In this document: in pieces, positions 1 to 64,000 of the stretch | How positions within the stretch are numbered: position 1 is the first letter of the stretch | Layout: each line of letters opens with the position of its first letter | Assembly: GCA_036556025.1 (NCBI GenBank) | Contig: DATBKD010000046.1 | Coordinates: forward strand, 4,718-68,717 | Direction: 5' to 3' | Source: Gemmatimonadales bacterium | GTDB taxonomy: Bacteria; Gemmatimonadota; Gemmatimonadetes; Gemmatimonadales; GWC2-71-9 | Length of the DNA: 64,000 bases | The notes under the pieces: generated by a model | What the model saw: the letters and a program-made list of their open reading frames with translations, nothing else | Database searches by the model: none | Told to the model about the DNA's origin: nothing | Translations under genes and position numbers: made by a program

Positions 1-47
1 TTCACGTGTCACTCTTCACGCTTTTGCAGTTCACGGTTCACGGTCCT
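1..47. repeat. Degenerate tandem heptamers of the GTTCACG family, probably one arm of an array cut by the window edge
   Basis: Read directly with 7-nt periodicity: ttcacgt gtcactc ttcacgc ttttgca gttcacg gttcacg. Same unit family as the right arms at 30811-30838 and 48061-48080. Overlaps the stop codon (38-40) of the minus-strand gene. Confidence 0.5.
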
Positions 48-589
48 TCCCGCCCCATCTTCTTCTTCAGGTACGCCAGTTGGGCCTCGATGGCATTTTG
101 CAGCCGTTGCTGGTCTACGTCTCGCTCGAGCTGATCGTCCCGATTCGGGCGAGCTCCGCCGGCCGATTCGAGATCGCGCCAGGCAGCTTCCACCGAATCG
201 GAGGTGCGGCCTGACGCGGCCGCGCGATATTGGGTGGACATCTCCTCGATCTCGCGCTGAGCCAGAGCAAGCTCTTCGTGCTGCACGGCGATCTTGCGAG
301 TCAGGACTTCAACCCTCGAGCGATGCCGCTCGGCATAGCGCTCGGCCAGTGCCACCGTCTCTGCATCGGGTACGGCGGCTGCCAGTCGCCCCCGGCGCTC
401 GGCGTCTTCCAGCATCTTCCGCTCGGTCGCGAGCTCCCGCTCCGACGCGGACAGCGACTCCTGCATGGTCGTCAGGCCTACCTTGGCCTCGAGGAGCGCT
501 TCCCGGAGCCCAGCCGCATAGCCTCGGGGATCGGAGGACGTGTGGTCGCGCAGGAGCTTGTCCAGCCGGGCCTTCAGCCCGTCGAACAC
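38..589 (-). CDS. Coiled-coil protein of unknown function (possibly PspA/IM30-like)
   Basis: 183-aa ORF with G/C-rich third positions. Charged heptad-like sequence throughout. The N-terminus MFDGLKARLDKLL resembles PspA-type starts, but no motif allows a firm family call. Confidence 0.55.
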   Translation of the reverse strand: MFDGLKARLDKLLRDHTSSDPRGYAAGLREALLEAKVGLTTMQESLSASERELATERKMLEDAERRGRLAAAVPDAETVALAERYAERHRSRVEVLTRKIAVQHEELALAQREIEEMSTQYRAAASGRTSDSVEAAWRDLESAGGARPNRDDQLERDVDQQRLQNAIEAQLAYLKKKMGREGP

Positions 590-812
590 GGCGGCCGTCT
601 TCCTGTCATGGCTGACACCTCTGGGGAAACGACGCTCGGGGGAGCGTCGGATGGCCCCCCATTGGGAGGCCGATGCTCAAGCGAATTCCAATGTTAGGAG
701 CGCGAGGAGGGAGGGTCAAGCGAACTGGCCGCCGGGCGCGCTCCCGCTCTTCCCACCGCTCTCCAGTATCACTACAGTACCTGAACCTTGGTCCCAATAC
801 CCCCGGGAGACG

Positions 813-1289
813 ATGCCCCCATCCACATGCAGCATGTGCGCCGAGATCGCGGGACGCATCATTGCTCCTGGAGGTGTTATTCATGAAGACGAGTTCTGGA
901 TCGTCAGCCACCACACCGGCCCGTTCACTGACCCGGGGGAGCTGATGGTGAAGGCCCGGCGACACAGCGAATCCGTCGCCGAGCTGACCCCCTCCGAAGC
1001 CGCCGCACTGGGCCCGGTGCTGCGCGCCGCGGTGACGGCCATCGAGCATGTCGTCCGCCCGGAGCGGGTGTACGTGGCGAGCTACGGCGAGCGGCAACGC
1101 CACCTCCATTTCTTCCTGCTCCCCCGCACCGCCAACCTTCCCGCCGGCCATATCGTGTCCGACGTGTACCGTCGCGCCCGCACCGTATTGCGCCGCTGGG
1201 GACTGGCGCAGAATCCGGCCGCTGAGGCTCGGGCTCAGGTTGCGGGCCGCATCCGGGAAGATCCCGCATGGAAGATGTTGAACACCTGA
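813..1289 (+). CDS. HIT (histidine triad) family protein
   Basis: In-frame ATG at 813 inside track ORF 540..1289. The upstream part is Arg/Pro/Ser-rich and non-protein-like. Motifs: CSMCAEI (the Cys motif at HIT N-termini) and RHLHFFLLPR (degenerate HxHxHxx triad). Confidence 0.75.
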   Translation: MPPSTCSMCAEIAGRIIAPGGVIHEDEFWIVSHHTGPFTDPGELMVKARRHSESVAELTPSEAAALGPVLRAAVTAIEHVVRPERVYVASYGERQRHLHFFLLPRTANLPAGHIVSDVYRRARTVLRRWGLAQNPAAEARAQVAGRIREDPAWKMLNT

Positions 1290-2308
1290 TCGTGGGTGCC
1301 GGCCCGGCCGGTCTTCGCGCCGCCCAGGTGCTGGCCGAGGCTGGGCGGGAAGTGCTGGTGTTGGAGAAGCGACCCGACATCGGCCCCAAGACCTGCGCGG
1401 GTGGGCTCACCCTCAAGACCATGAACCGGTTGGAGCGGCTCGGGCTTCCTCGAGACGTGCCCCTCCGCAGCGTGGGCCATGTCGCCTTCACCGGACACCG
1501 AGCGGTGGCGCTGGATCAGAAGCTCACCGTGGTCTATACCCTGCCCCGCCGACAACTGGGCCAGTACCAGCTCACCTGGTGCCGCAACGCGGGGGCGGAG
1601 GTCTGCGCCGGCGTCGCGGTGCGCGAGATCGACGTCGCCGGTCGGACGGTGGGCTGTGATGGGCGACGGATCCGTTGGCATCACCTCATCGGCGCCGATG
1701 GAGCCGACTCCGGAGTCCGGCGCGCGCTAGGCTTGCCTTCGCCCCGCGAGTACTTCGCGGCGGAATACAACATCCCCGCGATGCGGCTCGAGCCCTTGCG
1801 AGTCGAGTGTGATCCTGGTGCCTTGAGGAACGGGTACTTCTGGGTCTTCCCTCACACCGCGTATACCTCGATCGGCGCGGTTGCCCCCAAACACCTTGTC
1901 CCACCATCCACGCTTCGGCGTTACCTGGACGGCCGGCTAGCGGCACTCGGCGTCTCTTCCGCCGGGGCACCCTTCGAAGGTGCCACCCTGGAGGTGGAGT
2001 TCCGCGGGTTTCATTTCCCCGGCCAGGTTCACCTGGCAGGCGACGCTGCTGGTGTGCCCTCCTCACTGACCGCCGAGGGGATCTATGCCGCCCTCATCAC
2101 AGGCGAAGACGTGGCGCGAAGCATCCTTGAACCTTCCTACCCGACCACCGACACGAGCAGCTGGCTGCGGGCGAAGCGGAGGCATGATCGGCTGGCGCGC
2201 TTCATGTCCTCGCGGATGGGCCGAGCGATGGCGTTTCCGATCCTGGCGGGGCTGGCCTGGCTCCCCCCGGTCCGACGTCCAATGGCGGAGTGGTTCCTGG
2301 GCGGTTGA
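1268..2308 (+). CDS. FAD-dependent oxidoreductase, geranylgeranyl reductase family
   Basis: N-terminal Rossmann motif LIVGAGPAGLRAAQVLAEAGREVLVLEK. 346 aa. A GD(A/S)AG-like region (LAGDAAGV) is typical of this flavoprotein family. Confidence 0.8.
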   Translation: MEDVEHLIVGAGPAGLRAAQVLAEAGREVLVLEKRPDIGPKTCAGGLTLKTMNRLERLGLPRDVPLRSVGHVAFTGHRAVALDQKLTVVYTLPRRQLGQYQLTWCRNAGAEVCAGVAVREIDVAGRTVGCDGRRIRWHHLIGADGADSGVRRALGLPSPREYFAAEYNIPAMRLEPLRVECDPGALRNGYFWVFPHTAYTSIGAVAPKHLVPPSTLRRYLDGRLAALGVSSAGAPFEGATLEVEFRGFHFPGQVHLAGDAAGVPSSLTAEGIYAALITGEDVARSILEPSYPTTDTSSWLRAKRRHDRLARFMSSRMGRAMAFPILAGLAWLPPVRRPMAEWFLGG

Positions 2309-2314
2309 CCATCC

Positions 2315-2941
2315 ATGGATCTGAAGTCTCGGTTTGAAGGCCTATGGGACCGCCTGGATGCCGCCGGCGATGGTAACGCGGCGTTCTCTCGCCTGATGGC
2401 GGCCTACGCCGAACCACATCGCGCGTACCATACCGCTGCTCACATCGCCGATTGCCTGACTCAGTTGGACGACTCGCCCGGAGGAGCTCCCCAGCAGACC
2501 CTGGTGGAAGGCGCCATCTGGTTTCACGATGTGGTGTACGACCCCCGTGCCCAGGATAACGAGGCAAGGAGCGCCGCGTGGGCCACGGAGGTGCTGTCCG
2601 GCGCCGGAGTCTCCTTGTCTAACGTTGACGCGATCCGCCGGCTGATCCTCCTCACACGGCACACCGAGCCTGCCCGAGACCCCGCCGGCCAGCTGTTGTG
2701 CGACATCGATCTCTCGATACTCGGGAGGTCGTCTGAGGAGTTTGACGAGTTCGAGCGTCGGATACGCGTCGAATACGGCTGGGTGCCGGAGCCGGAGTAC
2801 CGAGCCGCCCGCGCACTGGTTCTGCGCCGCCTCTTGGGCTGGGATCCTCTGTTTCAGACCGAGCACTTTCGCCATCGCTACGAAGCGGCGGCACGTAACA
2901 ATCTGACGCGCATGCTGGATCGGCTCGACCGCCCGGGCTAG
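2315..2941 (+). CDS. Uncharacterised HD-superfamily-like phosphohydrolase family protein
   Basis: 208 aa. AYAEPHRAYHTAAHI and WFHDVVYD motifs match a widespread uncharacterised His/Asp metal-site family. Family recalled from memory. Confidence 0.6.
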   Translation: MDLKSRFEGLWDRLDAAGDGNAAFSRLMAAYAEPHRAYHTAAHIADCLTQLDDSPGGAPQQTLVEGAIWFHDVVYDPRAQDNEARSAAWATEVLSGAGVSLSNVDAIRRLILLTRHTEPARDPAGQLLCDIDLSILGRSSEEFDEFERRIRVEYGWVPEPEYRAARALVLRRLLGWDPLFQTEHFRHRYEAAARNNLTRMLDRLDRPG

Positions 2942-3118
2942 CCGGGAGACGAGCGTGATCTGGATCACTTCGTGTCCTGCTGAGGGCGGCTTACGTTCGC
3001 GGACTCTGGAGGTGGTTCCGGGTGAGGGAGGGGACATCCACAACGTGGGGTGGCAGGGGTTGCCGGGCCAAACCGCCCGTTGCATCGCCGGGCCGTCCCC
3101 CCGCGAAAGGTATGAGAC

Positions 3119-3430
3119 ATGATGCGCACGCCATGGATCCTAGGAACGATGACTGCCGTCGCCCTCGCCGCGTGTGGCGGTGGCCGTCAGAGCACGCCGG
3201 GAACGCCCGAGACCGGGGCGGCCGGCGCTCCGGCAGACACCACAGGTATGGCGCCGGCACCCGCACCAACCGACACCTCGGCGGCGGGCGCGGCCGGAAT
3301 GTCGGATACGTCCATGAAGTCGACTGCGACGGACACCGGCTTGAAGCCCGACACCGGCAAGGGCAAGCACAAGAAGACCGGTTACGACACGACCTCGAAG
3401 ATGGGTACCACCAAGGACAGCGCGAAGTAA
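3119..3430 (+). CDS. Small lipoprotein, low-complexity Ala/Pro/Thr/Gly-rich
   Basis: Signal peptide with lipobox (AVALAAC-GGG), followed by a low-complexity exported tail. Confidence 0.6.
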   Translation: MMRTPWILGTMTAVALAACGGGRQSTPGTPETGAAGAPADTTGMAPAPAPTDTSAAGAAGMSDTSMKSTATDTGLKPDTGKGKHKKTGYDTTSKMGTTKDSAK

Positions 3431-3445
3431 CTCAATGGGGGTGGC

Positions 3446-4111
3446 TCAGACGGCCAGGTGCTGTGTGAACCACTCCCTGGCCAGCCGGGCCACTATCTCG
3501 AGTGCGCCCGGCTCCTCGAACAGATGGCTGGCCCCGGGGACGATTTCGAGGCGGGTTGGTGCGGTCATGCTTCGCATCGCCGCCTCGTTGAGTTCCTCTA
3601 TCACGGGATCGAACCCTCCCACGATCAGCAGCGTGGGTGACCGCACTCGCCCCAAAGCCTCTTCGGCCAGATCCGGCCTTCCCCCTCGAGATACCACAGC
3701 GGCGATCCGATCCGGTCGTTGGGCGGCTGCCACCAGCGCCGCGGCGCCGCCTGTGCTCGCACCGAAGTAGCCAGCCGGCAGGCCTCGTGTTCCCGGCTGG
3801 ACGGTGACCCAGTCGGTCGCGGCTGTCAGGCGTTGGGCCAGCAACGGGATATCGAAGCGGAGATGTCCGCTGAGAGCATCCAGCGATTCCTCCGGCACCG
3901 TCAACAGGTCCATGAGGAGGGTGGCGAAGCCGGCCGCTTGAAGTTCCTCTGCGACGAAGCGGTTGCGAGGGCTGTGGCGGGAACTTCCACTGCCGTGGGC
4001 AAAGATCACCACGCCATCCGCTGAGGCTGGTATGGCCAGATCCCCGCCGAGAAGGACATCACCGGCAGGGATGCCTACCGGGAAAGACCGGGCCGTGAGC
4101 GAGCGCATCAC
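3446..4111 (-). CDS. Alpha/beta hydrolase, dienelactone hydrolase family
   Basis: 221 aa. VVIFAHGSGSSRHSPRN region and overall alpha/beta-hydrolase layout. Its start overlaps the stop of the upstream phosphoribosyltransferase gene. Confidence 0.8.
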   Translation of the reverse strand: MMRSLTARSFPVGIPAGDVLLGGDLAIPASADGVVIFAHGSGSSRHSPRNRFVAEELQAAGFATLLMDLLTVPEESLDALSGHLRFDIPLLAQRLTAATDWVTVQPGTRGLPAGYFGASTGGAAALVAAAQRPDRIAAVVSRGGRPDLAEEALGRVRSPTLLIVGGFDPVIEELNEAAMRSMTAPTRLEIVPGASHLFEEPGALEIVARLAREWFTQHLAV

Positions 4112-4770
4112 ACTTCCACTTGTTCCTCCGCGGCGCGCTGAAGCAAAGTACGGACTTCCTCGTCACTGGTTTGAGCAAAATCGTCGTACCAAGCCCCCAC
4201 GGCCACGAATGGCTCAGGAGAGAGCGCGCAGATCACATCATCCGCCTCCGCGCGCAGCATCTGACAGGTTTCCACAGGAGCTACCGGTACCGCGACGACC
4301 AGCCACTTCGGCCCCTGAGTGCGAAGCGCGGCGGCGGCGGCTCGCATCGTGGCGCCGGTCGCGAGCCCGTCATCTACCAGAATCACCACCCGCCCGCCGA
4401 CGTTGGGCTGTGCTTTCGCGTCTCGATAGAGCCGCTCGCGCCGCTCCAGCTCCTTTTCTTCGACCGCGGCGACCGCCGCGATCACCCGGTCCGGGATCCC
4501 CAGCATCGCGACCACATCTTCGCTCAGAATCCGAACTCCTCCCGACGCGATGGCACCCATCGCCAGCTCCTCGTGCCCCGGCACCCCCAATTTCCGCACC
4601 AGGATCAGATCCAGCGGTGCGTGCAGCGCCCGGGCGACCTCGTAGCCGACCGGAACGCCCCCTCGAGGAAGCGCCAGCACCAGCAGGTTGGAGTTTCCGG
4701 CGTAGGCCTTCAGCGCCTCGGCCAAGCGGCGCCCGGCCTCAACCCGATCGTGGAACCGCATCTGGGACAT
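4108..4770 (-). CDS. Phosphoribosyltransferase family protein
   Basis: PRPP-binding loop VVILVDDGLATGATM. Start moved from 4872 to the ATG at 4770, which is preceded by AAGGTAGGA. The upstream 34 codons are not protein-like. Confidence 0.8.
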   Translation of the reverse strand: MSQMRFHDRVEAGRRLAEALKAYAGNSNLLVLALPRGGVPVGYEVARALHAPLDLILVRKLGVPGHEELAMGAIASGGVRILSEDVVAMLGIPDRVIAAVAAVEEKELERRERLYRDAKAQPNVGGRVVILVDDGLATGATMRAAAAALRTQGPKWLVVAVPVAPVETCQMLRAEADDVICALSPEPFVAVGAWYDDFAQTSDEEVRTLLQRAAEEQVEV

Positions 4771-4892
4771 CCCGACTGATCCTACCTTTACCTTCGAGTT
4801 CCTGGTTGACCGCGGACAACGCCCACGAAAACTATCCCATTGCGCGTCTGCCCTCGATGTGACCTTGCTCACGCGGTGGTTATCGTTCCTCG

Positions 4893-5189
4893 ATGATAAT
4901 GTACGAGGTTACGCTCCAGGTGGACTCGCCGCTCACCGAGCAAGTCATCGCCTATATGCGGGATAAACACATCCCGGCGATCCATCAGACCGGGTGCTTT
5001 CAGCGAATCAGCTTTCAACGAGCATCGTCCACCCGCTTCCGCGCAGTCTATCATGCCGCGTCGCTGACCGAGCTCGAGCGCTACCTGACGGTTCACGCCG
5101 AAGCGTTTCGCACCGACTTCCGGGAGCACTTTCCATCCGGGCTGACCATCAGCCGGGAGACCTGGGTGGAGGACAGGAGCTGGGAGTGA
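4893..5189 (+). CDS. DUF4286 family protein
   Basis: 98 aa. MIMYEVTLQVD...EQVIAYMRDKHIPAIHQTGCF matches my recollection of the DUF4286 N-terminal pattern (ferredoxin-like small protein). Confidence 0.7.
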   Translation: MIMYEVTLQVDSPLTEQVIAYMRDKHIPAIHQTGCFQRISFQRASSTRFRAVYHAASLTELERYLTVHAEAFRTDFREHFPSGLTISRETWVEDRSWE

Positions 5190-5231
5190 GGCCGATGGCC
5201 GGGGCCAGGCCGTCGCAGTATCATTCTCTCG

Positions 5232-5717
5232 ATGCTCCGACCGCGCCTCGTGCTCTTCGCGCTCCTGCTCGCCGCCGCATGCGAAAAAGGTGGCGGTGGA
5301 CGAGCCGCTTGTGGGCTGGCCGCGCTCGCCGGACCGACGGCCCTCCTCACCCAGTTCAGTGTTCCCAACCAGACACTCGCTCAAGCACCCCGACACTTGC
5401 CGGAGCGGCTCGTCGCTCGAGTGGTGGCCGGCCCCGCCTACCCGGCCGTGGTCGGACGCTCGGATTCGCTCTTGTTGATCGGAGTGGAGGGCACTCTCCC
5501 GGCGGGGGCAAAGCCCGGGTACGGAGTGCTGGTCATCGACCAAAAGGAGAAAGCCCGCGGAGTCGTGGTATACGAGGGTCTTCCAGTCGAGGGAGCGCCG
5601 CAACTCGGGAAGGTCGCTATTCAATCCTCTACCGTACCGCTCATCGGCATTCAACTGGATCCCAGCAGGATTGAGGACTCCCGCTGCCCTATGTTCCCCG
5701 ACTCGGTCATACCGTGA
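5232..5717 (+). CDS. Lipoprotein of unknown function
   Basis: Signal peptide with lipobox LLLAAAC-EKGGGG. G/C-rich third positions. Its stop overlaps the GTG start of the next gene (GTGA). Confidence 0.6.
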   Translation: MLRPRLVLFALLLAAACEKGGGGRAACGLAALAGPTALLTQFSVPNQTLAQAPRHLPERLVARVVAGPAYPAVVGRSDSLLLIGVEGTLPAGAKPGYGVLVIDQKEKARGVVVYEGLPVEGAPQLGKVAIQSSTVPLIGIQLDPSRIEDSRCPMFPDSVIP

Positions 5718-6628
5718 GCCCGCCTCGAATCGGGATCAGTGGAGTGCTGCGAGAATGGGACGGAGCCTCACGCACGGGTGTGAATTCGGCGTACGTGCGC
5801 TCGGTCGCTGCGGCCGGCGGCGTACCTCTGATTCTGTCGCCGCTGATGGGTCCCTCAGTGGCCGCCAGGGCGTTGGCCGGGATAGACGGATTACTGCTCA
5901 CCGGTGGAGAGGACATGGACCCGGCCTGGTACGGAGCCGAGCCCTCTCCCCGGCTCTCGCCGCCGAGCCGGGAGCGGGACGTCTTCGAGCTGGCGCTGTT
6001 CGCGATGGCGCGGCAGATGGAGCTGCCGATCCTCGGCATCTGTCGCGGGATCCAATTGGTGAACGTGGCCCTGGGCGGTTCGCTGTATCAGGACCTCCCT
6101 AGCGAGCGTCCCGGAGTAGTGGATCACAACGCTCCCGGGGATCGATCCGCGCGCTCGCACGCCGTGCGGCTCAGCCAAGGAAGCCGCGTGGCCGAGGCGC
6201 TTGGCACCACGGAGCTCAAGGTGAACTCCTTCCATCATCAAGGGGTCCTGGAGCTGGCTCCGGGTCTGGTGGCGACAGGGTGGAGTGATGACGGGTTGAT
6301 CGAGGCGGCGGAGGGAACGGGAGACAGCCCCTGGCTACTTGCCGTCCAGTGGCACCCGGAAGAGATGTACGCCGAGGACCGAGCCCCGGACCGTGGGTTG
6401 TTCAGGTCGTTGATCGAACAGGCGGGCAAGGAGCTAGTGCGAGCCGAACTCCCGCAGTCCGCGGTCGGGATGGTGCCCCCCGGGGAACAGTACCCGGTCG
6501 CTGACCCCGTTGAGCGCTCCGCGAAGGGCAGCGTACCGCTCCGCCGCAGTCCGGAGCACCGCGGCCAGCCCGTACTCGATGGCCAGGGCATGGTCGGAGG
6601 CCAGCTCAAACCCCCGCCGCCCGAGTGA
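5714..6628 (+). CDS. Class I glutamine amidotransferase, peptidase C26 / gamma-glutamyl-GABA hydrolase (PuuD-like) family
   Basis: Cys nucleophile motif GICRGIQLVNVALGG, plus FHHQ and QWHPE His/Glu regions. The last ~65 codons lie beyond the conserved domain and overlap the convergent gene. Confidence 0.8.
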   Translation: MSPPRIGISGVLREWDGASRTGVNSAYVRSVAAAGGVPLILSPLMGPSVAARALAGIDGLLLTGGEDMDPAWYGAEPSPRLSPPSRERDVFELALFAMARQMELPILGICRGIQLVNVALGGSLYQDLPSERPGVVDHNAPGDRSARSHAVRLSQGSRVAEALGTTELKVNSFHHQGVLELAPGLVATGWSDDGLIEAAEGTGDSPWLLAVQWHPEEMYAEDRAPDRGLFRSLIEQAGKELVRAELPQSAVGMVPPGEQYPVADPVERSAKGSVPLRRSPEHRGQPVLDGQGMVGGQLKPPPPE

Positions 6629-7144
6629 GTCGTAGTAGGTCACGTCCGGTCCCGCTTTGCGCAGGTGGCGCGCCGCGATATAATCGGGAAAGAGCCCGGC
6701 CAGCCAGAGAGCGTAGTTGCCCAGGTGCAGCATGACCTTGAAGCGGCGTTCGCCACCCGTCGCCTCCAGGTCGGCCAGGATGTCTACCATGTACCGGTGG
6801 CACTGATCGTCGTGCCAGTCTATTCGCCAGGCGCGGTCGCGCTGTCCGAAATCGAGGAGCAACGCCGCCAGGTAGTCCGCCAGGTCCCGATCCTCGATGC
6901 CGGCGCCACGGAGAGCATGTCGAACCAATACGTAAAAGAACAGCGCCTCGGAGGGCACCAGCATGGTCCGGACCGTAAGGAGGCGTTCCAGCAGATCCGG
7001 CGTGTCCAACAGCGGGTCGGGGCCCTCAGTCATCAGCCGCCGTTCCAGGTAGGCCCGCCGGTGAGCGGAGCCGCGGCTCAAGAGCAACATCACCAGTTGC
7101 AGGTCCGCCGACGTCAGACGGCCGCGGGTATTCGCCCGAATCAT
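6434..7144 (-). CDS. Hypothetical protein
   Basis: 236-aa ORF with consistently G/C-rich third positions through to its stop and a protein-like composition. No motif recognised. Confidence 0.55.
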   Translation of the reverse strand: MIRANTRGRLTSADLQLVMLLLSRGSAHRRAYLERRLMTEGPDPLLDTPDLLERLLTVRTMLVPSEALFFYVLVRHALRGAGIEDRDLADYLAALLLDFGQRDRAWRIDWHDDQCHRYMVDILADLEATGGERRFKVMLHLGNYALWLAGLFPDYIAARHLRKAGPDVTYYDSLGRRGFELASDHALAIEYGLAAVLRTAAERYAALRGALNGVSDRVLFPGGHHPDRGLREFGSH

Positions 7145-9167
7145 GACCAGCCCTCCGTTGACTCAACCTCCGTCATCCGCTGACTCCTCCGGCTCACTGG
7201 CACTGCTTCGCCAGGTCACCGCTTTCGGTCAGGAACTGGCCGGCACCCTGCGCCGTGCTTCCGTGGTGGACCTCCTCGTCCGCCGCATTCGAGAGAGCTT
7301 CGCCCCCGCCGAGGTCGCTCTCTCCCTCTTTGATCGTGATGCCGAGACCTTGGACTTCGTGCACGCCTGGCCCGGTGGCCGCCCCGACCGCCGTCCCCTT
7401 CTGGAGCTGGTAAGCCGGCGCGGCGCGATGGTGCTTCCCGATGGTCTCGGCCCGTTGCTTCAGGATGCGGGCCTCTCGTCACACCCCGACGGTGACGGAA
7501 GCTGGATGCTTGCTCCCTTGGTAGCAAAGGTCAGAGTAACCGGAGCAGTGGCGGTTCGCGGTGAGGTAAATCGCTTCGGGCCGCGGGACCTCGCGCTGCT
7601 CGAGGGACTCGTCTCCCAGGCCAGCATCGCACTCGAGAGTGCCCGCCTGGTGGACCTCCACGACGACGGCCGGCGCTCCTGGCAAGAAGTCGTGGACGCG
7701 ATCTCGCCGGCGCTGTGCATCGTCGACCGAGTCGGCCGGATTCGGAGGGCCAACCGGGCCTTCGCCGACCTGGTCAATGCCCCGCCCGCCGGGCTGATCG
7801 GCCGCCCCTGGCAGGCGTTCGTGCCGCCGGAATGGGCCACCGATCTACAGCGGGCCTTGGACCAGCAAGGAGCGGGCCGCGAGGTGGAGCTCCGCACGGG
7901 CGAGCAGACCTATGCAGTTACTGCGGTGCCAATTAGCAGCACTGACCGGTCGGCCGCCGTGCTCCTCTTCGATGATCAAACGGAACGGCGGCGATTGCAA
8001 GACCAGCTCATCCAGTCGGAGAAGATGTCCGCCATCGGCCAGCTGATCGCGGGGATTGCTCACGATTTGAACAACCCTCTGGCGTCCGTGGTGGGGTTCG
8101 CCGACTACCTCACGGAGGTCCCGCACGTGCCTCCTGCCCTGCGGGAGCCGCTGACCGTGATTCAGGAAGAGGCCGAGCGGGCATCCAACATCGTCAAGAA
8201 CCTGCTGAGCTTCGCCCGCAAACAAGATCATCAGCGGCGACCGACGGCGTTGAAGCCCCTGTTGGATGCGACCTTTGTGCTCTTGCGCAATCAGCTAATG
8301 GCGCATCGAGTCGATGCCCGCATCGAGGTCGAACCGGATCTGCCCATGCCGGACATCGATCCCAACCAGATCCAGCAGGTATTCGTGAACCTGATCAACA
8401 ACGCGGCCCAGGCCATCGCTTCCACCGGACGCCCTGGCACCGTCGTGGTCCGCGCCCGCCGCTGGCTCGATGGAGTGGCGGTCGACGTGATCGATGATGG
8501 TCCGGGAATGTCCGAGGCGCTGGCAGCGCAGGTCTTCGAGCCGTTCTTTACCACGAAGCCGGAAGGCGAAGGGACGGGGCTGGGGCTTTCCATCAGTCAG
8601 GGTATCGTCCGAGAGCACGGTGGCCGCATCATGCTGGCCACCGAAGAGGACAAGGGGTCCACCTTCACGGTCCAGCTGCCATTGGCGACCCGGCCACCCG
8701 AGCCACAGCCCGACTCGGACGCGCGTGCTCCCACCAAGCGCCTCCGAGTGCTGGTGGTGGACGACGAGCCCCACATCCTGCACTACATGCGCGCGACCCT
8801 CGAGGCCTGGGGTCACTTGGCCTTCGTCGCCAGCGATGGTGAGGAAGCACTCGCGCTTGCGAGCCGTGAGAGCTACGACCTGGTGATCTCCGACCTGCGA
8901 ATGCCTCGCCTGGGGGGACGGGAGTTCTACGAGGCGCTTGCCCGGCTGCACCCGACCATGGCCGAACGGGTGGTGTTCAGTACCGGGGACACCGTGCGGG
9001 GTGACACTCTCGCCTTCCTCGAAACGCTCGACCGCCCCTACCTTCACAAGCCATTCAGCCTGGCCGAGCTTCGAAGCCTGCTCGCGGAAGTCGCGCGGGA
9101 CAGCGGACCCCATACGCTTCGCCGCGACAGCGGGAGCCGGCCGGTCGAAACGATGTCGGAGGGGTGA
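7143..9167 (+). CDS. Hybrid sensor histidine kinase (GAF-PAS-HisKA-HATPase-receiver)
   Basis: H-box IAGIAHDLNNPL. N/G boxes NLINNAAQA and DDGPGM..GTGLGLSI. C-terminal receiver RVLVVDDEPHIL...DLVISDLRMP. Confidence 0.9.
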   Translation: MTSPPLTQPPSSADSSGSLALLRQVTAFGQELAGTLRRASVVDLLVRRIRESFAPAEVALSLFDRDAETLDFVHAWPGGRPDRRPLLELVSRRGAMVLPDGLGPLLQDAGLSSHPDGDGSWMLAPLVAKVRVTGAVAVRGEVNRFGPRDLALLEGLVSQASIALESARLVDLHDDGRRSWQEVVDAISPALCIVDRVGRIRRANRAFADLVNAPPAGLIGRPWQAFVPPEWATDLQRALDQQGAGREVELRTGEQTYAVTAVPISSTDRSAAVLLFDDQTERRRLQDQLIQSEKMSAIGQLIAGIAHDLNNPLASVVGFADYLTEVPHVPPALREPLTVIQEEAERASNIVKNLLSFARKQDHQRRPTALKPLLDATFVLLRNQLMAHRVDARIEVEPDLPMPDIDPNQIQQVFVNLINNAAQAIASTGRPGTVVVRARRWLDGVAVDVIDDGPGMSEALAAQVFEPFFTTKPEGEGTGLGLSISQGIVREHGGRIMLATEEDKGSTFTVQLPLATRPPEPQPDSDARAPTKRLRVLVVDDEPHILHYMRATLEAWGHLAFVASDGEEALALASRESYDLVISDLRMPRLGGREFYEALARLHPTMAERVVFSTGDTVRGDTLAFLETLDRPYLHKPFSLAELRSLLAEVARDSGPHTLRRDSGSRPVETMSEG

Positions 9168-10240
9168 GTACCCGGGTGGTCCACGTCGCATCCGGTCGCG
9201 AGTGGCGGGGAGGCCAGCGGCAGGTCTGGCTGCTCGCCCGAGAGCTGGAACGACTCGGCGGAGTCGCACAGGTGGTGGTGACCGGCGGTGGAACCGAGCT
9301 CGCCCGCCGGCTCCGGTCCGACGGCGTGACTGTCCGTGAGGCGCCCTGGAGCATGGGGCTCGACCCCCGTGTCTGTGGGGCCATTCTTGCCGCGCTTCGC
9401 GGATCGGGCGCGCTGCTCCACGCTCACGACGGCCATGCCATCATCCTGGCCGGGCTCTGTGCCTCACTTGCGGGTTGTCCTCTTGTCGCCACGCGACGAG
9501 TCGCATTCCACCTCCGACATCGAGGCTACTGGGCCCGCGCCACGCGAGTGATCGCCGTCTCCCAGGCGGTGGCCTCGGTGCTGGAGCAGGACGGAATCCC
9601 GCCCGAACGGATACGCGTCGTTCACTCCGGAATCGCGCTCGAGATAGCCCTCGCCGCAAAACCTCTGGGCATTCGAGCTCGATTGGGGCTTCCACCTGAC
9701 GCGGGGATCGCGGCAAGCGTGGGATCGCTCGAGCCGGAGAAGGATCATCCCACCCTCTTTCGCGCCGCCAAGATATTGGAAGCGCGTCATCCTCAGCTCC
9801 ATTGGGTCGTCGCAGGCGCGGGGCGCGAGCAACCGGCCCTGGAGCGTCTCCGAGAGGACTTGGGACTGCATCACCGAGTCCATCTGCTCGGCCAAGTGGA
9901 CGAACCGATGGGCCTCATTGTCGATGCCAATGTTTTCGTCATGAGCTCCAGGGACGAGGGGCTGGGGACTTCGGTGCTGGATGCGATGGCGCTTGGCACT
10001 CCGGTTGCTTCTACCTCGGCAGGAGGCGTCCCGGAAATGCTGACCGATGGCTCGGGGCTGCTGGTTTCGCCGGGGGATTCTCGGGCACTTGCGGGCGCGG
10101 TGTCTCAGATCCTGGACGATTCGGCCCTGCGTCGATCACTTATAGAGAACGCCTGGACGGCGGTCCGGCGGTTCAGCGCCGACCGCATGGCCGGGGAAGT
10201 AAGAAACGTGTATCGTTCCTGCGCCCATTTCCTTGACTGA
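9164..10240 (+). CDS. Glycosyltransferase family 4 (GT-B)
   Basis: 358 aa. C-terminal half carries the EGLGTSVLDAMALGTPVAST (E-x7-E-like) GT4 signature. The GTG start overlaps the kinase stop (GTGA). Confidence 0.85.
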   Translation: MSTRVVHVASGREWRGGQRQVWLLARELERLGGVAQVVVTGGGTELARRLRSDGVTVREAPWSMGLDPRVCGAILAALRGSGALLHAHDGHAIILAGLCASLAGCPLVATRRVAFHLRHRGYWARATRVIAVSQAVASVLEQDGIPPERIRVVHSGIALEIALAAKPLGIRARLGLPPDAGIAASVGSLEPEKDHPTLFRAAKILEARHPQLHWVVAGAGREQPALERLREDLGLHHRVHLLGQVDEPMGLIVDANVFVMSSRDEGLGTSVLDAMALGTPVASTSAGGVPEMLTDGSGLLVSPGDSRALAGAVSQILDDSALRRSLIENAWTAVRRFSADRMAGEVRNVYRSCAHFLD

Positions 10241-10242
10241 CC

Positions 10243-11040
10243 ATGATTTACGTTTGCATACCAAGCTACAACGAGGCAGCAACGGTGGGTCTTCTGCTCT
10301 GGAAGATCCGCCAGGTGTTCGCCGGATTTCCTCGGGAGTACCAACTGCTCCTGCTGGATGACGGGTCCACCGACGCGACGTCGGAAGTGCTGGAGCCCTA
10401 TGTCCGAGTTCTGCCGCTCACGCTGCTGCGTCATGAGGTCCGGCAAGGCTATGCCGCCTCGGTCGAGGCGTTGCTCCGCAAGGCGGTCGAGCTTACCGAT
10501 CGGCCCAAGCGCGATGCGGCAATCGTGATGCACGCCGATTTCGCCCACAATCCTCAGGCCATCCCCGATCTGGTTCGACGAATCGAAAGCGGAGCCGATG
10601 TCGTCGTGGCCGAGGGCCGTATCGAGGGCCAGCAGTCGTGGCCGCACCGCATGCTGCGGCGCTTCGCCCCGCTGTTTCTTCGGGGGATTGTAGCAGTTCC
10701 CGGGGTGACGGACCTGGTCTCGGGGTTCGCCATCTTCCGGCTGGTCGCGCTGAGGAATGCACTCCGGAGTCAGAACGGTGCGCTGCTGGTCACCGATGGG
10801 CTCGCCGCCAATGCCGAGCTGTACTGGCGGGCAGGGCGATACGCGCGTCGAGTCGAAGCCATCCCAGTAGTCGAGCGGCACGATCTTCGGGGCCGCGGCA
10901 CCCGCCTGCAGCCCTGGCCCACGGCCATGCAGCTCTGGCGGGCCCGACGGCTCCTCCGGAATACGCCGATACCGCCCGTGACCGCCGATGCCTCTGCCCG
11001 GCGGGAGAGCGAACGGGAAGCCGAGGCGGTATCCTCGTGA
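10243..11040 (+). CDS. Glycosyltransferase family 2
   Basis: N-terminal IPSYNEAATV...LLLLDDGSTDAT (GT2 DxD-type fold signature). Starts 2 nt after the GT4 stop. Confidence 0.85.
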   Translation: MIYVCIPSYNEAATVGLLLWKIRQVFAGFPREYQLLLLDDGSTDATSEVLEPYVRVLPLTLLRHEVRQGYAASVEALLRKAVELTDRPKRDAAIVMHADFAHNPQAIPDLVRRIESGADVVVAEGRIEGQQSWPHRMLRRFAPLFLRGIVAVPGVTDLVSGFAIFRLVALRNALRSQNGALLVTDGLAANAELYWRAGRYARRVEAIPVVERHDLRGRGTRLQPWPTAMQLWRARRLLRNTPIPPVTADASARRESEREAEAVSS

Positions 11041-11786
11041 GCCTGCTCGCCCTGGTACTGGCCCTCTTTCAAGGCAGTGCCCCGCCGGCCCCGGCGCCGG
11101 CTTACCCGTTTGGCGTCGGGGAGACCCTGACCTATAGCGCGAAGCTGGGCATGCTCACCCTGGGCTCCGGAACGCTGGAAGTGGCAGGCATCGAGTCACT
11201 GCGCGGCGAAGAGACCTTTCGGTTCCGCTTTCGGCTTCAGGGGAGGACCGTCTTCTTCAGTCTGGATGACGTGCTCGAGTCCTGGGTCGGGACCAAGGAT
11301 TTCGCGTCCCGCCGGTTTCTTCAGAACTTCGTAGAGAACGACAAGACCCGGCGCAAGCTGTACGAGATCTACCCCGACTCGGGGTTTTTCCGCGAGAGCG
11401 GCCGCCCCTCGCCAGAGCCCTCGCCTCCGGATCCGCTGGACGACGCGGCGTTCTTCTACTTCGTGCGAATTACGCCGCTCGAAGTGGGCAAGAAGTACTC
11501 CTTCGACCGGTACTTCAAGAAGAAAATGAATCCGGTCAACATCGAGGTGACCAAGAGGGAGAAGATGGAGCTGCCCGACGGCACGGAGATCGATTGCCTG
11601 GTGCTTCATCCGGTGATCGAGACCAAGGGTATGTTCTCCAAGCGCTCGGATACCCGGATCTGGCTCACCGACGATGTGCGCCGCTTGCCGGTGCAGATTC
11701 GAAGCAAATTCAACTTCGGGACCATCACGCTCCGCCTCAAGGAAATGGTGCTACCCGGCGCACCCACCCCGACTCCGGGCACCTGA
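11037..11786 (+). CDS. DUF3108 domain-containing exported protein
   Basis: GTG at 11037 overlaps the GT2 stop. Signal-like N-terminus SLLALVLALF, then FGVGETLTYSAKLGMLTLGSGTLEV, typical of DUF3108. The 133 codons upstream in the track ORF overlap GT2 out of frame and are Arg/Ala/Pro-rich. Confidence 0.7.
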   Translation: MSLLALVLALFQGSAPPAPAPAYPFGVGETLTYSAKLGMLTLGSGTLEVAGIESLRGEETFRFRFRLQGRTVFFSLDDVLESWVGTKDFASRRFLQNFVENDKTRRKLYEIYPDSGFFRESGRPSPEPSPPDPLDDAAFFYFVRITPLEVGKKYSFDRYFKKKMNPVNIEVTKREKMELPDGTEIDCLVLHPVIETKGMFSKRSDTRIWLTDDVRRLPVQIRSKFNFGTITLRLKEMVLPGAPTPTPGT

Positions 11787-11788
11787 GC

Positions 11789-12748
11789 GTGCCCTACCGT
11801 GAGGCCGATCTCAGCCGGCTGCGCACGATCCCCGTTTCGGGACGTCGCAACAAGGTCGACAGCTCGCTCCTAGCCACTCCTCCGACAGCGGCTGGGTCAT
11901 TCACCGACTTCCTGGGTAGCCTGCCCGACGTGCTGGCGGCGCGAGATCTTCGCGCCGTCATCGCCGGCGTCGCAGCGGCCGCGAGCAACCGGAGAGGAGT
12001 ACTGTTGCTGCTCGGCGGCCACGTCATCAAGGTCGGTCTCGGCCCGCTGGTCAACGCCTGGATCGAACGGGGGCTGGTCTCGCACATCGCCCTCAACGGG
12101 GCTGCGGCGATTCACGATTTCGAGCTGGCTGCCTTCGGGGGTACCAGCGAAGACGTCGAGAGCGGGCTGGCCGATGGGAGCTTTGGCATGGCGGACGAGA
12201 CCGGGACCGAGATGAACGCCGCGATTAGTGCCGCGGCCGCGAGCGGTCAGGGCATGGGCGAGGGCTTAGCCCGGGGCCTCGCGGCCCGCCCTACCCTCCC
12301 CGGGGCCTCGGCCTCGGTGCTGCTGAGCGCGCTGAATCACGATGTTCCGGTCACGGTCCACGCCGCCATCGGCGCGGACATCATTCACCAGCATCCCAAG
12401 GCCGACGGCGTGTCCCTGGGAAGCACGGGTCATCGGGATTTCAGGCGCCTGGCAGGCTCACTGGTGGATCTCGATCAGGGCGGGGCCGTGCTCAACTGGG
12501 GCAGTGCGGTAGTCCTGCCCGAGGTGTTTCTCAAGGCGTTGACCATCGCCCGCAATCTCAACGCGGGCCGGCCTACTCACTTTCTCGCGGCGGATTTTGA
12601 CATGCAGCGGCATTACCGGCCGCGCCTCAATGTGGTGCAGCGACCAACCCGCGCCGGCGGCAGTGGCTACCTGCTCACCGGACATCATGAGATCATGATT
12701 CCGCTGTTGGTGTGGGGAGTGGTTGAAAGGCTATCGGCTATCAGCTAA
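11789..12748 (+). CDS. Deoxyhypusine-synthase-like (DS fold) family protein, function unknown
   Basis: GTG start 2 nt after the upstream stop. GGHVIKVGLGPLVNAWIERGLVSHIALNGAAAIHD and VPVTVHAAIGADIIH resemble the NAD-binding segments of deoxyhypusine synthase-like proteins (by eye only). The last codons lie inside a heptamer repeat. Confidence 0.55.
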   Translation: MPYREADLSRLRTIPVSGRRNKVDSSLLATPPTAAGSFTDFLGSLPDVLAARDLRAVIAGVAAAASNRRGVLLLLGGHVIKVGLGPLVNAWIERGLVSHIALNGAAAIHDFELAAFGGTSEDVESGLADGSFGMADETGTEMNAAISAAAASGQGMGEGLARGLAARPTLPGASASVLLSALNHDVPVTVHAAIGADIIHQHPKADGVSLGSTGHRDFRRLAGSLVDLDQGGAVLNWGSAVVLPEVFLKALTIARNLNAGRPTHFLAADFDMQRHYRPRLNVVQRPTRAGGSGYLLTGHHEIMIPLLVWGVVERLSAIS

Positions 12749-12811
12749 GAGCGATCGGTCCTGGGAGATCGAGCCCGCCGCCCAGAATTGTTAGCTGATA
12801 GCTGATAGCTG
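12729..12811. repeat. Inverted heptamer arrays (GGCTATC/AGCTAAG arm versus AGCTGAT arm)
   Basis: Left arm: ggctatc ggctatc agctaag (12729-12749, includes the stop codon). Right arm: ttagctgatagctgatagctg (12791-12811). The arms are reverse complements with 1-2 mismatches, and the loop is about 41 nt. Confidence 0.7.
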
Positions 12812-12825
12812 CCGCCAGGCGGCGC

Positions 12826-13038
12826 TCAGGCCGGCCGGCCGGCGATCATCTCTCTTACCCTGGCCGCTGTGTTGGGCGCGAAGATCTTGAGAATCAGATA
12901 GATCAGGAACCCGACAAAGGCGAACCAGAGGATCGCGCCCAGCAAACCGATCACCAGGCCAAACAAGCCGAAGAGCAGCTTCAGCAGGAAGATTGCGATC
13001 ACCGCGAAGATCGCGAAGCCGAGCAGGTTCCGAAGCAT
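12826..13038 (-). CDS. Small two-TM membrane protein
   Basis: Start moved to the ATG at 13038, preceded by GAGGGAAA. MLRNLLGFAIFAVIAIFLLKLLFGLFGLVIGLLGAILWFAFVGFLIYLIL is almost entirely hydrophobic. Confidence 0.6.
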   Translation of the reverse strand: MLRNLLGFAIFAVIAIFLLKLLFGLFGLVIGLLGAILWFAFVGFLIYLILKIFAPNTAARVREMIAGRPA

Positions 13039-13113
13039 ACTAGTTTCCCTCGTGAGAAGCGGGTCAGGGCGCAGTACGCCGAGACGTTTCAAATAGTTTC
13101 ATAGGAAATATAA

Positions 13114-14220
13114 GTGGCTGTCTCCTACGACGTTATTGTGGTCGGCGGCGGGCCGATCGGAGCGGCCTGTGCCCGGGAGCTGGCCCTGACCGGGAGACGC
13201 GTGCTCATCCTCGAGCGCGGCGAGGAGATCGGTCAGGCCTGGCGGGCAGCAGCCGGTATGCTCGCTCCCCAGATCGAGACCACTCAGGATGAGAGTGTCC
13301 TCGAGTTCGGGCTCGCCGCGCGGGAGCTTTACACCGATCTGGCTGAGGCCCTTCGGGAAGCCACCGGCATCGACATCGGGCTCTGGCGAGAGGGCATCGC
13401 CTGGGTGGCAGACGGGGACGATGAAGCGGCCGACCTGCGAACCAGAGTCGCAATCCAGCGCCAACAAGGACACCTCTGCGATTGGCTGGATTCGGGCGAG
13501 GTTCGGGCACGTTGGCCCTGGCTTGGGCCCACTCAAGGTGCTCTCTGGGCTCCGCACGACGGAGCCCTGGAGCCGATCAAGTTGGTCGAGGCCCTCCTCA
13601 GCGACGCCAAACAGCTCGGGGCACACGTCATGCACGACAGCGTGACCTCAGTGGACCAGCGGGGTGACCGGGTGGTTGGCGTCACCGGGCACGAAGGTCA
13701 CTACGCCACTCCCACCGTCGTCATCGCGGCCGGCGCCTGGTCAGGCGAGATCGAAGGCCTCCCACGGCCGCTATCGGTCGCACCCGTGCGAGGACAGATG
13801 GCGGCGATGCCGTGGCCCAGCGCTGCTGCTCGAGCCATCGTGTATGGCAAAGGCGGCTACCTGGTCGCCCGCGGGGAAGAGGCGATTGTCGGGTCAACCA
13901 TGGAGTATGTCGGATTTCGCCCCGAGGTGACCTCCTCGGGTCTGGCGAGGATCTTTGCGAGCGTCACCGCGCTCTGTCCCTCGTTGACTCTGGCTGAGGT
14001 GCGCCGCACCTGGGCCGGGCTTCGACCAGTCACACCGGATGGCGCCCCGATCCTGGGAGCCGAGCCCCGGGTCGAGGGCCTGTGGTACGCCGTCGGACAC
14101 GGTCGCAACGGCATCCTCCTGGCCGGGATGACCGGCCGCATCATCCGCCAGCTACTCGCAGGTGAATCTCCCGAGCAAGACATCGGGCTCTTCTCACCCA
14201 CCCGGTTCTGGCAATGGTAG
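13114..14220 (+). CDS. thiO: Glycine oxidase ThiO-like FAD-dependent oxidoreductase
   Basis: GTG start. YDVIVVGGGPIGAACAREL Rossmann motif. 368 aa with a DAO-family layout and a C-terminal HGRNGILLAG motif typical of ThiO. Confidence 0.75.
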   Translation: MAVSYDVIVVGGGPIGAACARELALTGRRVLILERGEEIGQAWRAAAGMLAPQIETTQDESVLEFGLAARELYTDLAEALREATGIDIGLWREGIAWVADGDDEAADLRTRVAIQRQQGHLCDWLDSGEVRARWPWLGPTQGALWAPHDGALEPIKLVEALLSDAKQLGAHVMHDSVTSVDQRGDRVVGVTGHEGHYATPTVVIAAGAWSGEIEGLPRPLSVAPVRGQMAAMPWPSAAARAIVYGKGGYLVARGEEAIVGSTMEYVGFRPEVTSSGLARIFASVTALCPSLTLAEVRRTWAGLRPVTPDGAPILGAEPRVEGLWYAVGHGRNGILLAGMTGRIIRQLLAGESPEQDIGLFSPTRFWQW

Positions 14221-14337
14221 CGAACATCCCGAACACAGAGTCGCCGACTACCGGCATCCAGAGGCAGTAGAGCAGTAGAACGACCTGCACACTCTGAACA
14301 CCGATAGCCGGCGACGAAATCGCCCTACGCGGCGGCG

Positions 14338-14384
14338 CTGACAGTTATCAGCTGACAGCTGACAGCTTACTTCTTACTTCTGGT
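14338..14384. repeat. Tandem heptamers (GACAGCT-type x4, then TACTTCT x2)
   Basis: Read directly: gacagtt atcagct gacagct gacagct tacttct tacttct. The CAGCTG core relates it to the AGCTGWT family. Confidence 0.7.
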
Positions 14385-14513
14385 GTACGGCGTCCTCTCG
14401 CCAGTTGGATCCATCCCCGCGCCCCATACATCCGTTCGCTCCCGGCCGGCGTAGCCGAGGTCACAAGGGCAGTGCATCACCAACTGCCCACCACCTCACT
14501 CGCTAGGAGACCC

Positions 14514-15269
14514 ATGGCCATGAACGCCAGACCGACTTCCCGCCGGCGAGCGCTCGCCGCAGGGCTGGTTGTCCTCGCGGGGGCCGCCACTGTCACCGGC
14601 CTCGTCCTTGGATCCGATCACCAGGACACACCCTTCGTCGAGCTCAACCCCAAGTCCGACCTCACCGATGTCTATGCCTTTCCTGGATCTGCGCCTGGTC
14701 GCATCGTCCTCGTCATGGACACCAGAGGGTTCCTCACGCCGGCCGGTGCGCAGGATCCGGACCAGGGCTCGTTCGATCACAATCTGCTCTATCAGTTCAA
14801 GGTCGATAACAACGGGGACGCAAAAGAGGACAAGGTCATCCAGGTCAGCTTCACCGGAGAGGGTACCGCGCAGCAGGTCGAGGTGCGAGGCCCGATAGCG
14901 CCGCCGGTCCAGGGCGCGATGAACAACGAAATCTCCGACGCGACCCCGACGGTCAGCGGAGCACTCAACACCCTTCTGGGCAGCCCCAGCGACATTCAGG
15001 TCTTCGCTGGTCCCCGCGACGATCCGTTCTATATCGATCTCGAAGCCGCATTCTGTATCCTGCCGGACCGCAAGCCGGTGGGCGGAGCGCTCTCCCAGCC
15101 CTGCGCCCTCCACCCCAATCCGTCGGGCTCGATTTTCTACTTCCGCAATCCCGGCGTGAACTACGTCAACGGGTTCAACGTCAATGCCATCATCGTCGAG
15201 CTGCCCAGCTCGACGCTGGAAAACGGCTCGCCCGGCAAGCTTGGCCTTTGGGGCACCATCAGTCAGTGA
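14514..15269 (+). CDS. DUF4331 family protein, N-terminal-half homologue (exported)
   Basis: ATG at 14514 preceded by AGGAGA. Twin-arginine-like signal TSRRRALAAGL. Hallmark SDHQDTP...DLTDVYAF and AGPRDDPFYID motifs of DUF4331. Confidence 0.75.
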   Translation: MAMNARPTSRRRALAAGLVVLAGAATVTGLVLGSDHQDTPFVELNPKSDLTDVYAFPGSAPGRIVLVMDTRGFLTPAGAQDPDQGSFDHNLLYQFKVDNNGDAKEDKVIQVSFTGEGTAQQVEVRGPIAPPVQGAMNNEISDATPTVSGALNTLLGSPSDIQVFAGPRDDPFYIDLEAAFCILPDRKPVGGALSQPCALHPNPSGSIFYFRNPGVNYVNGFNVNAIIVELPSSTLENGSPGKLGLWGTISQ

Positions 15270-15300
15270 TCACCCACGACACGAACGAGAGGAACCGACC

Positions 15301-15879
15301 ATGCAGCTCAGCATCTTTGCCCGCGGGGCACGCCGCCTGGCACTCGCGTCCGCGGTCGTGGCGGTGAGCCTGACGACCGCCTGCAGTGACGACCACAACG
15401 ACGGGACCGGGCCGACGACGCCCAGGATGTTCAATCAGCTTCAGCGCCTCGGCAATCCGCTGGTGAGCGAAGTTCTTCTGGCCAAGCGGAGCCATCCCAC
15501 TCACGGCAGCATCGGCCCGGACCAGGACGCCAGTCTCGTCGCCCCGGAAGTGGTGGACTTTCTGACCACGGTTGCGGGCCGCGACCCCGCCTATATCAGC
15601 GCGATCGCGCCGGCCTTGATCCCTGATATGCTGATCGTGGACACGAGCAAGGATCCGGCATCCTCGCCTGTGGGCTGGCTCACCTGGCTGCCCCAACTGG
15701 GTGGCGGGTACGGGGGACGGCAGCTTCAGGACGACGTGGTGGATCTGGCGCTCACAGCCGTGTTCGGCAGTGCCCTCGGTGACGCCGCCCACGCGACGCC
15801 GGAGCTCACCACCGACAATGTCAGCTTCGACTCGCCCAACGTCACCAGCACGTTCCCCTATCTCGCGTCGCCGAACTAA
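15301..15879 (+). CDS. DUF4331 family protein, C-terminal-half homologue (lipoprotein)
   Basis: ATG at 15301 preceded by GAGAGGA. Lipobox SLTTAC. RLGNPLVSEVLL, GGRQLQDDVVDLAL and terminal FPYLASPN resemble the C-terminal part of full-length DUF4331 proteins. Confidence 0.7.
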   Translation: MQLSIFARGARRLALASAVVAVSLTTACSDDHNDGTGPTTPRMFNQLQRLGNPLVSEVLLAKRSHPTHGSIGPDQDASLVAPEVVDFLTTVAGRDPAYISAIAPALIPDMLIVDTSKDPASSPVGWLTWLPQLGGGYGGRQLQDDVVDLALTAVFGSALGDAAHATPELTTDNVSFDSPNVTSTFPYLASPN

Positions 15880-15944
15880 GTCGCGAGCGTCTCCGGCGGC
15901 ACGGACAGGGCCGCCGGAGCACACCTGTCACCGAGGGGTCAACT

Positions 15945-17249
15945 ATGCGAAAGCTGGCGTGGTGCGCCGCCGGAGCCGCTCTGGGACTCATCATCTGGGC
16001 AGCCGGCGCGGCGGCTGATCGTCCCGCACAGCCAGCCGGGTCCAATCCTCGGCCAAGGCTGAGTGAGACCCAGATCCGCAGTCTGGACATCGCGTTCTAC
16101 GCGAAGCGGATCGAGCGCGACAGCCTGAGCGCCCGGGACTTCACCCAGCTGGCGGCCCTGTACCTCCAACGCGCGCGGGAGACCGCTGACAATCAGGATC
16201 TGGTGCGGGCCGAAGAGATGGCGCGCCACTCGCTCCGGCTGCGGACCAGTCGAAACGGCGCCGCGTTCGGCGTGCTGGCGTCCAGCCTCCTGGCGCAGCA
16301 CCGCTTCGCCGAAGCGCTGGAAGCGGCGGAAGCGTTGGTGGAGTACGACTCGACCTCGATCAGCGCGCGAGGCCTGCTGGGCGAGACCCAGATGGAGCTG
16401 GGCCGTTATGGCGACGCCCGCCGAAGCCTGGGCGCGCTCGCCAGCTACCGGCGAGATCTGAGTGTCGCCCCGCGCTTGGCGCGCTGGGAGGAGCTGCAGG
16501 GACACCCCGAGGCAGCCCGGCAGCTCCTGCGAGAAGCGCGGGACGACGCCGCGCGGCAGCACGGCATGCCCCGAGAGCAGCTGGCCTGGTTCCACCTTCG
16601 CCTCGGAGACCTCGCCTTGCGCAATGGGCACGCCGGTGAGGCCGAACGCGAGCTCCACGACGGACTGAAGATCTCTCCCCGCGACTATCGCCTTCTGGGA
16701 ACCATGGCCCGGCTGGAGGCAGCGCAGCACCGCTGGGACAGCGCCATCCGGTACGGTGAAGAGGCCATCGGGCAGGCCCTCGATCCGGCAACCCTCGGAT
16801 TGATCGGAGATGCCTACGCTGCCTTGGGCGACAGCGCCAAGTCGCGGGAATACTCGCACGCCATGGAGACCGCGGTGCTCCATCAACCGGGGGCCTTTCA
16901 CAGAGCGTGGAGTCTCTACCTGCTGGACCATGGCCGCGACGTTCCCGCGGTGCTGGCCAAGGTCCGAGCGGAGCTGGAAACCCGGCGCGACATCTACGGG
17001 TACGACCTGCTCGCGTGGGCACTTCATCGCTCGGGTCGGGATGCCGAGGCGAGAGCGGCCATGATGCGGGCACTCACGCTGGGCACCAGGGACGCCATGC
17101 TGTTCTATCACGCCGGGATGATCGAGCACGCTCTGGGTAACGAGGGCTCCGCCCGGCAGGACTTGGCTCAGGCCCTGACCATCAATCCGATCTGGCACCC
17201 CACTCAGCGGGACGAGGCCCGGGCGCTGCTGGATTCTCTCGCACCCTGA
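15945..17249 (+). CDS. Tetratricopeptide-repeat protein (exported)
   Basis: Signal peptide, then repeated about 34-aa Ala/Leu/Tyr-patterned helices (for example ...GRYGDARRSLGAL..., ...GDSAKSREYSHAME..., ...GRDAEARAAMMRALTL...). Confidence 0.75.
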   Translation: MRKLAWCAAGAALGLIIWAAGAAADRPAQPAGSNPRPRLSETQIRSLDIAFYAKRIERDSLSARDFTQLAALYLQRARETADNQDLVRAEEMARHSLRLRTSRNGAAFGVLASSLLAQHRFAEALEAAEALVEYDSTSISARGLLGETQMELGRYGDARRSLGALASYRRDLSVAPRLARWEELQGHPEAARQLLREARDDAARQHGMPREQLAWFHLRLGDLALRNGHAGEAERELHDGLKISPRDYRLLGTMARLEAAQHRWDSAIRYGEEAIGQALDPATLGLIGDAYAALGDSAKSREYSHAMETAVLHQPGAFHRAWSLYLLDHGRDVPAVLAKVRAELETRRDIYGYDLLAWALHRSGRDAEARAAMMRALTLGTRDAMLFYHAGMIEHALGNEGSARQDLAQALTINPIWHPTQRDEARALLDSLAP

Positions 17250-17259
17250 GGACACCGAC

Positions 17260-17865
17260 GTGTCAGCGCTTGCGACCTTCGTCCATCTGGGGTTTCGCCA
17301 TATCGTCACTTTCGCGGCAATGGATCACATTCTGTTTCTGCTCGCGCTCGCGGCGATTTATCGAGGGAGCGATTGGCGAGACAGTCTCTGGGTGATCACG
17401 GCTTTCACCATCGGGCACTCCGTGACCCTCGCGCTGGCGGTGAGCGGCACCGTGCGCCTCCCCACGCCACTGATCGAATTCCTCATTCCCCTCACCATCG
17501 TGGCGACCGGAGCCGAAAACATCGTGGTCCGCAACCGATCCCAGGCACCGCTCCGTGGACGTTATCGCTCGATCTTTGCCGGCGTCTTTGGCCTGGTGCA
17601 CGGCGCCGGGTTCGCCAACTATCTCCAGAGTCTGTTCGTGGGCTCGATCGCCCTGCCTCTCTTCGGCTTCAACCTGGGGATCGAGCTGGGTCAGCTGCTC
17701 GTGCTGGCGGCTTCCGGACTGGCGCTCGCTGGATTGGATCGGCTGCTCGCAGCCGCATGCGCGCAAGGAGGTATACCGACGCCCTACCGCCTCCGGGTGG
17801 TAACAGTCTCTCTGGTGGTAGTGGGCGTGGCGACGCAGATGGCCGCGGCCCGGCGGCCATGGTAA
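17260..17865 (+). CDS. HupE/UreJ family membrane protein
   Basis: GTG start. MDHILFLLALAA and FTIGHSVTLA motifs. About six hydrophobic segments over 201 aa. Confidence 0.8.
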   Translation: MSALATFVHLGFRHIVTFAAMDHILFLLALAAIYRGSDWRDSLWVITAFTIGHSVTLALAVSGTVRLPTPLIEFLIPLTIVATGAENIVVRNRSQAPLRGRYRSIFAGVFGLVHGAGFANYLQSLFVGSIALPLFGFNLGIELGQLLVLAASGLALAGLDRLLAAACAQGGIPTPYRLRVVTVSLVVVGVATQMAAARRPW

Positions 17866-18351
17866 ATGCGGGTTCCGCTCCTGCTCCTCACGCTCCTGTT
17901 GCCCGCGGGCGCAGCGGCTGAGACTGGGGTACCGGCTCGGCAGCATCCCATGCATACGGCCGTAGTCGAGATGAGTTATCAGCCCGCCAGCGGCCTCGTC
18001 GCGATTCAGGTCCGGGCCTTCCAGGATGACTTGAGGACGGCGGTCGCCTTCTCTCCCAACGGAGTGCCGGCCGACTCCGCCTTGGCCCGCTACGTTCGGA
18101 GCGCAGTGCATGTCATTGACCGCGTCGGTCGCGCGCTGCCACTCCACTGGGAAGGCGCGGAGCAGGCCGGCGATGCGATCGTGGTTCGCCTCACGGCTCC
18201 GGCGCCGGAGGGATTGGAGGGCGCACAGGTGTTGAGCGCCCTGCTCTGTGAGCGCTTCGAGGACCAGGTCAACATCGTTCGCGCAGCCTATGGCGGGCGA
18301 ACCACGACTCTGCTTTTCACCCGCGGCGACCGCGCCAAGACGCTTCCATGA
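17866..18351 (+). CDS. DUF6702-like exported protein
   Basis: ATG directly abuts the HupE stop. Signal peptide, then HPMHTAVVEMSYQPASGLVAIQVRAFQDDL, which matches my recollection of the DUF6702 N-terminal pattern. That family usually sits next to HupE/UreJ genes. Confidence 0.6.
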   Translation: MRVPLLLLTLLLPAGAAAETGVPARQHPMHTAVVEMSYQPASGLVAIQVRAFQDDLRTAVAFSPNGVPADSALARYVRSAVHVIDRVGRALPLHWEGAEQAGDAIVVRLTAPAPEGLEGAQVLSALLCERFEDQVNIVRAAYGGRTTTLLFTRGDRAKTLP

Positions 18352-18404
18352 CGGTGTCGCCGGCTGCTTGTGAACTGCCGAGACTGGCGTGTAGACTGAG
18401 GTTC

Positions 18405-19007
18405 ATGCCGAGCCAGACGATTCCGCCTGCGTCCGCCGATCGCGACCTCGTAGCGCAGGCCGCGGCCGGCGAGGAGAAGGCGATTGCCGTTCTCTACGAT
18501 CGGTACGGTGAAGTGCTGTATGCCGTCGCGTATCGCATCGTAGGACAGCGGGCGGATGCGGAAGAGGTCGTCATCGAGGCCTTTGCCCAGGCCTGGCGTG
18601 AGGCGCCGCGCTTCGAGGCGGCGCGGGGTTCCGTTGCGGGTTGGCTCACCACTATCGCGCGGAGCCGGGCATTGGATCTGGTACGTGCCAGGGTCCGGCG
18701 GGAGCGGATGGCGGCCTCGGCCGCAGCCGATCAGCCGGACGTCTCCCCGGCCATGGGAGACTGGCGAGGGGATCCTGGCGACTCACTGGAGCAGACCGAG
18801 CGCCGGCACCAGGTGCAGCTCGCGCTCGAGATTCTCTCTCCTCCACAGCGCAAGGCGATCGAGCTGGCGTACTTTGAGGGCCTGTCCCATTCGGAAATTG
18901 CCGAGCGCCTGCAGGAGCCACTTGGCACGATCAAGACCCGGGTCCGACTGGGTATGCAGAAGCTCAGGGAGTGTCTGCGGCCGTTCTACTTCGAGCGTGG
19001 CACATGA
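18405..19007 (+). CDS. ECF-type sigma-70 family RNA polymerase sigma factor
   Basis: Start at the ATG at 18405. Region 2 is YDRYGEVLYAVAYRIVGQRADAEEVVIEAFAQAW. Region 4 is LSPPQRKAIELAYFEGLSHSEIAERLQEPLGTIKTRVRLGMQKLR. Confidence 0.9.
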   Translation: MPSQTIPPASADRDLVAQAAAGEEKAIAVLYDRYGEVLYAVAYRIVGQRADAEEVVIEAFAQAWREAPRFEAARGSVAGWLTTIARSRALDLVRARVRRERMAASAAADQPDVSPAMGDWRGDPGDSLEQTERRHQVQLALEILSPPQRKAIELAYFEGLSHSEIAERLQEPLGTIKTRVRLGMQKLRECLRPFYFERGT

Positions 19008-19807
19008 GCCATTCCGACCAGGAATCGCCCCAGGATCTCGCTGCCGCGTACGCGCTGGGAGCGCTGGAGCCGGGAGAGGCGCGGCGCTTCGAAGCGTTCC
19101 TCGCCGGGTCACCCGAGGCCCAGCGCGAAGTCGCCGAGTTTCGCGAGGTGGCGGCGTTGCTGGCTCTGGGAGAGGCGGATACCGCCCCGGGTGCCAATCT
19201 GCGCGACCGGGTGCTCGCCCGGGTAGGCGGCGAAAAGACCCGTGCTCTACCGGTTGCGGAACCGACCGCCCGGCGGCGGATTCCATGGTTGATGTGGGGC
19301 GCGCTCGCGGCGTCCCTCGCGCTGGCAGTGGGATTGGCAGCCGAGGTGCTTTCGCAGCGGCAGGATCTGGCCGATCTCAAGGGGGAGGTTGCCAATCGAG
19401 ACCAGGTCCTGGCGGAGCGCCTCCAGCAACTCAGGGCCCGCGAGGCCACGCTCAATGCCCTCATGGAACCGGGTGTCGAGCTGTACCAGCTCTCCGCCAG
19501 CGGAGACCCCGAACCGGGCATTCAGCTTTTCTGGAACCGGGAGAAGAACGTGGCGATCGTACACGGCTTCCGACTCAAGCCAGTCCCGTCCGGACATGCC
19601 TACCAACTTTGGTTCATCGAGGACGGCAAGCCGGTCCCCTCGGTGACCTTCAAGCCCGAACCTTCCGGGCACGCCAAGGTCGAGGGCGTGACCGTCCCCA
19701 CCGCAGGAGAATTGAGCGCCGCGGCCATAACCGTGGAGCCGGAGGGCGGTTCGCCTCAGCCGACCTCTCCCATCCTCCTGGTAGGGTCGCTCCAGAAAAA
19801 GTCGTGA
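19004..19807 (+). CDS. Anti-sigma factor, RskA (anti-sigma-K) type
   Basis: ATGA overlap with the sigma stop. N-terminal AAAYALGALEPGEARRFEAFL, a single TM segment (WLMWGALAASLALAVGLAA) and a C-terminal YQLWFIEDGKPVPS...ITVEPEGGSPQPTSP domain. Confidence 0.8.
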   Translation: MSHSDQESPQDLAAAYALGALEPGEARRFEAFLAGSPEAQREVAEFREVAALLALGEADTAPGANLRDRVLARVGGEKTRALPVAEPTARRRIPWLMWGALAASLALAVGLAAEVLSQRQDLADLKGEVANRDQVLAERLQQLRAREATLNALMEPGVELYQLSASGDPEPGIQLFWNREKNVAIVHGFRLKPVPSGHAYQLWFIEDGKPVPSVTFKPEPSGHAKVEGVTVPTAGELSAAAITVEPEGGSPQPTSPILLVGSLQKKS

Positions 19808-20661
19808 TCGGCTGGCACAGATCCGCGGTCCTGCTGGCAGGCTTCGCCGCCGGTGTCGTCGCCCCGCTCGCGTCTCAGGTTCCGAGTGACCTCTCCCGGG
19901 AACGGGCTGCCTTCGCCAACTGGCTCCGTTCCGCCCCGACCTCACCCTTCGCCGCGCTGGCACGCGAGCCCATCGGCCAGGGACTCGGCTTGGGCCCAAC
20001 CGGTGCGAGCATCCCCCTTCAAGGCCTGGAGCCGCAGCGCGTGGTCGAGCGGGACGGGCTGGTGACGCTGGAATCCCCACGGGGGCGTCGGTCCGTACCG
20101 CGCGGCAGGCCCATTCACCTAGGCAAGTACGCCATCGTGGCGGACGGGCCGGCAGATCGCGGCGTTCTTACGGTGTACGGCGCACCGGCGGTGCGAACCA
20201 CGCCGCAATACTTCCCCTATCAGCAGAGCCTGGTCTATGAGGGCGGACTGAGGCCGCCGGAGCATCCGGGGCAGGTGCGGATTCTGTCGCTGGAGGGGAC
20301 GGAGGTCGATGCCAACGAAGCGGGCACCGTTGAGATTCCGGTCGACGACACCAAGGCCCGCCTGCGGGTGCTCCGGATCCCGCTGGGACCGGGAGAGGAA
20401 TCCGATCTGCAGATCTTTTTTCGCGACGGGACCAATGGTAGCGGCACCTACCCCGCCGGCCGCTTCGTGTCGCTCTTGCCCCTGGGAGGCGGACGGTACC
20501 GGCTGGACTTCAACCGCGCCCGCAATCCCTTCTGCGCCTACAACCCAACCTACCCCTGCCCCGCGCCCTGGCGAGGCAACACCATTGCGTCGCCGATCCG
20601 CGCCGGAGAGCGCTATGCCGGCGGCGGCCTCGACGCTGCTCCGGCCGAGGGCAAGAAGTGA
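19804..20661 (+). CDS. DUF1684 domain-containing exported protein
   Basis: GTGA overlap with the anti-sigma stop. Signal peptide. FFRDGTNGSGTYPAGRF...LDFNRARNPFCAYNPTYPCPAPWRGN..IRAGE is the DUF1684 signature. The upstream 416 codons of track ORF 18556..20661 are a shadow frame over the sigma and anti-sigma genes. Confidence 0.8.
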   Translation: MIGWHRSAVLLAGFAAGVVAPLASQVPSDLSRERAAFANWLRSAPTSPFAALAREPIGQGLGLGPTGASIPLQGLEPQRVVERDGLVTLESPRGRRSVPRGRPIHLGKYAIVADGPADRGVLTVYGAPAVRTTPQYFPYQQSLVYEGGLRPPEHPGQVRILSLEGTEVDANEAGTVEIPVDDTKARLRVLRIPLGPGEESDLQIFFRDGTNGSGTYPAGRFVSLLPLGGGRYRLDFNRARNPFCAYNPTYPCPAPWRGNTIASPIRAGERYAGGGLDAAPAEGKK

Positions 20662-21848
20662 GGCCCTCCGCTCTGCTGTTGCTCCTGGTAGTGACGGGGG
20701 CGTCTCCATCGCCCGCCGGGCGTTGGCGGGCGGCGCTCGAGCTCGCGGGGGGCGAGCTTCGCTTCGGGCTCACGATCAATGCCGAGGGCAGCGGCTGGCG
20801 AGGCGAGCTGTGCAACGGATCTCGGTGCGAGGCGCTCTCCGCCGTTCGCATTGAGCAGGACAGCGCCGTCTTCGAGATGGCCGACTACGACGCGGTGATC
20901 ACCGCCAAGCTTCGAGGCGATTCGCTTTCCGGAGAATACCGCAACGTCGGCATCCGGGGGCCGCGGGTCATCCCCTTTCGCGCGGCGCGGGGACACTGGC
21001 CTGTGAGCCGCGCGCCCGCCGCGCTGCTGGGGCGATGGGACGCCACCTTCCTGCAGGACTGGGGCACCAGCCCGCGGGTGCTGGAATTTCGGAATGGCAA
21101 AGCCGGCCTGGAAGGTACCATCATCTCCAATACCGGCGACTATGGTCACTTTGCCGGCGGGGCTGCGGGAGACAGCTTCGCCATCGCGCACTTTGACGGC
21201 TCATTCGTGTATCTGCTCGACGGTGCCCTGCACGGCGACACCCTTCGGGGCGTGTTTCACGCCGGCCTTCGTACCGAAGTCCGATGGATCGCAGTCCGAA
21301 GCGCCGGTCGTCCGCACTTGAAGTCGCCTTCCGAGGTGACCACGGCTGACACGACAGAGCCATTCCACTTCGAGTTTCCAGCCCTCGATGGTCGGACCAT
21401 CAATGAGGGCGATCCGCGTTTCCGCGGCAAAGTGGTGCTGGTGGACATCTTCGGGAGCTGGTGCCCCACGTGTCACGACGCCGCTCCGGAGCTCGTCCGG
21501 CTCTACCGGCGCTATCACGCCCGCGGTCTCGGGATGGTCGGCCTGGCCTATGAGGTCACCGGCGACACGGCCATTGACGCCCGACTGGTCCGGCGCTTTC
21601 GCGACAAGTTTGGAATCCCCTTTCCTCTGCTCCTGGCGGGAGTCAGCGACGTGGAGTCGGCCGCGGCGACCCTGCCCCAGCTGCACGGCTTCACCGCCTT
21701 CCCCACGACTATTCTGTTGGGTCGAGATGGTAAGATCCGGCGAGTGCACGCCGGCTTTTACGGGCCGGCGACCGGGGCCCAGCATGCCCGGTTGATCCAG
21801 CAATGGCAGCGGGAGATCGAGGCACTCCTGGCGGAACGGCCCGGATGA
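20658..21848 (+). CDS. TlpA/redoxin-family thiol-disulfide oxidoreductase with an N-terminal beta-rich domain
   Basis: GTGA overlap with the upstream stop. Signal peptide. C-terminal thioredoxin fold with VLVDIFGSWCPTCHDAAPEL (WCxxC). Confidence 0.8.
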   Translation: MRPSALLLLLVVTGASPSPAGRWRAALELAGGELRFGLTINAEGSGWRGELCNGSRCEALSAVRIEQDSAVFEMADYDAVITAKLRGDSLSGEYRNVGIRGPRVIPFRAARGHWPVSRAPAALLGRWDATFLQDWGTSPRVLEFRNGKAGLEGTIISNTGDYGHFAGGAAGDSFAIAHFDGSFVYLLDGALHGDTLRGVFHAGLRTEVRWIAVRSAGRPHLKSPSEVTTADTTEPFHFEFPALDGRTINEGDPRFRGKVVLVDIFGSWCPTCHDAAPELVRLYRRYHARGLGMVGLAYEVTGDTAIDARLVRRFRDKFGIPFPLLLAGVSDVESAAATLPQLHGFTAFPTTILLGRDGKIRRVHAGFYGPATGAQHARLIQQWQREIEALLAERPG

Positions 21849-21908
21849 GCGGTAGCTTGATCCCCTGACGACATCCTTGGTCCCCGAGCCTCACCGAGGA
21901 GGGGTACA

Positions 21909-23330
21909 ATGGCGGGGCTGCTTTCCAGAGAACGCATTGTTGCCCGGCCAGGCTTCAACCGCTGGCTCGTCCCCCCCGCCGCCCTTGCCATTCATCTCTC
22001 CATCGGCCAGGTCTATGCCTTCAGTGTATTCAATCTCCCGCTCAGCCGGAGCATCGGGATAACCGAATCCGTGGCGGGTGACTGGAAGCTCACTACACTA
22101 GGCTGGATCTTCACTCTGGCCATCGTCTGCCTCGGCCTTTCCGCCGCCCTGTTCGGCAAGTGGCTCGAGCATGCCGGGCCTCGGAAAGCTGGAGTAGTTG
22201 CCGCGTGCTGCTGGGGCGGCGGTTTTCTCGTCGCTGCGGTGGGAGTGCGGGCCCACAACATCTGGCTGCTCTACCTGGGGTATGGGATCATTGGCGGCAT
22301 CGGGCTCGGACTAGGCTACATCTCTCCTGTGTCCACCCTGATCAAGTGGTTCCCGGATCACCGAGGCATGGCGACCGGGATGGCGATCATGGGCTTCGGC
22401 GGCGGAGCCCTGATCGGCGCGCCCCTGGCTGATGCGTTGATGAAGCATTACGCCAGCCCCACCTCGGTGGGCGTATGGCAGACCTTCGTTACGATGGGAC
22501 TCATCTACTTTGTGGCCATGATGGCTGGTGCCTTCGGCTACCGGATCCCTCCCGCAGGCTGGACGGTGGCGTCACCAGCGCATCAACACCGAGCACTCGC
22601 CACCGAGCATGCTGCGCTACGCAGCGGGATGATCACCACCCGTCACGTCCATGTGAGCCAGGCCTGGAAGACCACGCAATTCTGGTTGCTCTGGATGGTG
22701 CTCTGCATGAACGTGAGCGCCGGCATCGGGGTCCTGGGGCAGGCTTCTCCGATGATCCAGGAAGTGTTCCGGGGCCGGGTCAGCGCCTCCGCAGCGGCCG
22801 GGTTTGTGGGTCTGCTGAGTCTCGCCAACATCGGGGGACGAATCGGCTGGGCCTCGCTCTCCGACTACCTCGGCCGCAAGCGAACCTATTTCGTGTTCTT
22901 CGCCTTGGGCACCGTGCTCTACGCGCTGGCTCCCTGGGCCGGGCGGATCGGAAGCGTGGTGCTGTTCGTTCTCATCTTTTGCTTGATCCTGACGATGTAC
23001 GGCGGCGGCTTCGCGACCATTCCGGCCTACCTCGCGGACATCTTCGGCACCCAGTTCGTTGGCGCGATCCACGGCCGTTTGCTCACGGCGTGGTCGACGG
23101 CGGGCGTCCTGGGTCCGGTTCTGGTCAACTACATCCGCCAGTACCAGCTCGATCAGGGGATACCGAAGGCGGCGGCGTACAACTTTACCATGTACGTACT
23201 CGCGGCCCTGCTGGTCGTGGGGTTCTTCTGCAACCTGGCGGTTCGAGCGGTGGCCGAGCGCTATTACATGTCGGATCAGGAGCTGGCGCAGGAGACCGCC
23301 GCCGGTGCCGCCATTCGGCGGACCGGGTGA
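21909..23330 (+). CDS. MFS transporter, oxalate/formate antiporter (OFA) family
   Basis: 473 aa with about 12 hydrophobic segments. The N-terminus RWLVPPAALAIHLSIGQVYAFSVF is characteristic of OFA-type MFS proteins. SD GAGGAGGGG lies upstream. Confidence 0.85.
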   Translation: MAGLLSRERIVARPGFNRWLVPPAALAIHLSIGQVYAFSVFNLPLSRSIGITESVAGDWKLTTLGWIFTLAIVCLGLSAALFGKWLEHAGPRKAGVVAACCWGGGFLVAAVGVRAHNIWLLYLGYGIIGGIGLGLGYISPVSTLIKWFPDHRGMATGMAIMGFGGGALIGAPLADALMKHYASPTSVGVWQTFVTMGLIYFVAMMAGAFGYRIPPAGWTVASPAHQHRALATEHAALRSGMITTRHVHVSQAWKTTQFWLLWMVLCMNVSAGIGVLGQASPMIQEVFRGRVSASAAAGFVGLLSLANIGGRIGWASLSDYLGRKRTYFVFFALGTVLYALAPWAGRIGSVVLFVLIFCLILTMYGGGFATIPAYLADIFGTQFVGAIHGRLLTAWSTAGVLGPVLVNYIRQYQLDQGIPKAAAYNFTMYVLAALLVVGFFCNLAVRAVAERYYMSDQELAQETAAGAAIRRTG

Positions 23331-23406
23331 GCAGGGTTTGCATAAAGTCCGGTGCCTCTGAATATTGTTTCAGGCGGGGACACCGGCGAGTCGAGGGGAG
23401 GTCCGG

Positions 23407-23544
23407 GTGACGCAGGATGGTGGGTCGTCAGAGCCGCGGCCCGGCCAATGGGGGCTGGTCGCACTGGCATGGCTGCTGGTGGGGATTCCGCTGGCCTGGG
23501 GAATCTGGAACACGTTGCTGAAAGCGGTGGCGCTCTTCCAGTAG
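23407..23544 (+). CDS. Candidate 45-aa single-TM peptide (MFS-transporter-associated small subunit-like)
   Basis: Not in the ORF track (below 60 aa). GTG at 23407 is preceded by GAGGGGAGG. Translation: VTQDGGSSEPRPGQWGLVALAWLLVGIPLAWGIWNTLLKAVALFQ*. Trp-rich TM helix, G/C-rich third positions, 76 nt downstream of the MFS gene. Confidence 0.5.
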   Translation: MTQDGGSSEPRPGQWGLVALAWLLVGIPLAWGIWNTLLKAVALFQ

Positions 23545-24460
23545 CCGGGCGGAAGCTGGCCTGGTTCCGTGGTCACCAGCGCAACTTATTGCACTCCTTG
23601 GAGTTGACGAGCTGGTGGCCATGCTCCGACCAGTTCATCGGAATTCAGGGGACTTGACGCGCGGACGGTTGAAGCCAGATTGTAACCCGTCAAGAACTTA
23701 GAACATCTGACCCTGAGGCGCCCCCAAGCGCCCTCTCCGCGGTCTCGAGGCCGCTCAACCACGTCAGTGCGATCCCGTGCAGCGGGATCCCCGCCGTCGT
23801 TCGAAGAGACGGCACCAGCCCCGTGACGCCACCCCAAGCCGGTCAGGCGGCGACACGATCGAAGCGAAGGCAGGTCGGCGCAGCCGGGGCCGACCACACC
23901 GAGCCGGGCCCATCGGTCATCCAATCGGGTCCTCGCCGCCCGGAGCGGCCACACGCACCTGGATCCTCCTGTCAGGGAGTGGTCATGCTCAAGAGTTCGC
24001 GTTGGTCGACGGCCTCCACGAGTTCCGGTTTCAATCCCCCGCCGAGCCTCGCGCTCGGTCACGCGGCATTGGTGTTCGGCCGGTCGGCCGACGCCGCCGC
24101 AATGACAAACTGAGATTGTCGGCAGTGGCCGGTAGGTATCCCGTCACCGGGAAACTTGCCGGTCTGTTGTTTGGAGGGCTTGAGGTGCGGCAGATGTGTT
24201 TTTTCCGAAGTTGCGCCGCTGCGGCAGATTCCGGTTCCCCTTCGGCGCCAACGAGTACGCGAGCCGGATCAGCGACGTCCACTGGTGGGAAATGCGCCGG
24301 CCGCATCCCACCGGTACGCGTTTTGGGAGGTGAACGCATCGCTCACTTGCCCCACAACTGATGCCGCGCGCAGAGGCGCGGTCACGTCTGTTGGTACAGG
24401 CTTTCGTCCCGAAGTTTGGCTGTCGTTGGCGGTCATCCTTACTCTGAGGGAGAAGCACCT

Positions 24461-25702
24461 ATGAAGCGAATCGCACTGTTGTGCTTGGGTCTGGCGTTAG
24501 GAGCGGCCAATGCCGCCGAAGCCCAGCTGACGATGCAGATGTCCAACGGCTGGAGCTTTACCTTCGCCGGTAACGTGAACGCGTTCCTGGTGTACGACGA
24601 CGTGAGCAATGGCGGGACGGCCGTTCCCGGCGGCATCGTCCCGGCCGTCGACCCGCTCGGCGGCAAGGGCGCCACGGGCATCCGGACGGGGTTGCTCCCG
24701 GCCTTCGCGGTCTTCGACGCCAAGGGCAAAGAGGGGGAAACCGATCTCGGCGTACACTTCGGATTCGCACCCCAGATTCAGTGCGCGTACACCGACGCGG
24801 GGCAGGGGGGCAGTGTCGGCGGTCAGGGCCACGACTGCTTCGGAGCCCAGATCGACATGCGTCAGGTGTTTCTGACCGTCGGCGGGACCTGGGGTCAGAT
24901 CCTCGCGGGCCGCGAGCTCGGTCTTTTCCAGCGGCAGAACATTCTTAACGATCAAACCCTGTTCGGCGTGGGCGGCACGGGTGGTCCGGCCGGCGGCGGT
25001 ACGACCCTGGGCCGCATCGGCTTCGGCTACATCTATCCGCAGTTCAAGGCGCAGATGACCTATTCCAGCCCGGCAGGACGTCCGACCCAGATCTCCATCG
25101 GCCTGTTCCAGCCGGCCACCAACCCGCCCTTTGAAACGGTGCAGATCCCGCGGCTCGAGGCGGAAGGCGTCTGGAGCTCGGGCAGCAACAAGGTGTGGGT
25201 CAGCGCCCTGGCGCAGAGCAACAAGACTCCCGACGTCGGCGGCGGCAGCGAGAGCGGCTTCGCCTGGGGCGGGTCGGCCGGCTTCCGGATCGGCAGCCCG
25301 ATGTGGTCGGCGACGGCGTCCGGGTACTACGGCAAGGGCATCGGGACCACGCTGATGTTTCTCAACGGTGCCACCGACGCCGAAGGCGGCGCGGGCGGCA
25401 GCGACGACCTGCGGAAGTCCTATGGCGGGTATGGCCAGCTCACGGTCACGCCGGCCAATAGCAAGGTCACCATCGCCGGCAGCTGGGGCATCAGCATCCT
25501 CAAGCCCTCTAACTTTGAGTCCGACAACGGCGTCGACGACAAGACCAAGAACTGGTTGGCCTCCGGCGGGATCTACTATCAGGCCACCAAGTCCCTCAAG
25601 GTGGTCGGCGAGTTCAACTACGCGGTCACCTCGGATGGGGTCGACGGGACCGACGACAACAAGGAAATCGCGCCGGCGTTCGGCTTCATGCTGTTCTTCT
25701 AA
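24461..25702 (+). CDS. Outer-membrane porin (beta-barrel)
   Basis: ATG at 24461 preceded by GAGGGAGAAG. Signal peptide ending AEAQ. Alternating beta-strand pattern, Gly/Asn/Tyr-rich, with a C-terminal aromatic residue (FGFMLFF). Confidence 0.7.
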   Translation: MKRIALLCLGLALGAANAAEAQLTMQMSNGWSFTFAGNVNAFLVYDDVSNGGTAVPGGIVPAVDPLGGKGATGIRTGLLPAFAVFDAKGKEGETDLGVHFGFAPQIQCAYTDAGQGGSVGGQGHDCFGAQIDMRQVFLTVGGTWGQILAGRELGLFQRQNILNDQTLFGVGGTGGPAGGGTTLGRIGFGYIYPQFKAQMTYSSPAGRPTQISIGLFQPATNPPFETVQIPRLEAEGVWSSGSNKVWVSALAQSNKTPDVGGGSESGFAWGGSAGFRIGSPMWSATASGYYGKGIGTTLMFLNGATDAEGGAGGSDDLRKSYGGYGQLTVTPANSKVTIAGSWGISILKPSNFESDNGVDDKTKNWLASGGIYYQATKSLKVVGEFNYAVTSDGVDGTDDNKEIAPAFGFMLFF

Positions 25703-25729
25703 GCCGACACTCCGCGAACCAGCGGGACA

Positions 25730-25762
25730 CCGGCGGCTCCTCATGGGGCCGCCGGTTTTTCT
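25730..25762 (+). terminator. Rho-independent terminator of the porin gene
   Basis: CCGGCGGC-loop-GCCGCCGG stem followed by TTTTTCTT, 28 nt after the stop. Confidence 0.65.
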
Positions 25763-25827
25763 TGCCCCCAGCCGGTGGTAGATTCCACGCCGCGACTCAC
25801 TCCCCTTGCTGACGAGGCTTCATACCG

Positions 25828-26277
25828 ATGCGCTCCCCCGCGTGTTTCGCGATTCTCTGTGTGCTCGCCGGCTGTGCCGCCGGCAGCCTGGACTCCACCC
25901 TCACCGCGGCGAGCCCCTCGCCGATGCCGGACGTGTTTGCCTGCGCGAGACAGCAGGTCAAAGCGCTGGACTTCGATCAGACCTCGCTGGACGTGAAGGA
26001 CTATCGACTCACGGCCAAGCGCTACGACCAGACGGTGACCCGGCCTGACGTGCGATTCCACCGGTTGGTCGACCGCCTGGAGATCGAGACCGTGCCCGCC
26101 AGCGGCGCCGGTGCGCTGACCAAGCTCACCGTCACGGCCAGGACGTTTGCCGACCTTGCCACCCAGCGAGGGCCCACCGAAGAGCAGGAGCGCCCGTCGG
26201 AAACGGTGCGGAACGCGGCCCAGAAAATTGTCGAGCGGTGTGGGGGCGAGGTGGCCCCGGCTCCCGATGCGGGCTAG
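25828..26277 (+). CDS. Lipoprotein of unknown function
   Basis: Signal peptide with lipobox CVLAGC-AAG. 149 aa with G/C-rich third positions. Confidence 0.6.
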   Translation: MRSPACFAILCVLAGCAAGSLDSTLTAASPSPMPDVFACARQQVKALDFDQTSLDVKDYRLTAKRYDQTVTRPDVRFHRLVDRLEIETVPASGAGALTKLTVTARTFADLATQRGPTEEQERPSETVRNAAQKIVERCGGEVAPAPDAG

Positions 26278-26325
26278 GTTTCCCGCGGAAACCAGGCACA
26301 CCGTTTCGTTCGCTGGGAGAGCGCA

Positions 26326-27279
26326 GTGGCAGTTCCGTTGGTACAGCTGACCCGTTCGGATCATTCGAAGAGCCTCGATCCGCCGATCGCCGTTCCGCTC
26401 GCGCCGGCCCGGAAGCCCAGCTGGCTCAAGGTGAAGGCGCCCGGCGGATCGAACTACGTGCAGCTCAGGGGCCTGATGCGCGAGCTCGGGCTGCACACGG
26501 TCTGCGAAGAAGCCCACTGCCCCAACATCGGTGAATGCTGGGAGCACCGCGCCGCGACGTTCATGATCCTGGGTGACGTCTGCACCCGCAACTGCACTTA
26601 TTGCGCGGTGGCCCACGGGACGCCCCAGCGGTTCGACCCGCTCGAGCCGGTGCGGCTGGCGGAGGCCGTCGCGCGCATGAGCCTCGAGCACGTGGTGATC
26701 ACGTCGGTCGATCGCGACGACCTCCCCAACGGCGGAGCCGAAGCATTCGCCGGCTGCGTCCGGGAAATCCGGCGCCGGCTCCCGGGCACCTCGGTCGAGG
26801 TGCTCATTCCGGATTTCAAGGGCTCGGAGGAGGCCCTGCAGCTGGTGATGGATGCCCGGCCCGACATTCTCAATCACAATCTTGAGACCACGGAGCGGCT
26901 CTACCGGATGGCGCGGCCGGGCGGGCGCTACGATCGTGCACTGCGGCTGCTGGCCAGTGCCCGGGAGATGGTGCCCGAGGGACTCACCAAGTCGGGCATT
27001 ATCCTGGGCCTGGGGGAGGAGTGGGACGAGATCCTGCGGTGCATGCGTGACCTGCGTCGAAGCGACGTCAACATCCTCACTATCGGGCAATATCTGCGGC
27101 CGTCGAACAGCCATCTGCCGGTAGCTCGGTACTACACTCCCGATGAGTTTGCGGAGCTGCGCGCGATCGGGCTCAGCCTGGGATTCGACCACGTCGAGTC
27201 CAGTCCGCTGACCCGCTCGTCGTATCACGCCTGGGATCAAGCGCGCGCAGCGCGGCCCGGGGGACCTTCCGCCCGATGA
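26326..27279 (+). CDS. lipA: Lipoyl synthase
   Basis: Both cluster motifs are present: CEEAHCPNIGECW and radical-SAM CTRNCTYC. C-terminal SSYHA-like end. Confidence 0.9.
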   Translation: MAVPLVQLTRSDHSKSLDPPIAVPLAPARKPSWLKVKAPGGSNYVQLRGLMRELGLHTVCEEAHCPNIGECWEHRAATFMILGDVCTRNCTYCAVAHGTPQRFDPLEPVRLAEAVARMSLEHVVITSVDRDDLPNGGAEAFAGCVREIRRRLPGTSVEVLIPDFKGSEEALQLVMDARPDILNHNLETTERLYRMARPGGRYDRALRLLASAREMVPEGLTKSGIILGLGEEWDEILRCMRDLRRSDVNILTIGQYLRPSNSHLPVARYYTPDEFAELRAIGLSLGFDHVESSPLTRSSYHAWDQARAARPGGPSAR

Positions 27280-28301
27280 CCGGCTCGACCGCGGCGCGCA
27301 CCCGGGCCAGGTCCCGGCGGCTCGATCCTGCCCAGGCCGACGAGTATCGCGGGTGGCTGCGGCAGATGATGCTCATCCGCCGCTTCGAGGAGAAGGCCGG
27401 CGAGGCGTACAGCCTGGGCAGGATCGGTGGGTTCTGTCACCTGTATATCGGGCAGGAGGCCGTCGCGGTCGGGAGCCTCGCCGCGCTGGGGCCGGATGAC
27501 TACATCACCTGCTCCTATCGCGAGCACGGGCATGCGCTGGCCCGGGGCATCTCGGCTCGGGCCGTCATGGCCGAGCTGTTCGGCAAGGCAGCCGGGTGCA
27601 CTGGAGGCAAGGGCGGATCGATGCACCTGTTCGACGCCTCCCTCGGCTTCCTCGGCGGCCACGGGATCGTGGGAGCCCACATTCCGCTCGCCACCGGCAT
27701 GGCCTTCGCCGCCAAGTACCGCAAGACCCAGCAAGTGGCGGTCTGCTACTTCGGTGAGGCGGCGGTGAACAACGGCGCCTTTCATGAGGCCCTCAACATG
27801 GCCGCGCTCTGGAAGCTGCCGGCCGTCTATATCTGCGAGAACAACCGCTACGGCATGGGGACCGCGCTCGAGCGGGCCAGCGCCATCTACGACATTTCCG
27901 AGCGGGCCTGTTCCTATGACATGGCGAACGAGGTCGTCGATGGCCAGGACGTGCTGGTCATGCATGCGGCCATGGAGCGAGCGGTCCAGCGGGCCCGGAC
28001 CGAGGAACAGCCGACCCTGCTCGAGGTGCGCACCTACCGGTTCATGGGTCACTCGATGTCCGATCCGATTCATGGCCATTATCGGACGCGGGAGGAAGTA
28101 GAGGACCAGCGCAAGCGCGACCCGATCACGGTCTGGTCGCAACGACTCATCGCCGAGGAGCTGATGGATGAGGCGGCCGTCAAGGCGATGGACAAGTCGG
28201 TCATGGAAGAAGTGGAAGATGCGTATCAGTTCGCGGACCAGGCACCCGAGCCTGAGGCCGAAGCCCTGTTCCAGGACGTGTATGCGGAGGAACAGCGGTA
28301 A
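27276..28301 (+). CDS. pdhA: Pyruvate dehydrogenase (acetyl-transferring) E1 alpha subunit
   Basis: ATGA overlap with lipA. GFCHLYIGQEA and the TPP-binding GxG...NN region (YFGEAAVNNGAFHEALNMAALWKLP..ENNRYGMGT). Confidence 0.9.
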   Translation: MTGSTAARTRARSRRLDPAQADEYRGWLRQMMLIRRFEEKAGEAYSLGRIGGFCHLYIGQEAVAVGSLAALGPDDYITCSYREHGHALARGISARAVMAELFGKAAGCTGGKGGSMHLFDASLGFLGGHGIVGAHIPLATGMAFAAKYRKTQQVAVCYFGEAAVNNGAFHEALNMAALWKLPAVYICENNRYGMGTALERASAIYDISERACSYDMANEVVDGQDVLVMHAAMERAVQRARTEEQPTLLEVRTYRFMGHSMSDPIHGHYRTREEVEDQRKRDPITVWSQRLIAEELMDEAAVKAMDKSVMEEVEDAYQFADQAPEPEAEALFQDVYAEEQR

Positions 28302-28373
28302 ACGGTGAATGGCAAACGGTAAACAGGCTGCTCCCATCCCTCCTGTTTCACCGTTTACTGTTTCCCGTTCCCC
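28296..28373. repeat. Inverted heptamer arrays (CGGTAAA/CGGTGAA type) between pdhA and pdhB
   Basis: Left arm: cggtaaa cggtgaa tggcaaa cggtaaa (the first unit contains the pdhA TAA). Right arm: cctgtttcaccgtttactgtttcccgttcccc. Imperfect reverse complement. Confidence 0.65.
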
Positions 28374-28381
28374 GCGTTGAT

Positions 28382-29359
28382 ATGCCGACACTGACCTATC
28401 GCGACGCGCTCAATCAGGCTCTCAGGGAGGAGATGCAGCGAGACCCTGATGTCTTCCTCATGGGGGAAGAGGTTGGGGTCTATCAGGGGGCTTACAAGGT
28501 GAGTCGCGGGTTGCTGGACGAGTTCGGGCCGATGCGGGTGGTGGACACGCCGATCACCGAGCTGGGGTTCGCCGGCGTCGGTGTGGGCGCTGCCATGGTC
28601 GGGCTCCGGCCGGTGATCGAATTCATGACCTGGAACTTTGCCTTGCTGGCCATCGATCAGCTGGTGAACTCGGCGGCCAAGATGCGCTACATGTCCGCCG
28701 GCCAAGTCGGAGTGCCGGCGGTCTTCCGGGGGCCAGGCGGCGCCGCGCTGCAGCTCGGCGCGCAACACTCCCAGGCGTTCGAGAGCTTCTATGCTCACGT
28801 GCCCGGCCTCAAAGTGGTCACGCCGGCGACGCCGGCGGACGCCAAGGGTCTGCTCAAGAGCTCCATCCGGGACGACAATCCGGTGGTCTTCATCGAAGGC
28901 GAAATGCTCTACAACCTGAAGGGAGAGGTACCGGAGGGCGAGCACATCGTCCCGCTGGGCCAGGCCGATATCAAGCGCGCCGGCGCGGAGGTGACGATCG
29001 TCTGCCACTCCAAGACGGTCGCGGTGGCGTTGAAGGCCGCGGAGCAACTCGCCAACGAGGGGGTGGACGCCGAGGTGCTCGATCTTCGCAGCATCCGTCC
29101 GCTCGATCGAGAGGCGATCCTGACCTCGGTCACCAAGACCCACCGCTGCGTCGTGGCGGAAGAGGGCTGGCCCTTCGCCGGGGTAGGGGCGCAGGTGGTA
29201 GATACCATTCAGCGCGAGGCGTTCGACGAGCTCGACGCCCCGATCTTGCGCGTCACGGGCGCCGATGTGCCGATGCCCTACAACAAGCAGCTCGAGCGAG
29301 CCGCCAAGGTCGATCCGCCGAAGATCGTGGCGGCGGTGAACGAGGTGTTGTATCGGTAG
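28382..29359 (+). CDS. pdhB: Pyruvate dehydrogenase E1 beta subunit
   Basis: 325 aa. MGEEVGVYQGAYKVSRGL..FGP.RVVDTPITE and the transketolase C-terminal domain pattern. Confidence 0.9.
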   Translation: MPTLTYRDALNQALREEMQRDPDVFLMGEEVGVYQGAYKVSRGLLDEFGPMRVVDTPITELGFAGVGVGAAMVGLRPVIEFMTWNFALLAIDQLVNSAAKMRYMSAGQVGVPAVFRGPGGAALQLGAQHSQAFESFYAHVPGLKVVTPATPADAKGLLKSSIRDDNPVVFIEGEMLYNLKGEVPEGEHIVPLGQADIKRAGAEVTIVCHSKTVAVALKAAEQLANEGVDAEVLDLRSIRPLDREAILTSVTKTHRCVVAEEGWPFAGVGAQVVDTIQREAFDELDAPILRVTGADVPMPYNKQLERAAKVDPPKIVAAVNEVLYR

Positions 29360-29393
29360 TCATGGGACCAGCGACCGAGTGGAGGATTTCTGA

Positions 29394-30764
29394 ATGGCCA
29401 CTAAAGTCGTCATGGAAGCCCTCTCGCCCACGATGGAAGAAGGGCGCCTAGTCGAATGGAAGAAGGGCGAGGGCGATCCGGTCGCCGTCGGCGACGTGCT
29501 GGCCGAGGTGGAGACCGATAAGGCGGTCATGGAGCTGGTAGCGCGGGCCGGTGGAACCCTCCTCAAGCAGGTCGTCCCAGCCGGGGCCACTGTGCCGGTA
29601 TCCGAACTGGTGGCGCTGATTGGAGAGCCCGGAGAAGCGGTGGGCAACGGGGTCGGGGCGCAGCCTCGCTCCGGTCGAGCCCAAGCTGCTGCAGCTGAGC
29701 CCCCCAGCGTTGAGGCGAAGCAAGCGACCCAGCCCACTCCCGACCGGGACCGGCCGGTGTCGATGCCACCCGCCGCTCCGGCTGGGGCAGCCACCGAGGC
29801 TCCCCGCCCCACTCCCAGCCCCGAATCTGCTCCCCGGGTGCATACCGCTCCCGCCGCTTCCATCCCCGCGGGGGCCCGCGTCAAAGCGTCGCCGCTGGCC
29901 CGGCGGATGGCAGCCGAGCGCGGAATCGATCTGAACGGCATTTCGGGCAGCGGACCCGAGGGGAGGATCGTGGCGCGGGACCTCGAGGGAGCAGCCGCGG
30001 TTCAGGCCGTCCGGGCACCCGCCACTACTCGGCCGGCTCCCTTTCCCGCCGCGGCTCCGCGTGGAGTTCCCGGCCAGCCGTTTACCGATGTCCCGCTCAC
30101 CCAGATCCGCAAGACCATCGCCAAGCGGCTGGCCCAGTCCATCGGGCCGATCCCCACGTTCTACCTCACCAGCGAAGTCGACATGGAGCGTGCCTGGGAA
30201 GCGAGGGAGAGCCTCAAGAGCGTAAGTGAGGGGCAAGGGCCCAAGGTTTCGTTCAACGACATCGTCATCAAGGCGATCGCGATGGCCCTCCGTCAGCATC
30301 CCGCCTGCAACGCCTGGTGGCAGGAAGACCACATCCGGTACTGGAACGAAGTGCACATCAGCATGGCGGTGGCAGTCGAGGACGGTCTGATCACCCCGGT
30401 GATCCGTTACGCCGACCTCAAGTCGCTTCGCGAGATTGCGGCCGAGTCCCAGGACCTGGCAGCCCGGGCCCGCGCCCGGCGGCTCAAGCCGGAAGAGTAT
30501 ACCGGCGGCACCTTTTCCATCTCGAACCTGGGCATGCTGGATATCGAGGAGTTCACCGCCGTGATCAACCCACCCGAGACCGGGATCGTTGCGGTCGGGC
30601 GGATTGGGGAACAGCCGATTGTTCATGATGGAGAGGTGATGGTCCGGCGTCGGATGCGGCTCACGATGTCCTGCGATCACCGGGTGATCGACGGGGCCAC
30701 CGGTGCCCAGTTCCTGAAGACCGTGAAGACGATGCTGGAGAACCCGCTGGCGTTAGTTTACTGA
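29394..30764 (+). CDS. pdhC: Dihydrolipoamide acetyltransferase (E2)
   Basis: Lipoyl domain (EVETDKAVMEL), Ala/Pro linker, E3-binding domain (ASPLARRMAAERGIDL) and catalytic DHRVIDGA motif. Confidence 0.9.
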   Translation: MATKVVMEALSPTMEEGRLVEWKKGEGDPVAVGDVLAEVETDKAVMELVARAGGTLLKQVVPAGATVPVSELVALIGEPGEAVGNGVGAQPRSGRAQAAAAEPPSVEAKQATQPTPDRDRPVSMPPAAPAGAATEAPRPTPSPESAPRVHTAPAASIPAGARVKASPLARRMAAERGIDLNGISGSGPEGRIVARDLEGAAAVQAVRAPATTRPAPFPAAAPRGVPGQPFTDVPLTQIRKTIAKRLAQSIGPIPTFYLTSEVDMERAWEARESLKSVSEGQGPKVSFNDIVIKAIAMALRQHPACNAWWQEDHIRYWNEVHISMAVAVEDGLITPVIRYADLKSLREIAAESQDLAARARARRLKPEEYTGGTFSISNLGMLDIEEFTAVINPPETGIVAVGRIGEQPIVHDGEVMVRRRMRLTMSCDHRVIDGATGAQFLKTVKTMLENPLALVY

Positions 30765-30766
30765 CC

Positions 30767-30838
30767 GCGTGAAGCGTAAAACGTGAAACGTGAACGCCGT
30801 GTCTCGCCGCTTCACGTTTCACGTTTCACTGTTCACGC
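30767..30838. repeat. Inverted heptamer arrays, 4 + 4 units (GCGTGAA/ACGTGAA versus TTCACGT), between pdhC and lpd
   Basis: gcgtgaa gcgtaaa acgtgaa acgtgaa, then a 16-nt loop, then ttcacgt ttcacgt ttcactg ttcacgc. Three of the four unit pairs are perfectly complementary. Confidence 0.8.
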
Positions 30839-30859
30839 TTTCCTTCAAGTGAGGTCTTC

Positions 30860-32260
30860 GTGGCCGCGAACTCGTTCGACGTGATCGTCCTGGGTGGAGG
30901 GCCCGCGGGATATGTGGCGGCCATCCGTGCTGCCCAGCTCGGCCTCAGCACGGCAGTCGTGGAGCGGGACAAGTTGGGTGGGGTTTGCGTCAACATCGGC
31001 TGCATCCCGACCAAAGCCTTGTTGCATAGTGCCTACGTCGCCAACCTGTTGGCCCGCGACGCCAAGGAGCTCGGTGTCGAGGTGGCGGGGGTGAAGACCG
31101 ACTTCGGCACCGCCATGCGGCGTTCCCGGAAGGTCTCGGAGCAGAACTCGAAGGGCGTCGAGTTCCTGATGAAGAAGCACAAGATCAGCGTCATCAAGGG
31201 GAGCGGCGCGCTCGGCAAGAACCGTACGGTGCGGGTGGGCAACGACGAGTACCAGGCAGGCAAAGGGATCATCATCGCCACCGGCTCGCGGGTCAAAGGC
31301 ATCCCTCAAATCGGACTGGAGCTCAACCAGACGACGGTGATCAGTTCGGACGAAGCGCTGTTCTTGGAGCAAGCGCCGAAGACTCTCGCTGTCGTCGGCG
31401 CCGGAGCTGTCGGCTGCGAGTTCGCCGATATTTTCCACGCGTTCGGGACCAAGGTGACGCTGATCGAGGTCCTTCCAAGGATTCTGCCGCTCGAGGACCC
31501 GGAGTCGTCCGACGCGCTCGGCAAGAGCTATAAGAAACGGGGCATCACGGTCCACGCCGGAACCACGGTCAAGAAGGCGATGGTGGTGAAGGACAAGGTG
31601 TCGCTGGAGCTGGCCGGGGGAGGCAAATCAGAGACGCTCGAGGTCGAGAAAGTGTTGATGGCCGCCGGACGCGCCGTCAACACCGAGAGCATCGGCCTGG
31701 AGCAGGCCGGCGTACAGTTGACCGACCGCGGGTTCATCAAGATCAACCCGGCTACCCTGGAAACCACGGCACGGGGGGTCTACTGCATTGGAGACGTCGC
31801 CGGGCCGCCGATGTTGGCGCACAAGGGGTCCCGCGAGGGGGTGCACGCCGCGGAGGTGATCGCCGGGCACCATCCCCAACCCATCAAGTACGACAATGTC
31901 CCCAGCGTGACCTACTGCCATCCCGAGGTCGCCAGCATCGGACTCACGGAGGAACAGGTCAAAGAGCGCAAGCTGGACTACCAGGTCGGCCGCTTCCCCT
32001 TCAGCGCCAACGGGCGGGCCCGCACGGCCAACGAGACGGAGGGGTTCGTCAAGATCATTCGCGACAAGAAGTACGGTGAGATCCTCGGGGCCCACATCGT
32101 GGGTAGCCATGCTTCCGAGTTGATCCATGAGCTCACGGTCGCGCGGGAGAACGAGTACACCGTCGAAGAGGTCGACCTGGCCATTCACGCTCATCCCACC
32201 CTCTCCGAGGCGATCGCGGAGGCTGCGCTCGACTCGATGGGGCGGGTGGTGCACATCTGA
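30860..32260 (+). CDS. lpd: Dihydrolipoyl dehydrogenase (E3)
   Basis: GTG start. FDVIVLGGGPAGY, redox-active GGVCVNIGCIPTK and the C-terminal HAHPTLSE motif. Confidence 0.9.
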   Translation: MAANSFDVIVLGGGPAGYVAAIRAAQLGLSTAVVERDKLGGVCVNIGCIPTKALLHSAYVANLLARDAKELGVEVAGVKTDFGTAMRRSRKVSEQNSKGVEFLMKKHKISVIKGSGALGKNRTVRVGNDEYQAGKGIIIATGSRVKGIPQIGLELNQTTVISSDEALFLEQAPKTLAVVGAGAVGCEFADIFHAFGTKVTLIEVLPRILPLEDPESSDALGKSYKKRGITVHAGTTVKKAMVVKDKVSLELAGGGKSETLEVEKVLMAAGRAVNTESIGLEQAGVQLTDRGFIKINPATLETTARGVYCIGDVAGPPMLAHKGSREGVHAAEVIAGHHPQPIKYDNVPSVTYCHPEVASIGLTEEQVKERKLDYQVGRFPFSANGRARTANETEGFVKIIRDKKYGEILGAHIVGSHASELIHELTVARENEYTVEEVDLAIHAHPTLSEAIAEAALDSMGRVVHI

Positions 32261-32261
32261 G

Positions 32262-32681
32262 GTGACGACCAACTTCGCGGGAGAGCCGATCGACCCCGGC
32301 CGAGACCTGGTGGGGCCTGCGCTTCGGGGCATGGGGTTCGCCCTCCTGCTCGGGAGCGCCATCGTGGCGCTGGTGCTCTGGACCGTGCGGCTGTTAGTGG
32401 CCCGCGATGCCGCCAGCGGAATTGCCGACCAAGGAGTGGCTCCCGCCCTCCTGCTCGGAGGCACGCTCGCCGCGATGGCGGCCAGCGTTCTTGCCGCCTG
32501 GCTTCGCCTGGCCCCGGTCGGCTCCTACTATCGGCGCGGCGGACTCTCGATGGTATGCGGCTTCGGCACCTTCGTCGTGGCCGTCCTTGCCGCCCCCTTG
32601 TATCACTTTCTGGGCTCCCCGGGCTTGCTCGGCCTGGCAGCGGTCTGCCTCATCGGCCTAGCCCTCCTCGGACGAGGGTGA
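32262..32681 (+). CDS. Integral membrane protein of unknown function
   Basis: GTG starts 1 nt after the lpd stop. About four hydrophobic segments. Sits between lpd and lipB on the same strand. Confidence 0.5.
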   Translation: MTTNFAGEPIDPGRDLVGPALRGMGFALLLGSAIVALVLWTVRLLVARDAASGIADQGVAPALLLGGTLAAMAASVLAAWLRLAPVGSYYRRGGLSMVCGFGTFVVAVLAAPLYHFLGSPGLLGLAAVCLIGLALLGRG

Positions 32682-32683
32682 CG

Positions 32684-33409
32684 ATGAGCTCCCGGCTGTT
32701 GGTATGGGATCTTGGGCGGAGCACGTACGAGGCCAGCCTCGCGCTGCAACGGGACCTCTGCCGCCAGCGAATGGGCGGTGATCTGGAAGAGGATCTCTTG
32801 CTGCTGGTGGAGCACGAGCCGGTGATCACGCTGGGCCGGGGCACGCGCAGCAGCAGCCTGCCCATAGCCATTCCCGATCTGCAGCGCAGGGGTATTGGGG
32901 TTTATGAGGTTGAGCGGGGCGGCGATGTGACCTATCACGGCCCCGGGCAGCTGGTGGGATACCCGATCCTCGATCTGCGGCAGCACCGCGAGGACCTCCA
33001 TTGGTACCTGCGCCAGTTGGAAGGGGTGCTGATTCAGGCCTTGAGCCGCCTGGGCGTCGAGGCCGGGCGCCGCAAGGGGCTCACCGGAGTGTGGACCAGC
33101 GGGCGGAAGATCGCGAGCATTGGGGTCCACGTGAAGCAGTGGGTCACGTTCCACGGTTTTGCCTTGAACGTCAGCACCAACCTCAGCGCTTTTGATTTGA
33201 TCGTTCCGTGCGGCATCCCCGACGTGGTCATGACCAGCGTGAGTCGCGAGCTCTCGCACCCGGATCAGGCGACCCTCTGGGACGTGACGCGAAGGACGGT
33301 CATAGACGTGTTCGCCGAAGTATTCCGGTTCAGCGAGGTTGAGGTCGCCGACGCTCCTCGCACTGCGACACCGACGCATGGCACCGGCCAGCGCAGCTTC
33401 GGGCCGTGA
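32684..33409 (+). CDS. lipB: Lipoyl(octanoyl) transferase
   Basis: ATG at 32684. LLLVEHEPVITLGR, RGGDVTYHGPGQLVGYPI and the catalytic KIASIGVHV..WVTFHGFALNV region. Confidence 0.9.
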   Translation: MSSRLLVWDLGRSTYEASLALQRDLCRQRMGGDLEEDLLLLVEHEPVITLGRGTRSSSLPIAIPDLQRRGIGVYEVERGGDVTYHGPGQLVGYPILDLRQHREDLHWYLRQLEGVLIQALSRLGVEAGRRKGLTGVWTSGRKIASIGVHVKQWVTFHGFALNVSTNLSAFDLIVPCGIPDVVMTSVSRELSHPDQATLWDVTRRTVIDVFAEVFRFSEVEVADAPRTATPTHGTGQRSFGP

Positions 33410-33513
33410 CCCGGTGGAGCAGGCACGACAATGTGCTCGAAGGGGTGGCCCTCCACCCCGGAAGTCGGATTGAGCGCTTGTTTTTCCCGCTCAACCAGAT
33501 TTTCCTGTCTAAC

Positions 33514-34068
33514 ATGGCTGAATCCCCTCGCCGGCCGTCCCCTGAGGCTCAGGCGGACCAGCGCATCAAGGAGATCCTCCGGGCAGCGGACAGCTGGTCG
33601 AAAGAGGCACCCCGCACCCTGATGCCGGCCATTCGAGCCGTGTGCATACGACTGGCAGAGATGGTAGCCGACCAGCGGCACTACCTGGCCCCCCTTCCCG
33701 AGCCGCAGGAGACCGAGCGACGCGGGGTCCTCTCGATGGTAGCCGATCGCCTGCGCTCCCGCCCGGTCACCGAAGGGCTGGAGGACCATCTCAAGGCCCT
33801 GGAAGAGCTGGAGCTGCGCTCCACCGGCTCCTGGGCCACGGCGGCATCGGCCCAGAACGAGTGGATCACGACAGCGATTCGCTACCTGGAGAGCTGCGCG
33901 GCAAAGCTACCGGAAGGTGAGCGACCGGATCCCTACTGGGCGGATGATGTCGTGGCGGGGATCATCGCCTCGGCCCGCGCGCTGATCGGAGTCGATGAGC
34001 TGCACGCGCGGACCGAGGCACGATACTCGGGGCAGAACAAGCGGCCGACGCCGGAGGAGGAGCTCTAG
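33514..34068 (+). CDS. Hypothetical helical protein
   Basis: ATG at 33514 (MAESPRRPS...). The upstream codons of the track ORF cross a hairpin-rich gap. Protein-like composition, no motif recognised. Confidence 0.5.
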   Translation: MAESPRRPSPEAQADQRIKEILRAADSWSKEAPRTLMPAIRAVCIRLAEMVADQRHYLAPLPEPQETERRGVLSMVADRLRSRPVTEGLEDHLKALEELELRSTGSWATAASAQNEWITTAIRYLESCAAKLPEGERPDPYWADDVVAGIIASARALIGVDELHARTEARYSGQNKRPTPEEEL

Positions 34069-34088
34069 CAGCGTCGTCGCGGTCAATC

Positions 34089-35516
34089 CTACAAGGCCTC
34101 CGCGGGCTCCTCCACCGATCGCTCCGATTCCTGTTTCGTCCCCCCAGCACCCCCACCCCGTTCTCCGAACAATTCGAAGAACCTCGCGAACACCTCGATG
34201 CCGGTCCACAGCTGCGGCAGATCGAGTTTTTCGTTGGGCGAGTGCAGCCCGTCGTCGGGCAATCCGATTCCGGTGAGCAACACCGGCGCGCCGGAGAGGC
34301 CCAGTTCGGGCACGATCGGAATGGAGCCGCCGGCGCGAACCCGCACCGTCTTTCGGCCAATCACCGTCTCGAACGCCGTGTCCAGGACATCGAACACGGG
34401 ATGGTCCACGTCGACCTGGACCGGGTCGCTGCCGTGGAGCAGTTTGACCTCGACATCGGCGTACTTGGGAGCCAAGTCCGCCACCGCTCGCTCGAGCTGC
34501 CGACTCACTTTCTCCAGCCGCTGACCCGGGACCAGGCGGAGACTCACCTTGGCTGTGGCTTGGGCGGGAATGACCGTCTTGGCCCCGTCTCCCACGAAGC
34601 CCCCTCGGATGCCGTGGATTTCGAAAGTGGGCAAGGCCCAGATCCGCTCGAAGATCGAGTACTGCTTGAGCCCGGTCAGCCCCCGAGCGGTAACCTCGTG
34701 CTCCAGGTACCGGCTTTTCTCAAAGGGCAACTTTTTCCAGGTCTTGAGCTCCTGCTTGGGGGGCGGCTCGACCGACTTGTAGATCTTGGGGATGCGGATC
34801 TCGCCGTCCTCGTCCTTGAGCCGGCTCAGGATTCGAACCAAGGTCTCTAGAGCGTTAGGGGCTACGCCGCCGTAGGCGCCGGAATGGAGGTCCCGTTGCA
34901 GGGTGCGCACTGAAATTTCGGCGTAGCAGATCCCTCGCAATGCCGTATGAATGGCCGGCCAGCCGGGAGCATAGTACGACGTGTCACAGACCAGGACGGC
35001 ATCCGCCCGGGTGCGCTCGGGCTCTGATCGGAGCAAGTCGTAGATCATCCGTCCGCCGGACTCCTCTTCCCCCTCGAAGATGAAGTGGATATTGAGTGGC
35101 GGCCGACGGTCGGCATCCAGCGTGGCCTCGTATGCCTTGAGCAGACAGAAGACCTGACCCTTGTCATCCGCCGCGCCGCGGGCGTAGAGCCGGTCATCCC
35201 GAATGGTGGGATCGAATGGCGGGCTGGACCACTCTTCCAGGGGATCGGGTGGCTGAACATCGTAGTGGCCGTAGATCAGCAGAGTGGGTCGGCCGGGCAG
35301 TTCGGGGCCCTCGGCCCAGACGACCGGATGGCCTGAGCCCTCGATGAGGTGCACCACAGGGCAGCCCAATTGGCGCAGCTCGTCACCCAGCCACTCTGCG
35401 GCCCGGCGACAGTCCTGAGCGTGTTCAGGGAGCGTGCTCACGCTGGGGATGGAGAGAAATTCGGTCAGCTCCCGGAGAAGCCGTTCCTGTTCGCGGGCGA
35501 CGAAATCGATGTCCAT
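34089..35516 (-). CDS. M20 family dipeptidase/metallopeptidase
   Basis: Start at the ATG at 35516 (MDIDFVAREQ). LLIYGHYDVQPPDP and ARGAADDKGQ metal-ligand motifs. The 69 upstream codons are non-protein-like. Confidence 0.85.
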   Translation of the reverse strand: MDIDFVAREQERLLRELTEFLSIPSVSTLPEHAQDCRRAAEWLGDELRQLGCPVVHLIEGSGHPVVWAEGPELPGRPTLLIYGHYDVQPPDPLEEWSSPPFDPTIRDDRLYARGAADDKGQVFCLLKAYEATLDADRRPPLNIHFIFEGEEESGGRMIYDLLRSEPERTRADAVLVCDTSYYAPGWPAIHTALRGICYAEISVRTLQRDLHSGAYGGVAPNALETLVRILSRLKDEDGEIRIPKIYKSVEPPPKQELKTWKKLPFEKSRYLEHEVTARGLTGLKQYSIFERIWALPTFEIHGIRGGFVGDGAKTVIPAQATAKVSLRLVPGQRLEKVSRQLERAVADLAPKYADVEVKLLHGSDPVQVDVDHPVFDVLDTAFETVIGRKTVRVRAGGSIPIVPELGLSGAPVLLTGIGLPDDGLHSPNEKLDLPQLWTGIEVFARFFELFGERGGGAGGTKQESERSVEEPAEAL

Positions 35517-35706
35517 AACGAGTCTCGCTAACTGGGGTTGGAGACGATCCTTCCACAAGCTACACCGGCGACTCGGCACGGCGCGAGGGCGAACGGTGAG
35601 CCATCTCACGGCGACTCTTGGGCTCCTCGGCCATGCTCCCGGCGGCAGCATGCCAGATCGGATGGAGCAGCGTCCGAACGGTTCACGGATTCTTAGGGAG
35701 GTAGTA

Positions 35707-36072
35707 ATGAAGAGCACCTGCAAAGCGACTGGGGCCCTAGGACTTGCGCTGGGCGCGGCAGTGATGATTGCCCCCCTGGCCTCGGCGCGCGCGCAGACCC
35801 AGGACAGCTCGCGGTTCAGCCCGACAGTTGCCGATACCGGTGGCTATTCCGATAGTTTGGTCCGACCAGGGTACCGCGCGCTGCTGGAGGATACTACCGG
35901 CGGGCTGGGGGCAGATTCGTCAGGCATCAATCCGATGCCGTCCTTCGGGGACACGGCAAGCCAAACAGGTACTGGCGGCGGGATTGATACGACGGGAATG
36001 GCCCCTCGGCGGAGCGAGGATTCCGCCGACGTCGGTCGGGCGTCGAGCCCGCAGCCGGGAGACAGTAGATAG
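35707..36072 (+). CDS. Small secreted Gly/Ser/Thr/Asp-rich protein
   Basis: ATG preceded by AGGGAGG. Signal peptide ending ASARAQ. Low-complexity mature part. Confidence 0.5.
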   Translation: MKSTCKATGALGLALGAAVMIAPLASARAQTQDSSRFSPTVADTGGYSDSLVRPGYRALLEDTTGGLGADSSGINPMPSFGDTASQTGTGGGIDTTGMAPRRSEDSADVGRASSPQPGDSR

Positions 36073-36073
36073 A

Positions 36074-37144
36074 CTACTGCCGGCCGCCCACAGCGGCTTC
36101 CAGCCGGGCGAAGGCACTGTCTCCCTCCGCGCCCTCCATCAACCGGCCCAGCTCGGACACGCTCCGCCGCACGTCGCGGCCGTGGGTCTGGTACCAGCGG
36201 TCGAACAGGTCCAGCCTGGTCCGATAAATCCGGGCACCGATGAGGCGGGCGTTGTTGACCGGTCGCTCGGCCAGCTTGCCGATGCGGAGCGTCCGGAGTT
36301 GGGCACCGACCGGTCCCTCCAACTGCGCCCGGGCCCACGCTCCAGCCTCCGCTCTCCCCGCCTCGAGAGAGGCCGAATCCGGGTGGCCGGCATACAGCGC
36401 GTTCAGCCGCTGTACCAGCGCCTCGTAGTATTGGCCGAGCACCATCTCGTCGTGCCAGCGATCGCCGGCATGCCGAGCACCGGCGCTATCGCTGCGATCG
36501 GCAAAGAAGGATTGCGCCGCATGGTAGCCCACAAATTGGGCGAAGCTCTCGTTGAAGGGGGTCGCGCTCTTCACGTAGAGCGTGTTGTGGGCAATCTCGT
36601 GGAAGACGGTTGCGGCGAGCTCGACCGAGTCGCTGGTCAGGGCAGTACTGAGCAGCGGATCGTTGAACCAGCCCAGGGTGGAGAAGGCGCCGGACGGCCG
36701 GAGGTAGACGTCGTACCCGAGCGCGGCGAGCCGATTGGCCTCCCGCTCGGCCGCCTTGGTGTCGAAGAATCCCTTGTAAGGAATGCGCCCGACGATGGGA
36801 TACTTCCAGGTGTACGGGCAAATGCAATTCTTGGGCGCCGCCTGCAGCACCAGGAGCAGGGTGTCCCGGCCCACGTCCGCGTAGGTGGTATACGTCTCCT
36901 TGGCCTTCAGACCCAAGTGTGCGGCATAGTTCCGGCTGTCCAGAACCAGCCGCAGCGACTGCCGCACGGCGGGGTCGAGGTTCGGCCGGCTCACCAGCGT
37001 GGTGATTGGCTCGCTGTTCTGCAGGATTCGAGTCTCCTCGATCCCCGCCCGGGTGAGATAGCGGACATCGTCACTGGCCAGATACGCGGTGCCGTAGCCG
37101 GCGAAGAGGACGGCGACAATGGCGAGGAAGATCACGCGCTTCAC
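36074..37144 (-). CDS. Putative zinc aminopeptidase (DUF2265/PF10023-like)
   Basis: N-terminal TM/signal segment. YRGYF-type region (IPYKGFFD) and VFHEIAHNTLY (HExxH). GTGA overlap with the upstream protease gene. Confidence 0.7.
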   Translation of the reverse strand: MKRVIFLAIVAVLFAGYGTAYLASDDVRYLTRAGIEETRILQNSEPITTLVSRPNLDPAVRQSLRLVLDSRNYAAHLGLKAKETYTTYADVGRDTLLLVLQAAPKNCICPYTWKYPIVGRIPYKGFFDTKAAEREANRLAALGYDVYLRPSGAFSTLGWFNDPLLSTALTSDSVELAATVFHEIAHNTLYVKSATPFNESFAQFVGYHAAQSFFADRSDSAGARHAGDRWHDEMVLGQYYEALVQRLNALYAGHPDSASLEAGRAEAGAWARAQLEGPVGAQLRTLRIGKLAERPVNNARLIGARIYRTRLDLFDRWYQTHGRDVRRSVSELGRLMEGAEGDSAFARLEAAVGGRQ

Positions 37145-38829
37145 CGAATCCGCGCGAGGCCGACTCGCGGCTGGATCGAGTCGGCGACGGCGGAGGTGCC
37201 ATCGGTATCCAGCAGGCGCAGGTCCACCGTTCCAGCCGACGGTGGCTGCACGACGAGCAGGTGCCTTCCGGAGCCCGCCCGCAGAGAGCCGCTGCGAGCG
37301 TAACTCGCTCCGCTGGTGCTGTCGGGGACCAGGGGATAGCTCAAAGGAAAAGTACCGGGATTGGTCTGATTCAATCCGCCATAGACCTGACGCAGGTTCC
37401 AGCTGACATACTGCAGCCGCGGGTTCGCGGGCGTGAAGCCGGGCAGGTCATCCAGGTAATTGGCCAATTGCCACTCGCCGACCAGGGTCGGGAAAGGTAC
37501 CCCGGTCGCAGCGCCGACATTGTCGCCCCCCCTCAGGCTCGTCCCATCCAGTTTCCGCGTGAGGTCGGTGCCGAGATCCGGCGTCTGGGCAAAGTGATCT
37601 GCCAACCAGCGGACGAAGAGCCAGGCTGCGCCATACTCCGTCAGCGGAATAGGCGGAGTATTCGGCCCGATCAAGAAATTCTGCTCCACGTTCAAGAGAT
37701 AGCTGTACGCGTTATCGAAGTCATCGAACACGAACTGACTCAGACAGTCGTTGTCAGCGCAGAGCGAGTCGGGTACGGTCCGGCCACCAATCTCCTCCGC
37801 AAAGGTCGAAAGACCCTCGTTGAGCCAGGTTTGCTCCGCCTTTCCCCTCCGGAGCAACACGTGCTGATTGTAGCTGATCATGTGCTGAAACTCATGGATC
37901 AGGACGCGGGGCAAGAGGCGAGTGGCCTCCTGTGAGCTGATGGAGCAATCCGGGTCAGGGGTCAGGCCGTAGAAGATTTCTGCGTTATTCGAGCCAGCGA
38001 CGTTGGCAATGAGGTCCCGGGCAAAGAAGAATCCAATGATGATCTCACTGCCCGAGCACCCAGCCAGTTTCGTTACTCGATCGCTCAGGAGCACGAGGAC
38101 CACGCCGTCGCTGTTGACGTCGGACTCGGCGCCAAAGGCCGCCACGTCGGCAGGGTAGAGATATCGGTCGAACATCCTCCCGATGTGATCGATATCGTCC
38201 TGAGAGTAGGTGGGCCTCGGGGCTTCATTGTCCAGATAGATCGCGGCGTGCGTGCCCACGTACTTGGCGGTCCCGGTCACCTGGACATAATCGCTCAACA
38301 ATTTTCCGGTCACCCGGTTACTCCGGAGCACGTTGAAGCTGCGCTGTTCTCCGAGTGTCGGCTCAGCCTGGGCGACAACCGCCGCCGAAGGCCCGTTGAA
38401 AAGCATCGCCTGCGGGTCTTCCGAGAGATCCTGTTCCATTGCCCGAAGCCTCTGATGGAACTCCCGCGCGGTGCTCGGCGATTGAAAAGCGCCGAGCAGG
38501 GGCGACGTCACCGAGGTGGTGGCTGCCGCAGTCGATTCGGGCAGGCTGGCGCTCAGATCATATGGTGCCTGCACGCCTTCGGTGTTCTCGCGGGCAGCGG
38601 TTCCCACCGCGACATATAGGTACTCGGCCCCGTCCGGGCCCGCGTTGGGCAGCCGGACGCAGGCGGTATCCTGCGCATCCAGCACCGCGGATTGGCCGAC
38701 GGACAGAACCGTTGGGGTGACGGCGGAGCAGTCCAGGACCGAGGGGGTGGTCGGACCAACGCCCCCATCTCCGCAGCCCGCCATGAAGACGGCGCCCGAG
38801 AGCGCGACGACCGAGAATGTGCGGAACAC
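37141..38829 (-). CDS. Secreted/lipoprotein HExxH zinc metalloprotease (M30-like)
   Basis: VLIHEFQHMISYNQH zinc motif. Start placed at the GTG at 38829 (VFRTFSVVALSGAVFMAGC lipoprotein signal), preceded by AGGGAG. The track start (TTG at 38901) would add 24 non-signal residues. Confidence 0.7.
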   Translation of the reverse strand: MFRTFSVVALSGAVFMAGCGDGGVGPTTPSVLDCSAVTPTVLSVGQSAVLDAQDTACVRLPNAGPDGAEYLYVAVGTAARENTEGVQAPYDLSASLPESTAAATTSVTSPLLGAFQSPSTAREFHQRLRAMEQDLSEDPQAMLFNGPSAAVVAQAEPTLGEQRSFNVLRSNRVTGKLLSDYVQVTGTAKYVGTHAAIYLDNEAPRPTYSQDDIDHIGRMFDRYLYPADVAAFGAESDVNSDGVVLVLLSDRVTKLAGCSGSEIIIGFFFARDLIANVAGSNNAEIFYGLTPDPDCSISSQEATRLLPRVLIHEFQHMISYNQHVLLRRGKAEQTWLNEGLSTFAEEIGGRTVPDSLCADNDCLSQFVFDDFDNAYSYLLNVEQNFLIGPNTPPIPLTEYGAAWLFVRWLADHFAQTPDLGTDLTRKLDGTSLRGGDNVGAATGVPFPTLVGEWQLANYLDDLPGFTPANPRLQYVSWNLRQVYGGLNQTNPGTFPLSYPLVPDSTSGASYARSGSLRAGSGRHLLVVQPPSAGTVDLRLLDTDGTSAVADSIQPRVGLARIR

Positions 38830-38929
38830 GAGGGGAAACTCCCTGCCGGTAAGCGGGGGCGCAAAGTCAGCAAGATAAGGAGCCACAACGGCTTTTGACA
38901 ATCGTCAGCGGTGCCGGTAGCTTCTCACG

Positions 38930-39574
38930 GTGTCCCAGAACAGTGGGCTGTCGAGGGTCAAGTTCGGCGTCGATGGGCTGGTGCCAGTGGTGGCTCAGGA
39001 GGTCCGGTCCGGAGACGTGCTGATGCTGGCCTTCGCCAACCGGGAAGCGCTCGAGCGCACGCTGTCGACCGGTCTGGCGCATTACTACAGCCGGTCGCGC
39101 GCCGCCCTGTGGCAAAAGGGAGAGACGTCCGGACACGTCCAGCGGGTCACGGAGGTCCGGCTGGACTGTGATCTGGACGCCGTGCTCTACCGGGTGGAAC
39201 AGACCGGACCCGCGTGCCACACCGGGGCCCGGACGTGTTTCTCCACGCCTGTAACCCGGGGGAATGGGAGGAGCACGGGGCAAGAGGATCCCGGGGGCCA
39301 CATCCTCACCCGGCTCGCGGCTACGATCGCGCGCCGGGCGAACCAACGTCCGGCCGACTCGTATACCGCGCAACTGCTCGACCGGGGCCTTCCCAAGATC
39401 TCGCAGAAGGTGGGCGAGGAGGCGATCGAGCTGGTGGTCGCCGCCAACGCGGAGACGGATGAGCGCCTCGCGTCCGAGGCCGCCGATCTCCTCTATCATC
39501 TGTTGGTCCTGCTGCAGGCTCGAGGGGTCCCGCTGGACGCGGTGTGGCGGGAGCTGGAAACACGAGAGAAGTAG
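38930..39574 (+). CDS. hisIE: Bifunctional phosphoribosyl-AMP cyclohydrolase / phosphoribosyl-ATP pyrophosphatase
   Basis: HisI part: GLVPVVAQE...YYSRSR..LW.KGETSGH...CDLDA..Y.V.Q.G.ACHTG. HisE part: YTAQLLDRG...KVGEEA.EL.VA...[12 protein letters not shown]. Confidence 0.9.
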
Positions 39575-39702
39575 CTAACAGCTAACAGCTAACAGCTATC
39601 AGCTAACAGCTACTCCTTGGGGGTCTTCACCGTCAGTTGGCCGAAGTCAGCCTGATAGCTGTTAGCTGTTAGCTGTTAGCTGTTAGCTGTTAGCTGTTAG
39701 CT
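39572..39702. repeat. Inverted heptamer arrays (AGCTAAC x6 versus AGCTGTT x6-7) forming a potential 35-40-bp stem
   Basis: Left arm 39573-39613: agctaac x3, agctatc, agctaac, agctac. It begins inside the hisIE TAG. A 39-nt spacer follows. Right arm 39653-39702: agctgtt x5, agctgat, agct. The arms are reverse complements except at the A/T variant position. Confidence 0.9.
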
Positions 39703-39741
39703 GATAGCTCTCAATCATATTGGACTTGCGAACACGCACCC

Positions 39742-42700
39742 ATGTCCTTCGTTCATCTCCATACTCATAGCGAATACTCTCTTCTCGACGGCGCCAATCG
39801 GATCACCGAGCTGGTGGCGCAGGTGAAGAAGTTGGGGATGGACAGCCTGGCGGTGACCGATCACGGGAATCTCCACGCCGCCTGGTCCTTCTATGAGCAG
39901 GCCAAGGCCCAGAAGATTCGGCCCATCCTGGGGTTCGAGGCGTACCTCGCGTTCGGCCCGCGGCAGGCCCGAGACAAGCCTAGCTGGGCCCCGGCGCCGT
40001 ACAGCCATCTGGTCCTGCTGGCGAAGAACCGCGTGGGATACCGAAACCTGATTCGGCTGAGCTCGATCGGGTACATCGAGGGCTTCTACCGCCGGCCCCG
40101 GATCGATAAGGAGGTGCTCGAGCAACATGCCGAGGGCCTCGTGTGCCTTGCGGCGTGCCTCTCGGGTGAGATCGCGCTGCACCTGCGTCAGAGCAAGTAC
40201 GAGGATGCCAAGGCAAGCGCGCAGTGGTTTGCCAGGACCTTCGGCACCGATGGGTTCTGGCTGGAGGTGCAGCAGCACGGCATCGCGGAAGAGCGCATCG
40301 TCACCGAGGGCATGCTCCGGCTGGGGCAGGAGCTTGGGCTTGGCGTGGTGGCCACCAACGACGCGCACTACCTCAGGCGGGAAGACGCCGAGGCGCACGA
40401 TGTGCTGCTCGCCATCGGCACCGGCAGTGACCTGGATGACCCCAAGCGTTTCCGCTTTCTCGGTGAGGAGTCCTACGTCAAGTCCGAGCGGGAGATGCGG
40501 ACGCTGTTTCCCGACCACCCCGAAGTTCTGGCCAACACCGAGCGAGTGGCCGATCTGTGCGAGTTTGAGTTCGAGAAGAAATATTTCCTGCCCAGTTTTC
40601 CCCGGCCCGAAGCCTACGCGAGCGACGAATCCCTGTTGGAGCACCTGGCCACCCACGGCGCCGAGCGGCGCTACGGCACTCCGCTCCCAGCCCCCGTCGC
40701 CGAGCGGTTGGGCTACGAGCTCGGCGTCATCAATCGGGCGGGCTACGCCGGCTATTTCCTCATTGTGCAGGACTTCATCGCCGCGGCCCGCGAGCGGGGG
40801 ATTCCGGTCGGTCCCGGGCGAGGCTCCGCCGCGGGATCGATCGTGGCGTACGCTCTCGGCATCACCAACGTCTGCCCGCTCAAGTTCGACCTGCTGTTCG
40901 AGCGGTTTCTCAATCCAGAGCGGGTGTCAATGCCGGATATCGACGTCGACTTCTGCTTCGAGCGCCGGGGTGAGGTGATCGAGTACGTACGGGAGCGCTA
41001 CGGGCGGGCCAGCGTCGGACAGATCGTGACCTTCGGCACCATGAAGGCGCGGGCCGCGGTCAAGGACGTTGCCCGGGTGCTGCGGATTCCTCCCGGTGAA
41101 GCCGATCGGATTACCAAGCTGATTCCCTCCGGTCCGGCCTACAGTCTGACCATCGAGGATGCCCGGAGGAAGGTGGACGAGCTCAGGGAATTGGTCAGAG
41201 GCAACCCGGTCTACGACCGGCTGATGAATCTGAGCTCGCGAATCGAGGGCATCTCGCGCCACATGTCGGTCCATGCCGCGGGCGTGGTGATCGCGCCGGG
41301 GCCGCTTTCCGAGTATGTCCCGGTGTGCACCGCGCCCACCAAGGGGGCCGGGGCCGCGGCGGACGGCGAGGAGTCCATCATCACGCAGTACGAGATGGGC
41401 GCGCTCGAGAAGGTCGGCATGCTCAAGATGGACCTGCTCGGCCTCAAGACCTTGACCGTCATTCACGACGCCTGCGAGACGATTGGCCGCCGCACCGGCC
41501 TCATGGTGAACATGGACGCGCTCGACTTCGACGACCCGGAGGTGTACCAGCTGCTCCGGGATGGCCGCACGTCAGGCGTCTTTCAGTTCGAGTCGCCGCT
41601 GGCGACCGAGACCTTGCGCTCGATGAAGTGCGACCGGTTCGACGACCTGGTCGCCACCAACGCCCTGCTGCGTCCGGGGCCGCTGGACGCCGGCATGCAC
41701 ACCGTCTTTATCCGCCGCAAGCTGGGGCTGGAAAAAGTTACCTACCCCCACCCTCTGCTCAAGGACATTCTCGAGCCCACCTACGGCGTCATCACCTATC
41801 AGGAGCAGGTGATGCGGATCGCCAATGTGCTTGCCGGCTTCAGCCTCGCCGAAGCCGATGTGTTGCGAAAGGCAGTCGGCAAGAAGGACGCGGAGTTGAT
41901 CAAGAAGGAGCTGGGGAAGTTCTGCGAGCGGGCGATGGCCCTGGGACATCCCAAGCGGCTGGTGGACGATCTCGCGGCCCAGATCGAGACCTTTGGTCGC
42001 TATGGCTTCAACAAGTCGCACTCGGTCGCGTATTCCATTCTGAGCTTCCAGACCGCCTGGCTCAAGGCACATTACCCAGCCGAGTTCATGGCGGCGCTGC
42101 TCTCCTCTGAGATCGGCAACACCGACAAGGTGGTGCAATACATCAACGAGGCCCGCGAGCTGGGGCTGGAGATCCTCCCGCCGGACGTCAACGAATCCGG
42201 ATTCAAGTTCACCGTGGTCGGAGACCGGCGGATCCGGTTCGGCCTGGGGGCGGTCCGCAACGTGGGCGAGGGGGCCATCGATTCCATCCTCAGCGGCCGC
42301 CGCGCCGACGCGTTCCATCACGTGGTCGATCTGGTGGAGCGCATCGATCTCCGGCTCTGCAACAAGCGGGTGCTCGAATCGCTGGTCGCGGCCGGCGCCT
42401 GCGATTCGCTCGGTGGCCACCGGAAGCAGCTCATCGAAGCACTGGAGCCTGCCCTGGCCGAGGCCCAGCTCCTTCAACAGGAGCGAGAGGCGGGACAGGG
42501 ATCCCTGTTCGGGGACGGCGGACTCGGCGGTCGGGGCGGACCCGTCGGTCCCAGCCCAATCGCCGCCGGGATCGACGTCACCGGCCCGACCGCCTATCCC
42601 GACGTCCCGCCCTGGACCGAAGCGGAGCGGTTGGCCAAGGAGAAGGACGTCCTGGGCTTCTTCATCTCCGGACATCCGCTGGAGCGCTATCGCGAGGAGG

Positions 42701-43269
42701 TCGAACTGTTCGGCACCCGCACCAGTGCCACACTGGGCAAGTGGAGCGAGCACCAGGTGTGCGTAGGGGCTGTCGTCACCGCGGTGAAGCGACAGATTTC
42801 CAAGAAGACGGGGAAGGAGTACGCCCGGCTGACCCTGGAGGATTTTCACGGCACCGCCGAAGCCATCGTATTTCCCGACGCCTGGGCCAAGCTCAATCAG
42901 ACCATCATGCCCGACGCCGCTCTTCTGCTCAACGGCGGTTACAGCGAGCGGGACCGGGGAGAGGACCATGCCCCGTTCATTGTGGAGTCGGCCCGGCCGC
43001 TTCAGGATCTCAAGGCCTCAGGCGCGGTCGCGTTGAGCTTCCGCTGGCGGGCTCCCTCGGCGCCCCGCCCCGAGGCGATGAAGGCGGCCGCGGCCCTGTG
43101 CTCCGCGCATCCCGGTCCGACGCCGCTCTATATTGAGTGGAACGACGGCAACGGAGAGTCGATCCGCCTCCGCTCCCGGCGCGTCCGCGTCGCGGCGGAA
43201 GAGGATCTGGTGCGGGCCCTGCGCGACTTGCTGGGGGCCGATTCGGTCCACTACGTCAAGGCGGGGTAA
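39742..43269 (+). CDS. dnaE: DNA polymerase III alpha subunit
   Basis: 1175 aa. PHP domain start FVHLHTHSEYSLLDG. Polymerase core (GPGRGSAAGS, PDIDVDF) and OB-fold region. Confidence 0.95.
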   Translation: MSFVHLHTHSEYSLLDGANRITELVAQVKKLGMDSLAVTDHGNLHAAWSFYEQAKAQKIRPILGFEAYLAFGPRQARDKPSWAPAPYSHLVLLAKNRVGYRNLIRLSSIGYIEGFYRRPRIDKEVLEQHAEGLVCLAACLSGEIALHLRQSKYEDAKASAQWFARTFGTDGFWLEVQQHGIAEERIVTEGMLRLGQELGLGVVATNDAHYLRREDAEAHDVLLAIGTGSDLDDPKRFRFLGEESYVKSEREMRTLFPDHPEVLANTERVADLCEFEFEKKYFLPSFPRPEAYASDESLLEHLATHGAERRYGTPLPAPVAERLGYELGVINRAGYAGYFLIVQDFIAAARERGIPVGPGRGSAAGSIVAYALGITNVCPLKFDLLFERFLNPERVSMPDIDVDFCFERRGEVIEYVRERYGRASVGQIVTFGTMKARAAVKDVARVLRIPPGEADRITKLIPSGPAYSLTIEDARRKVDELRELVRGNPVYDRLMNLSSRIEGISRHMSVHAAGVVIAPGPLSEYVPVCTAPTKGAGAAADGEESIITQYEMGALEKVGMLKMDLLGLKTLTVIHDACETIGRRTGLMVNMDALDFDDPEVYQLLRDGRTSGVFQFESPLATETLRSMKCDRFDDLVATNALLRPGPLDAGMHTVFIRRKLGLEKVTYPHPLLKDILEPTYGVITYQEQVMRIANVLAGFSLAEADVLRKAVGKKDAELIKKELGKFCERAMALGHPKRLVDDLAAQIETFGRYGFNKSHSVAYSILSFQTAWLKAHYPAEFMAALLSSEIGNTDKVVQYINEARELGLEILPPDVNESGFKFTVVGDRRIRFGLGAVRNVGEGAIDSILSGRRADAFHHVVDLVERIDLRLCNKRVLESLVAAGACDSLGGHRKQLIEALEPALAEAQLLQQEREAGQGSLFGDGGLGGRGGPVGPSPIAAGIDVTGPTAYPDVPPWTEAERLAKEKDVLGFFISGHPLERYREEVELFGTRTSATLGKWSEHQVCVGAVVTAVKRQISKKTGKEYARLTLEDFHGTAEAIVFPDAWAKLNQTIMPDAALLLNGGYSERDRGEDHAPFIVESARPLQDLKASGAVALSFRWRAPSAPRPEAMKAAAALCSAHPGPTPLYIEWNDGNGESIRLRSRRVRVAAEEDLVRALRDLLGADSVHYVKAG

Positions 43270-43273
43270 CCCG

Positions 43274-44236
43274 ATGCCCTCAGCGTACACGCTGGAGTTC
43301 GAGAAGCCCCTCCTCGAGCTGGAGCGCGAGATTGAGGACCTGAAGCGGGTTGGGACCGAGCGGCAGATCGACATCGAGGGAGAGCTGCAGGGTCTTCAGG
43401 CCAAGCTGGAGTCGCTGCGAGCGGAGATCTACCGCAACTTGACACCGATACAGCGGGTCATGGTCGCCCGCCACCCTCGCCGTCCCTACACCCTCGATTA
43501 TCTCAGCACCATCTTCACCGACTTCATCGAACTCCACGGCGACCGGCTCTACATGGACGATCCGGCCGTCGTGGGTGGATGGGCCCGGCTCGCGGGCGTG
43601 TCAGTCATGGTGGTGGGTCATCAGAAAGGCCGCGACACCAAGGAAAATCTCAAGCGAAACTTCGGCATGCCGCACCCTGAAGGCTATCGCAAGGCGCTCC
43701 GCCTGATGCGGCTCGCCGCCAAGTTCGGGGCACCGGTGATCACCCTGATTGACACCCCGGGCGCCTATCCCGGCCTCGGCGCCGAAGAACGGGGCCAGTC
43801 GGAAGCGCTCGCCCGCAACATTCTGGAGATGTCGATGCTCCCCACGCCGATCATCGCGGTCGTGATTGGCGAGGGCGGATCGGGCGGGGCGCTCGCGCTC
43901 GGTGTCGCGGATCGCATCCTCATGCTGGAGAACTCGGTCTATTCGGTGATCTCGCCGGAAGGCTGCGCAGCGATTCTCTGGAAGGATGCAAGCCAGCGGG
44001 AGCGTGCGGCCGAGGCGCTCAAGATCACGGCGGACGATTTGCTGCGCCTCAAGCTGATCGACGAGATCATCAAGGAGCCGATCGGGGGGGCCCATATCGA
44101 CCCGGATGCCACCGGCGAGGCCCTCCGGGGGGCGCTTATCCGGCACGTCACCGAGCTGCGCAAGCTTCGGCCGGAGAAGCTGGTGCGGCGGCGCGCCGAG
44201 AAGTACGCGGCCATGGGCGCATTTTCCGAGGTCTGA
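43274..44236 (+). CDS. accA: Acetyl-CoA carboxylase carboxyltransferase alpha subunit
   Basis: ATG at 43274. LEFEKPLLELE..IE.L, RHPRRPYTLDY and IDTPGAYPG..AEERGQSEA..N motifs. Confidence 0.9.
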   Translation: MPSAYTLEFEKPLLELEREIEDLKRVGTERQIDIEGELQGLQAKLESLRAEIYRNLTPIQRVMVARHPRRPYTLDYLSTIFTDFIELHGDRLYMDDPAVVGGWARLAGVSVMVVGHQKGRDTKENLKRNFGMPHPEGYRKALRLMRLAAKFGAPVITLIDTPGAYPGLGAEERGQSEALARNILEMSMLPTPIIAVVIGEGGSGGALALGVADRILMLENSVYSVISPEGCAAILWKDASQRERAAEALKITADDLLRLKLIDEIIKEPIGGAHIDPDATGEALRGALIRHVTELRKLRPEKLVRRRAEKYAAMGAFSEV

Positions 44237-45316
44237 GTGAGCCAGACGGTTGAAGTCCGGTTCAAAGGCACCCGTAAGGGCTACTTCACCTGGCCTGAGG
44301 GCGCCGACCCGATTCACCTCGGCGACGCCGTCATCGTCGAGGTGGAGCGGGGGCGCGACCTGGGGCGGGTCACGGCGGTAGGTGACGTCGCTACCAAGAA
44401 GTGTGCCGGGAGCTGCTCCGGCTGTGCCCTGGGGGACGAGGCGACCGAAGCTAATGCGCCGGCACCGCCCAAGCCGGTGCTTCGTCTCGCCACCTCCGAT
44501 GACCTCAGGATCCACGCCGAGGTTCGCCGCTCCGACGAGGACGCCCGCCTCAAGGTGATCCAGAGGGTGCGCGCCCACGAACTGATCATGAAGGTGAGCG
44601 ATACCGAGTGGCAGTGGGACCGCAACAAACTGACCATCTACTTCACCGCGGAGAAGCGAGTCGACTTCCGGGCCCTGGTGCGGGATCTCGCCTCGACCTT
44701 CCGGACCCGCATCGAGCTGCGCCAGATCGGGGTGCGCGATGAGGCCGCCCGCCTCTCCGGCGTGGGCCGATGCGGCCGCGAATACTGCTGCTCCAGCTGG
44801 CTGACCGAGCTCTCACCAATCAACCTGGGCCTGGCCAAGGACCAGCACCTCTCGCTCAATCCGTCCCAGATCTCGGGCGGCTGCGGCCGGCTGCTCTGCT
44901 GCCTCAAGTACGAACACGAGTTCTACGTCACTGCTCGGCGACGCTTTCCCAAAGAGGGAAAGACCCTCAGGACCGCGGTCGGGCCGGAGAAGGTGATCGC
45001 GGTGGACATTTTCCGTGAGAGGGTCTTCCTGCGCAGTGAGGAGAACGCGACCCGGATCATTCCCCTGGTTCAACTGCGAGAGGAGGTCGAACAGATGGGC
45101 GAGGTGTTGGTGACGGCTGAGTCGCGAAGTGGGGTGGCGGTGGCGGCCGAAGCCGAGACTCCGCCTGCGGTGGAGGAGCAGGAGCCGCCGCTCCCCGGAG
45201 AAGCTGTAACGGAGCCGGCTGATTCCTCCGCCGGGACCACGCCGCGTCGGAGCTCCCGACAACGGCGGCGCCGGCGGCGTGGAGGCGGCTCGGGGGGAAG
45301 CGCCAACCCAGGTTAG
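44237..45316 (+). CDS. PSP1 domain protein (RicT/YaaT-like) with Arg/Gly-rich C-terminal tail
   Basis: GTG start right after the accA stop. KLTIYFTAEKRVDFR.LV.DLAS.F..RIELRQIG.RD and GxCGRxxCC / CGRLLCCLKYE Cys motifs of the PSP1 C-terminal domain. Confidence 0.8.
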   Translation: MSQTVEVRFKGTRKGYFTWPEGADPIHLGDAVIVEVERGRDLGRVTAVGDVATKKCAGSCSGCALGDEATEANAPAPPKPVLRLATSDDLRIHAEVRRSDEDARLKVIQRVRAHELIMKVSDTEWQWDRNKLTIYFTAEKRVDFRALVRDLASTFRTRIELRQIGVRDEAARLSGVGRCGREYCCSSWLTELSPINLGLAKDQHLSLNPSQISGGCGRLLCCLKYEHEFYVTARRRFPKEGKTLRTAVGPEKVIAVDIFRERVFLRSEENATRIIPLVQLREEVEQMGEVLVTAESRSGVAVAAEAETPPAVEEQEPPLPGEAVTEPADSSAGTTPRRSSRQRRRRRRGGGSGGSANPG

Positions 45317-45347
45317 ATTCCCCGCCGACCGATCAGGAGCTCACCGG

Positions 45348-46862
45348 GTGCCGAAGTTCTATCTCACGACAGCGATCGACTACTCCAATGGCGACCCCCA
45401 CCTGGGACATGCGCTCGAAAAGGTGGGGGCCGACTGTATTGCGCGGTACCGCCGGCTTAGAGGCGATGAGGTCCACTTTGTCATGGGGATGGACGAGCAC
45501 AGCCAGTCGGTGGTCCAGGCGGCCGCGCGGGGGAAGGTGGCGCCGCAGCAGTGGGTCGATTCGATGGCCGATCGGTTTCTCGAGTTCTGGCAGCGGCTCG
45601 AGTGCAGCAATGACGACTGGATCCGCACCACCGAGCCGCGTCATGCCCGAAGCGTCACGGAGCTGCTCCGGCGCATCCAGGCCCACCATCCGGACGATCT
45701 CTTCGTCGCCGAATATGAGGGCCTCTACTGCACTGGGTGCGAGGAGTTCAAACAGGAGAGCCAGATCGTCAATGGACACTGCATCGAGCACCCTACGCTC
45801 GAGCTGGTGCCCACGAAGGAGCGTAACCATTTCTTTCGGCTGACCCGCTATCGCGATCGGCTGCTGGAGCTGATCGGCAAGGGCGAATTCCGGGTAGAGC
45901 CCCCAATCCGTCGCAACGAGATTCTGCGGCTGCTCGAGGCCGGACTGCAGGACATCTCGGTTTCGCGCCTGCGTCAACCATGGGGCATCCCCTTTCCGGA
46001 CGACCCGGAGCAAACCGTCTACGTCTGGTTCGATGCCCTGATCAACTATCTCTCCGCCACCGGCTTCCCAAGCGCGGGGTACGAGCGGCTCTGGCCCGCG
46101 GATCTCCACGTGATCGGCAAAGGAATCACGCGATTTCACTGCGTGATCTGGCCAGCGATGTTGCTGAGTGCCGGGCTCGCGCTGCCTCGGCAGGTCTGGG
46201 CCCACGGCTACGTGCAATGGGAGGGCACCAAGATGTCCAAGACCGCGGGCACCGTGGTGACGCTGGACGAGGCGATCGACCGCCATGGGCCCGATGCGCT
46301 GCGATACTTCCTCCTGCGGGAAGTCGGTTTCGAGGCCGACGGCAACTTCACCTGGGAGCGTTTTGACGAGCGATACACGGCGGACTTGGCGGACGGGCTC
46401 GGCAACCTCGCCTCTCGGTCACTGGCCATGCTGGCGAAGTACCGCGCGGGCGTTGTCCCCGACTTGCGGGCCACAACCTCGCTGGACGACGCCGGCCGGG
46501 TGGCCCGCGAGGATTACGTGAAGGCGATGGACGCGCTCGACCTGAGGGGTGGCGCGGCGGCGGCGTGGCGCCTGGTAGACACTGCCAATCTCTTCATTCA
46601 GCAGGTCGCGCCCTGGAGCCTGGCCAAGCAAGGGAAGGATGACGAACTGGACGCCGCGCTCGCTGCGCTGGCGCGGGTGCTCTACCGGCTGGCGTTGTTG
46701 TGCAGCCCGTTCATTCCGGGGAAGGCTCAGCTCTTGTGGAACTCATTGGGCCTGGCCGGAGTGCCCGATCGCGGGCCATGGGCCTCTTTCGAAGCGCCAC
46801 CTGTTGCAGCCAAGGCGACGCGTCGCCCCGAGGTTTTGTTCCCCAAGCCGGTTCCGGGGTAG
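45348..46862 (+). CDS. metG: Methionine--tRNA ligase (short form)
   Basis: GTG at 45348 preceded by AGGAG. HIGH-type motif (NGDPHLGHA), CTGCEEF...GHCIEH zinc knuckle and KMSKT motif. Confidence 0.9.
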   Translation: MPKFYLTTAIDYSNGDPHLGHALEKVGADCIARYRRLRGDEVHFVMGMDEHSQSVVQAAARGKVAPQQWVDSMADRFLEFWQRLECSNDDWIRTTEPRHARSVTELLRRIQAHHPDDLFVAEYEGLYCTGCEEFKQESQIVNGHCIEHPTLELVPTKERNHFFRLTRYRDRLLELIGKGEFRVEPPIRRNEILRLLEAGLQDISVSRLRQPWGIPFPDDPEQTVYVWFDALINYLSATGFPSAGYERLWPADLHVIGKGITRFHCVIWPAMLLSAGLALPRQVWAHGYVQWEGTKMSKTAGTVVTLDEAIDRHGPDALRYFLLREVGFEADGNFTWERFDERYTADLADGLGNLASRSLAMLAKYRAGVVPDLRATTSLDDAGRVAREDYVKAMDALDLRGGAAAAWRLVDTANLFIQQVAPWSLAKQGKDDELDAALAALARVLYRLALLCSPFIPGKAQLLWNSLGLAGVPDRGPWASFEAPPVAAKATRRPEVLFPKPVPG

Positions 46863-47077
46863 GATTTACCGGAGGTTGAAGCAAAACTATTTGACAGTCA
46901 AAGAGTTATGCGCGTTGGGCCGCTCTTGACACTGGGCCATTCAAGGATGACTTTAGCGGGACGTGTCGTGACTCAGGTCACCCCTCAAGGCCCGCGTCGT
47001 ATTCAGATTATTTCGTCGGTCTGCCGACACTAGTAAAGTCAGTCCCTGGTAAGCCGCTCGTCCGAGGAATTATGTAG

Positions 47078-48001
47078 ATGGCCAAACGCCGCTGGACCGT
47101 CGTGTTGGTGCCGCACGGCTCGGAGCCCTCGAAGATCATCGAGGTTTCCTACGGCGTGCTGAAAATGATAGCGGCCGGCATCGGGGCGGCAGCGGTCGTG
47201 GCGTTGCTTGTCGGGTATGTCACCGTCTCCCACAGCGCCGATCTGACGCAGGCAGCCCGGCTGCAGCGGGAGAACTCGCTCCTCGCGCAGGAAATCGGCC
47301 AGCTCCGTGACCGGCTGAGCAATCTGGCAGATACGCTCACCCGGATTGCCCAGCGCGACGCCCGCATCCGGGTGCTCGCCAACCTCGAGCCCATCGATCC
47401 ACAGGTACAGGCCGCGGGCATCGGCGGCCCGACGTTCACCCGCGCTCTGGCTGCCTCCGTCGCCGGCCCGGCCGGTCGTTCCGAGGAGATCCGTGTCAAT
47501 CTGGATGCCTTGATCCGTCGAGCCAACCTGTTGGCCTCGTCGTTCCAGGAGGCTGCCGACAGCCTGTCCGTCCACTCGGCTCGGCTCGCGGCGACCCCAT
47601 CGATCATGCCCACCAAGGGCTGGCTGAGCAGTGCCTTCTCGTCCATGCGGACGCATCCGATCCTGCACGTGGCCCGCCCCCATGAAGGGATCGACGTGAC
47701 CGCGCCGATGGGTAGCCCAATTGAGGCGCCGGCCGGTGGAGTGGTCCTGGACGCGGGGTGGGAGTCGGGCTATGGGAATACGGTGACCATCGATCACGGC
47801 TTCGGGATCGTCACCAAGTTTGCCCACGCCTCCAAGATCCTGGTGAAGACCGGCCAGCGGGTCTCTCGGGGGCAGCGCATTGCGCTGGTGGGCAACACGG
47901 GATTGGCGACCGGTCCACACCTTCATTATGAGGTGCATGTGAACGGGCGACCGGTAGACCCGCTCAAGTATGTGATTCCGGATAGTGTGGTGACCGACTG
48001 A
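47078..48001 (+). CDS. M23 family metallopeptidase with N-terminal TM and coiled-coil
   Basis: HEGIDV...G.PI.A.A.G.V...GYGN.V.IDHG and GNTG..TGPHLHYEV motifs. Confidence 0.85.
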   Translation: MAKRRWTVVLVPHGSEPSKIIEVSYGVLKMIAAGIGAAAVVALLVGYVTVSHSADLTQAARLQRENSLLAQEIGQLRDRLSNLADTLTRIAQRDARIRVLANLEPIDPQVQAAGIGGPTFTRALAASVAGPAGRSEEIRVNLDALIRRANLLASSFQEAADSLSVHSARLAATPSIMPTKGWLSSAFSSMRTHPILHVARPHEGIDVTAPMGSPIEAPAGGVVLDAGWESGYGNTVTIDHGFGIVTKFAHASKILVKTGQRVSRGQRIALVGNTGLATGPHLHYEVHVNGRPVDPLKYVIPDSVVTD

Positions 48002-48002
48002 A

Positions 48003-48080
48003 ACCGTGAACGGTAAATGGTAAAAAGCAAACGGGGACTCGCTTTGAGTCCCCGTTTAGTGTTTACGGTTCACGGTTCAC
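48003..48080. repeat. Composite inverted repeat: heptamer arms (ACCGTGA/ACGGTAA versus TTTACGG/TTCACGG) around a perfect 12-bp hairpin
   Basis: Fills the 85-nt gap between the convergent M23 and lemA genes. Outer arms: accgtgaacggtaaa and tttacggttcacggt. Confidence 0.7.
48029..48057. terminator. Bidirectional intrinsic terminator
   Basis: AAACGGGGACTC-gcttt-GAGTCCCCGTTT. The minus-strand transcript continues into TTTGCTTTTTA and the plus-strand transcript into TTTAGTGTTTA. Confidence 0.7.
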
Positions 48081-48086
48081 CGCAGT

Positions 48087-48656
48087 TCAGAACTGCACCT
48101 TCGGCGCCTCGGCTGCCCCGGGTGCCGCCTCGAAGTACTGGCGCGGCTTGCTCATGCCGAACACCTTGGCGGTCAGGTTGTAGGGGAATCGCCGGATGTA
48201 CGCGTTGTATTCCCCGACGGCGGCGTTGTAATCCTGGCGCGCGACCGAGATCCGGTTTTCGGTCCCCTCCAGCTGATCCTGGAGCTGCCGAAAGTTCTCG
48301 CTGGAGCGCAGTTGGGGATAGTTCTCGGAGATCGCCAGGAGGCGGCCCAATCCCTGGTTGAGGGCCTGATTGGCCGCGGCCATCTGGGCCACGTCGCCGG
48401 ACTGGACGGCGCCACTCAGACGGGCGCGGGCGTTGGCGATCGAAATGAAGATGGTGTCCTCCTGCTTGGTCACCCCCTTCACGGTGTTGACCAGGTTGGG
48501 GATGAGATCGGAGCGCCGTTGCAGCTGGGTCTGGATCTGCCCCTGCGCCTGATTCACTCGCTCGTCGAGGCTCTGTATGGTGTTGTACCCGCAGCCGGGG
48601 ACAAGCAGCACCAGCGCGACGAAGAACGAAGTCAAGACCACCGACGAACGCTTCAT
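48087..48656 (-). CDS. lemA: LemA family protein
   Basis: Start at the ATG at 48656. N-terminal TM with Cys, then YNTIQSLDERVNQAQGQIQTQLQRRSDLIPNLV and NYPQLRSSENF..LQ..L...EN.I...R..YN..V..YN, typical of LemA. The upstream 326 codons of the track ORF are a shadow frame. Confidence 0.85.
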   Translation of the reverse strand: MKRSSVVLTSFFVALVLLVPGCGYNTIQSLDERVNQAQGQIQTQLQRRSDLIPNLVNTVKGVTKQEDTIFISIANARARLSGAVQSGDVAQMAAANQALNQGLGRLLAISENYPQLRSSENFRQLQDQLEGTENRISVARQDYNAAVGEYNAYIRRFPYNLTAKVFGMSKPRQYFEAAPGAAEAPKVQF

Positions 48657-49375
48657 TGCCGATCTCCCAGCTGAAGTTGATCCAGGAACCGCACCGCGCG
48701 CTCGACCGCGGCCATATACTCCTCGAACTCCACGACGCCACATCGCCACCCCCGTTTCCCCCGGTGCTGCACCACACGCGCGACCGACTCCCGACTCGCT
48801 CCGACGGCATCCTCCGCCACGTGTGCCAGCTCGACGGGTTCGGAGGACACCGGCTTGCCCAGCAACGCCAGCAGGGCGCGAAGCAAGACCATCACCGTCC
48901 CCGCGCTCTGGGTGGCGAGCGTGCCAAGCGCTGCCGGATCTGGGCTGGCAGCGGCATAACCCTGGCGAAGTCGTAGCAGCTTGCCCCGAAATTCCCGTTC
49001 CAGTGCTCGACGGAGATCGCTGGGAAGCACCGCCGCGCCCGTGAATGGATCGGTGCCTCGCAGCACTTGGTAAGCCGCTCTCATATCGGTGATCTCGATT
49101 GGGAACGCATCGGTGGCTCGCTCCCATTCCTCCCGGCTCATCACCAGGGGAGGCTCCAGCCGAGCTTTCCGCCATTGGGTCAGCGCCTGGCCCAGAGAGC
49201 GCAGGATGTCGGGGGTGGCGTCCTCCAGAATCAGCATGAGGTTGACATCGGAGTGGCCGGGAATGAAATCCCCCCGTGCCGCCGAGCCGTAGAGCACGGC
49301 ACTGTATCGGCCGTTCAACATGCGGTCGGCCTCTGCCAGTAAGGGCGTCACCACTCGGTCGACCGACTCGTGCAT
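48653..49375 (-). CDS. Pol-beta-superfamily nucleotidyltransferase domain protein with C-terminal helical domain
   Basis: Start at the ATG at 49375. LYGSAARGDFIPGHSDVNLMLIL (GS-x-RG, then the acidic beta-strand of minimal NTases). 240 aa. ATGA overlap with lemA and a 1-nt overlap with the upstream TPM gene. Confidence 0.7.
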   Translation of the reverse strand: MHESVDRVVTPLLAEADRMLNGRYSAVLYGSAARGDFIPGHSDVNLMLILEDATPDILRSLGQALTQWRKARLEPPLVMSREEWERATDAFPIEITDMRAAYQVLRGTDPFTGAAVLPSDLRRALEREFRGKLLRLRQGYAAASPDPAALGTLATQSAGTVMVLLRALLALLGKPVSSEPVELAHVAEDAVGASRESVARVVQHRGKRGWRCGVVEFEEYMAAVERAVRFLDQLQLGDRQ

Positions 49376-50202
49376 CAGAATCTCCCTCCGGCGCCGCCCC
49401 CGCTGAAGCCACCGCCACCGCCAAACCCGCCAAAGCCTCCGCCACCGCCAAATCCGCCACCGCCAAATCCGCCACCGCCACCGAAACCTCCGCCTCCGAT
49501 CCAAGGTCCACCCCAATATACCCGGCGCCGGCCGCGTCGCCCCTGACTCGCAAGTATGATGAACAGAATGAAGAGCAGAATGGGAAGGAAAGAGAGGGTC
49601 TGGGGCCGACGGCCGGATGCCACCGGCCTGGCATTGACCAAGGCCGAATCGGAAACGCCGTAGCCTCGTGCGATCAGACTGGAGAGTGCCTGCACACCGG
49701 TGAGCAGCGCAGGCCCGTAGGTTTCCTGAGAAAGCTCGGGACCCATGGCGTCCCGGATCCGTCCCGCCTCCACGTCGGTGACGATGCCCTCCAGCCCCCG
49801 TCCCACCTCGACCCGAAGATGTCCGCTGCCCGGTTGATGATTTTGCCGTGGCACCAGCAGCAGGACGATCCCAGCATTGCGCTTGGGATCTCCCACTTCG
49901 GCCTTCGCGCCTACGCCCCACTTGCGTCCGATCGCCAGCGCGACCTCGGCCTCGCTCTGATCGTCGATCGTAGGGAGGGTCACGACCGCGATCTCCGCAC
50001 TGGTCGCCGCCTGGAGCCGCCGGATCAGACTCTCCATCTGGGAGACCGAGGTCTCGTCCAGCACCCCCGCTGCGTCGGTCACGTATCCGGTCGGCTGTGC
50101 CGGAAAGAGCCGATCGACCTCGGGATTCTGCGCTCGTACGAGAGCGGCGCTCAGTTGAAGCGCCGCGAGGAGGACGGTAGCTTTGGCTCGTGTCCCGCTC
50201 AA
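49375..50202 (-). CDS. TPM domain-containing protein (YgcG-like) with TM segment and Gly/Phe-rich tail
   Basis: Signal peptide. YVTDAAGVL...LE..T..EIAVVT...G and GLEG..TD TPM motifs. TM segment (LSFLPILLFILFIILA), then GGGGFGGGGGFGGGGF. TTG start is uncertain. Confidence 0.8.
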   Translation of the reverse strand: MSGTRAKATVLLAALQLSAALVRAQNPEVDRLFPAQPTGYVTDAAGVLDETSVSQMESLIRRLQAATSAEIAVVTLPTIDDQSEAEVALAIGRKWGVGAKAEVGDPKRNAGIVLLLVPRQNHQPGSGHLRVEVGRGLEGIVTDVEAGRIRDAMGPELSQETYGPALLTGVQALSSLIARGYGVSDSALVNARPVASGRRPQTLSFLPILLFILFIILASQGRRGRRRVYWGGPWIGGGGFGGGGGFGGGGFGGGGGFGGFGGGGGFSGGGAGGRF

Positions 50203-50954
50203 TCGCTCTCCTGGTAGTGGCCGCGGCCCTGGCCGGTCCCGGCCTCGTCGCCTGCGAGCGCGCGCGCGACGTGGCCGTCAGAGTTTCGATCCCCGGCCCC
50301 GACTCGGTCGAGACGCCGGTCACGGGCATCGGTCTGGTGGCGCTACCCTACGATCGCGACAGCGTGCTGGCCGCGCTGGAGGCCAGGGCACATACGCGGC
50401 GCCCGGGAACGGCGGAGCTGGACAGCCTGTTCCAGGCCTTTCGCGCCCCTTTCAATAGCTACGCATCGGCCACTTACCGGTCGGGGAAGCTGCGCGATTC
50501 CCTGGCCGAGGTGAAATCGCGACTCGATTCCCTTCCCCGCAATGCCCCCGAGTACAGCCAGCTCTATGCGGTCTTCGGCCGACTCTCTGACTCGGTGACC
50601 GTGGCACAGACGCGGACGGAACACGCCCGAGCGGAGCTGGACCGAGCTCGCACCGGCTTCGTGGCGCGCAGCGAAAGTCTCCGCGCCGCGATTCGGCATT
50701 GGGAAGATAGCACCTACCAGGGGTACGACAGCATCGTGAGCCGACTGGCCCGCTCACGCGGTCGGGAGGCGTCCACCGATACAACGGGGCCGGATGGCTG
50801 GGCCCATCTTCACCTCCGTTCGGGCCGATGGTGGATCTACGCGCGCTCGTGGGATGCAACTGACCCGAACGCAGAGTGGTATTGGAACGTGCCGGTGAGT
50901 GGGGACACGGTCCTGCTCTCGAGTCGCACCGGCAAGCGGCGGCCGCGGTACTGA
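50190..50954 (+). CDS. Lipoprotein of unknown function
   Basis: GTG start. Signal peptide with lipobox GLVAC-E. 254 aa, helical middle part. Its start overlaps the divergent TPM start by 13 nt. Confidence 0.55.
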   Translation: MSRSIALLVVAAALAGPGLVACERARDVAVRVSIPGPDSVETPVTGIGLVALPYDRDSVLAALEARAHTRRPGTAELDSLFQAFRAPFNSYASATYRSGKLRDSLAEVKSRLDSLPRNAPEYSQLYAVFGRLSDSVTVAQTRTEHARAELDRARTGFVARSESLRAAIRHWEDSTYQGYDSIVSRLARSRGREASTDTTGPDGWAHLHLRSGRWWIYARSWDATDPNAEWYWNVPVSGDTVLLSSRTGKRRPRY

Positions 50955-50956
50955 GA

Positions 50957-50979
50957 GGGCGGTCAGGGCGGTCAGGGCA
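50957..50979. repeat. GGGCGGTCA nonamer x2.5
   Basis: gggcggtca gggcggtca gggca, starting 2 nt after the stop codon at 50952-50954. Same unit as the array at 51643. Confidence 0.7.
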
Positions 50980-51003
50980 TCACGGCGATTATGAATCGGA
51001 GAG

Positions 51004-51642
51004 ATGCGAGGGATGCCAAGCAAGCAAACCATCTGCCGTGTTTTCTTCCCTGCCGTCCTCACCGCCCTCACCGCCATCAGCCCCTTGTCGGCGCAAACGC
51101 CTGACGCTCTCGCCAGTCGGACCAAAGGCTCGCCCGGAGCCCCGATCACGGTCTATGAGATGTCCGACTTCCAGTGCCCGTATTGCCGTCAGTTTGCGCT
51201 GGAAACCTTCCCCGCCCTGGAGCGGGCCTACGTCGCGACCGGGAAGGTTCGCTGGATCTTCGTCAATTTTCCCCTGACCAGTGTCCATCCCAACGCAGTC
51301 GCCGCGGCCGAGGCAGCGCTGTGCGCGGGTAAGCAGGGTGCCTTCTGGGCTGTGCATGACCTGCTCTACCGGCACCAGGAGACCTGGGCACCGCTCAAGG
51401 AGCCGGGACCCTTCCTGCTCTCGCTGGCCGATTCCGCCGGGATCTCCAAGCCGGGACTGCTTGCCTGCGTGCAGGCGCCGCGGACCCAAGGCGAGGTTCG
51501 AGCCGATGCCGAGGGAGCCGAGCGCTCAGGGGCAGGCAGCACGCCGACGTTCTACATCGAAGGGGGATTGCTGGTGGGCGCGCAGCCCCTGGAGGTGTTC
51601 CAGCAGGTGCTCGATTCCATTTACGCGGTAAAGCGACACTGA
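51004..51642 (+). CDS. DsbA-family thiol:disulfide oxidoreductase (exported)
   Basis: Signal peptide. EMSDFQCPYCRQF active site (CPYC). C-terminal GTPTFYIEG motif. Confidence 0.8.
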   Translation: MRGMPSKQTICRVFFPAVLTALTAISPLSAQTPDALASRTKGSPGAPITVYEMSDFQCPYCRQFALETFPALERAYVATGKVRWIFVNFPLTSVHPNAVAAAEAALCAGKQGAFWAVHDLLYRHQETWAPLKEPGPFLLSLADSAGISKPGLLACVQAPRTQGEVRADAEGAERSGAGSTPTFYIEGGLLVGAQPLEVFQQVLDSIYAVKRH

Positions 51643-51737
51643 GGGCGGTCAGGGCGGTCAGGGCGGTCAGGGCGGTCAGGGCGGTAAGGGCGGTAAGGGC
51701 GGTAAGGGCGGTAAGGGCGGTAAGGGCGGTAAGGTAA
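51643..51737. repeat. Tandem nonamer array: 4 x GGGCGGTCA + 6 x GGGCGGTAA (+ partial unit)
   Basis: Counted base by base. Starts on the first nucleotide after the dsbA-like stop codon. Confidence 0.95.
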
Positions 51738-51742
51738 CTGAT

Positions 51743-51910
51743 AGCTGTTGGCTGATAGCTGTTAGCTGTTAGCTGATAGCTGATAGCTGATAGCTGATAG
51801 CTGTTAGCTGTTAGCTGTTAGCTGATAGCTGTTAGCTGATAGCTGATAGCTGTTAGCTGATAGCTGATAGCTGTTAGCTGATAGCTGTTAGCTGATAGCT
51901 GTTAGCTGCT
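51743..51910. repeat. Tandem heptamer array: 24 x AGCTGWT
   Basis: Counted base by base: 168 nt with AGCTGAT and AGCTGTT units interspersed, one GGCTGAT and a terminal AGCTGCT. The last 9 nt lie inside the CPBP coding sequence. Confidence 0.95.
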
Positions 51911-52648
51911 TCCCGTCAGGGTCAAAATCACATCATACAATGCGTGGGTCCACGCCGTGATACCGAAGCCGCGCAGCAGGTAGAGCGCGCTGAAGAGCAC
52001 GCCCGCAATCGTGCGAAAGGTGAACGAGGCCAGGACCAAACGATCACCGTACGGCCCGACGTAGTGGAAGGCGGAGAAGATCAGAGCGCCGATGACGGTC
52101 GCCGCGATCCCGGCTGCGGCAGCGCTCCAGCCGAGGGCCCGGCGGCCGAGCCAGGCAAGCGATCCCACCACCAGCACCCGGAAGAGCAGCTCCTCGTAGA
52201 TCCCAGCCCCGAGCGAGATCATCAGCCGCGACGGCAGCGCCAGGATCGGAGCGTCCTGGAGCGCGAGGTGCGATGCCGAGGCGGCGAGCCCCCGCAGAAG
52301 CAGCCCAGTCAGAGTGCCCGCGACCAGGCCGAATACCATGGCGTACAGCATCGATTCCGCCGCCATCAGCGGAAAAAAGCGAAACTCGATCCTGCCATTC
52401 CTGCGCCGGTCTCGCCAGACCAGCGCCAACGCCGTGCCGACGATCACGATCCCGAACACGACCAGGCCATCTCGTCCTCCGAAGGCAACGAAGAGGCTCT
52501 TGAGCAGCACATCGGCGCCGTTGCGCACGCCGGCGAGTGAATCGTGGCTCAGCAGCAAGGCGAGCAGCTCGTACGCCAGGAGCAGAGGGAAGGCGAAGGT
52601 GAGGCTGTAGCGCGGGGCTCGGCTCGCGCGCCAGTAGCCGGACATCAT
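51902..52648 (-). CDS. CPBP family intramembrane glutamic endopeptidase (CAAX protease/Abi family)
   Basis: Multi-TM, 248 aa. Motifs IYEELLFRVLVVG (EExxxR) and SAFHY (FxxxH). Confidence 0.8.
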   Translation of the reverse strand: MMSGYWRASRAPRYSLTFAFPLLLAYELLALLLSHDSLAGVRNGADVLLKSLFVAFGGRDGLVVFGIVIVGTALALVWRDRRRNGRIEFRFFPLMAAESMLYAMVFGLVAGTLTGLLLRGLAASASHLALQDAPILALPSRLMISLGAGIYEELLFRVLVVGSLAWLGRRALGWSAAAAGIAATVIGALIFSAFHYVGPYGDRLVLASFTFRTIAGVLFSALYLLRGFGITAWTHALYDVILTLTGSS

Positions 52649-52679
52649 CCAGGAGGTCCGCTCAGAACCGTCGGCGGCT

Positions 52680-52710
52680 AAAAAAAGGGGCCGCGCTCAG
52701 CGGCCCCCCC
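52680..52710 (-). terminator. Rho-independent terminator (minus strand) 31 nt upstream of the CPBP start
   Basis: On the minus strand: GGGGCCGC-tgagc-GCGGCCCC followed by TTTTTTT. Confidence 0.75.
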
Positions 52711-52868
52711 AGGTTCGAAGGTTCGCCCGGGTCTCAGCATGCAGCGTTGGCTAACGGCCGCAGGCGACCCTTGACTCTGTAGACAATGGATCACCTCCTC
52801 GGTAAGCGGTGGAACATGAACAACGTGGCCGAAGTCTAAACATCACTCGCTCTTTCCGGCAAGAGCCA

Positions 52869-55850
52869 TCAACCCCGGCTGCGGGCCAGTCGGCCGACCA
52901 AGGCGATCAACTGCTCCGAGCTGTAGGGTTTCGCCAGGAAGGCGCTGACGCCGGTTCCCTCGAAGCGCCGCCGAGCCTCGACTTCCCCATAGCCACTGGA
53001 GGCGATCACTACCGCATCGGGGCGAAGCTTCATCATGTGGCGCACTGCCTCGTCGCCGCTCAGGATCGGCATGGTCATGTCCAGCAGCACCAGGGCGATC
53101 TCGTCCCCCCGCCGGCGGACCAGGTCGAGTGCCGCAAGCCCGTCTTCAGCCTCGAGCACTCTGTAGCCCTCCGCCTGCAAGGCCGCACGGGCAGTCCGGC
53201 GAACGATCTCCTCGTCGTCCGCGATGAGGATCCACTCGCCGCGTGCCTCTCCCTGCGCGTCTTCCGGCGTGACCGGGGAAGCGCCGGGCCCGCCTGCGGC
53301 GGGAAGCAGCATGAAGAAACTGCTGCCCCTCCCGAGCTCCGAGCGAACCGTGATGGAGCCTTTGTGTCCTCGCACGATGCCCAGCGTTGCCGCCAGGCCC
53401 AGTCCCCGTCCCATGAACTTGGTGGAGAAGAAGGGGTCGAAGATGCGACTCAGATTGGCCGGATCGATGCCTGAGCCGGTGTCCGTGACCTCGACTTCCA
53501 CGTACGTCCCCGGGGTGAGGGAGAAGCGCGTGGATTGCCGGGCGATATCCTCTTCCGCGAGCTCGCGCATACGGGTACGGACCCAGACCGTGCCCGAGTG
53601 GTCCCCGATCGCTTCGGCCGCATTGAGCACCAGGTTCATGAGTACCTGCTGAAGCTGGCCCGCATCCGCCTCGATCGGTGGAAGCGCCGGGTCCAATTCC
53701 AGCTGAATGGCGACCTTCCGCGGTATCGAGGCGCGCAGCAGCCCGCTGATGTCGCGCGCCATGGTGGCCAGATTCACCGGCTCGATGTTGAACCGACCTT
53801 TGCCGGCATAGGCCAACAGCTGGCCTGTGAGAGCGGCCGCGCGCTCGCTGGCCATGACGACATTCTGCACCAGATCCCGGGCCGGACTCAGCATCGGCAG
53901 AACCCGAAGCGCCAGACTCGCATTTCCCAGGATGCCGGTCAGCAGATTGTTGAAGTCGTGGGCGATGCCACCGGCCAGGACGCCGATGCTCTCGAGCTTC
54001 TGGGCCTGACGCATGGCCTCCCCGGCCTCGCGCTCATCATGGATGTCCAGCGAGAGGCCAAACCACTTCACCACCCGGCCGCCGTCATCCCGTACCGGCG
54101 AGCAGCAACAGCGAAACCAACGATAGGCTCCGTCGTGCCTCCGCAACCGCAACTCCATCTCGAAGGGAACACCCGTGGCTATCGCCTCGAGCCATTGAGC
54201 CTGGGTCCGCTCCGCATCGTCGGGGTGGACCGCCTGAACGCCCGCGAAGCCCTCGGATGCACTGGCCGGCAAACCGGTATAAGTCGAAAACTGCTCGTTC
54301 ACGTAGTCACAGCCGCCGTCGGGCCCGGTCGAGAAGAGCATCGCCGGAACCGCACTGGCGAGAGCTCCGTACCGCTCATTGCTCTCCCGCAGCGCGACTT
54401 CGATCAGTTTTCGCTCGGTGATGTCGGCGACCACGGCACCCACCCAACCGACCTGGCCGTCGGGGCCCCGAACGGGGTAGCAGCTTCCGACATGATATCG
54501 GGCTCGGCCGGTTTCGCCCGGTAAGCTCAGCTCCACATCCGTGATGGCCTCGCCAGTCTGGAATACCCGGCGGAACAGCGGCTCGAGCGTGGGAGCGATC
54601 TCGGGCAGAATCGCGCCCAGGGTGGCGCCCAGATGTTCCTCGACCGAGCGGCCGTTCATCGCGGCGAGCGCCTCGTTGATTCGAACGAATCGGAGGTCCC
54701 GGTCCAGAAAGGCCAGCCCTACCGGTGCGGCCCGGAGGACTGTGTCGAGCAACGCCAACGTCTCCTCGCTTCGCTCGGCCGCGTCCTGGGCCTCGCGAAA
54801 GAGCCGGGAGTTCTCGATTGCCAGTGCCGCCTTCCACGCCAGACGCTCGGCCAGGGCGACGTGCTCTTCGGTGAACGGTGCCGCCGGTTCCGTGGTGCCC
54901 ATGGTGATTGCCCCGAGCACCTGCTCCCGCGCGATGAGCGGCACGATGACAGCCGAGGAGAGTCTGAGCTGCTGCAGGAGGGCCACCCGCTCGGCATCTC
55001 GCTCGTTCACCTCGCGTCGAGTTTCGGGGGTCCCGATCACATGGACCGAATTCTGCGACTCGATGGCCCGCGAGACCGCGCTCGCTGTCTCCGGCCCCTC
55101 GCCGTACTTCCTCCAGCAGTCCCAGGCCCGGCCCAGGATCGCCGGATCCACGTGCGACATCGCCACTCGTTGCAGGCTTCCATCCTGCTCGACCAGATCT
55201 ACCGCGCAGTATTGGGCGAAAGAGCTCGTGACCAGCTGGGCGAAGTTGGTCAGATCGCGTTCGGAGTCGAGTGAGGAGCTCAGTAGCTCGCCGGCCGCGG
55301 TCAGAAACGCCTGCTGGGCCCGATAGAGCGAGACCTCAGCCCGAGTGCGTCGCTCCACCTCGAGCAGGCTGTGCCAGATCCCCGGTGGCCGGCCCGACCC
55401 GTCCTCGATCGGCGCGAAAAACATGCTCGTCCGCCGCGACCTCGCCGCTTGCTCCGGGCTAAGATCCACCGTGCTGGTGCGGCCCTCGAGCGCCGCCTCG
55501 ATCGGAGGGGCGAGCGCATCCCAGATGTCGGCCCAGCACTGGCGTGCCGGCTGGCCCAGCGCCACAGGGTGGCGCTCACCCAGATAACGGGCAAACGGCT
55601 GGTTGTAGAGCTGGATCAGCTCGGGCCCCCACCAGATCACCGTGGGAAGAGGCGAGACCAGACAGAGGCCAAGCGCGGTCTCCAGGCTTGCTGGCCAGGA
55701 GTCGCGATCGCCAAGCGGGGTGGCCGCCCAATCGAATTGCTCGACCAATGCGGCGACGGAAGCAGTCGGATCGGATGGGCCGGGTCGGGCCCCGACGACG
55801 AGATGAGGCGGAGTGCTATCGGACGGACGCGTCTTCCCGGAATGGGGCAA
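52869..55850 (-). CDS. Hybrid sensor histidine kinase (PAS-GAF-PAS-PAS-HisKA-HATPase-receiver)
   Basis: 993 aa. H-box GGIAHDFNNLLTGILG. N/G boxes NLVLNAAEA and DTGSGI..GRGLGLA. Receiver ILIADDEEIVR...LVLLDMTMP. Confidence 0.9.
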   Translation of the reverse strand: MPHSGKTRPSDSTPPHLVVGARPGPSDPTASVAALVEQFDWAATPLGDRDSWPASLETALGLCLVSPLPTVIWWGPELIQLYNQPFARYLGERHPVALGQPARQCWADIWDALAPPIEAALEGRTSTVDLSPEQAARSRRTSMFFAPIEDGSGRPPGIWHSLLEVERRTRAEVSLYRAQQAFLTAAGELLSSSLDSERDLTNFAQLVTSSFAQYCAVDLVEQDGSLQRVAMSHVDPAILGRAWDCWRKYGEGPETASAVSRAIESQNSVHVIGTPETRREVNERDAERVALLQQLRLSSAVIVPLIAREQVLGAITMGTTEPAAPFTEEHVALAERLAWKAALAIENSRLFREAQDAAERSEETLALLDTVLRAAPVGLAFLDRDLRFVRINEALAAMNGRSVEEHLGATLGAILPEIAPTLEPLFRRVFQTGEAITDVELSLPGETGRARYHVGSCYPVRGPDGQVGWVGAVVADITERKLIEVALRESNERYGALASAVPAMLFSTGPDGGCDYVNEQFSTYTGLPASASEGFAGVQAVHPDDAERTQAQWLEAIATGVPFEMELRLRRHDGAYRWFRCCCSPVRDDGGRVVKWFGLSLDIHDEREAGEAMRQAQKLESIGVLAGGIAHDFNNLLTGILGNASLALRVLPMLSPARDLVQNVVMASERAAALTGQLLAYAGKGRFNIEPVNLATMARDISGLLRASIPRKVAIQLELDPALPPIEADAGQLQQVLMNLVLNAAEAIGDHSGTVWVRTRMRELAEEDIARQSTRFSLTPGTYVEVEVTDTGSGIDPANLSRIFDPFFSTKFMGRGLGLAATLGIVRGHKGSITVRSELGRGSSFFMLLPAAGGPGASPVTPEDAQGEARGEWILIADDEEIVRRTARAALQAEGYRVLEAEDGLAALDLVRRRGDEIALVLLDMTMPILSGDEAVRHMMKLRPDAVVIASSGYGEVEARRRFEGTGVSAFLAKPYSSEQLIALVGRLARSRG

Positions 55851-56014
55851 GCAATCCGCCTCCGGTCAGGGTGCTCCGGCGATGTTTCGAGCAAACCGAT
55901 GGACAGGCATTCCGGCTACCCAAGGTACGTTCAAATCGGTCCGGCAGCAAAGCGATTCGGCGGTTTGTACAACAGCGGTTGACGCCACTCTCATGTTGGA
56001 GGCAACATTGCGCC

Positions 56015-57346
56015 ATGACGGAAACCTCTTGGGGCTACCGAATCCTGGTTCAAGCAGCCGCGGCACTGGTGCCGGCGCTTGGGCTGTTCGACCCCAAGGT
56101 TCGATCCGGCCATCGCCGGCGGCAGGGCGCAGCGATGCGGCTGCGGAGATGGGCAGTAACCGGCCGAGATGTGGCTCGCCCACTGGTCTGGTTCCATGCG
56201 TCCTCGGTGGGTGAGGGGCTTCAGGCCCAGAGCGTCATGGCCGAGTTCCGGCGGCTCCGGCCCGAGGCGCAGTGGGTCTACACCCATTTCAGTCCTTCCG
56301 CCGAGCGCTTCGCCAGCCACCTGCCCGTGGACGTAGCGGACTACCTCCCGTACGACTCACCAGGGGCTGCCGAAACCCTGTTGGACTCGCTGGCGCCGGA
56401 CCTCCTGGTGTTCTCCAAACTCGACCTCTGGCCCGAGCTGGCGACGCGTGCTGCCGGGCGCGGGACCGCGGTGGTGATGATAGCCGCGACGGTGAGCCCG
56501 GGAAGCGGCAGGCTGCGCTGGCCGGCGCGTCCGTTGCTCCGCCCGGGCTACCGCGCGGTTTCCGCCGCCGGCGCGATCTCCCCGGAAGACGGTGAACGGC
56601 TAGCGCTGCTCGGCGTCCCGGCGGATCGGATCCAGGTGCTGGGAGATCCTCGCTTCGATAGCGTCATGCAGCGAGTTGAAAGCGTCCGCCCGGACGATCC
56701 GTTGCTGCGCTGGGGCAACGGCGCGGCCACCCTGGTGGCTGGCTCCACCTGGCCGGAAGACGAGGCGGTGATCCTCCAGGCCTTCGCCATCCTGCAGCGT
56801 CGCCGGCTCAGAGCCCGCCTCCTGCTCGTGCCGCATGAGCCGACCCCAGCCCATCTCGTCGCGGTGGAACGAGCCGCCGTGCGCGCGGGCCTCATGCGGC
56901 CAGTGCGGTTGAGCAGTGCCAACGTCGGGGCCCCGCTGGTGCTGGTGGATCGGGTCGGCGTGCTCGCCACGCTGTATGGCGCGGGCTCGATGGCCTACGT
57001 GGGCGGGGGCTTCGGCCGGGCGGGACTCCACTCGGTCCTCGAGCCGGCGGCGTGGGGTGTCCCCGTCGTGTTCGGGCCTCGGTGGCAGAACAGCCGGGAT
57101 GCAGGGCTTCTGCTCCAGACCGGGGCGGCGGAAGCGCTGGAGGAGCTCCACCGGAGAAAGGCAGCGGAGTCACTGGCTCAGATCTGGGAGGGGTGGTTGG
57201 CGAGCGACGCCCGCAGATCGATTCAGGGACGGCGTGCTCGGCAGGTGGTGGAGGGCGGACTGGGAGGGGCGCGCCGTTCGGCGGAGCTGCTGCAGGAACT
57301 TATTTCGTCACGACTCCTTCAAAGGTCACCGACCTCGGCACAATGA
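56015..57346 (+). CDS. waaA: 3-deoxy-D-manno-octulosonic acid (Kdo) transferase
   Basis: ATG at 56015. WFHASSVGEGLQA motif and GT-B C-terminal half (GGGFGRAGLHSVLEPAAWGVPVVFGP). The upstream 157 codons of the track ORF are shadow sequence. Confidence 0.85.
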   Translation: MTETSWGYRILVQAAAALVPALGLFDPKVRSGHRRRQGAAMRLRRWAVTGRDVARPLVWFHASSVGEGLQAQSVMAEFRRLRPEAQWVYTHFSPSAERFASHLPVDVADYLPYDSPGAAETLLDSLAPDLLVFSKLDLWPELATRAAGRGTAVVMIAATVSPGSGRLRWPARPLLRPGYRAVSAAGAISPEDGERLALLGVPADRIQVLGDPRFDSVMQRVESVRPDDPLLRWGNGAATLVAGSTWPEDEAVILQAFAILQRRRLRARLLLVPHEPTPAHLVAVERAAVRAGLMRPVRLSSANVGAPLVLVDRVGVLATLYGAGSMAYVGGGFGRAGLHSVLEPAAWGVPVVFGPRWQNSRDAGLLLQTGAAEALEELHRRKAAESLAQIWEGWLASDARRSIQGRRARQVVEGGLGGARRSAELLQELISSRLLQRSPTSAQ

Positions 57347-57665
57347 GTCCGGCGGTCAACACGGTCACCAGAACGTCCGCAAAGCGACTTCGCACCCGGA
57401 TCTTCATGTCGGCAATCCCCGCTCCGCCGACCAGTTGGGCGGCCAAGGCCTTGCGCAAAGACGGCTGTTTCAACCTCGCGATCCCCCAAAAGCCGAAGAC
57501 CGCGCTCGAGGTGACTCGAAAGCGATCGCCCTGGGCAGGCTTCTCCGCGGCCGAGGAAAGGGATGCGGGGACACCCAACGTGGTCGCGTCAAAGGTCTGA
57601 GCGCACCCCGCGAGCAGCAGTACCGACGACAGCACTCCGAGCGCGGCGCGCCGGACAGCCTTCAC
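57300..57665 (-). CDS. Small lipoprotein, Bor/Iss-like
   Basis: GTG at 57665 overlaps the upstream stop (GTGA). Lipobox LLLAGC-AQTF. The C-terminal FADVLVTVLTAGLIVPRSVTFEG resembles the Bor family end. Family recalled from memory. Confidence 0.5.
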   Translation of the reverse strand: MKAVRRAALGVLSSVLLLAGCAQTFDATTLGVPASLSSAAEKPAQGDRFRVTSSAVFGFWGIARLKQPSLRKALAAQLVGGAGIADMKIRVRSRFADVLVTVLTAGLIVPRSVTFEGVVTK

Positions 57666-58339
57666 AGACCCCGAACCCGAAACGTGTAGTGCGCGCCGAT
57701 CCCAAAGATCCCGGGATTTCCTCCCTCGCCTTTCACATAGTCGTAGGAAGCATGCGCACCGAACCCATTGAGCAGGTTGAGCTCGATGCCGCCGCTCAGG
57801 CCGAATTTGGTCCGCGTGTCCGTCCCGATCGCCGAACAGCTCAACTCGTCGCAGTCGGACGAGGGCGAGGTATGGACCACGTCTATCCGCGGCGCAAGCC
57901 ACGGCTTGATGGCGAGCGCCGGGTTCGGAATAATGAGCGCTAGCCCCACGCCCAGGGGTATGTGGGTAACGTCGACTCCACCCACATCGCTGTAGCCGAC
58001 TCCGCCCTGAAGGGTGACGCTGAACGGAACCAGGGGCCCGCCGAAGACCCGAAAATTGCCTGTGCCGCCCACCCCTGCACTGGTTCCCGCCGGACCATCG
58101 GGATTAAGGGCTGACACCGTCGCCGTGAAGGCGAGCACGCCCAGCCCTATCCGTCCAGTGACGCCGTATGCTGTGCCCCCGCCAGCGTTATCGTTGGGAA
58201 AACCGAGATCGGCGAAGATGCCGACGCCACGCGGAATGCCTGCGTTGTAGACCGGGAGACCGGGGACCTGGGCTGCCGCCCGAACTCCGGCGAGTACCCA
58301 GGCAAAGACAATGACTGCCGTGGTCCGGCTATAACTCAT
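57662..58339 (-). CDS. Small outer-membrane beta-barrel protein
   Basis: Signal peptide ending AAAQ. Gly-rich alternating strands. The C-terminus GIGAHYTFRVRGL has an aromatic residue near the end. Confidence 0.6.
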   Translation of the reverse strand: MSYSRTTAVIVFAWVLAGVRAAAQVPGLPVYNAGIPRGVGIFADLGFPNDNAGGGTAYGVTGRIGLGVLAFTATVSALNPDGPAGTSAGVGGTGNFRVFGGPLVPFSVTLQGGVGYSDVGGVDVTHIPLGVGLALIIPNPALAIKPWLAPRIDVVHTSPSSDCDELSCSAIGTDTRTKFGLSGGIELNLLNGFGAHASYDYVKGEGGNPGIFGIGAHYTFRVRGL

Positions 58340-58495
58340 GCTTCCTCCAGCGCCTGCAGGATGCGCACAATAGAGGGCTCACAGGCGCCAGAAGCTACTC
58401 GGGGCCTTCGAGCGAAGTCAACCAAAGTCAGACGATACACGCGCGCCCGGCCGCACGTAGTGGCGACCGGGCGCATTGGAGACCGACCGGGGTAA

Positions 58496-59102
58496 TCAGC
58501 GAAGGTAGGTCAGACCGATTCCCACTCCATCGAGATCGCCGATGCCACCGCTCACCCGGATGGCCAGGTTGCGATTGAATCGGACATCCACCCCAAGCCC
58601 GAGCGCGAAATCGAGCTCGCTGTCGCCGCCGCCGAACCTGGGGATGACGACTGGATGCGCGTACGGAGTGAAGCTGGTCTTGGATCCTTCGACGTCAAAC
58701 CGCCGGCCAAGAGAGAATCCGATGGGGAGATAAAAGAAGTCGTCGCCGTCACCGAAGTTGGTGCCGAACCCGAGCGTCAGCGCACCGTCCAGGGGAAAGC
58801 TCTCCGTGTAGTTGAGCACCCGGGTGCGAAACCCGCCGCCCAGCAGACCGCGGGTCCCGGCATCGCCGTTCAGATCCTCGATCCCGCCGCGGATGCTGAA
58901 GTCGTAGGGGCCGCTGCCGAAGGCGTAGGAGCCCTCGAGGGCGAGGCTCACTCCCTCACCGGGGTCGGAAAACGCGACGCCCAGCTCGTTCGCGGTAAAA
59001 GCGCGATAAGGAGCCTTGAAGATCGGCGTGCCCGTCTCTTGCGCCACCGACTGCCCAACGGCTCCGGCCAGCAGAGCCAGGATCAGGATTCCACCCCGGA
59101 GG

Positions 59103-59113
<11 letters not shown>
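58496..59113 (-). CDS. Small outer-membrane beta-barrel protein
   Basis: ATG preceded by AAGGAG located inside the atpC 3' end. Signal peptide ending SVAQE. Alternating beta pattern and terminal GIGLTYLR. Confidence 0.6.
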
Positions 59114-60847
<1,734 letters not shown>

Positions 60848-60876
60848 CTATTTGGTCTCTGGGCGGCAGAGGCGGT

Positions 60877-60921
60877 CCTTACCGTCTTTACCGCCCTTCC
60901 CGTCTTTACCGTCCTTACCGT
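60877..60921. repeat. Five tandem nonamers (minus-strand reading ACGGTAAGG ACGGTAAAG ACGGGAAGG GCGGTAAAG ACGGTAAGG) between atpG and atpD
   Basis: Counted directly. The array abuts the atpG stop codon (60923-60925). The unit is a rotation/variant of GGGCGGTAA at 51679-51732, in the opposite orientation. Confidence 0.8.
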
Positions 60922-60922
60922 C

Positions 60923-61818
60923 CTAGCCTTGCAACGCTGCGGCGCCGCCCACGATCTCCGAGATCTCCTGGGTAATGCCGGCCTGACGTTGCCGGTTGTA
61001 GGTGCGCTTGAGCACCTCCAGAATCTCCCCCGCGTTGTCGGTGGCATTCTTCATCGCGGTCCGCCGAGCCCCATGTTCGCCGGCCGCGGTTTCGACCAGA
61101 CCGCGGTAGACCGCGTTCCTGATATAGAGCGGCAGCAGTTGCTCGAGGATCGCGGTGGCGTCGGGCGCGAGGATGTAGTCGTGCGACCGTCCAGTCTTGC
61201 CTTCTCCCGATTTCGTGGCCGGCGGCTCGATGGGCAGGATCTGCACCGTAGCCGGAGGTGTCTGGAGAGCGCTGATGAATCGTGCCTGCACCAGGTCCAC
61301 GCTGGCCAGCGCGCCTTGGGCGAATGCCTCGATCAGCGACTCCGCGATTTCGGCGGCGTGGTCCGCGGTGGGCTTGTCGCCGATGTCGATCCGCTCCAGC
61401 GCCAGCTTCCGACCGAGGTACTTGAAGAACCCTACGCCCTTTTTTCCGACCGCGTATAGGTCCACGGTGTAACCCTCGGCCTCCCGCGCCTCGATCCGTC
61501 GCCGGGCTTCCTTGATCAGATTCGAGTTGAAGGCACCGGCGAGCCCACGATTCGAGGTCAACAGGATGACCGCGGCTCGCTTGGGGCCGCCGTGCGAGAT
61601 GTCCGGGGGACGCCGAAGCAGCGGAAACGTCTGGGTCAGCTCGGGCGTCACCAGATCTGCGATCACCTCCCGCAGAGCTTCGGCGTAGGGCCGTGCCGCG
61701 ATGACCCGATCCTGCGCCCGCTTGAGCTTGGAGGTGGAAACCAGCTCCATGGTGCGGGTGATCTTGCGGGTGTTCTGGACGGAGCGAATCCGTCCTTTGA
61801 GCTGCCGACCCTTGGCCA

Positions 61819-61819
<1 letters not shown>
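60923..61819 (-). CDS. atpG: F1 ATP synthase gamma subunit
   Basis: N-terminus MAKGRQLKGRIRSVQNTRKITRTMELVSTSKL and C-terminus ITQEISEIVGGAAAL. Confidence 0.95.
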
Positions 61820-63396
<1,577 letters not shown>

Positions 63397-63542
63397 GAGT
63401 TCCGGAGCCTGGCTGAATGGATAGGGTGGTTTTCAGCTTGTGAAAATAATCACAATCTATCTAACGGCAAGTGATGAGCCGGGAAAGCCCTGCAAAATAC
63501 CTAGCTGCCCCAGCCAAGACCACGGCCGGAGCCAGGTTGACG

Positions 63543-64000
63543 TCAGATCCGACTGCGGGTGTTGCCGCGGACGAAGGCGGCGAGGACTCCGCCGGGGCCC
63601 AGGGTTCCCAGGCCACTGGTCGGCACGTTGGCGATGCGGCGCGCGGTGCTGCTCAGGTGGCTGGAGGAGGCGAAATGGAGGAGCCGGACCACGGTCGGTA
63701 TGGAGTACCCGGGGTTGCCCAGCAGCTGAGCCGCGCAGGCGATGCGAGTGAGATCGATGACCCGTTTGAGATTGGGGGCTCCCCCCGCACCGAACTGGCG
63801 GGAGAGGTGCTCCCGGCTCACGGCCAGGCGTCCCGCCAGCGTGGAGGTGCGCATCGGACGCTCGACGTCAGCGAGCAGCAGGTCCCAGGCGGCCCGCTGG
63901 AGCGGCTCGGTGAGTCGCAGCATCCGCGGCGCATCTGCCAGGGCGCGGCGCCGCTCAGCGGTGACCGATGTCCGAGCAACCATCTCGCCCACCACCGGAT
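63543..64000 (-). CDS. AraC-family transcriptional regulator, C-terminal HTH part (5' end outside the window)
   Basis: LAGRLAVSREHLSRQF and RIACAAQLLGNPGYSIPTVVRLLHFASSSHLS form the double HTH of AraC/XylS. The reading frame stays open to the window edge. Confidence 0.7.
   Translation of the reverse strand, partial: PVVGEMVARTSVTAERRRALADAPRMLRLTEPLQRAAWDLLLADVERPMRTSTLAGRLAVSREHLSRQFGAGGAPNLKRVIDLTRIACAAQLLGNPGYSIPTVVRLLHFASSSHLSSTARRIANVPTSGLGTLGPGGVLAAFVRGNTRSRI

Follow-up and report, generated by a model that had tools for sequence, protein, structure and literature searches.

A split DUF4331 protein in a putative extracytoplasmic metal-capture cassette of Gemmatimonadota

Five neighbouring genes, named A to E here, more likely than not encode an extracytoplasmic cassette for the capture and import of a transition metal, most likely Ni(II), judging from their sequences and genomic context. 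They are located on the plus strand of the 64,000-nucleotide stretch of DNA analysed (the window), which belongs to a Gemmatimonadota-type genome, and reading of the open reading frames placed them where the original prediction had put them (Table 1). Pfam searches returned the families proposed there, namely the N- and C-terminal halves of DUF4331, TPR, HupE_UreJ_2 and DUF6702; every DUF4331 motif it had quoted is present in the sequence, and the stop of gene D directly abuts the start of gene E, as described.

Table 1. Features of the cassette and its surroundings in the window
Feature	Position	Strand	Basis or remark
Candidate ECF-type promoter ATCC-N16-CGTA	14430..14453	+	61 nt 5' of gene A start codon
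Gene A: exported DUF4331 N-terminal half, β-sandwich part	14514..15269	+	Pfam PF14224
A/B spacer, 31 nt, Shine-Dalgarno-like GAGAGGAA at 15287-15294	15270..15300	+	direct sequence reading
Gene B: DUF4331 C-terminal half, one β-strand and helical part, predicted lipoprotein	15301..15879	+	Pfam PF14224, lipobox
Gene C: TPR partner of DUF4331	15945..17249	+	several Pfam TPR families
Gene D: HupE/UreJ-2 type membrane permease without own ectodomain	17260..17865	+	Pfam PF13795
Gene E: exported DUF6702 protein, HPMHT motif	17866..18351	+	Pfam PF20420
Co-directional 3' genes: ECF sigma, anti-sigma, DUF1684, redoxin	18348..21848	+	Pfam and NCBIfam, synteny
Gene F: ECF sigma, SigK-like	start 18348 or 18405	+	best score against SigK-like NCBIfam models
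Gene G: RskA-type anti-sigma	18971-19807	+	matches RskA N- and C-terminal domains
DUF1684 gene	19804-20661	+	Pfam/NCBIfam
TlpA-like redoxin gene	20658-21848	+	Pfam/NCBIfam

The divided DUF4331 domain

The full PF14224 domain (421 positions) is not carried by one polypeptide in the window; it is cut at about position 247, and A and B jointly cover the profile. Gene A matches positions 1-96 and about 160-246 (103.9 bits, E 1.6e-29) and gene B positions 249-421 (62.6 bits, E 5.4e-17), both above the gathering score of 27 bits. An alternative start of gene A, used in the database copy, lies at 14520. Relative to gene A, gene B is read in the +1 frame, and GAGAGGAA is positioned 6-7 nt 5' of its ATG; the two halves indeed lie 31 nt apart, each with a separate Shine-Dalgarno sequence and signal peptide. 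The lipobox originally noted on the C-terminal half was found as SL-TTA-C28 (LTTAC), which is atypical at position -3 and is followed by an SDDHNDG linker, and it makes gene B a predicted lipoprotein. Orthologues and C-halves from other phyla have a canonical A-A-G-C or L-A-G-C lipobox, and a lipobox is present on all readable split C-halves (7 Gemmatimonadota loci and about 16 Armatimonadota/Eremiobacterota loci).

The split and the gene order are shared by six genomes of the same genus at 55-85% amino-acid identity, the orthologues keeping the arrangement of stop, spacer and new signal peptide, and three further, more divergent split modules were found, one of them in another family. DUF4331 N-halves of about 250 aa form more than 100 metagenome clusters, and split pairs with a lipobox-bearing C-half also occur in Armatimonadota and Eremiobacterota. 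Across the sequences compared, the split form is the rule throughout the clade of the window. The original view that DUF4331 is normally a single protein holds only in part, since the design in which one half is soluble and the other a lipoprotein is encountered repeatedly, in at least three phyla.

It is scarcely conceivable that the split merely represents an assembly or sequencing frameshift, as had been considered for positions of about 15270-15300, or that a single DUF4331 gene is decaying into a pseudogene. Some database entries with a length of 409-454 aa (P0003, P0032 and P0074) seem to cover both halves; however, they cross Arg-rich out-of-frame stretches and still hold an internal signal peptide and lipobox, and these “full-length” proteins are gene-calling artefacts. 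Furthermore, the stop, the RBS-bearing spacer, the new signal peptide and the lipobox are kept at the protein identities given above as well as across phyla, and both halves retain invariant residues. This conservation across genomes and phyla rules out a frameshift or pseudogene and marks the split as genuine.

The AF2 model of an unsplit relative shows one compact fold (pLDDT 93.3, pTM 0.92), for which no structural relative was found in the PDB. The split point maps to the β-hairpin turn between model strands 208-219 and 222-229, such that the last strand of A (KLGLWGTISQ) aligns to the former and the first conserved segment of B (RMFNQLQRLG) to the latter. In terms of this model, A and B each supply one half of a single DUF4331 fold and, because the split sits in a β-hairpin turn, they probably reassemble after export. 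The invariant residues, present in both halves, are mostly Asp, Glu, Arg and Gln, and just two His are invariant.

The X-X-His tip and the partner proteins

The signal peptide of gene A is predicted to be cut between GLVLG and SDHQDTP, so that the mature protein would begin with Ser34-Asp35-His36. The S-D-H-x-D tip is invariant (alignment A3), and across the family an S/A-D-H tip is found in 328 of 351 members, 15 residues before DxxDVYxF and with A, V or S at position -3, while residue -1 is A or G in 324 of 347. Cyanobacterial DUF4331 proteins have the same X-X-His tip, and signal-less paralogues begin with M-SDH or M-SNH. A mature start of Ser/Ala-Asp-His is a predicted ATCUN-type Cu(II)/Ni(II) tip. 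The Asp-Ala-His of serum albumin is an example of the ATCUN motif with amino-terminal Cu(II)/Ni(II) binding. As in such motifs (NH2-X-X-His), the predicted mature DUF4331 has His in third place and a residue other than Pro in second, and in the model the initial residues lack structure and have lower confidence. Unlike in those motifs, the free N-terminus is a prediction, and the tip leads on into a conserved x-Asp-x-Pro as well as Asp-rich motifs. Instead of forming a simple ATCUN peptide, it may thus belong to a more extensive structured site. The X-X-His start could also merely reflect that the domain begins right behind the signal peptide. The n-region of this signal peptide contains SRRRAL and had been called Tat-like, but the Tat reading is weak because the twin-arginine is not conserved: of 232 close homologues only 84 have the RR pair, as do 10 of 112 representatives, with, e.g., RPR elsewhere.

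In the product of gene C, about 11 TPR repeats lie behind an N-terminal hydrophobic helix that is either a signal or an anchor, and a Foldseek search with its AF2 model (pLDDT 94, 23 helices) returned generic TPR superhelices only. Residues E78, H118, E150, W214, R319 and R346 are invariant. When 72 loci were scored within four genes of DUF4331, homologues of gene C (up to 37.6% identity over 383 aa) were found in 57 of them, in four phyla and usually directly downstream. On this basis gene C is a TPR partner dedicated to the DUF4331 family.

Gene D (201 aa) matches positions 1-146 of the 156 of PF13795, HupE_UreJ_2 (147.5 bits, E 3.4e-43, gathering score 24.5 bits), and is 65-81% identical among syntenic orthologues. 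Like HupE/UreJ nickel permeases such as Rhizobium leguminosarum HupE (Brito et al., 2010, as cited in PMC12537917), it is a small multi-helix protein with conserved His/Asp in the first helix, keeping H14 and D22-H23, but it belongs to the sister family PF13795 instead of PF04955 and has no adjacent hydrogenase or urease genes. It consists of the permease domain alone, the His-bearing ectodomain being the separate gene E, and Armatimonas loci encode an N-terminal-His ectodomain fused to HupE_UreJ_2 downstream of split DUF4331-TPR.

Gene E matches PF20420 (73.8 bits, E 1.9e-20, gathering score 24 bits) and contains the invariant HPMHT motif with His27 and His30. In four DUF6702 orthologues HP(M/T)HT stands immediately behind the signal peptide; the best A-x-A site in the window protein (AAA/E) lies eight residues ahead of His27, and because of these eight residues a free His tip is not assured. 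The original statement that no soluble component has a known function has been overtaken, as DUF6702 was characterised in 2025: the member PaDUF6702 binds Ni2+ (pM) as well as Co2+ and Cu2+ (nM) through its N-terminal His1, which is reported in 65% of family members, and its modelled site has His28 and His32 as further ligands (PMC12537917). Counting from His27, without alignment, places Asp54 and Thr58 of the window protein at the corresponding distances, a hint that its ligands may differ. Fusions of N-His domains to HupE/UreJ-2 have been termed metal-capture “anglerases,” and the two characterised ectodomains, Ang-1 and Ang-2, preferred Cu (PMC12537917).

Genes D and E belong to the same families as these anglerase::HupE/UreJ-2 fusions and the DUF6702 “metal sequesterase” (Nat Commun 2025, PMC12537917; PDB 9GCE). 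In both the published systems and the window, an exported β-sandwich with His at or near the mature N-terminus is combined with this type of permease, and the published proteins are non-enzymatic binders of Ni, Co and Cu (PMC12537917). The window differs from the fusions by having separate ectodomain and permease genes, with the permease first, and from the published DUF6702 by the eight residues that separate His27 from the probable cleavage site. Neither DUF4331 nor the TPR partner, which are the conserved core of the window cassette, is mentioned in that study (PMC12537917).

Genomic neighbourhoods and the nature of the metal

In four phyla DUF4331 is followed by the TPR homologue and then by unrelated Ni/Co-type transporters (HupE/UreJ-2, NicO-like, CbiMQO or NiCoT). 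A transporter signature, counted as a NicO-like protein with N-terminal His ectodomain and His-rich loop, a CbiM-PDGLE-CbiQ fusion with an ABC ATPase (likely CbiO), N-His::HupE_UreJ_2 or NiCoT, is present within four genes of DUF4331 in 47 of the 72 scored loci. In cyanobacteria this applies to 33 of 35 loci, and in Fimbriimonadaceae DUF4331-TPR lies immediately upstream of the CbiM-PDGLE-CbiQ fusion and ABC ATPase. The remaining 25 loci have no transporter within this distance, and neither have the DUF4331-TPR modules L026, L031 and L032. Some NicO/RcnA-type proteins that have His-rich loops act in export, as does E. coli RcnA, which counts against the import reading of the cassette.

Among 41 genomes of the genus searched, 11 have both DUF4331 and DUF6702, 26 have neither and four are discordant, of which at least two are accounted for by truncated contigs or incomplete genomes; the co-occurrence initially expected is supported. 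A [NiFe]-hydrogenase encoded in the genome of the window indicates a demand for nickel. Against the nickel reading, the hydrogenase is only weakly associated with the cassette within the genus (8 of 13 genomes that have it versus 4 of 12 that lack it), and searches for a urease and a metal riboswitch found neither. A 50%-clustered library contains about 2000 matches to the DUF4331 family at E<=0.001, and the family is abundant in soil metagenomes, and a literature search returned no paper mentioning it.

In the proposed mechanism, A would be exported and its signal peptide cut, exposing a free Ser-Asp-His tip as an ATCUN-type NH2-X-X-His site, while B would be exported separately and lipid-anchored via Cys28. 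The first β-strand of B would pair with the last strand of A, restoring the compact globule of DUF4331 in membrane-tethered form, and the membrane-tethered TPR superhelix would keep the A-B complex close to the permease. Eventually, the metal would pass from the DUF4331 tip to the His-tipped DUF6702, and through HupE/UreJ-2 to the cytoplasm. We infer metal binding by DUF4331, A-B assembly and the transport direction, as well as the identity of the metal, for which nickel appears most likely and copper is the rival.

If the metal were copper, the tip would capture Cu(II), DUF6702 and HupE/UreJ-2 would move it for cuproenzyme supply or detoxification, and the redoxin would serve copper-site maturation, which we consider unlikely. 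The affinity of ATCUN sites for Cu(II) equals or exceeds that for Ni(II), and a TlpA-like redoxin is syntenic downstream. The Cu preference of Ang-1 and Ang-2 and the nM binding of Cu by DUF6702 also favour copper, whereas the affinity of PaDUF6702 for Ni is about 1000-fold above that for Cu (PMC12537917). Moreover, the CbiMQO, NiCoT and NicO-type transporters beside DUF4331-TPR in other phyla are Ni/Co systems and not copper systems, and CopC, PCuAC, CopA and multicopper oxidase are absent from the recurrent neighbours of DUF4331. Still less probable is that DUF4331-TPR is an envelope pair unrelated to metal trafficking, e.g. a Ca2+-stabilised structural, adhesive or enzymatic one, next to transporters through shared regulation or chance. 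The prevalence of Asp, Glu, Arg and Gln over His among the invariant residues would fit, the many invariant Asp/Glu being equally suited to Ca2+ or a structural site; a fold without solved relative leaves room for an enzymatic role, and modules without a nearby transporter exist. However, chance hardly explains why four unrelated Ni/Co-type families are repeatedly found immediately next to the pair in different phyla, and in nearly all cyanobacterial loci; several of these transporters have their own N-terminal-His ectodomains, and the X-X-His tip is retained even by signal-less paralogues. Nickel capture and import remains our preferred reading, and periplasmic metal acquisition, as first suggested, fits both the recurrent transporters and the conserved X-X-His.

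NikK/NikL and CbiN are reportedly accessory components of NikMNQO/CbiMNQO ECF Ni/Co importers and thought to aid metal capture. DUF4331-TPR resembles them in comprising extracytoplasmic or membrane accessory proteins encoded beside a Ni/Co importer, but has no sequence or fold relationship to them, is much larger (about 380 + about 430 aa) and travels with four transporter families. More tentatively, DUF4331 and its dedicated TPR partner may constitute a new phylum-spanning class of extracytoplasmic nickel capture, with an unseen fold, a free Ser-Asp-His grip and hand-over to the Ni/Co permease of the respective lineage; in several lineages, and more than once, it would have become a natural two-piece protein whose soluble and lipoprotein halves reassemble by β-strand complementation after separate export. 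Periplasmic nickel/cobalt collection is understood for few systems (NikA, the NikK/L accessory proteins and the 2025 “anglerases”), and the TPR partner, the X-X-His tip and the neighbours provide a concrete and cheaply testable hypothesis for DUF4331. If true, thousands of genes in Gemmatimonadota, Armatimonadota, Eremiobacterota and Cyanobacteria would be annotated, and the recurrent split into exported and lipoprotein halves at a hairpin within one domain would be a natural case of post-export protein complementation.

Putative regulation

Transcription of the cassette would probably start from ATCC-N16-CGTA upstream of gene A, which may be an ECF-type promoter. Each of the 10 Gemmatimonadota loci compared contains the motif once, correctly oriented 5' of the DUF4331 N-half, including paralogous modules with otherwise unalignable upstream sequence; a loose version of the pattern has 8 matches in the window versus 1.76 expected. 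Control would probably be exerted by the SigK/RskA-like pair encoded downstream, both the link of the sigma factor to the motif and that of the sigma/anti-sigma genes to A-E being presumptive. The order of the sigma, anti-sigma, DUF1684 and redoxin genes is the same in four genomes of the genus at 54-76% identity. As in SigK/RskA (ECF18/19) pairs (PMC7509140), a SigK-like factor (F) and a protein with RskA N- and C-terminal domains (G) are encoded together with exported target proteins, but the targets in the window would be metal-handling genes instead of MPT70/MPT83-type proteins.

The gene cluster and the divided DUF4331 protein

The families and the order of the five-gene cluster that the original prediction had read from the sequence were borne out by Pfam (see table), and the observation as a whole is confirmed. 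These genes belong to a series of nine co-directional genes on the plus strand (14.5-21.9 kb of the window), being followed at the 3' side by genes for a SigK-like ECF sigma factor, an RskA-type anti-sigma factor, a DUF1684 protein and a TlpA-like redoxin. Genes A and B, encoding the N- and C-terminal halves of DUF4331 (PF14224), are separated by a spacer of 31 nt that holds GAGAGGAA, with B in the +1 frame, and the subsequent gaps are 65 nt (B-C), 10 nt (C-D) and 0 nt (D-E). NCBIfam contributed no further assignment for A, B, D or E, and neither A nor E matched a PDB entry by sequence. Two starts are possible for the ECF sigma ORF: one at 18348, where ATGA is shared with the stop of DUF6702, and one at 18405, which would leave a gap of 53 nt. 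The second is favoured by alignments with orthologues, which begin near residue 26.

Features of the cluster and of the spacer upstream of it (positions in the window)
Feature	Position	Strand	Assignment
Heptamer array	14340-14367		CAGCTGA units
Second motif match	14386-14410	-	ATCC-N17-CGTA
Upstream motif	14430-14453	+	ATCC-N16-CGTA, candidate ECF-type promoter
A	14514-15269	+	Pfam DUF4331, profile positions 1-96 and about 160-246, E 1.6e-29
B	15301-15879	+	Pfam DUF4331, profile positions 249-421, E 5.4e-17
C	15945-17249	+	Pfam TPR
D	17260-17865	+	Pfam HupE_UreJ_2, E 3.4e-43
E	17866-18351	+	Pfam DUF6702, E 1.9e-20

On comparative sequence grounds, the split between A and B is genuine. A frameshift at about 15270-15300, which the original prediction had named as a refuting condition, is contradicted by the conservation of the gene order across genomes and by the lipoprotein signal of its own that every readable C-half carries. 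Indeed, the order DAO-A-B-TPR-HupE-DUF6702-ECF-anti-sigma-DUF1684-redoxin recurs in six genomes at 55-85% protein identity, counted as far as each contig reaches, and there are three further, more divergent A-B(-TPR) modules. Besides the window's genome, 12 of 24 genomes of the genus and one genome from another family show the three-piece Pfam pattern, and N-halves of ~250 aa form >100 clusters in metagenome databases. Armatimonadota and Eremiobacterota, too, have split pairs of this design; ...WxTTS(K) closes their N-half, and their C-half opens with L-A-G-C and a linker rich in Gly/Ser. Four seemingly full-length close homologues (P0003, P0032, P0053, P0074) were rejected as frame-shifted gene calls in which the internal signal peptide is still present, and a fifth (P0076, 417 aa, from a single contig) was dropped as a modelling target, since it is surrounded by split relatives and possibly a product of misassembly. 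A tree was built from the N-terminal regions: the window protein's clade is split throughout (45 rows, support 100), the Cyanobacteria are all unsplit, and Armatimonadota and Eremiobacterota are mixed; parsimony gives five changes of state, at least two of them forced by well-supported branches, with fission and re-fusion indistinguishable because the tree is unrooted. Several DUF4331 modules can coexist in one genome: in G020 the complete cassette is accompanied by another A-B pair, which lacks TPR and adjoins rpoB/rpoC-sized genes (L026, contig C2, about 518 kb), and by a signal-less unsplit copy adjoining a response regulator (L028).

The DUF4331 fold was predicted with AF2 from the mature sequence of an unsplit homologue from Fimbriimonadaceae; A and B were among the 117 rows of the alignment used. 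In the resulting model (pLDDT 93.3, pTM 0.92) a beta-sandwich (residues 1-229) packs on a helical part (residues 232-377); searching the PDB with it in Foldseek produced 0 hits at E<=1e-3, and TM scores stayed <0.3. The last strand of A aligns to residues 208-219 and the first strand of B to residues 222-229, and therefore the gene cut lies at a hairpin turn within one compact fold, a placement that predicts an obligate complex of A and B held together by strand pairing.

Transporter neighbours and the TPR partner

Scanning one genome per species with a 6-sequence alignment as query, followed by clustering of the ORFs, yielded 80 loci from Armatimonadota, Eremiobacterota, Cyanobacteria and Planctomycetota. 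Within four genes of DUF4331, a TPR homologue was present at 57 of the 72 scored loci, mostly directly downstream, and a Ni/Co-type transporter signature at 47 of 72 (cyanobacteria 33/35, Armatimonadota 8/20, Eremiobacterota 5/16), counts that come from related genomes and are not independent samples. Homologues of the window TPR protein reach an identity of 37.6% over 383 aa. According to Pfam, four unrelated transporter types lie near the DUF4331-TPR pair: a NicO-like protein whose ectodomain has an N-terminal His (A|HPLGNF...) and which also carries a long loop rich in His; a CbiM-PDGLE-CbiQ fusion accompanied by an ABC ATPase that is likely CbiO; HupE_UreJ_2 fused to an N-His ectodomain; and a NiCoT-type NicO protein. 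The bare HupE_UreJ_2 protein and separate DUF6702 of the window are a fifth arrangement of the same theme. That the pair stays constant and the transporter family beside it is repeatedly exchanged argues more strongly than any other observation for a role of DUF4331-TPR in metal trafficking.

AF2 modelling of C (pLDDT 94) gives about 11 TPR repeats, preceded by a hydrophobic helix at the N-terminus and a linker, and the PDB matches to this model are generic TPR scaffolds only. Since residues E78, H118, E150, W214, R319 and R346 are invariant, C represents a dedicated family rather than a generic TPR protein.

At one Eremiobacterota locus (L052, 9173-11251) a 276-aa NicO domain of NiCoT type lies in one frame, uninterrupted by a stop, with a complete DUF4331 that has an internal signal peptide of its own; the two are either separate same-frame genes or a permease::DUF4331 fusion. 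In Nostocales (L070, L071, L076 and others) DUF4331-TPR-NicO is followed by an exported protein of ~244 aa with no Pfam match, conserved in 19 loci, the C-terminal end of which resembles a PEP-CTERM sorting signal, and next by a convergent ~735-aa protein, conserved in 23 loci, with a P-loop (Walker A) near its N-terminus and possibly a regulator.

Predicted exposed histidines and the probable metal

In 328 of 351 DUF4331 family members, [S/A]-D-H stands exactly 15 residues N-terminal of DxxDVYxF, and the residues ahead of it (A/G at -1, A/V/S at -3) resemble a signal-peptidase site. The cyanobacterial proteins have the same tip. In the family alignment the S, D, H and the next Asp are invariant; the sole other invariant histidine is His65 of B. 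Two signal-less paralogues, one of them from the window's genome, start with M-SDH and M-SNH, so that removal of the methionine would likewise expose X-X-His. A free NH2-X-X-His terminus is the ATCUN motif, which binds Cu(II) or Ni(II), and the DUF4331 tip is a candidate ATCUN-type site. Tat export was rejected as a conserved trait of A: the twin-arginine of the signal that had been described as Tat-like is not conserved among homologues. The signal-less paralogue of the window's genome (L005, contig C73, 248-1378, minus strand) is unsplit, has 376 aa and starts M-SDHVDGP; one flank is occupied by an ORF of 456 aa that matches DyP_N below threshold (25.9 bits vs a cut-off of 27.5), the other by the start of a similar ORF.

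E keeps the invariant HPMHT motif, which directly adjoins the signal peptide in four orthologues and is preceded by eight intervening residues in the window copy. The earlier statement that no soluble component has a known function no longer holds for DUF6702. According to a characterisation published in 2025, the family member from Pseudomonas aeruginosa uses the His1 left by signal-peptide cleavage to bind Ni2+ (pM) and Co2+/Cu2+ (nM), and HupE/UreJ-2 permeases with fused His1 "anglerase" domains were described (PMC12537917). That paper mentions neither DUF4331 nor TPR, and a full-text literature search found no paper mentioning DUF4331.

In line with the originally proposed periplasmic metal-acquisition or metallo-chaperone system, metal acquisition is the best-supported reading of the cassette, its basis being genomic context and sequence logic. 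Nickel is the best guess for the metal, because Ni/Co transporters and the Cu/Ni chemistry of ATCUN sites intersect there; copper, which is likewise bound by ATCUN motifs and by the P. aeruginosa DUF6702 protein, is the main rival. Of the 41 genomes searched in the genus, 11 contain DUF4331 together with DUF6702, 26 lack both and 4 are discordant, at least two of the latter having truncated contigs or incomplete genomes. As for nickel demand, the window's genome encodes a [NiFe]-hydrogenase, and within the genus the association of hydrogenase with the cassette is weak (8/13 genomes with it vs 4/12 without); a urease search returned weak amidohydrolase-like matches only.

The spacer upstream of A

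The motif ATCC-N16-CGTA lies 61 nt upstream of A, and its refined form occurs exactly once per locus, always upstream of the DUF4331 N-half, in 10 of 10 Gemmatimonadota loci, a count that includes paralogous modules and is partly circular because the refined pattern was drawn from the same sequences. Such spacing together with a CGT-type -10 element is typical of ECF promoters, and the motif may represent one. The SigK/RskA paper gives no explicit promoter consensus for comparison, a simple sigma-70 scan found nothing, and Rfam searches of the operon surroundings and seven related loci revealed neither a riboswitch nor another RNA family. On the minus strand a second match, 20 nt upstream of the plus-strand motif, points toward the DAO gene. 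Furthermore, the DAO-A spacer contains a short heptamer array, and orthologous spacers (L025, L027 and L029 were compared) have, in the corresponding position, tandem arrays of quite different short units, such as AGCTCAT/AGCTCAC units in L025 and CTTCCGTC-like units in L029, indicating that the repeat content turns over fast while the promoter-like motif downstream is kept.

Follow-up and report, generated by a model that had tools for sequence, protein, structure and literature searches.

A two-part array of nonamers and heptamers between convergent DsbA-like and CPBP genes of a Gemmatimonadales bacterium, very probably a slippage-driven member of the intergenic heptamer repeats

The locus and the anatomy of the block

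In a 64,000-nucleotide stretch of a Gemmatimonadales contig (hereafter the window), a gene encoding a DsbA-like thiol-disulfide oxidoreductase and a gene encoding a CPBP intramembrane protease converge upon a 268-bp block of simple repeats at positions 51643-51910, which fills the whole gap between them. The features of the locus are the following:

51004..51642, plus strand: DsbA-like thiol-disulfide oxidoreductase gene (Pfam Thioredoxin_4, 1e-28; DSBA, 3.5e-12)
51643..51732, plus strand: ten nonamers, 4 x GGGCGGTCA followed by 6 x GGGCGGTAA; the DsbA sense strand is G-rich here
51733..51742, plus strand: junction GGTAACTGAT, half a nonamer and a degenerate heptamer
51743..51910, plus strand: heptamer array, 24 units AGCTGTT or AGCTGAT including one GGCTGAT and a final AGCTGCT, quasi-palindromic on the plus strand
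51902..52648, minus strand: CPBP / Rce1-like intramembrane protease gene (Pfam Rce1-like, 1.4e-9), convergent with the DsbA-like gene

Gene order is conserved with Gemmatimonadales contigs, and the named AtpD homologues, at 86-88% identity, belong to Gemmatimonadales or Gemmatimonadota metagenome-assembled genomes (MAGs), except for one labelled Bacillota. Public gene calls begin the DsbA-like gene at the second ATG (51013), and the exact 209-aa product is present on 7 contigs; exact-match searches with the 212-aa DsbA and with the 254-aa protein encoded upstream gave no matches, because public gene calls use other starts.

A base-for-base check found ten nonamers, a 10-nt junction and 24 heptamers, exactly as the initial annotation of this DNA had described them. 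The TGA stop of the DsbA-like gene occupies 51640-51642 and the array adjoins it directly, starting, as had been claimed, on the first base after the stop. At the other end the array runs into the CPBP gene: its last 9 nt, read on the minus strand (51910-51902), are agc agc taa and do supply the Ser-Ser-stop end of the protease. Since this stop lies in the gene-proximal unit, changes in the number of internal copies cannot shift the reading frame, and phase variation of CPBP was rejected. Nor does the block have the position of a phase-variation contingency locus, as it lies downstream of both ORFs and no promoter-like site was found in the gap.

TRF describes the nonamer part as period 9 with 10.3 copies and 98% matches, and the heptamer part as period 7 with 24.4 copies and 89% matches. 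These are head-to-tail copies of units within the 5-11-nt range of the long simple sequence repeats (LSSRs), in runs far longer than expected by chance. Writing D for AGCTGAT and T for AGCTGTT, the heptamers follow in the order T, (GGCTGAT), T, T, D, D, D, D, T, T, T, D, T, D, D, T, D, D, T, D, T, D, T, (AGCTGCT). No autocorrelation of the D/T order was seen at lags 1 to 8 and no higher-order periodicity was found, in agreement with the earlier statement that the order is not periodic. A single TAACTGA lies inside the junction (51736-51742). Read from the sequence, each of the three plus-strand frames of the array contains TAG and TGA, and the T units put TAA in every frame of the minus strand; a coding or read-through peptide is ruled out by these stops. 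A CRISPR array had been dismissed from the start, rightly so: the units are only 7 and 9 nt long and spacers are absent, whereas that class needs 23-50-nt repeats with unique spacers.

Alleles of the block and the orthologous gap in relatives

The exact CPBP protein is encoded on contigs L001-L003, all three of which terminate in or just beyond the array, and short-read contigs break inside it. That the block might be an assembly artefact, or a repeat that was collapsed or expanded and is not real in its present form, is suggested by these breaks and by two contigs of one and the same sample, L001 and L207, which are mutually inconsistent; the L001 junction and the right flank of L207 are absent from the rest of the window, and may reflect either mis-assembly or a real rearrangement. 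However, the two-part architecture recurs in independent assemblies, at least five of them, which come from five samples. L002 repeats the irregular D/T order over 16 units from the CPBP side, while L206 and L207 repeat the succession of nonamers, junction and heptamers from the DsbA side, with an identical junction and 12-17 heptamers in matching order. Independent metagenome contigs thus bear out the block, and the artefact explanation is largely refuted; we consider it almost certainly wrong.

The same contigs display alleles. If C and A denote the GGGCGGTCA and GGGCGGTAA nonamers, the window is C4A6, L207 is C4A7, L205 is C2A4 and L206 is CC(ggcggtca)CA4, with one 8-nt unit. The junction is that of the window in L206 and L207, GGGAACTGAT in L205 and different again in L001. 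Among the heptamers, the D-run has 3 or 4 units, 6 heptamers are missing in one case, and a version with 8 heptamers lies beside a flank that is 99.92% identical. At least four alleles stand next to 100% identical DsbA or CPBP proteins in these short-read assemblies, and mis-joining may account for part of the copy-number variation. As read from such assemblies, then, copy number and sequence vary among close relatives, a property of the LSSR class. The blockwise switch from C to A had been taken as a sign of stepwise local expansion, and this is strengthened by the alleles, since C4A6, C4A7 and C2A4 differ by whole units per block.

A slippage origin of the block is well supported. Units would be gained and lost through slipped-strand mispairing during replication, and occasional point mutations in a unit, amplified locally, would give the C and A blocks of the nonamers and the mixed D and T heptamers. 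The array would thereby have come to fill, and slightly overrun, a dispensable gap between convergent gene ends.

The orthologous gap was compared in relatives. The DsbA-like/CPBP pair is kept in 55 of them, its gap having a median length near 30 nt and a range of -12 to 899. The gap holds an array of any kind in only 8 of these 55 syntenic relatives; in about 20 it is shorter than 20 nt or the genes overlap, and therefore no gap content is required. The nearest relative, L123 (87% aa), carries GGCGGTAGGGC followed by about 4 GTTAGCT units, and some of the remaining relatives carry unrelated arrays of 7-9-nt units or plain hairpins. L202, for instance, a relative represented by a Mb-scale contig, has an unrelated GGGAAAC x16.7 at this place. 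The load of arrays differs widely: 8 of 11 gaps in L202, 1 of 9 in L203. Plain hairpins are found in the corresponding 3' gaps of the array-poor L203, and in L202 a canonical hairpin with a U-tract is enclosed by an outer stem made of arrays.

The initial annotation had proposed that the array would have to be regarded as a neutral microsatellite if its units were not enriched elsewhere and if orthologous gaps showed no conservation of the array type. The outcome is divided: the units are enriched outside the locus (see below), and the array type is shared only with the nearest relative, being absent or replaced elsewhere. A purely neutral origin, in which the block is 'junk' produced by slippage, has no function and owes its hairpin potential incidentally to its unit, accords with a gap that is dispensable and often absent in relatives, with an array type that is not conserved past the nearest relative, and with wholesale differences in load between species, as expected of a genome-wide mutational property. 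We give this explanation a substantial chance, though one clearly short of even, for reasons that appear when the other arrays are considered.

Related arrays in the window, in the clade and in other bacteria

It had been overlooked that, in the window, five or more further intergenic gaps carry the units of the block. Heptamer dimers give 37 matches in the window against 0.03 expected, and nonamer dimers 16 against 0.40. Within the 64 kb, the AGCTGWT family is found in 5 gaps, GGGCGGT-type units in 3 and CGTGAAA in 3, so that a non-coding location and a unit dispersed over several loci, both marks of the LSSR class, are seen within this window. The other arrays are:

12729..12811, inverted pair: GGCTATC x2.7 / TAGCTGA x2.9 in a convergent gap, folding with z -3.8 and -3.1; the first arm provides the TAA stop of the upstream ORF
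14337..14367, plus strand: GCTGACA x4.4, one base away from the heptamer family, between co-directional genes
28296..28324, plus strand: CGGTAAA x4.1, sharing bases with the stop of gene 27276-28301
30768..30842, inverted pair: CGTGAAA x3.9 / TTCACGT x4.4, belonging to a second heptamer family and lying 3 nt past a stop, fold z -6.2
39573..39709, inverted pair: AGCTAAC x5.7, a 39-nt spacer and CTGTTAG x8.3, upstream of a dnaE-like gene
50956..50978, plus strand: mini-array GGGCGGTCA x2.6, 2 nt past the stop of gene 50190-50954, with the unit of the main nonamer array
60875..60924, minus strand: nonamer array GGTAAGGAC / GGTAAAGAC / GGGAAGGGC in minus-strand reading, G-rich on the sense strand

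The first arm of the pair at 39573..39709 starts within the TAG that ends gene 38930-39574, and the pair is predicted to fold into a single long hairpin (RNA, -91.5 kcal/mol, z -10.9). The CGTGAAA unit is further found at 29-44 and 48061-48080. The mini-array at 50956..50978 has 3 full copies in L208 and 2 elsewhere. The array at 60875..60924 starts within the stop codon of atpD's upstream neighbour, by synteny with L202 the putative ATP synthase gamma gene; the orthologous gap contains GGTAAGC x4.3 / CCGCTTA x3.7 in L202 and GAACGTGGG x4.9 in L204. A MITE or REP element was considered and rejected, as the spacers of the inverted arrays (12749-12791 and 39613-39651) are unrelated, and that class has a conserved unit with terminal inverted repeats and a core common to all copies. 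At the gathering threshold, Rfam returned no family in the whole window or in the loci of three relatives.

These arrays are not distributed at random with respect to genes. None of the 3 divergent gaps in the window carries an array; among convergent gaps 3 of 5 do, and among co-directional ones 6 of 19. A stop codon directly adjoins 8 of these 9, the sole exception being 14337..14367, which lies 117 nt from the upstream stop. Across the clade, with gene calls from a crude purpose-made caller, 45 arrays lie at most 15 nt from stops against 1 at a start (1 of 46 end-proximal arrays), and G exceeds C on the sense strand of the adjacent gene in 36 of 43 stop-proximal arrays (p = 9e-6). An ORF-calling artefact behind this polarity was checked for and not supported. 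The block therefore has the placement of an LSSR, near the 3' end of the upstream ORF, with a G-rich coding strand and with divergent gaps depleted, except on its CPBP side: the heptamer array, read in the sense of its nearest gene CPBP, is C-rich and departs from the polarity of the clade.

On the neutral view the pile-up past stops has a simple reason: arrays are tolerated there, but not in promoters, ribosome-binding sites or coding sequence. Neutrality alone, however, leaves unexplained the G-richness of the sense strand, the recurrence of a few units in many gaps of one genome, and the inverted hairpin pairs located exactly where the array-poor relative has ordinary hairpins. Proximity to stop codons together with sense-strand G-richness points to an RNA-level or transcription-coupled explanation.

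Repeats of this kind are known from other bacteria. LSSRs have units of 5-11 nt, of which heptamers are the commonest, and a strongly lineage-specific abundance, with polymerase slippage as the proposed mechanism (Mrazek et al. 2007, as reported in PMC4679880 and PMC4692102). The summary in PMC4679880 credits Mrazek 2007 with the finding that heptamer SSRs are in excess in many bacteria, Burkholderia, Xanthomonas and Actinobacteria among them. The initial annotation knew of no such arrays in GC-rich bacteria other than cyanobacteria; this does not hold, given the reports on Xanthomonas, Burkholderia and Actinobacteria in PMC4692102 and in the summary of PMC4679880. In the parts of the heptamer and LSSR literature that we found, Gemmatimonadota are not among the hosts discussed. 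Coding DNA tolerates LSSRs whose unit length is divisible by three (Mrazek et al. 2007, according to later papers), and the arrays of period 6, 9 and 12 seen here inside ORFs agree with this.

The GGGAATC arrays of Xanthomonas, itself a GC-rich non-cyanobacterial host like the present one, number 186 loci of 2-26 units, are about 90% intergenic, vary in length among relatives and lie on average 28 nt from the neighbouring 5' ORF (Rehm et al. 2015, PMC4692102). Like the block, these arrays and the GGGGAYT repeats of Nostoc are intergenic, lie near the 5' ORF and tend to be G-rich on the coding strand downstream of it; as here, they are rare between divergent genes, form some inverted pairs and vary in length and sequence in close relatives (PMC4692102). 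The block differs from them in its units, in its phylum and in the juxtaposition of 9-nt and 7-nt units. Its heptamer, unlike theirs, is not capable of forming a G-quadruplex (G4) and is quasi-palindromic; only the nonamer tract fits a G4 motif.

The STRRs of filamentous cyanobacteria, which the initial annotation named as the closest analogue, are a fair one for the heptamer part, which is likewise tandem, intergenic and hairpin-capable. By description, both consist of 7-bp tandem units dispersed over the genome, and the STRRs, able to form hairpins, are possible transcript stabilisers (PMC2670836). AGCTGWT arrays were found by sequence search in Moorena, Trichodesmium and other cyanobacteria. 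The block differs from an STRR in having a Gemmatimonadales host and in adding a 9-nt array.

TAACTGA arrays, reported in Beggiatoaceae, Cyanobacteria and Bacteroidetes (MacGregor 2015, PMC4679880), are direct heptamer repeats with stops in all three forward frames and occur in distant phyla, as does the unit of the block. They reach 43 copies, are mixed with other heptamers, and draft contigs end in them (PMC4679880). The unit TAGCTGA of the block is one base off TAACTGA, of which the block has only the single copy in its junction. In Table 3 of PMC4679880, TAGCTGA is not repeated in the Beggiatoaceae genome; a stem-loop is predicted for (TAGCTGA)6, while (TAACTGA)6 is unstructured. Beggiatoaceae TAACTGA repeats lie in forward orientation a few nucleotides upstream of start codons (PMC4679880), whereas the arrays described here abut stops (45 against 1).

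Stretches of (AGCTGWT)4, more than 118 of them, occur across very diverse phyla. Horizontal transfer or a shared function was rejected as the meaning of this distribution: in an unbiased collection, arrays of at least 4 units gave 28 stretches for AGCTGWT and 6, 18 and 3 for composition-matched scrambled heptamers. That scrambled heptamers also build arrays in unrelated sequences is what the neutral explanation would have it. There are only about 1,200 distinct heptamer classes, so recurrence is expected and the unit is at most mildly favoured.

The block extends a class of bacterial intergenic repeats that was already known, and is not a new kind of element. That it belongs, as a slippage-driven member, to the intergenic heptamer SSR or STRR-like class we hold with high confidence.

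Folding of the transcripts and a possible 3'-end role

The initial annotation had excluded a simple hairpin on the ground that the array has a single orientation. This fails for the DsbA-sense strand. Its RNA is predicted to form a long hairpin with hardly any interruption (-159.7 kcal/mol, z -11.4), because AGCT, the core of the unit, is palindromic and G·U pairs make UAGCUG complementary to itself. The predicted minus-strand RNA is not folded (z -1.3, centroid almost unpaired), and DNA folding shows a like asymmetry (z -5.0 for the plus strand, -0.95 for the minus). A hidden dyad symmetry in the heptamer order, with D facing T, was rejected: shuffling the units leaves the energy unchanged (-117.6 versus -117.6 +/- 3.1, p = 0.43). 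Folding is therefore a by-product of the unit, with no evidence of selection on the array of the block, and the absence of any sign of selection for pairing in this shuffle speaks again for neutrality.

Like intrinsic terminators and REP-type 3' hairpins, the block comes right after a stop codon and offers a stable RNA hairpin. It is no intrinsic terminator in the usual sense of a GC-rich hairpin followed immediately by a U-tract: the plus-strand hairpin is there, but no T-run or U-tract follows it and a consensus terminator scan of the gap gave no match. The stem is also unusual in being made of tandem units with G·U pairs, and the hairpin differs from those of intrinsic terminators in being strand-specific and of extreme and variable length.

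The unstructured minus strand suggested another possibility, a Rho-loading (rut-like) tract for the CPBP transcript, at which Rho would stop antisense entry into the DsbA-like gene. Over the 268 nt, this strand is C-rich and G-poor, with a C/G ratio of at least 2 in every unit (C2 G1 in AACAGCT and ATCAGCT, C5 G1 in TTACCGCCC), and its RNA is, as noted above, essentially without structure. However, the stop-adjacent arrays of the clade are usually G-rich in sense, the opposite of a rut site, which would make this one a one-off, and relatives manage without the gap. We regard a Rho-loading function as very unlikely.

Still less probable, in our view, is a multivalent platform for a DNA- or RNA-binding protein (a nucleoid protein, a regulator or a protein of the S1/Csp/CsrA type), or an action of the nonamers through G-quadruplexes. 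The re-use of the units at many loci would suit a binder, and analogous proposals exist for TAACTGA repeats (PMC4679880). The nonamer tract, with ten G3 tracts and 6-nt loops (G3N6 x10), fits the G-quadruplex sequence motif, and of the only 3 quadruplex motifs on the plus strand of the window it provides 2; formation of G4 in vitro has been reported for GGGAATC repeats (PMC4692102). Species-specific units and their complete turnover between close relatives are nevertheless hard to square with a conserved binder, and folding with quadruplex energies (ViennaRNA) does not select G4, the nonamer RNA preferring a weak stem-loop (-30.4 kcal/mol).

The explanation that we prefer combines slippage arrays in 3' untranslated regions with some working at the RNA 3' end; taken as a whole, it has in our estimation about an even chance of being right. 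The 3' gaps of this Gemmatimonadales lineage are, as a rule, colonised by 7-9-nt arrays, which would be transcribed as 3'UTRs. Directly past the DsbA stop, the RNA would be G-rich, and (AGCUGWU)24 would then pair with itself, through the AGCU core and G·U pairs, into a very long hairpin, taking the place of the ordinary short hairpins or inverted array pairs of relatives. Such a non-canonical 3'-end structure could pause or terminate RNA polymerase, or block 3' exonucleases, and so insulate the convergent genes from each other. In the CPBP direction the RNA would be C-rich and unstructured, making the element polar. This role would be dispensable, and copy number would drift freely. That the arrays do have an RNA 3'-end role is put forward tentatively, at somewhat below an even chance. 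Going further, one may imagine that in array-rich Gemmatimonadales the 3'-end hairpins built of slippage-resized 7-9-nt units act as a polar, G-rich-first 'evolvable terminator/3'-stabiliser', in which copy number tunes read-through between neighbours and unit families are copied among gaps; the block would then be an extreme single-orientation case, self-complementary via G·U in one transcript only. This last proposal is speculative and, as things stand, improbable.

Arrays of this kind break short-read MAG assemblies, which is relevant when contig ends in Gemmatimonadota are interpreted. The locus adds this soil phylum to the hosts of such repeats. It also offers a natural experiment, in which one convergent gene pair either lacks a gap or is separated by a plain hairpin, by an array of 4 units or by 34 units, and copy-number alleles are visible in one population. 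It bears on the question of what leads certain bacterial lineages to accumulate 7-9-nt tandem-repeat families throughout their intergenic DNA.

Architecture and alleles of the block

Reading of the sequence reproduced exactly, coordinates and unit counts included, the two-part anatomy described in the initial annotation, and Tandem Repeats Finder returned 10.3 copies (98% matches) for the nonamer array and 24.4 copies (89%) for the heptamer array.

Elements of the DsbA-CPBP gap and its flanking genes
51004-51642: upstream DsbA/Thioredoxin_4 ORF; its TGA stop directly abuts the first nonamer
51643-51732: nonamer array, 4 x GGGCGGTCA (C-type), then 6 x GGGCGGTAA (A-type)
51733-51742: junction, GGTAACTGAT
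51743-51910: heptamer array, 24 units AGCTGTT (T) or AGCTGAT (D), including one GGCTGAT, with a terminal AGCTGCT
51902-52648, minus strand: downstream Rce1-like CPBP protease ORF; its final codons, agc agc taa, are array units

The order of the D and T units, the start of the block directly at the DsbA stop and the provision of the CPBP Ser-Ser-stop by array units on the minus strand were likewise as first described. The window holds 37 heptamer dimers against 0.03 expected, and 16 nonamer dimers against 0.40. Within the DsbA signal-peptide coding region (LTALTAIS), CCGCCCTCA occurs three times at 51053-51079; read on the opposite strand, it gives a unit that differs by one base from the intergenic nonamer (TGAGGGCGG versus TCAGGGCGG), which could be a coincidence or an array captured by coding sequence.

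In public metagenome assemblies, the exact CPBP protein is encoded on contigs L001-L003 and the exact DsbA protein, called from its second ATG, on contigs L205-L210. All of them terminate inside the block or just beyond it, which is typical short-read behaviour at repeats. L002 recovers 16 units of the irregular D/T order, while L206 and L207 carry nonamers joined by the identical junction to 12-17 heptamers in the window's order. Because these three contigs reproduce the architecture and the unit order, an assembly artefact, against which the initial annotation had cautioned, is ruled out and the array is real.

The block is a hypervariable two-part simple-sequence array. Its nonamers, counted as C- and A-type, read C4A6 in the window, C4A7 in L207, CC(ggcggtca)C-A4 in L206 and C2A4 in L205. 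The run of D units is 4 in the window versus 3 in L206; L207 is without six internal heptamers; in L205, both the junction and the heptamer start differ from the window; and L001 has just 8 heptamers and a different junction, flanked by 6.3 kb at 99.92% identity. The small upstream array at 50956 varies too, with 3 copies in L208 against 2 elsewhere. Mis-joining may account for some of these differences, since L001 and L207, from the same sample, are mutually incompatible as one molecule and L207 continues into a flank not present in the window. L207 exits the array at 1745-1787 into agctgccccgccgccaagcgcgg and L001 exits at 6348-6367 via the junction agctactctaccgccc, neither matching the window, through either mis-assembly at repeats or real inter-array rearrangement. 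Such arrays probably grow and shrink by replication slippage, a process that the blockwise nonamer variants and the whole-unit differences between alleles fit.

Arrays in the host genome and in orthologous gaps

The ATP synthase beta subunit (AtpD) of the window is 86-91% identical to its best matches in the protein collection, the named ones at 86-88% being Gemmatimonadales/Gemmatimonadota MAGs, except one labelled Bacillota. The gene order of the locus is conserved on L202 and L203, contigs of 1.8 and 2.15 Mb found via AtpD homologues. The block is one of many such arrays in the host genome.

Other arrays in the window
39573-39612 / 39652-39709: inverted pair of the block's heptamer, AGCTGWT
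12729-12747 / 12792-12811: inverted pair of AGCTGWT heptamers
14337-14367: one-base variant of the AGCTGWT heptamer
50956-50978: recurrence of GGGCGGTCA
60875-60924: related nonamers
29-44, 30768-30842 and 48061-48080: second heptamer family, CGTGAAA

On a crude gene map, arrays lie in 9 of the 27 gaps of at least 40 nt (divergent 0/3, convergent 3/5, co-directional 6/19). An array stands within 6 nt of a stop codon in 8 of these 9, and several supply the stop itself. An in-frame 6/15/27-nt repeat at 49399-49498 encodes a Gly-rich tail (GGGGFGGGG...), the C-terminus of a TPM-domain protein (49375-50202, minus strand); in relatives, this protein has similar period-6/9 repeats in the equivalent place.

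A metagenome scan with the DsbA protein yielded 80 loci at 60-87% identity, of which 55 keep the convergent CPBP gene. In these 55 the two genes are separated by a median gap of about 30 nt (range -12 to 899), and just 8 gaps hold a tandem repeat reaching 2.5 copies or more. The refuting condition proposed in the initial annotation gave a divided answer: the units are enriched outside this locus, and the array type is kept only in the closest relative, being missing or replaced in the others. In the closest (L123, 87%) the architecture is a miniature of the block's: GGCGGTAGGGC, then about 4 GTTAGCT units, which here too supply the CPBP stop. The next (L122, 83%) has an inverted AGGCTAT/TAGCCTA pair, and other gaps hold GGCGGTCG x9.9, TTCCCGTCC-type nonamers, GAGGTGA, AGGCCGAT and more; the arrays of L204 are built of 8- and 9-mers. 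Several relatives' contigs terminate within such arrays, and long arrays are therefore under-sampled. In L202 the gap is filled by an unrelated GGGAAAC x16.7 array opposing CCATTTC x3.3; that of L203 has 60 nt and two ordinary stem-loops, in a locus nearly free of arrays.

The block lies where the 3' ends of two genes meet, in a gap that is dispensable. Array presence is thus a property of the lineage and the DsbA-CPBP gap a tolerant site; array sequence is conserved only across very short evolutionary distances. Over 21-kb syntenic loci of these Gemmatimonadales, arrays occupy 8 of 11 gaps in L202 versus 1 of 9 in L203, a contrast suggesting that something genome-wide, for instance repair or replication genes, governs how repeats accumulate.

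Two other elements were seen downstream of DsbA. A REP-like inverted repeat of the GTCATCCYGAGCG...CGCTCRGGATGAC type fills the orthologous gap in about 10 relatives (L124, L125, L141, L145, L149-L151, L169, L171, L200). The window lacks it (2 weak matches, 0.94 expected). In L136-L138, L140, L142, L155, L174, L194 and L198, a conserved element takes the place of CPBP: an A-tract and a GGGGCCGC...GCGGCCCC hairpin, then ...CTCTGTAGACAATGGATCACCTCCTCGG, containing GGATCACCTCCT, which is identical to the 3' tail motif of 16S rRNA. No Rfam family matched it at the gathering threshold in L137 and L142.

Stop-codon proximity, strand polarity and predicted structure

The window and the relatives' loci L122-L204 (about 380 kb in total) were pooled, and the count took in non-coding arrays with units of 5-12 nt whose distance from a gene end was at most 15 nt. 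Forty-five were at stop codons versus 1 at a start codon, with similar numbers of ends available (408 versus 384), a ratio that is somewhat inflated and robust in its direction, as judged from a check of ORF calling. In this check, arrays within called ORFs were mostly coding repeats of period 6, 9 or 12, those near called stops were likewise G-rich in sense, and about 10 just inside called starts were mostly C-rich distal arms of inverted pairs. Of 43 stop-proximal arrays, 36 have more G than C in the sense of the gene they adjoin (binomial p = 9e-6), and where convergent gaps hold inverted pairs, either arm is G-rich on its own gene's sense strand. The block belongs to a clade-wide array population that abuts stop codons with a sense-strand G bias. 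The main rival to the 3'-end RNA role proposed below is complete neutrality, under which the position of arrays would arise from intolerance at 5' regulatory regions; alone, it does not account for the strand polarity, for inverted pairs being so frequent or for the re-use of a few units per genome.

The initial annotation had dismissed a hairpin on the grounds of single orientation, which does not hold. At the core of the heptamer lies the palindrome AGCT, and UAGCUG in RNA pairs with itself by way of two G·U pairs. For the block's DsbA-sense RNA, a near-continuous stem is predicted (-159.7 kcal/mol, z = -11.4), versus z = -1.3, no better than shuffles, for the CPBP-sense RNA. DNA parameters give the same asymmetry (z = -5.0 versus -0.95), which during replication could make slipped hairpins more likely on one of the strands. 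A hidden anti-symmetry of the D/T order, pairing the variable bases, was rejected: 1000 unit-order shuffles gave equal energy (p = 0.43). Foldability therefore belongs to the unit, and is no evidence of selection shaping the block's array.

Inverted-pair arrays elsewhere are also predicted to fold strongly (z = -10.9, -6.2 and -3.8), and the array-poor L203 has plain hairpins in the equivalent 3' gaps. Between the LemA and peptidase M23 genes of L202 (19549-19688), arrays of GGAATCG x4.6 and GATTCCC x4.1 supply an outer stem that encloses a canonical GC-rich hairpin and its U-tract, the whole resembling a bidirectional terminator (-92.6 and -99.1 kcal/mol, z -9.4 and -10.8). The DsbA-CPBP gap itself contains no consensus terminator or promoter, and the block matched no Rfam family. 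We propose that the arrays are transcribed as 3'UTRs, where they would act as weak, dispensable RNA structures, causing transcription to pause or terminate or shielding the 3' end, and would insulate neighbouring genes. Two minor alternatives are a tract that loads Rho onto the CPBP transcript, with which the C-rich, unstructured minus-strand RNA is consistent, and a multivalent protein-binding or G-quadruplex platform; the nonamer tract fits the quadruplex motif (ten G3 tracts, 6-nt loops), a structure that the energy model did not select.

Relation to known repeats

The phenomenon is already published, and heptamer arrays are a known class. The analogy first drawn with the STRRs, 7-bp hairpin-capable repeats of unknown function (PMC2670836), is apt. 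The claim that no such arrays had been described in GC-rich non-cyanobacteria does not stand: Mrazek 2007, as relayed in PMC4679880, ranks heptamers as the commonest long SSR class of prokaryotes and counts GC-rich Burkholderia, Xanthomonas and Actinobacteria among the SSR-rich genomes. The Xanthomonas GGGAATC arrays share essentially all properties of the block (PMC4692102). Heptamer repeats of Xanthomonas and Nostoc lie near the neighbouring 5' ORF, with the G-rich strand downstream on the coding strand, and are depleted between divergent genes, the same positional and strand preferences as in Gemmatimonadales (PMC4692102). TAACTGA arrays, one base from the block's TAGCTGA, reach 43 copies in Beggiatoaceae, Cyanobacteria and Bacteroidetes and also break assemblies (PMC4679880). 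Literature searches combining Gemmatimonadetes with tandem repeats, intergenic and heptamer gave, among the papers listed, none naming Gemmatimonadetes.

More than 118 stretches of exact (AGCTGWT)4 were found across a very wide range of phyla, including Gemmatimonadota, Acidobacteriota, Bacteroidota, Cyanobacteria, Desulfobacterota, Chloroflexota and Vibrio/Pseudoalteromonas. This spread is not evidence of transfer, since in a viral-contig collection the motif exceeds composition-matched scrambles only modestly in number (28 versus 6, 18 and 3 stretches); the small unit space predicts it. Among the 8-kb genome loci carrying AGCTGWT arrays (L004-L121), 858 kb contain 362 period-7 arrays, more than 200 of which use other units (ACTCCCT, ACTCCCG, AACAGGG, AATCGGG and others), and genomes with one heptamer family usually hold several, clustered within a few kb.

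The value of the block lies in a clean comparative series at one locus. Together with the strong 3'-end and strand polarity, this series makes the old question of array function testable in a new phylum.
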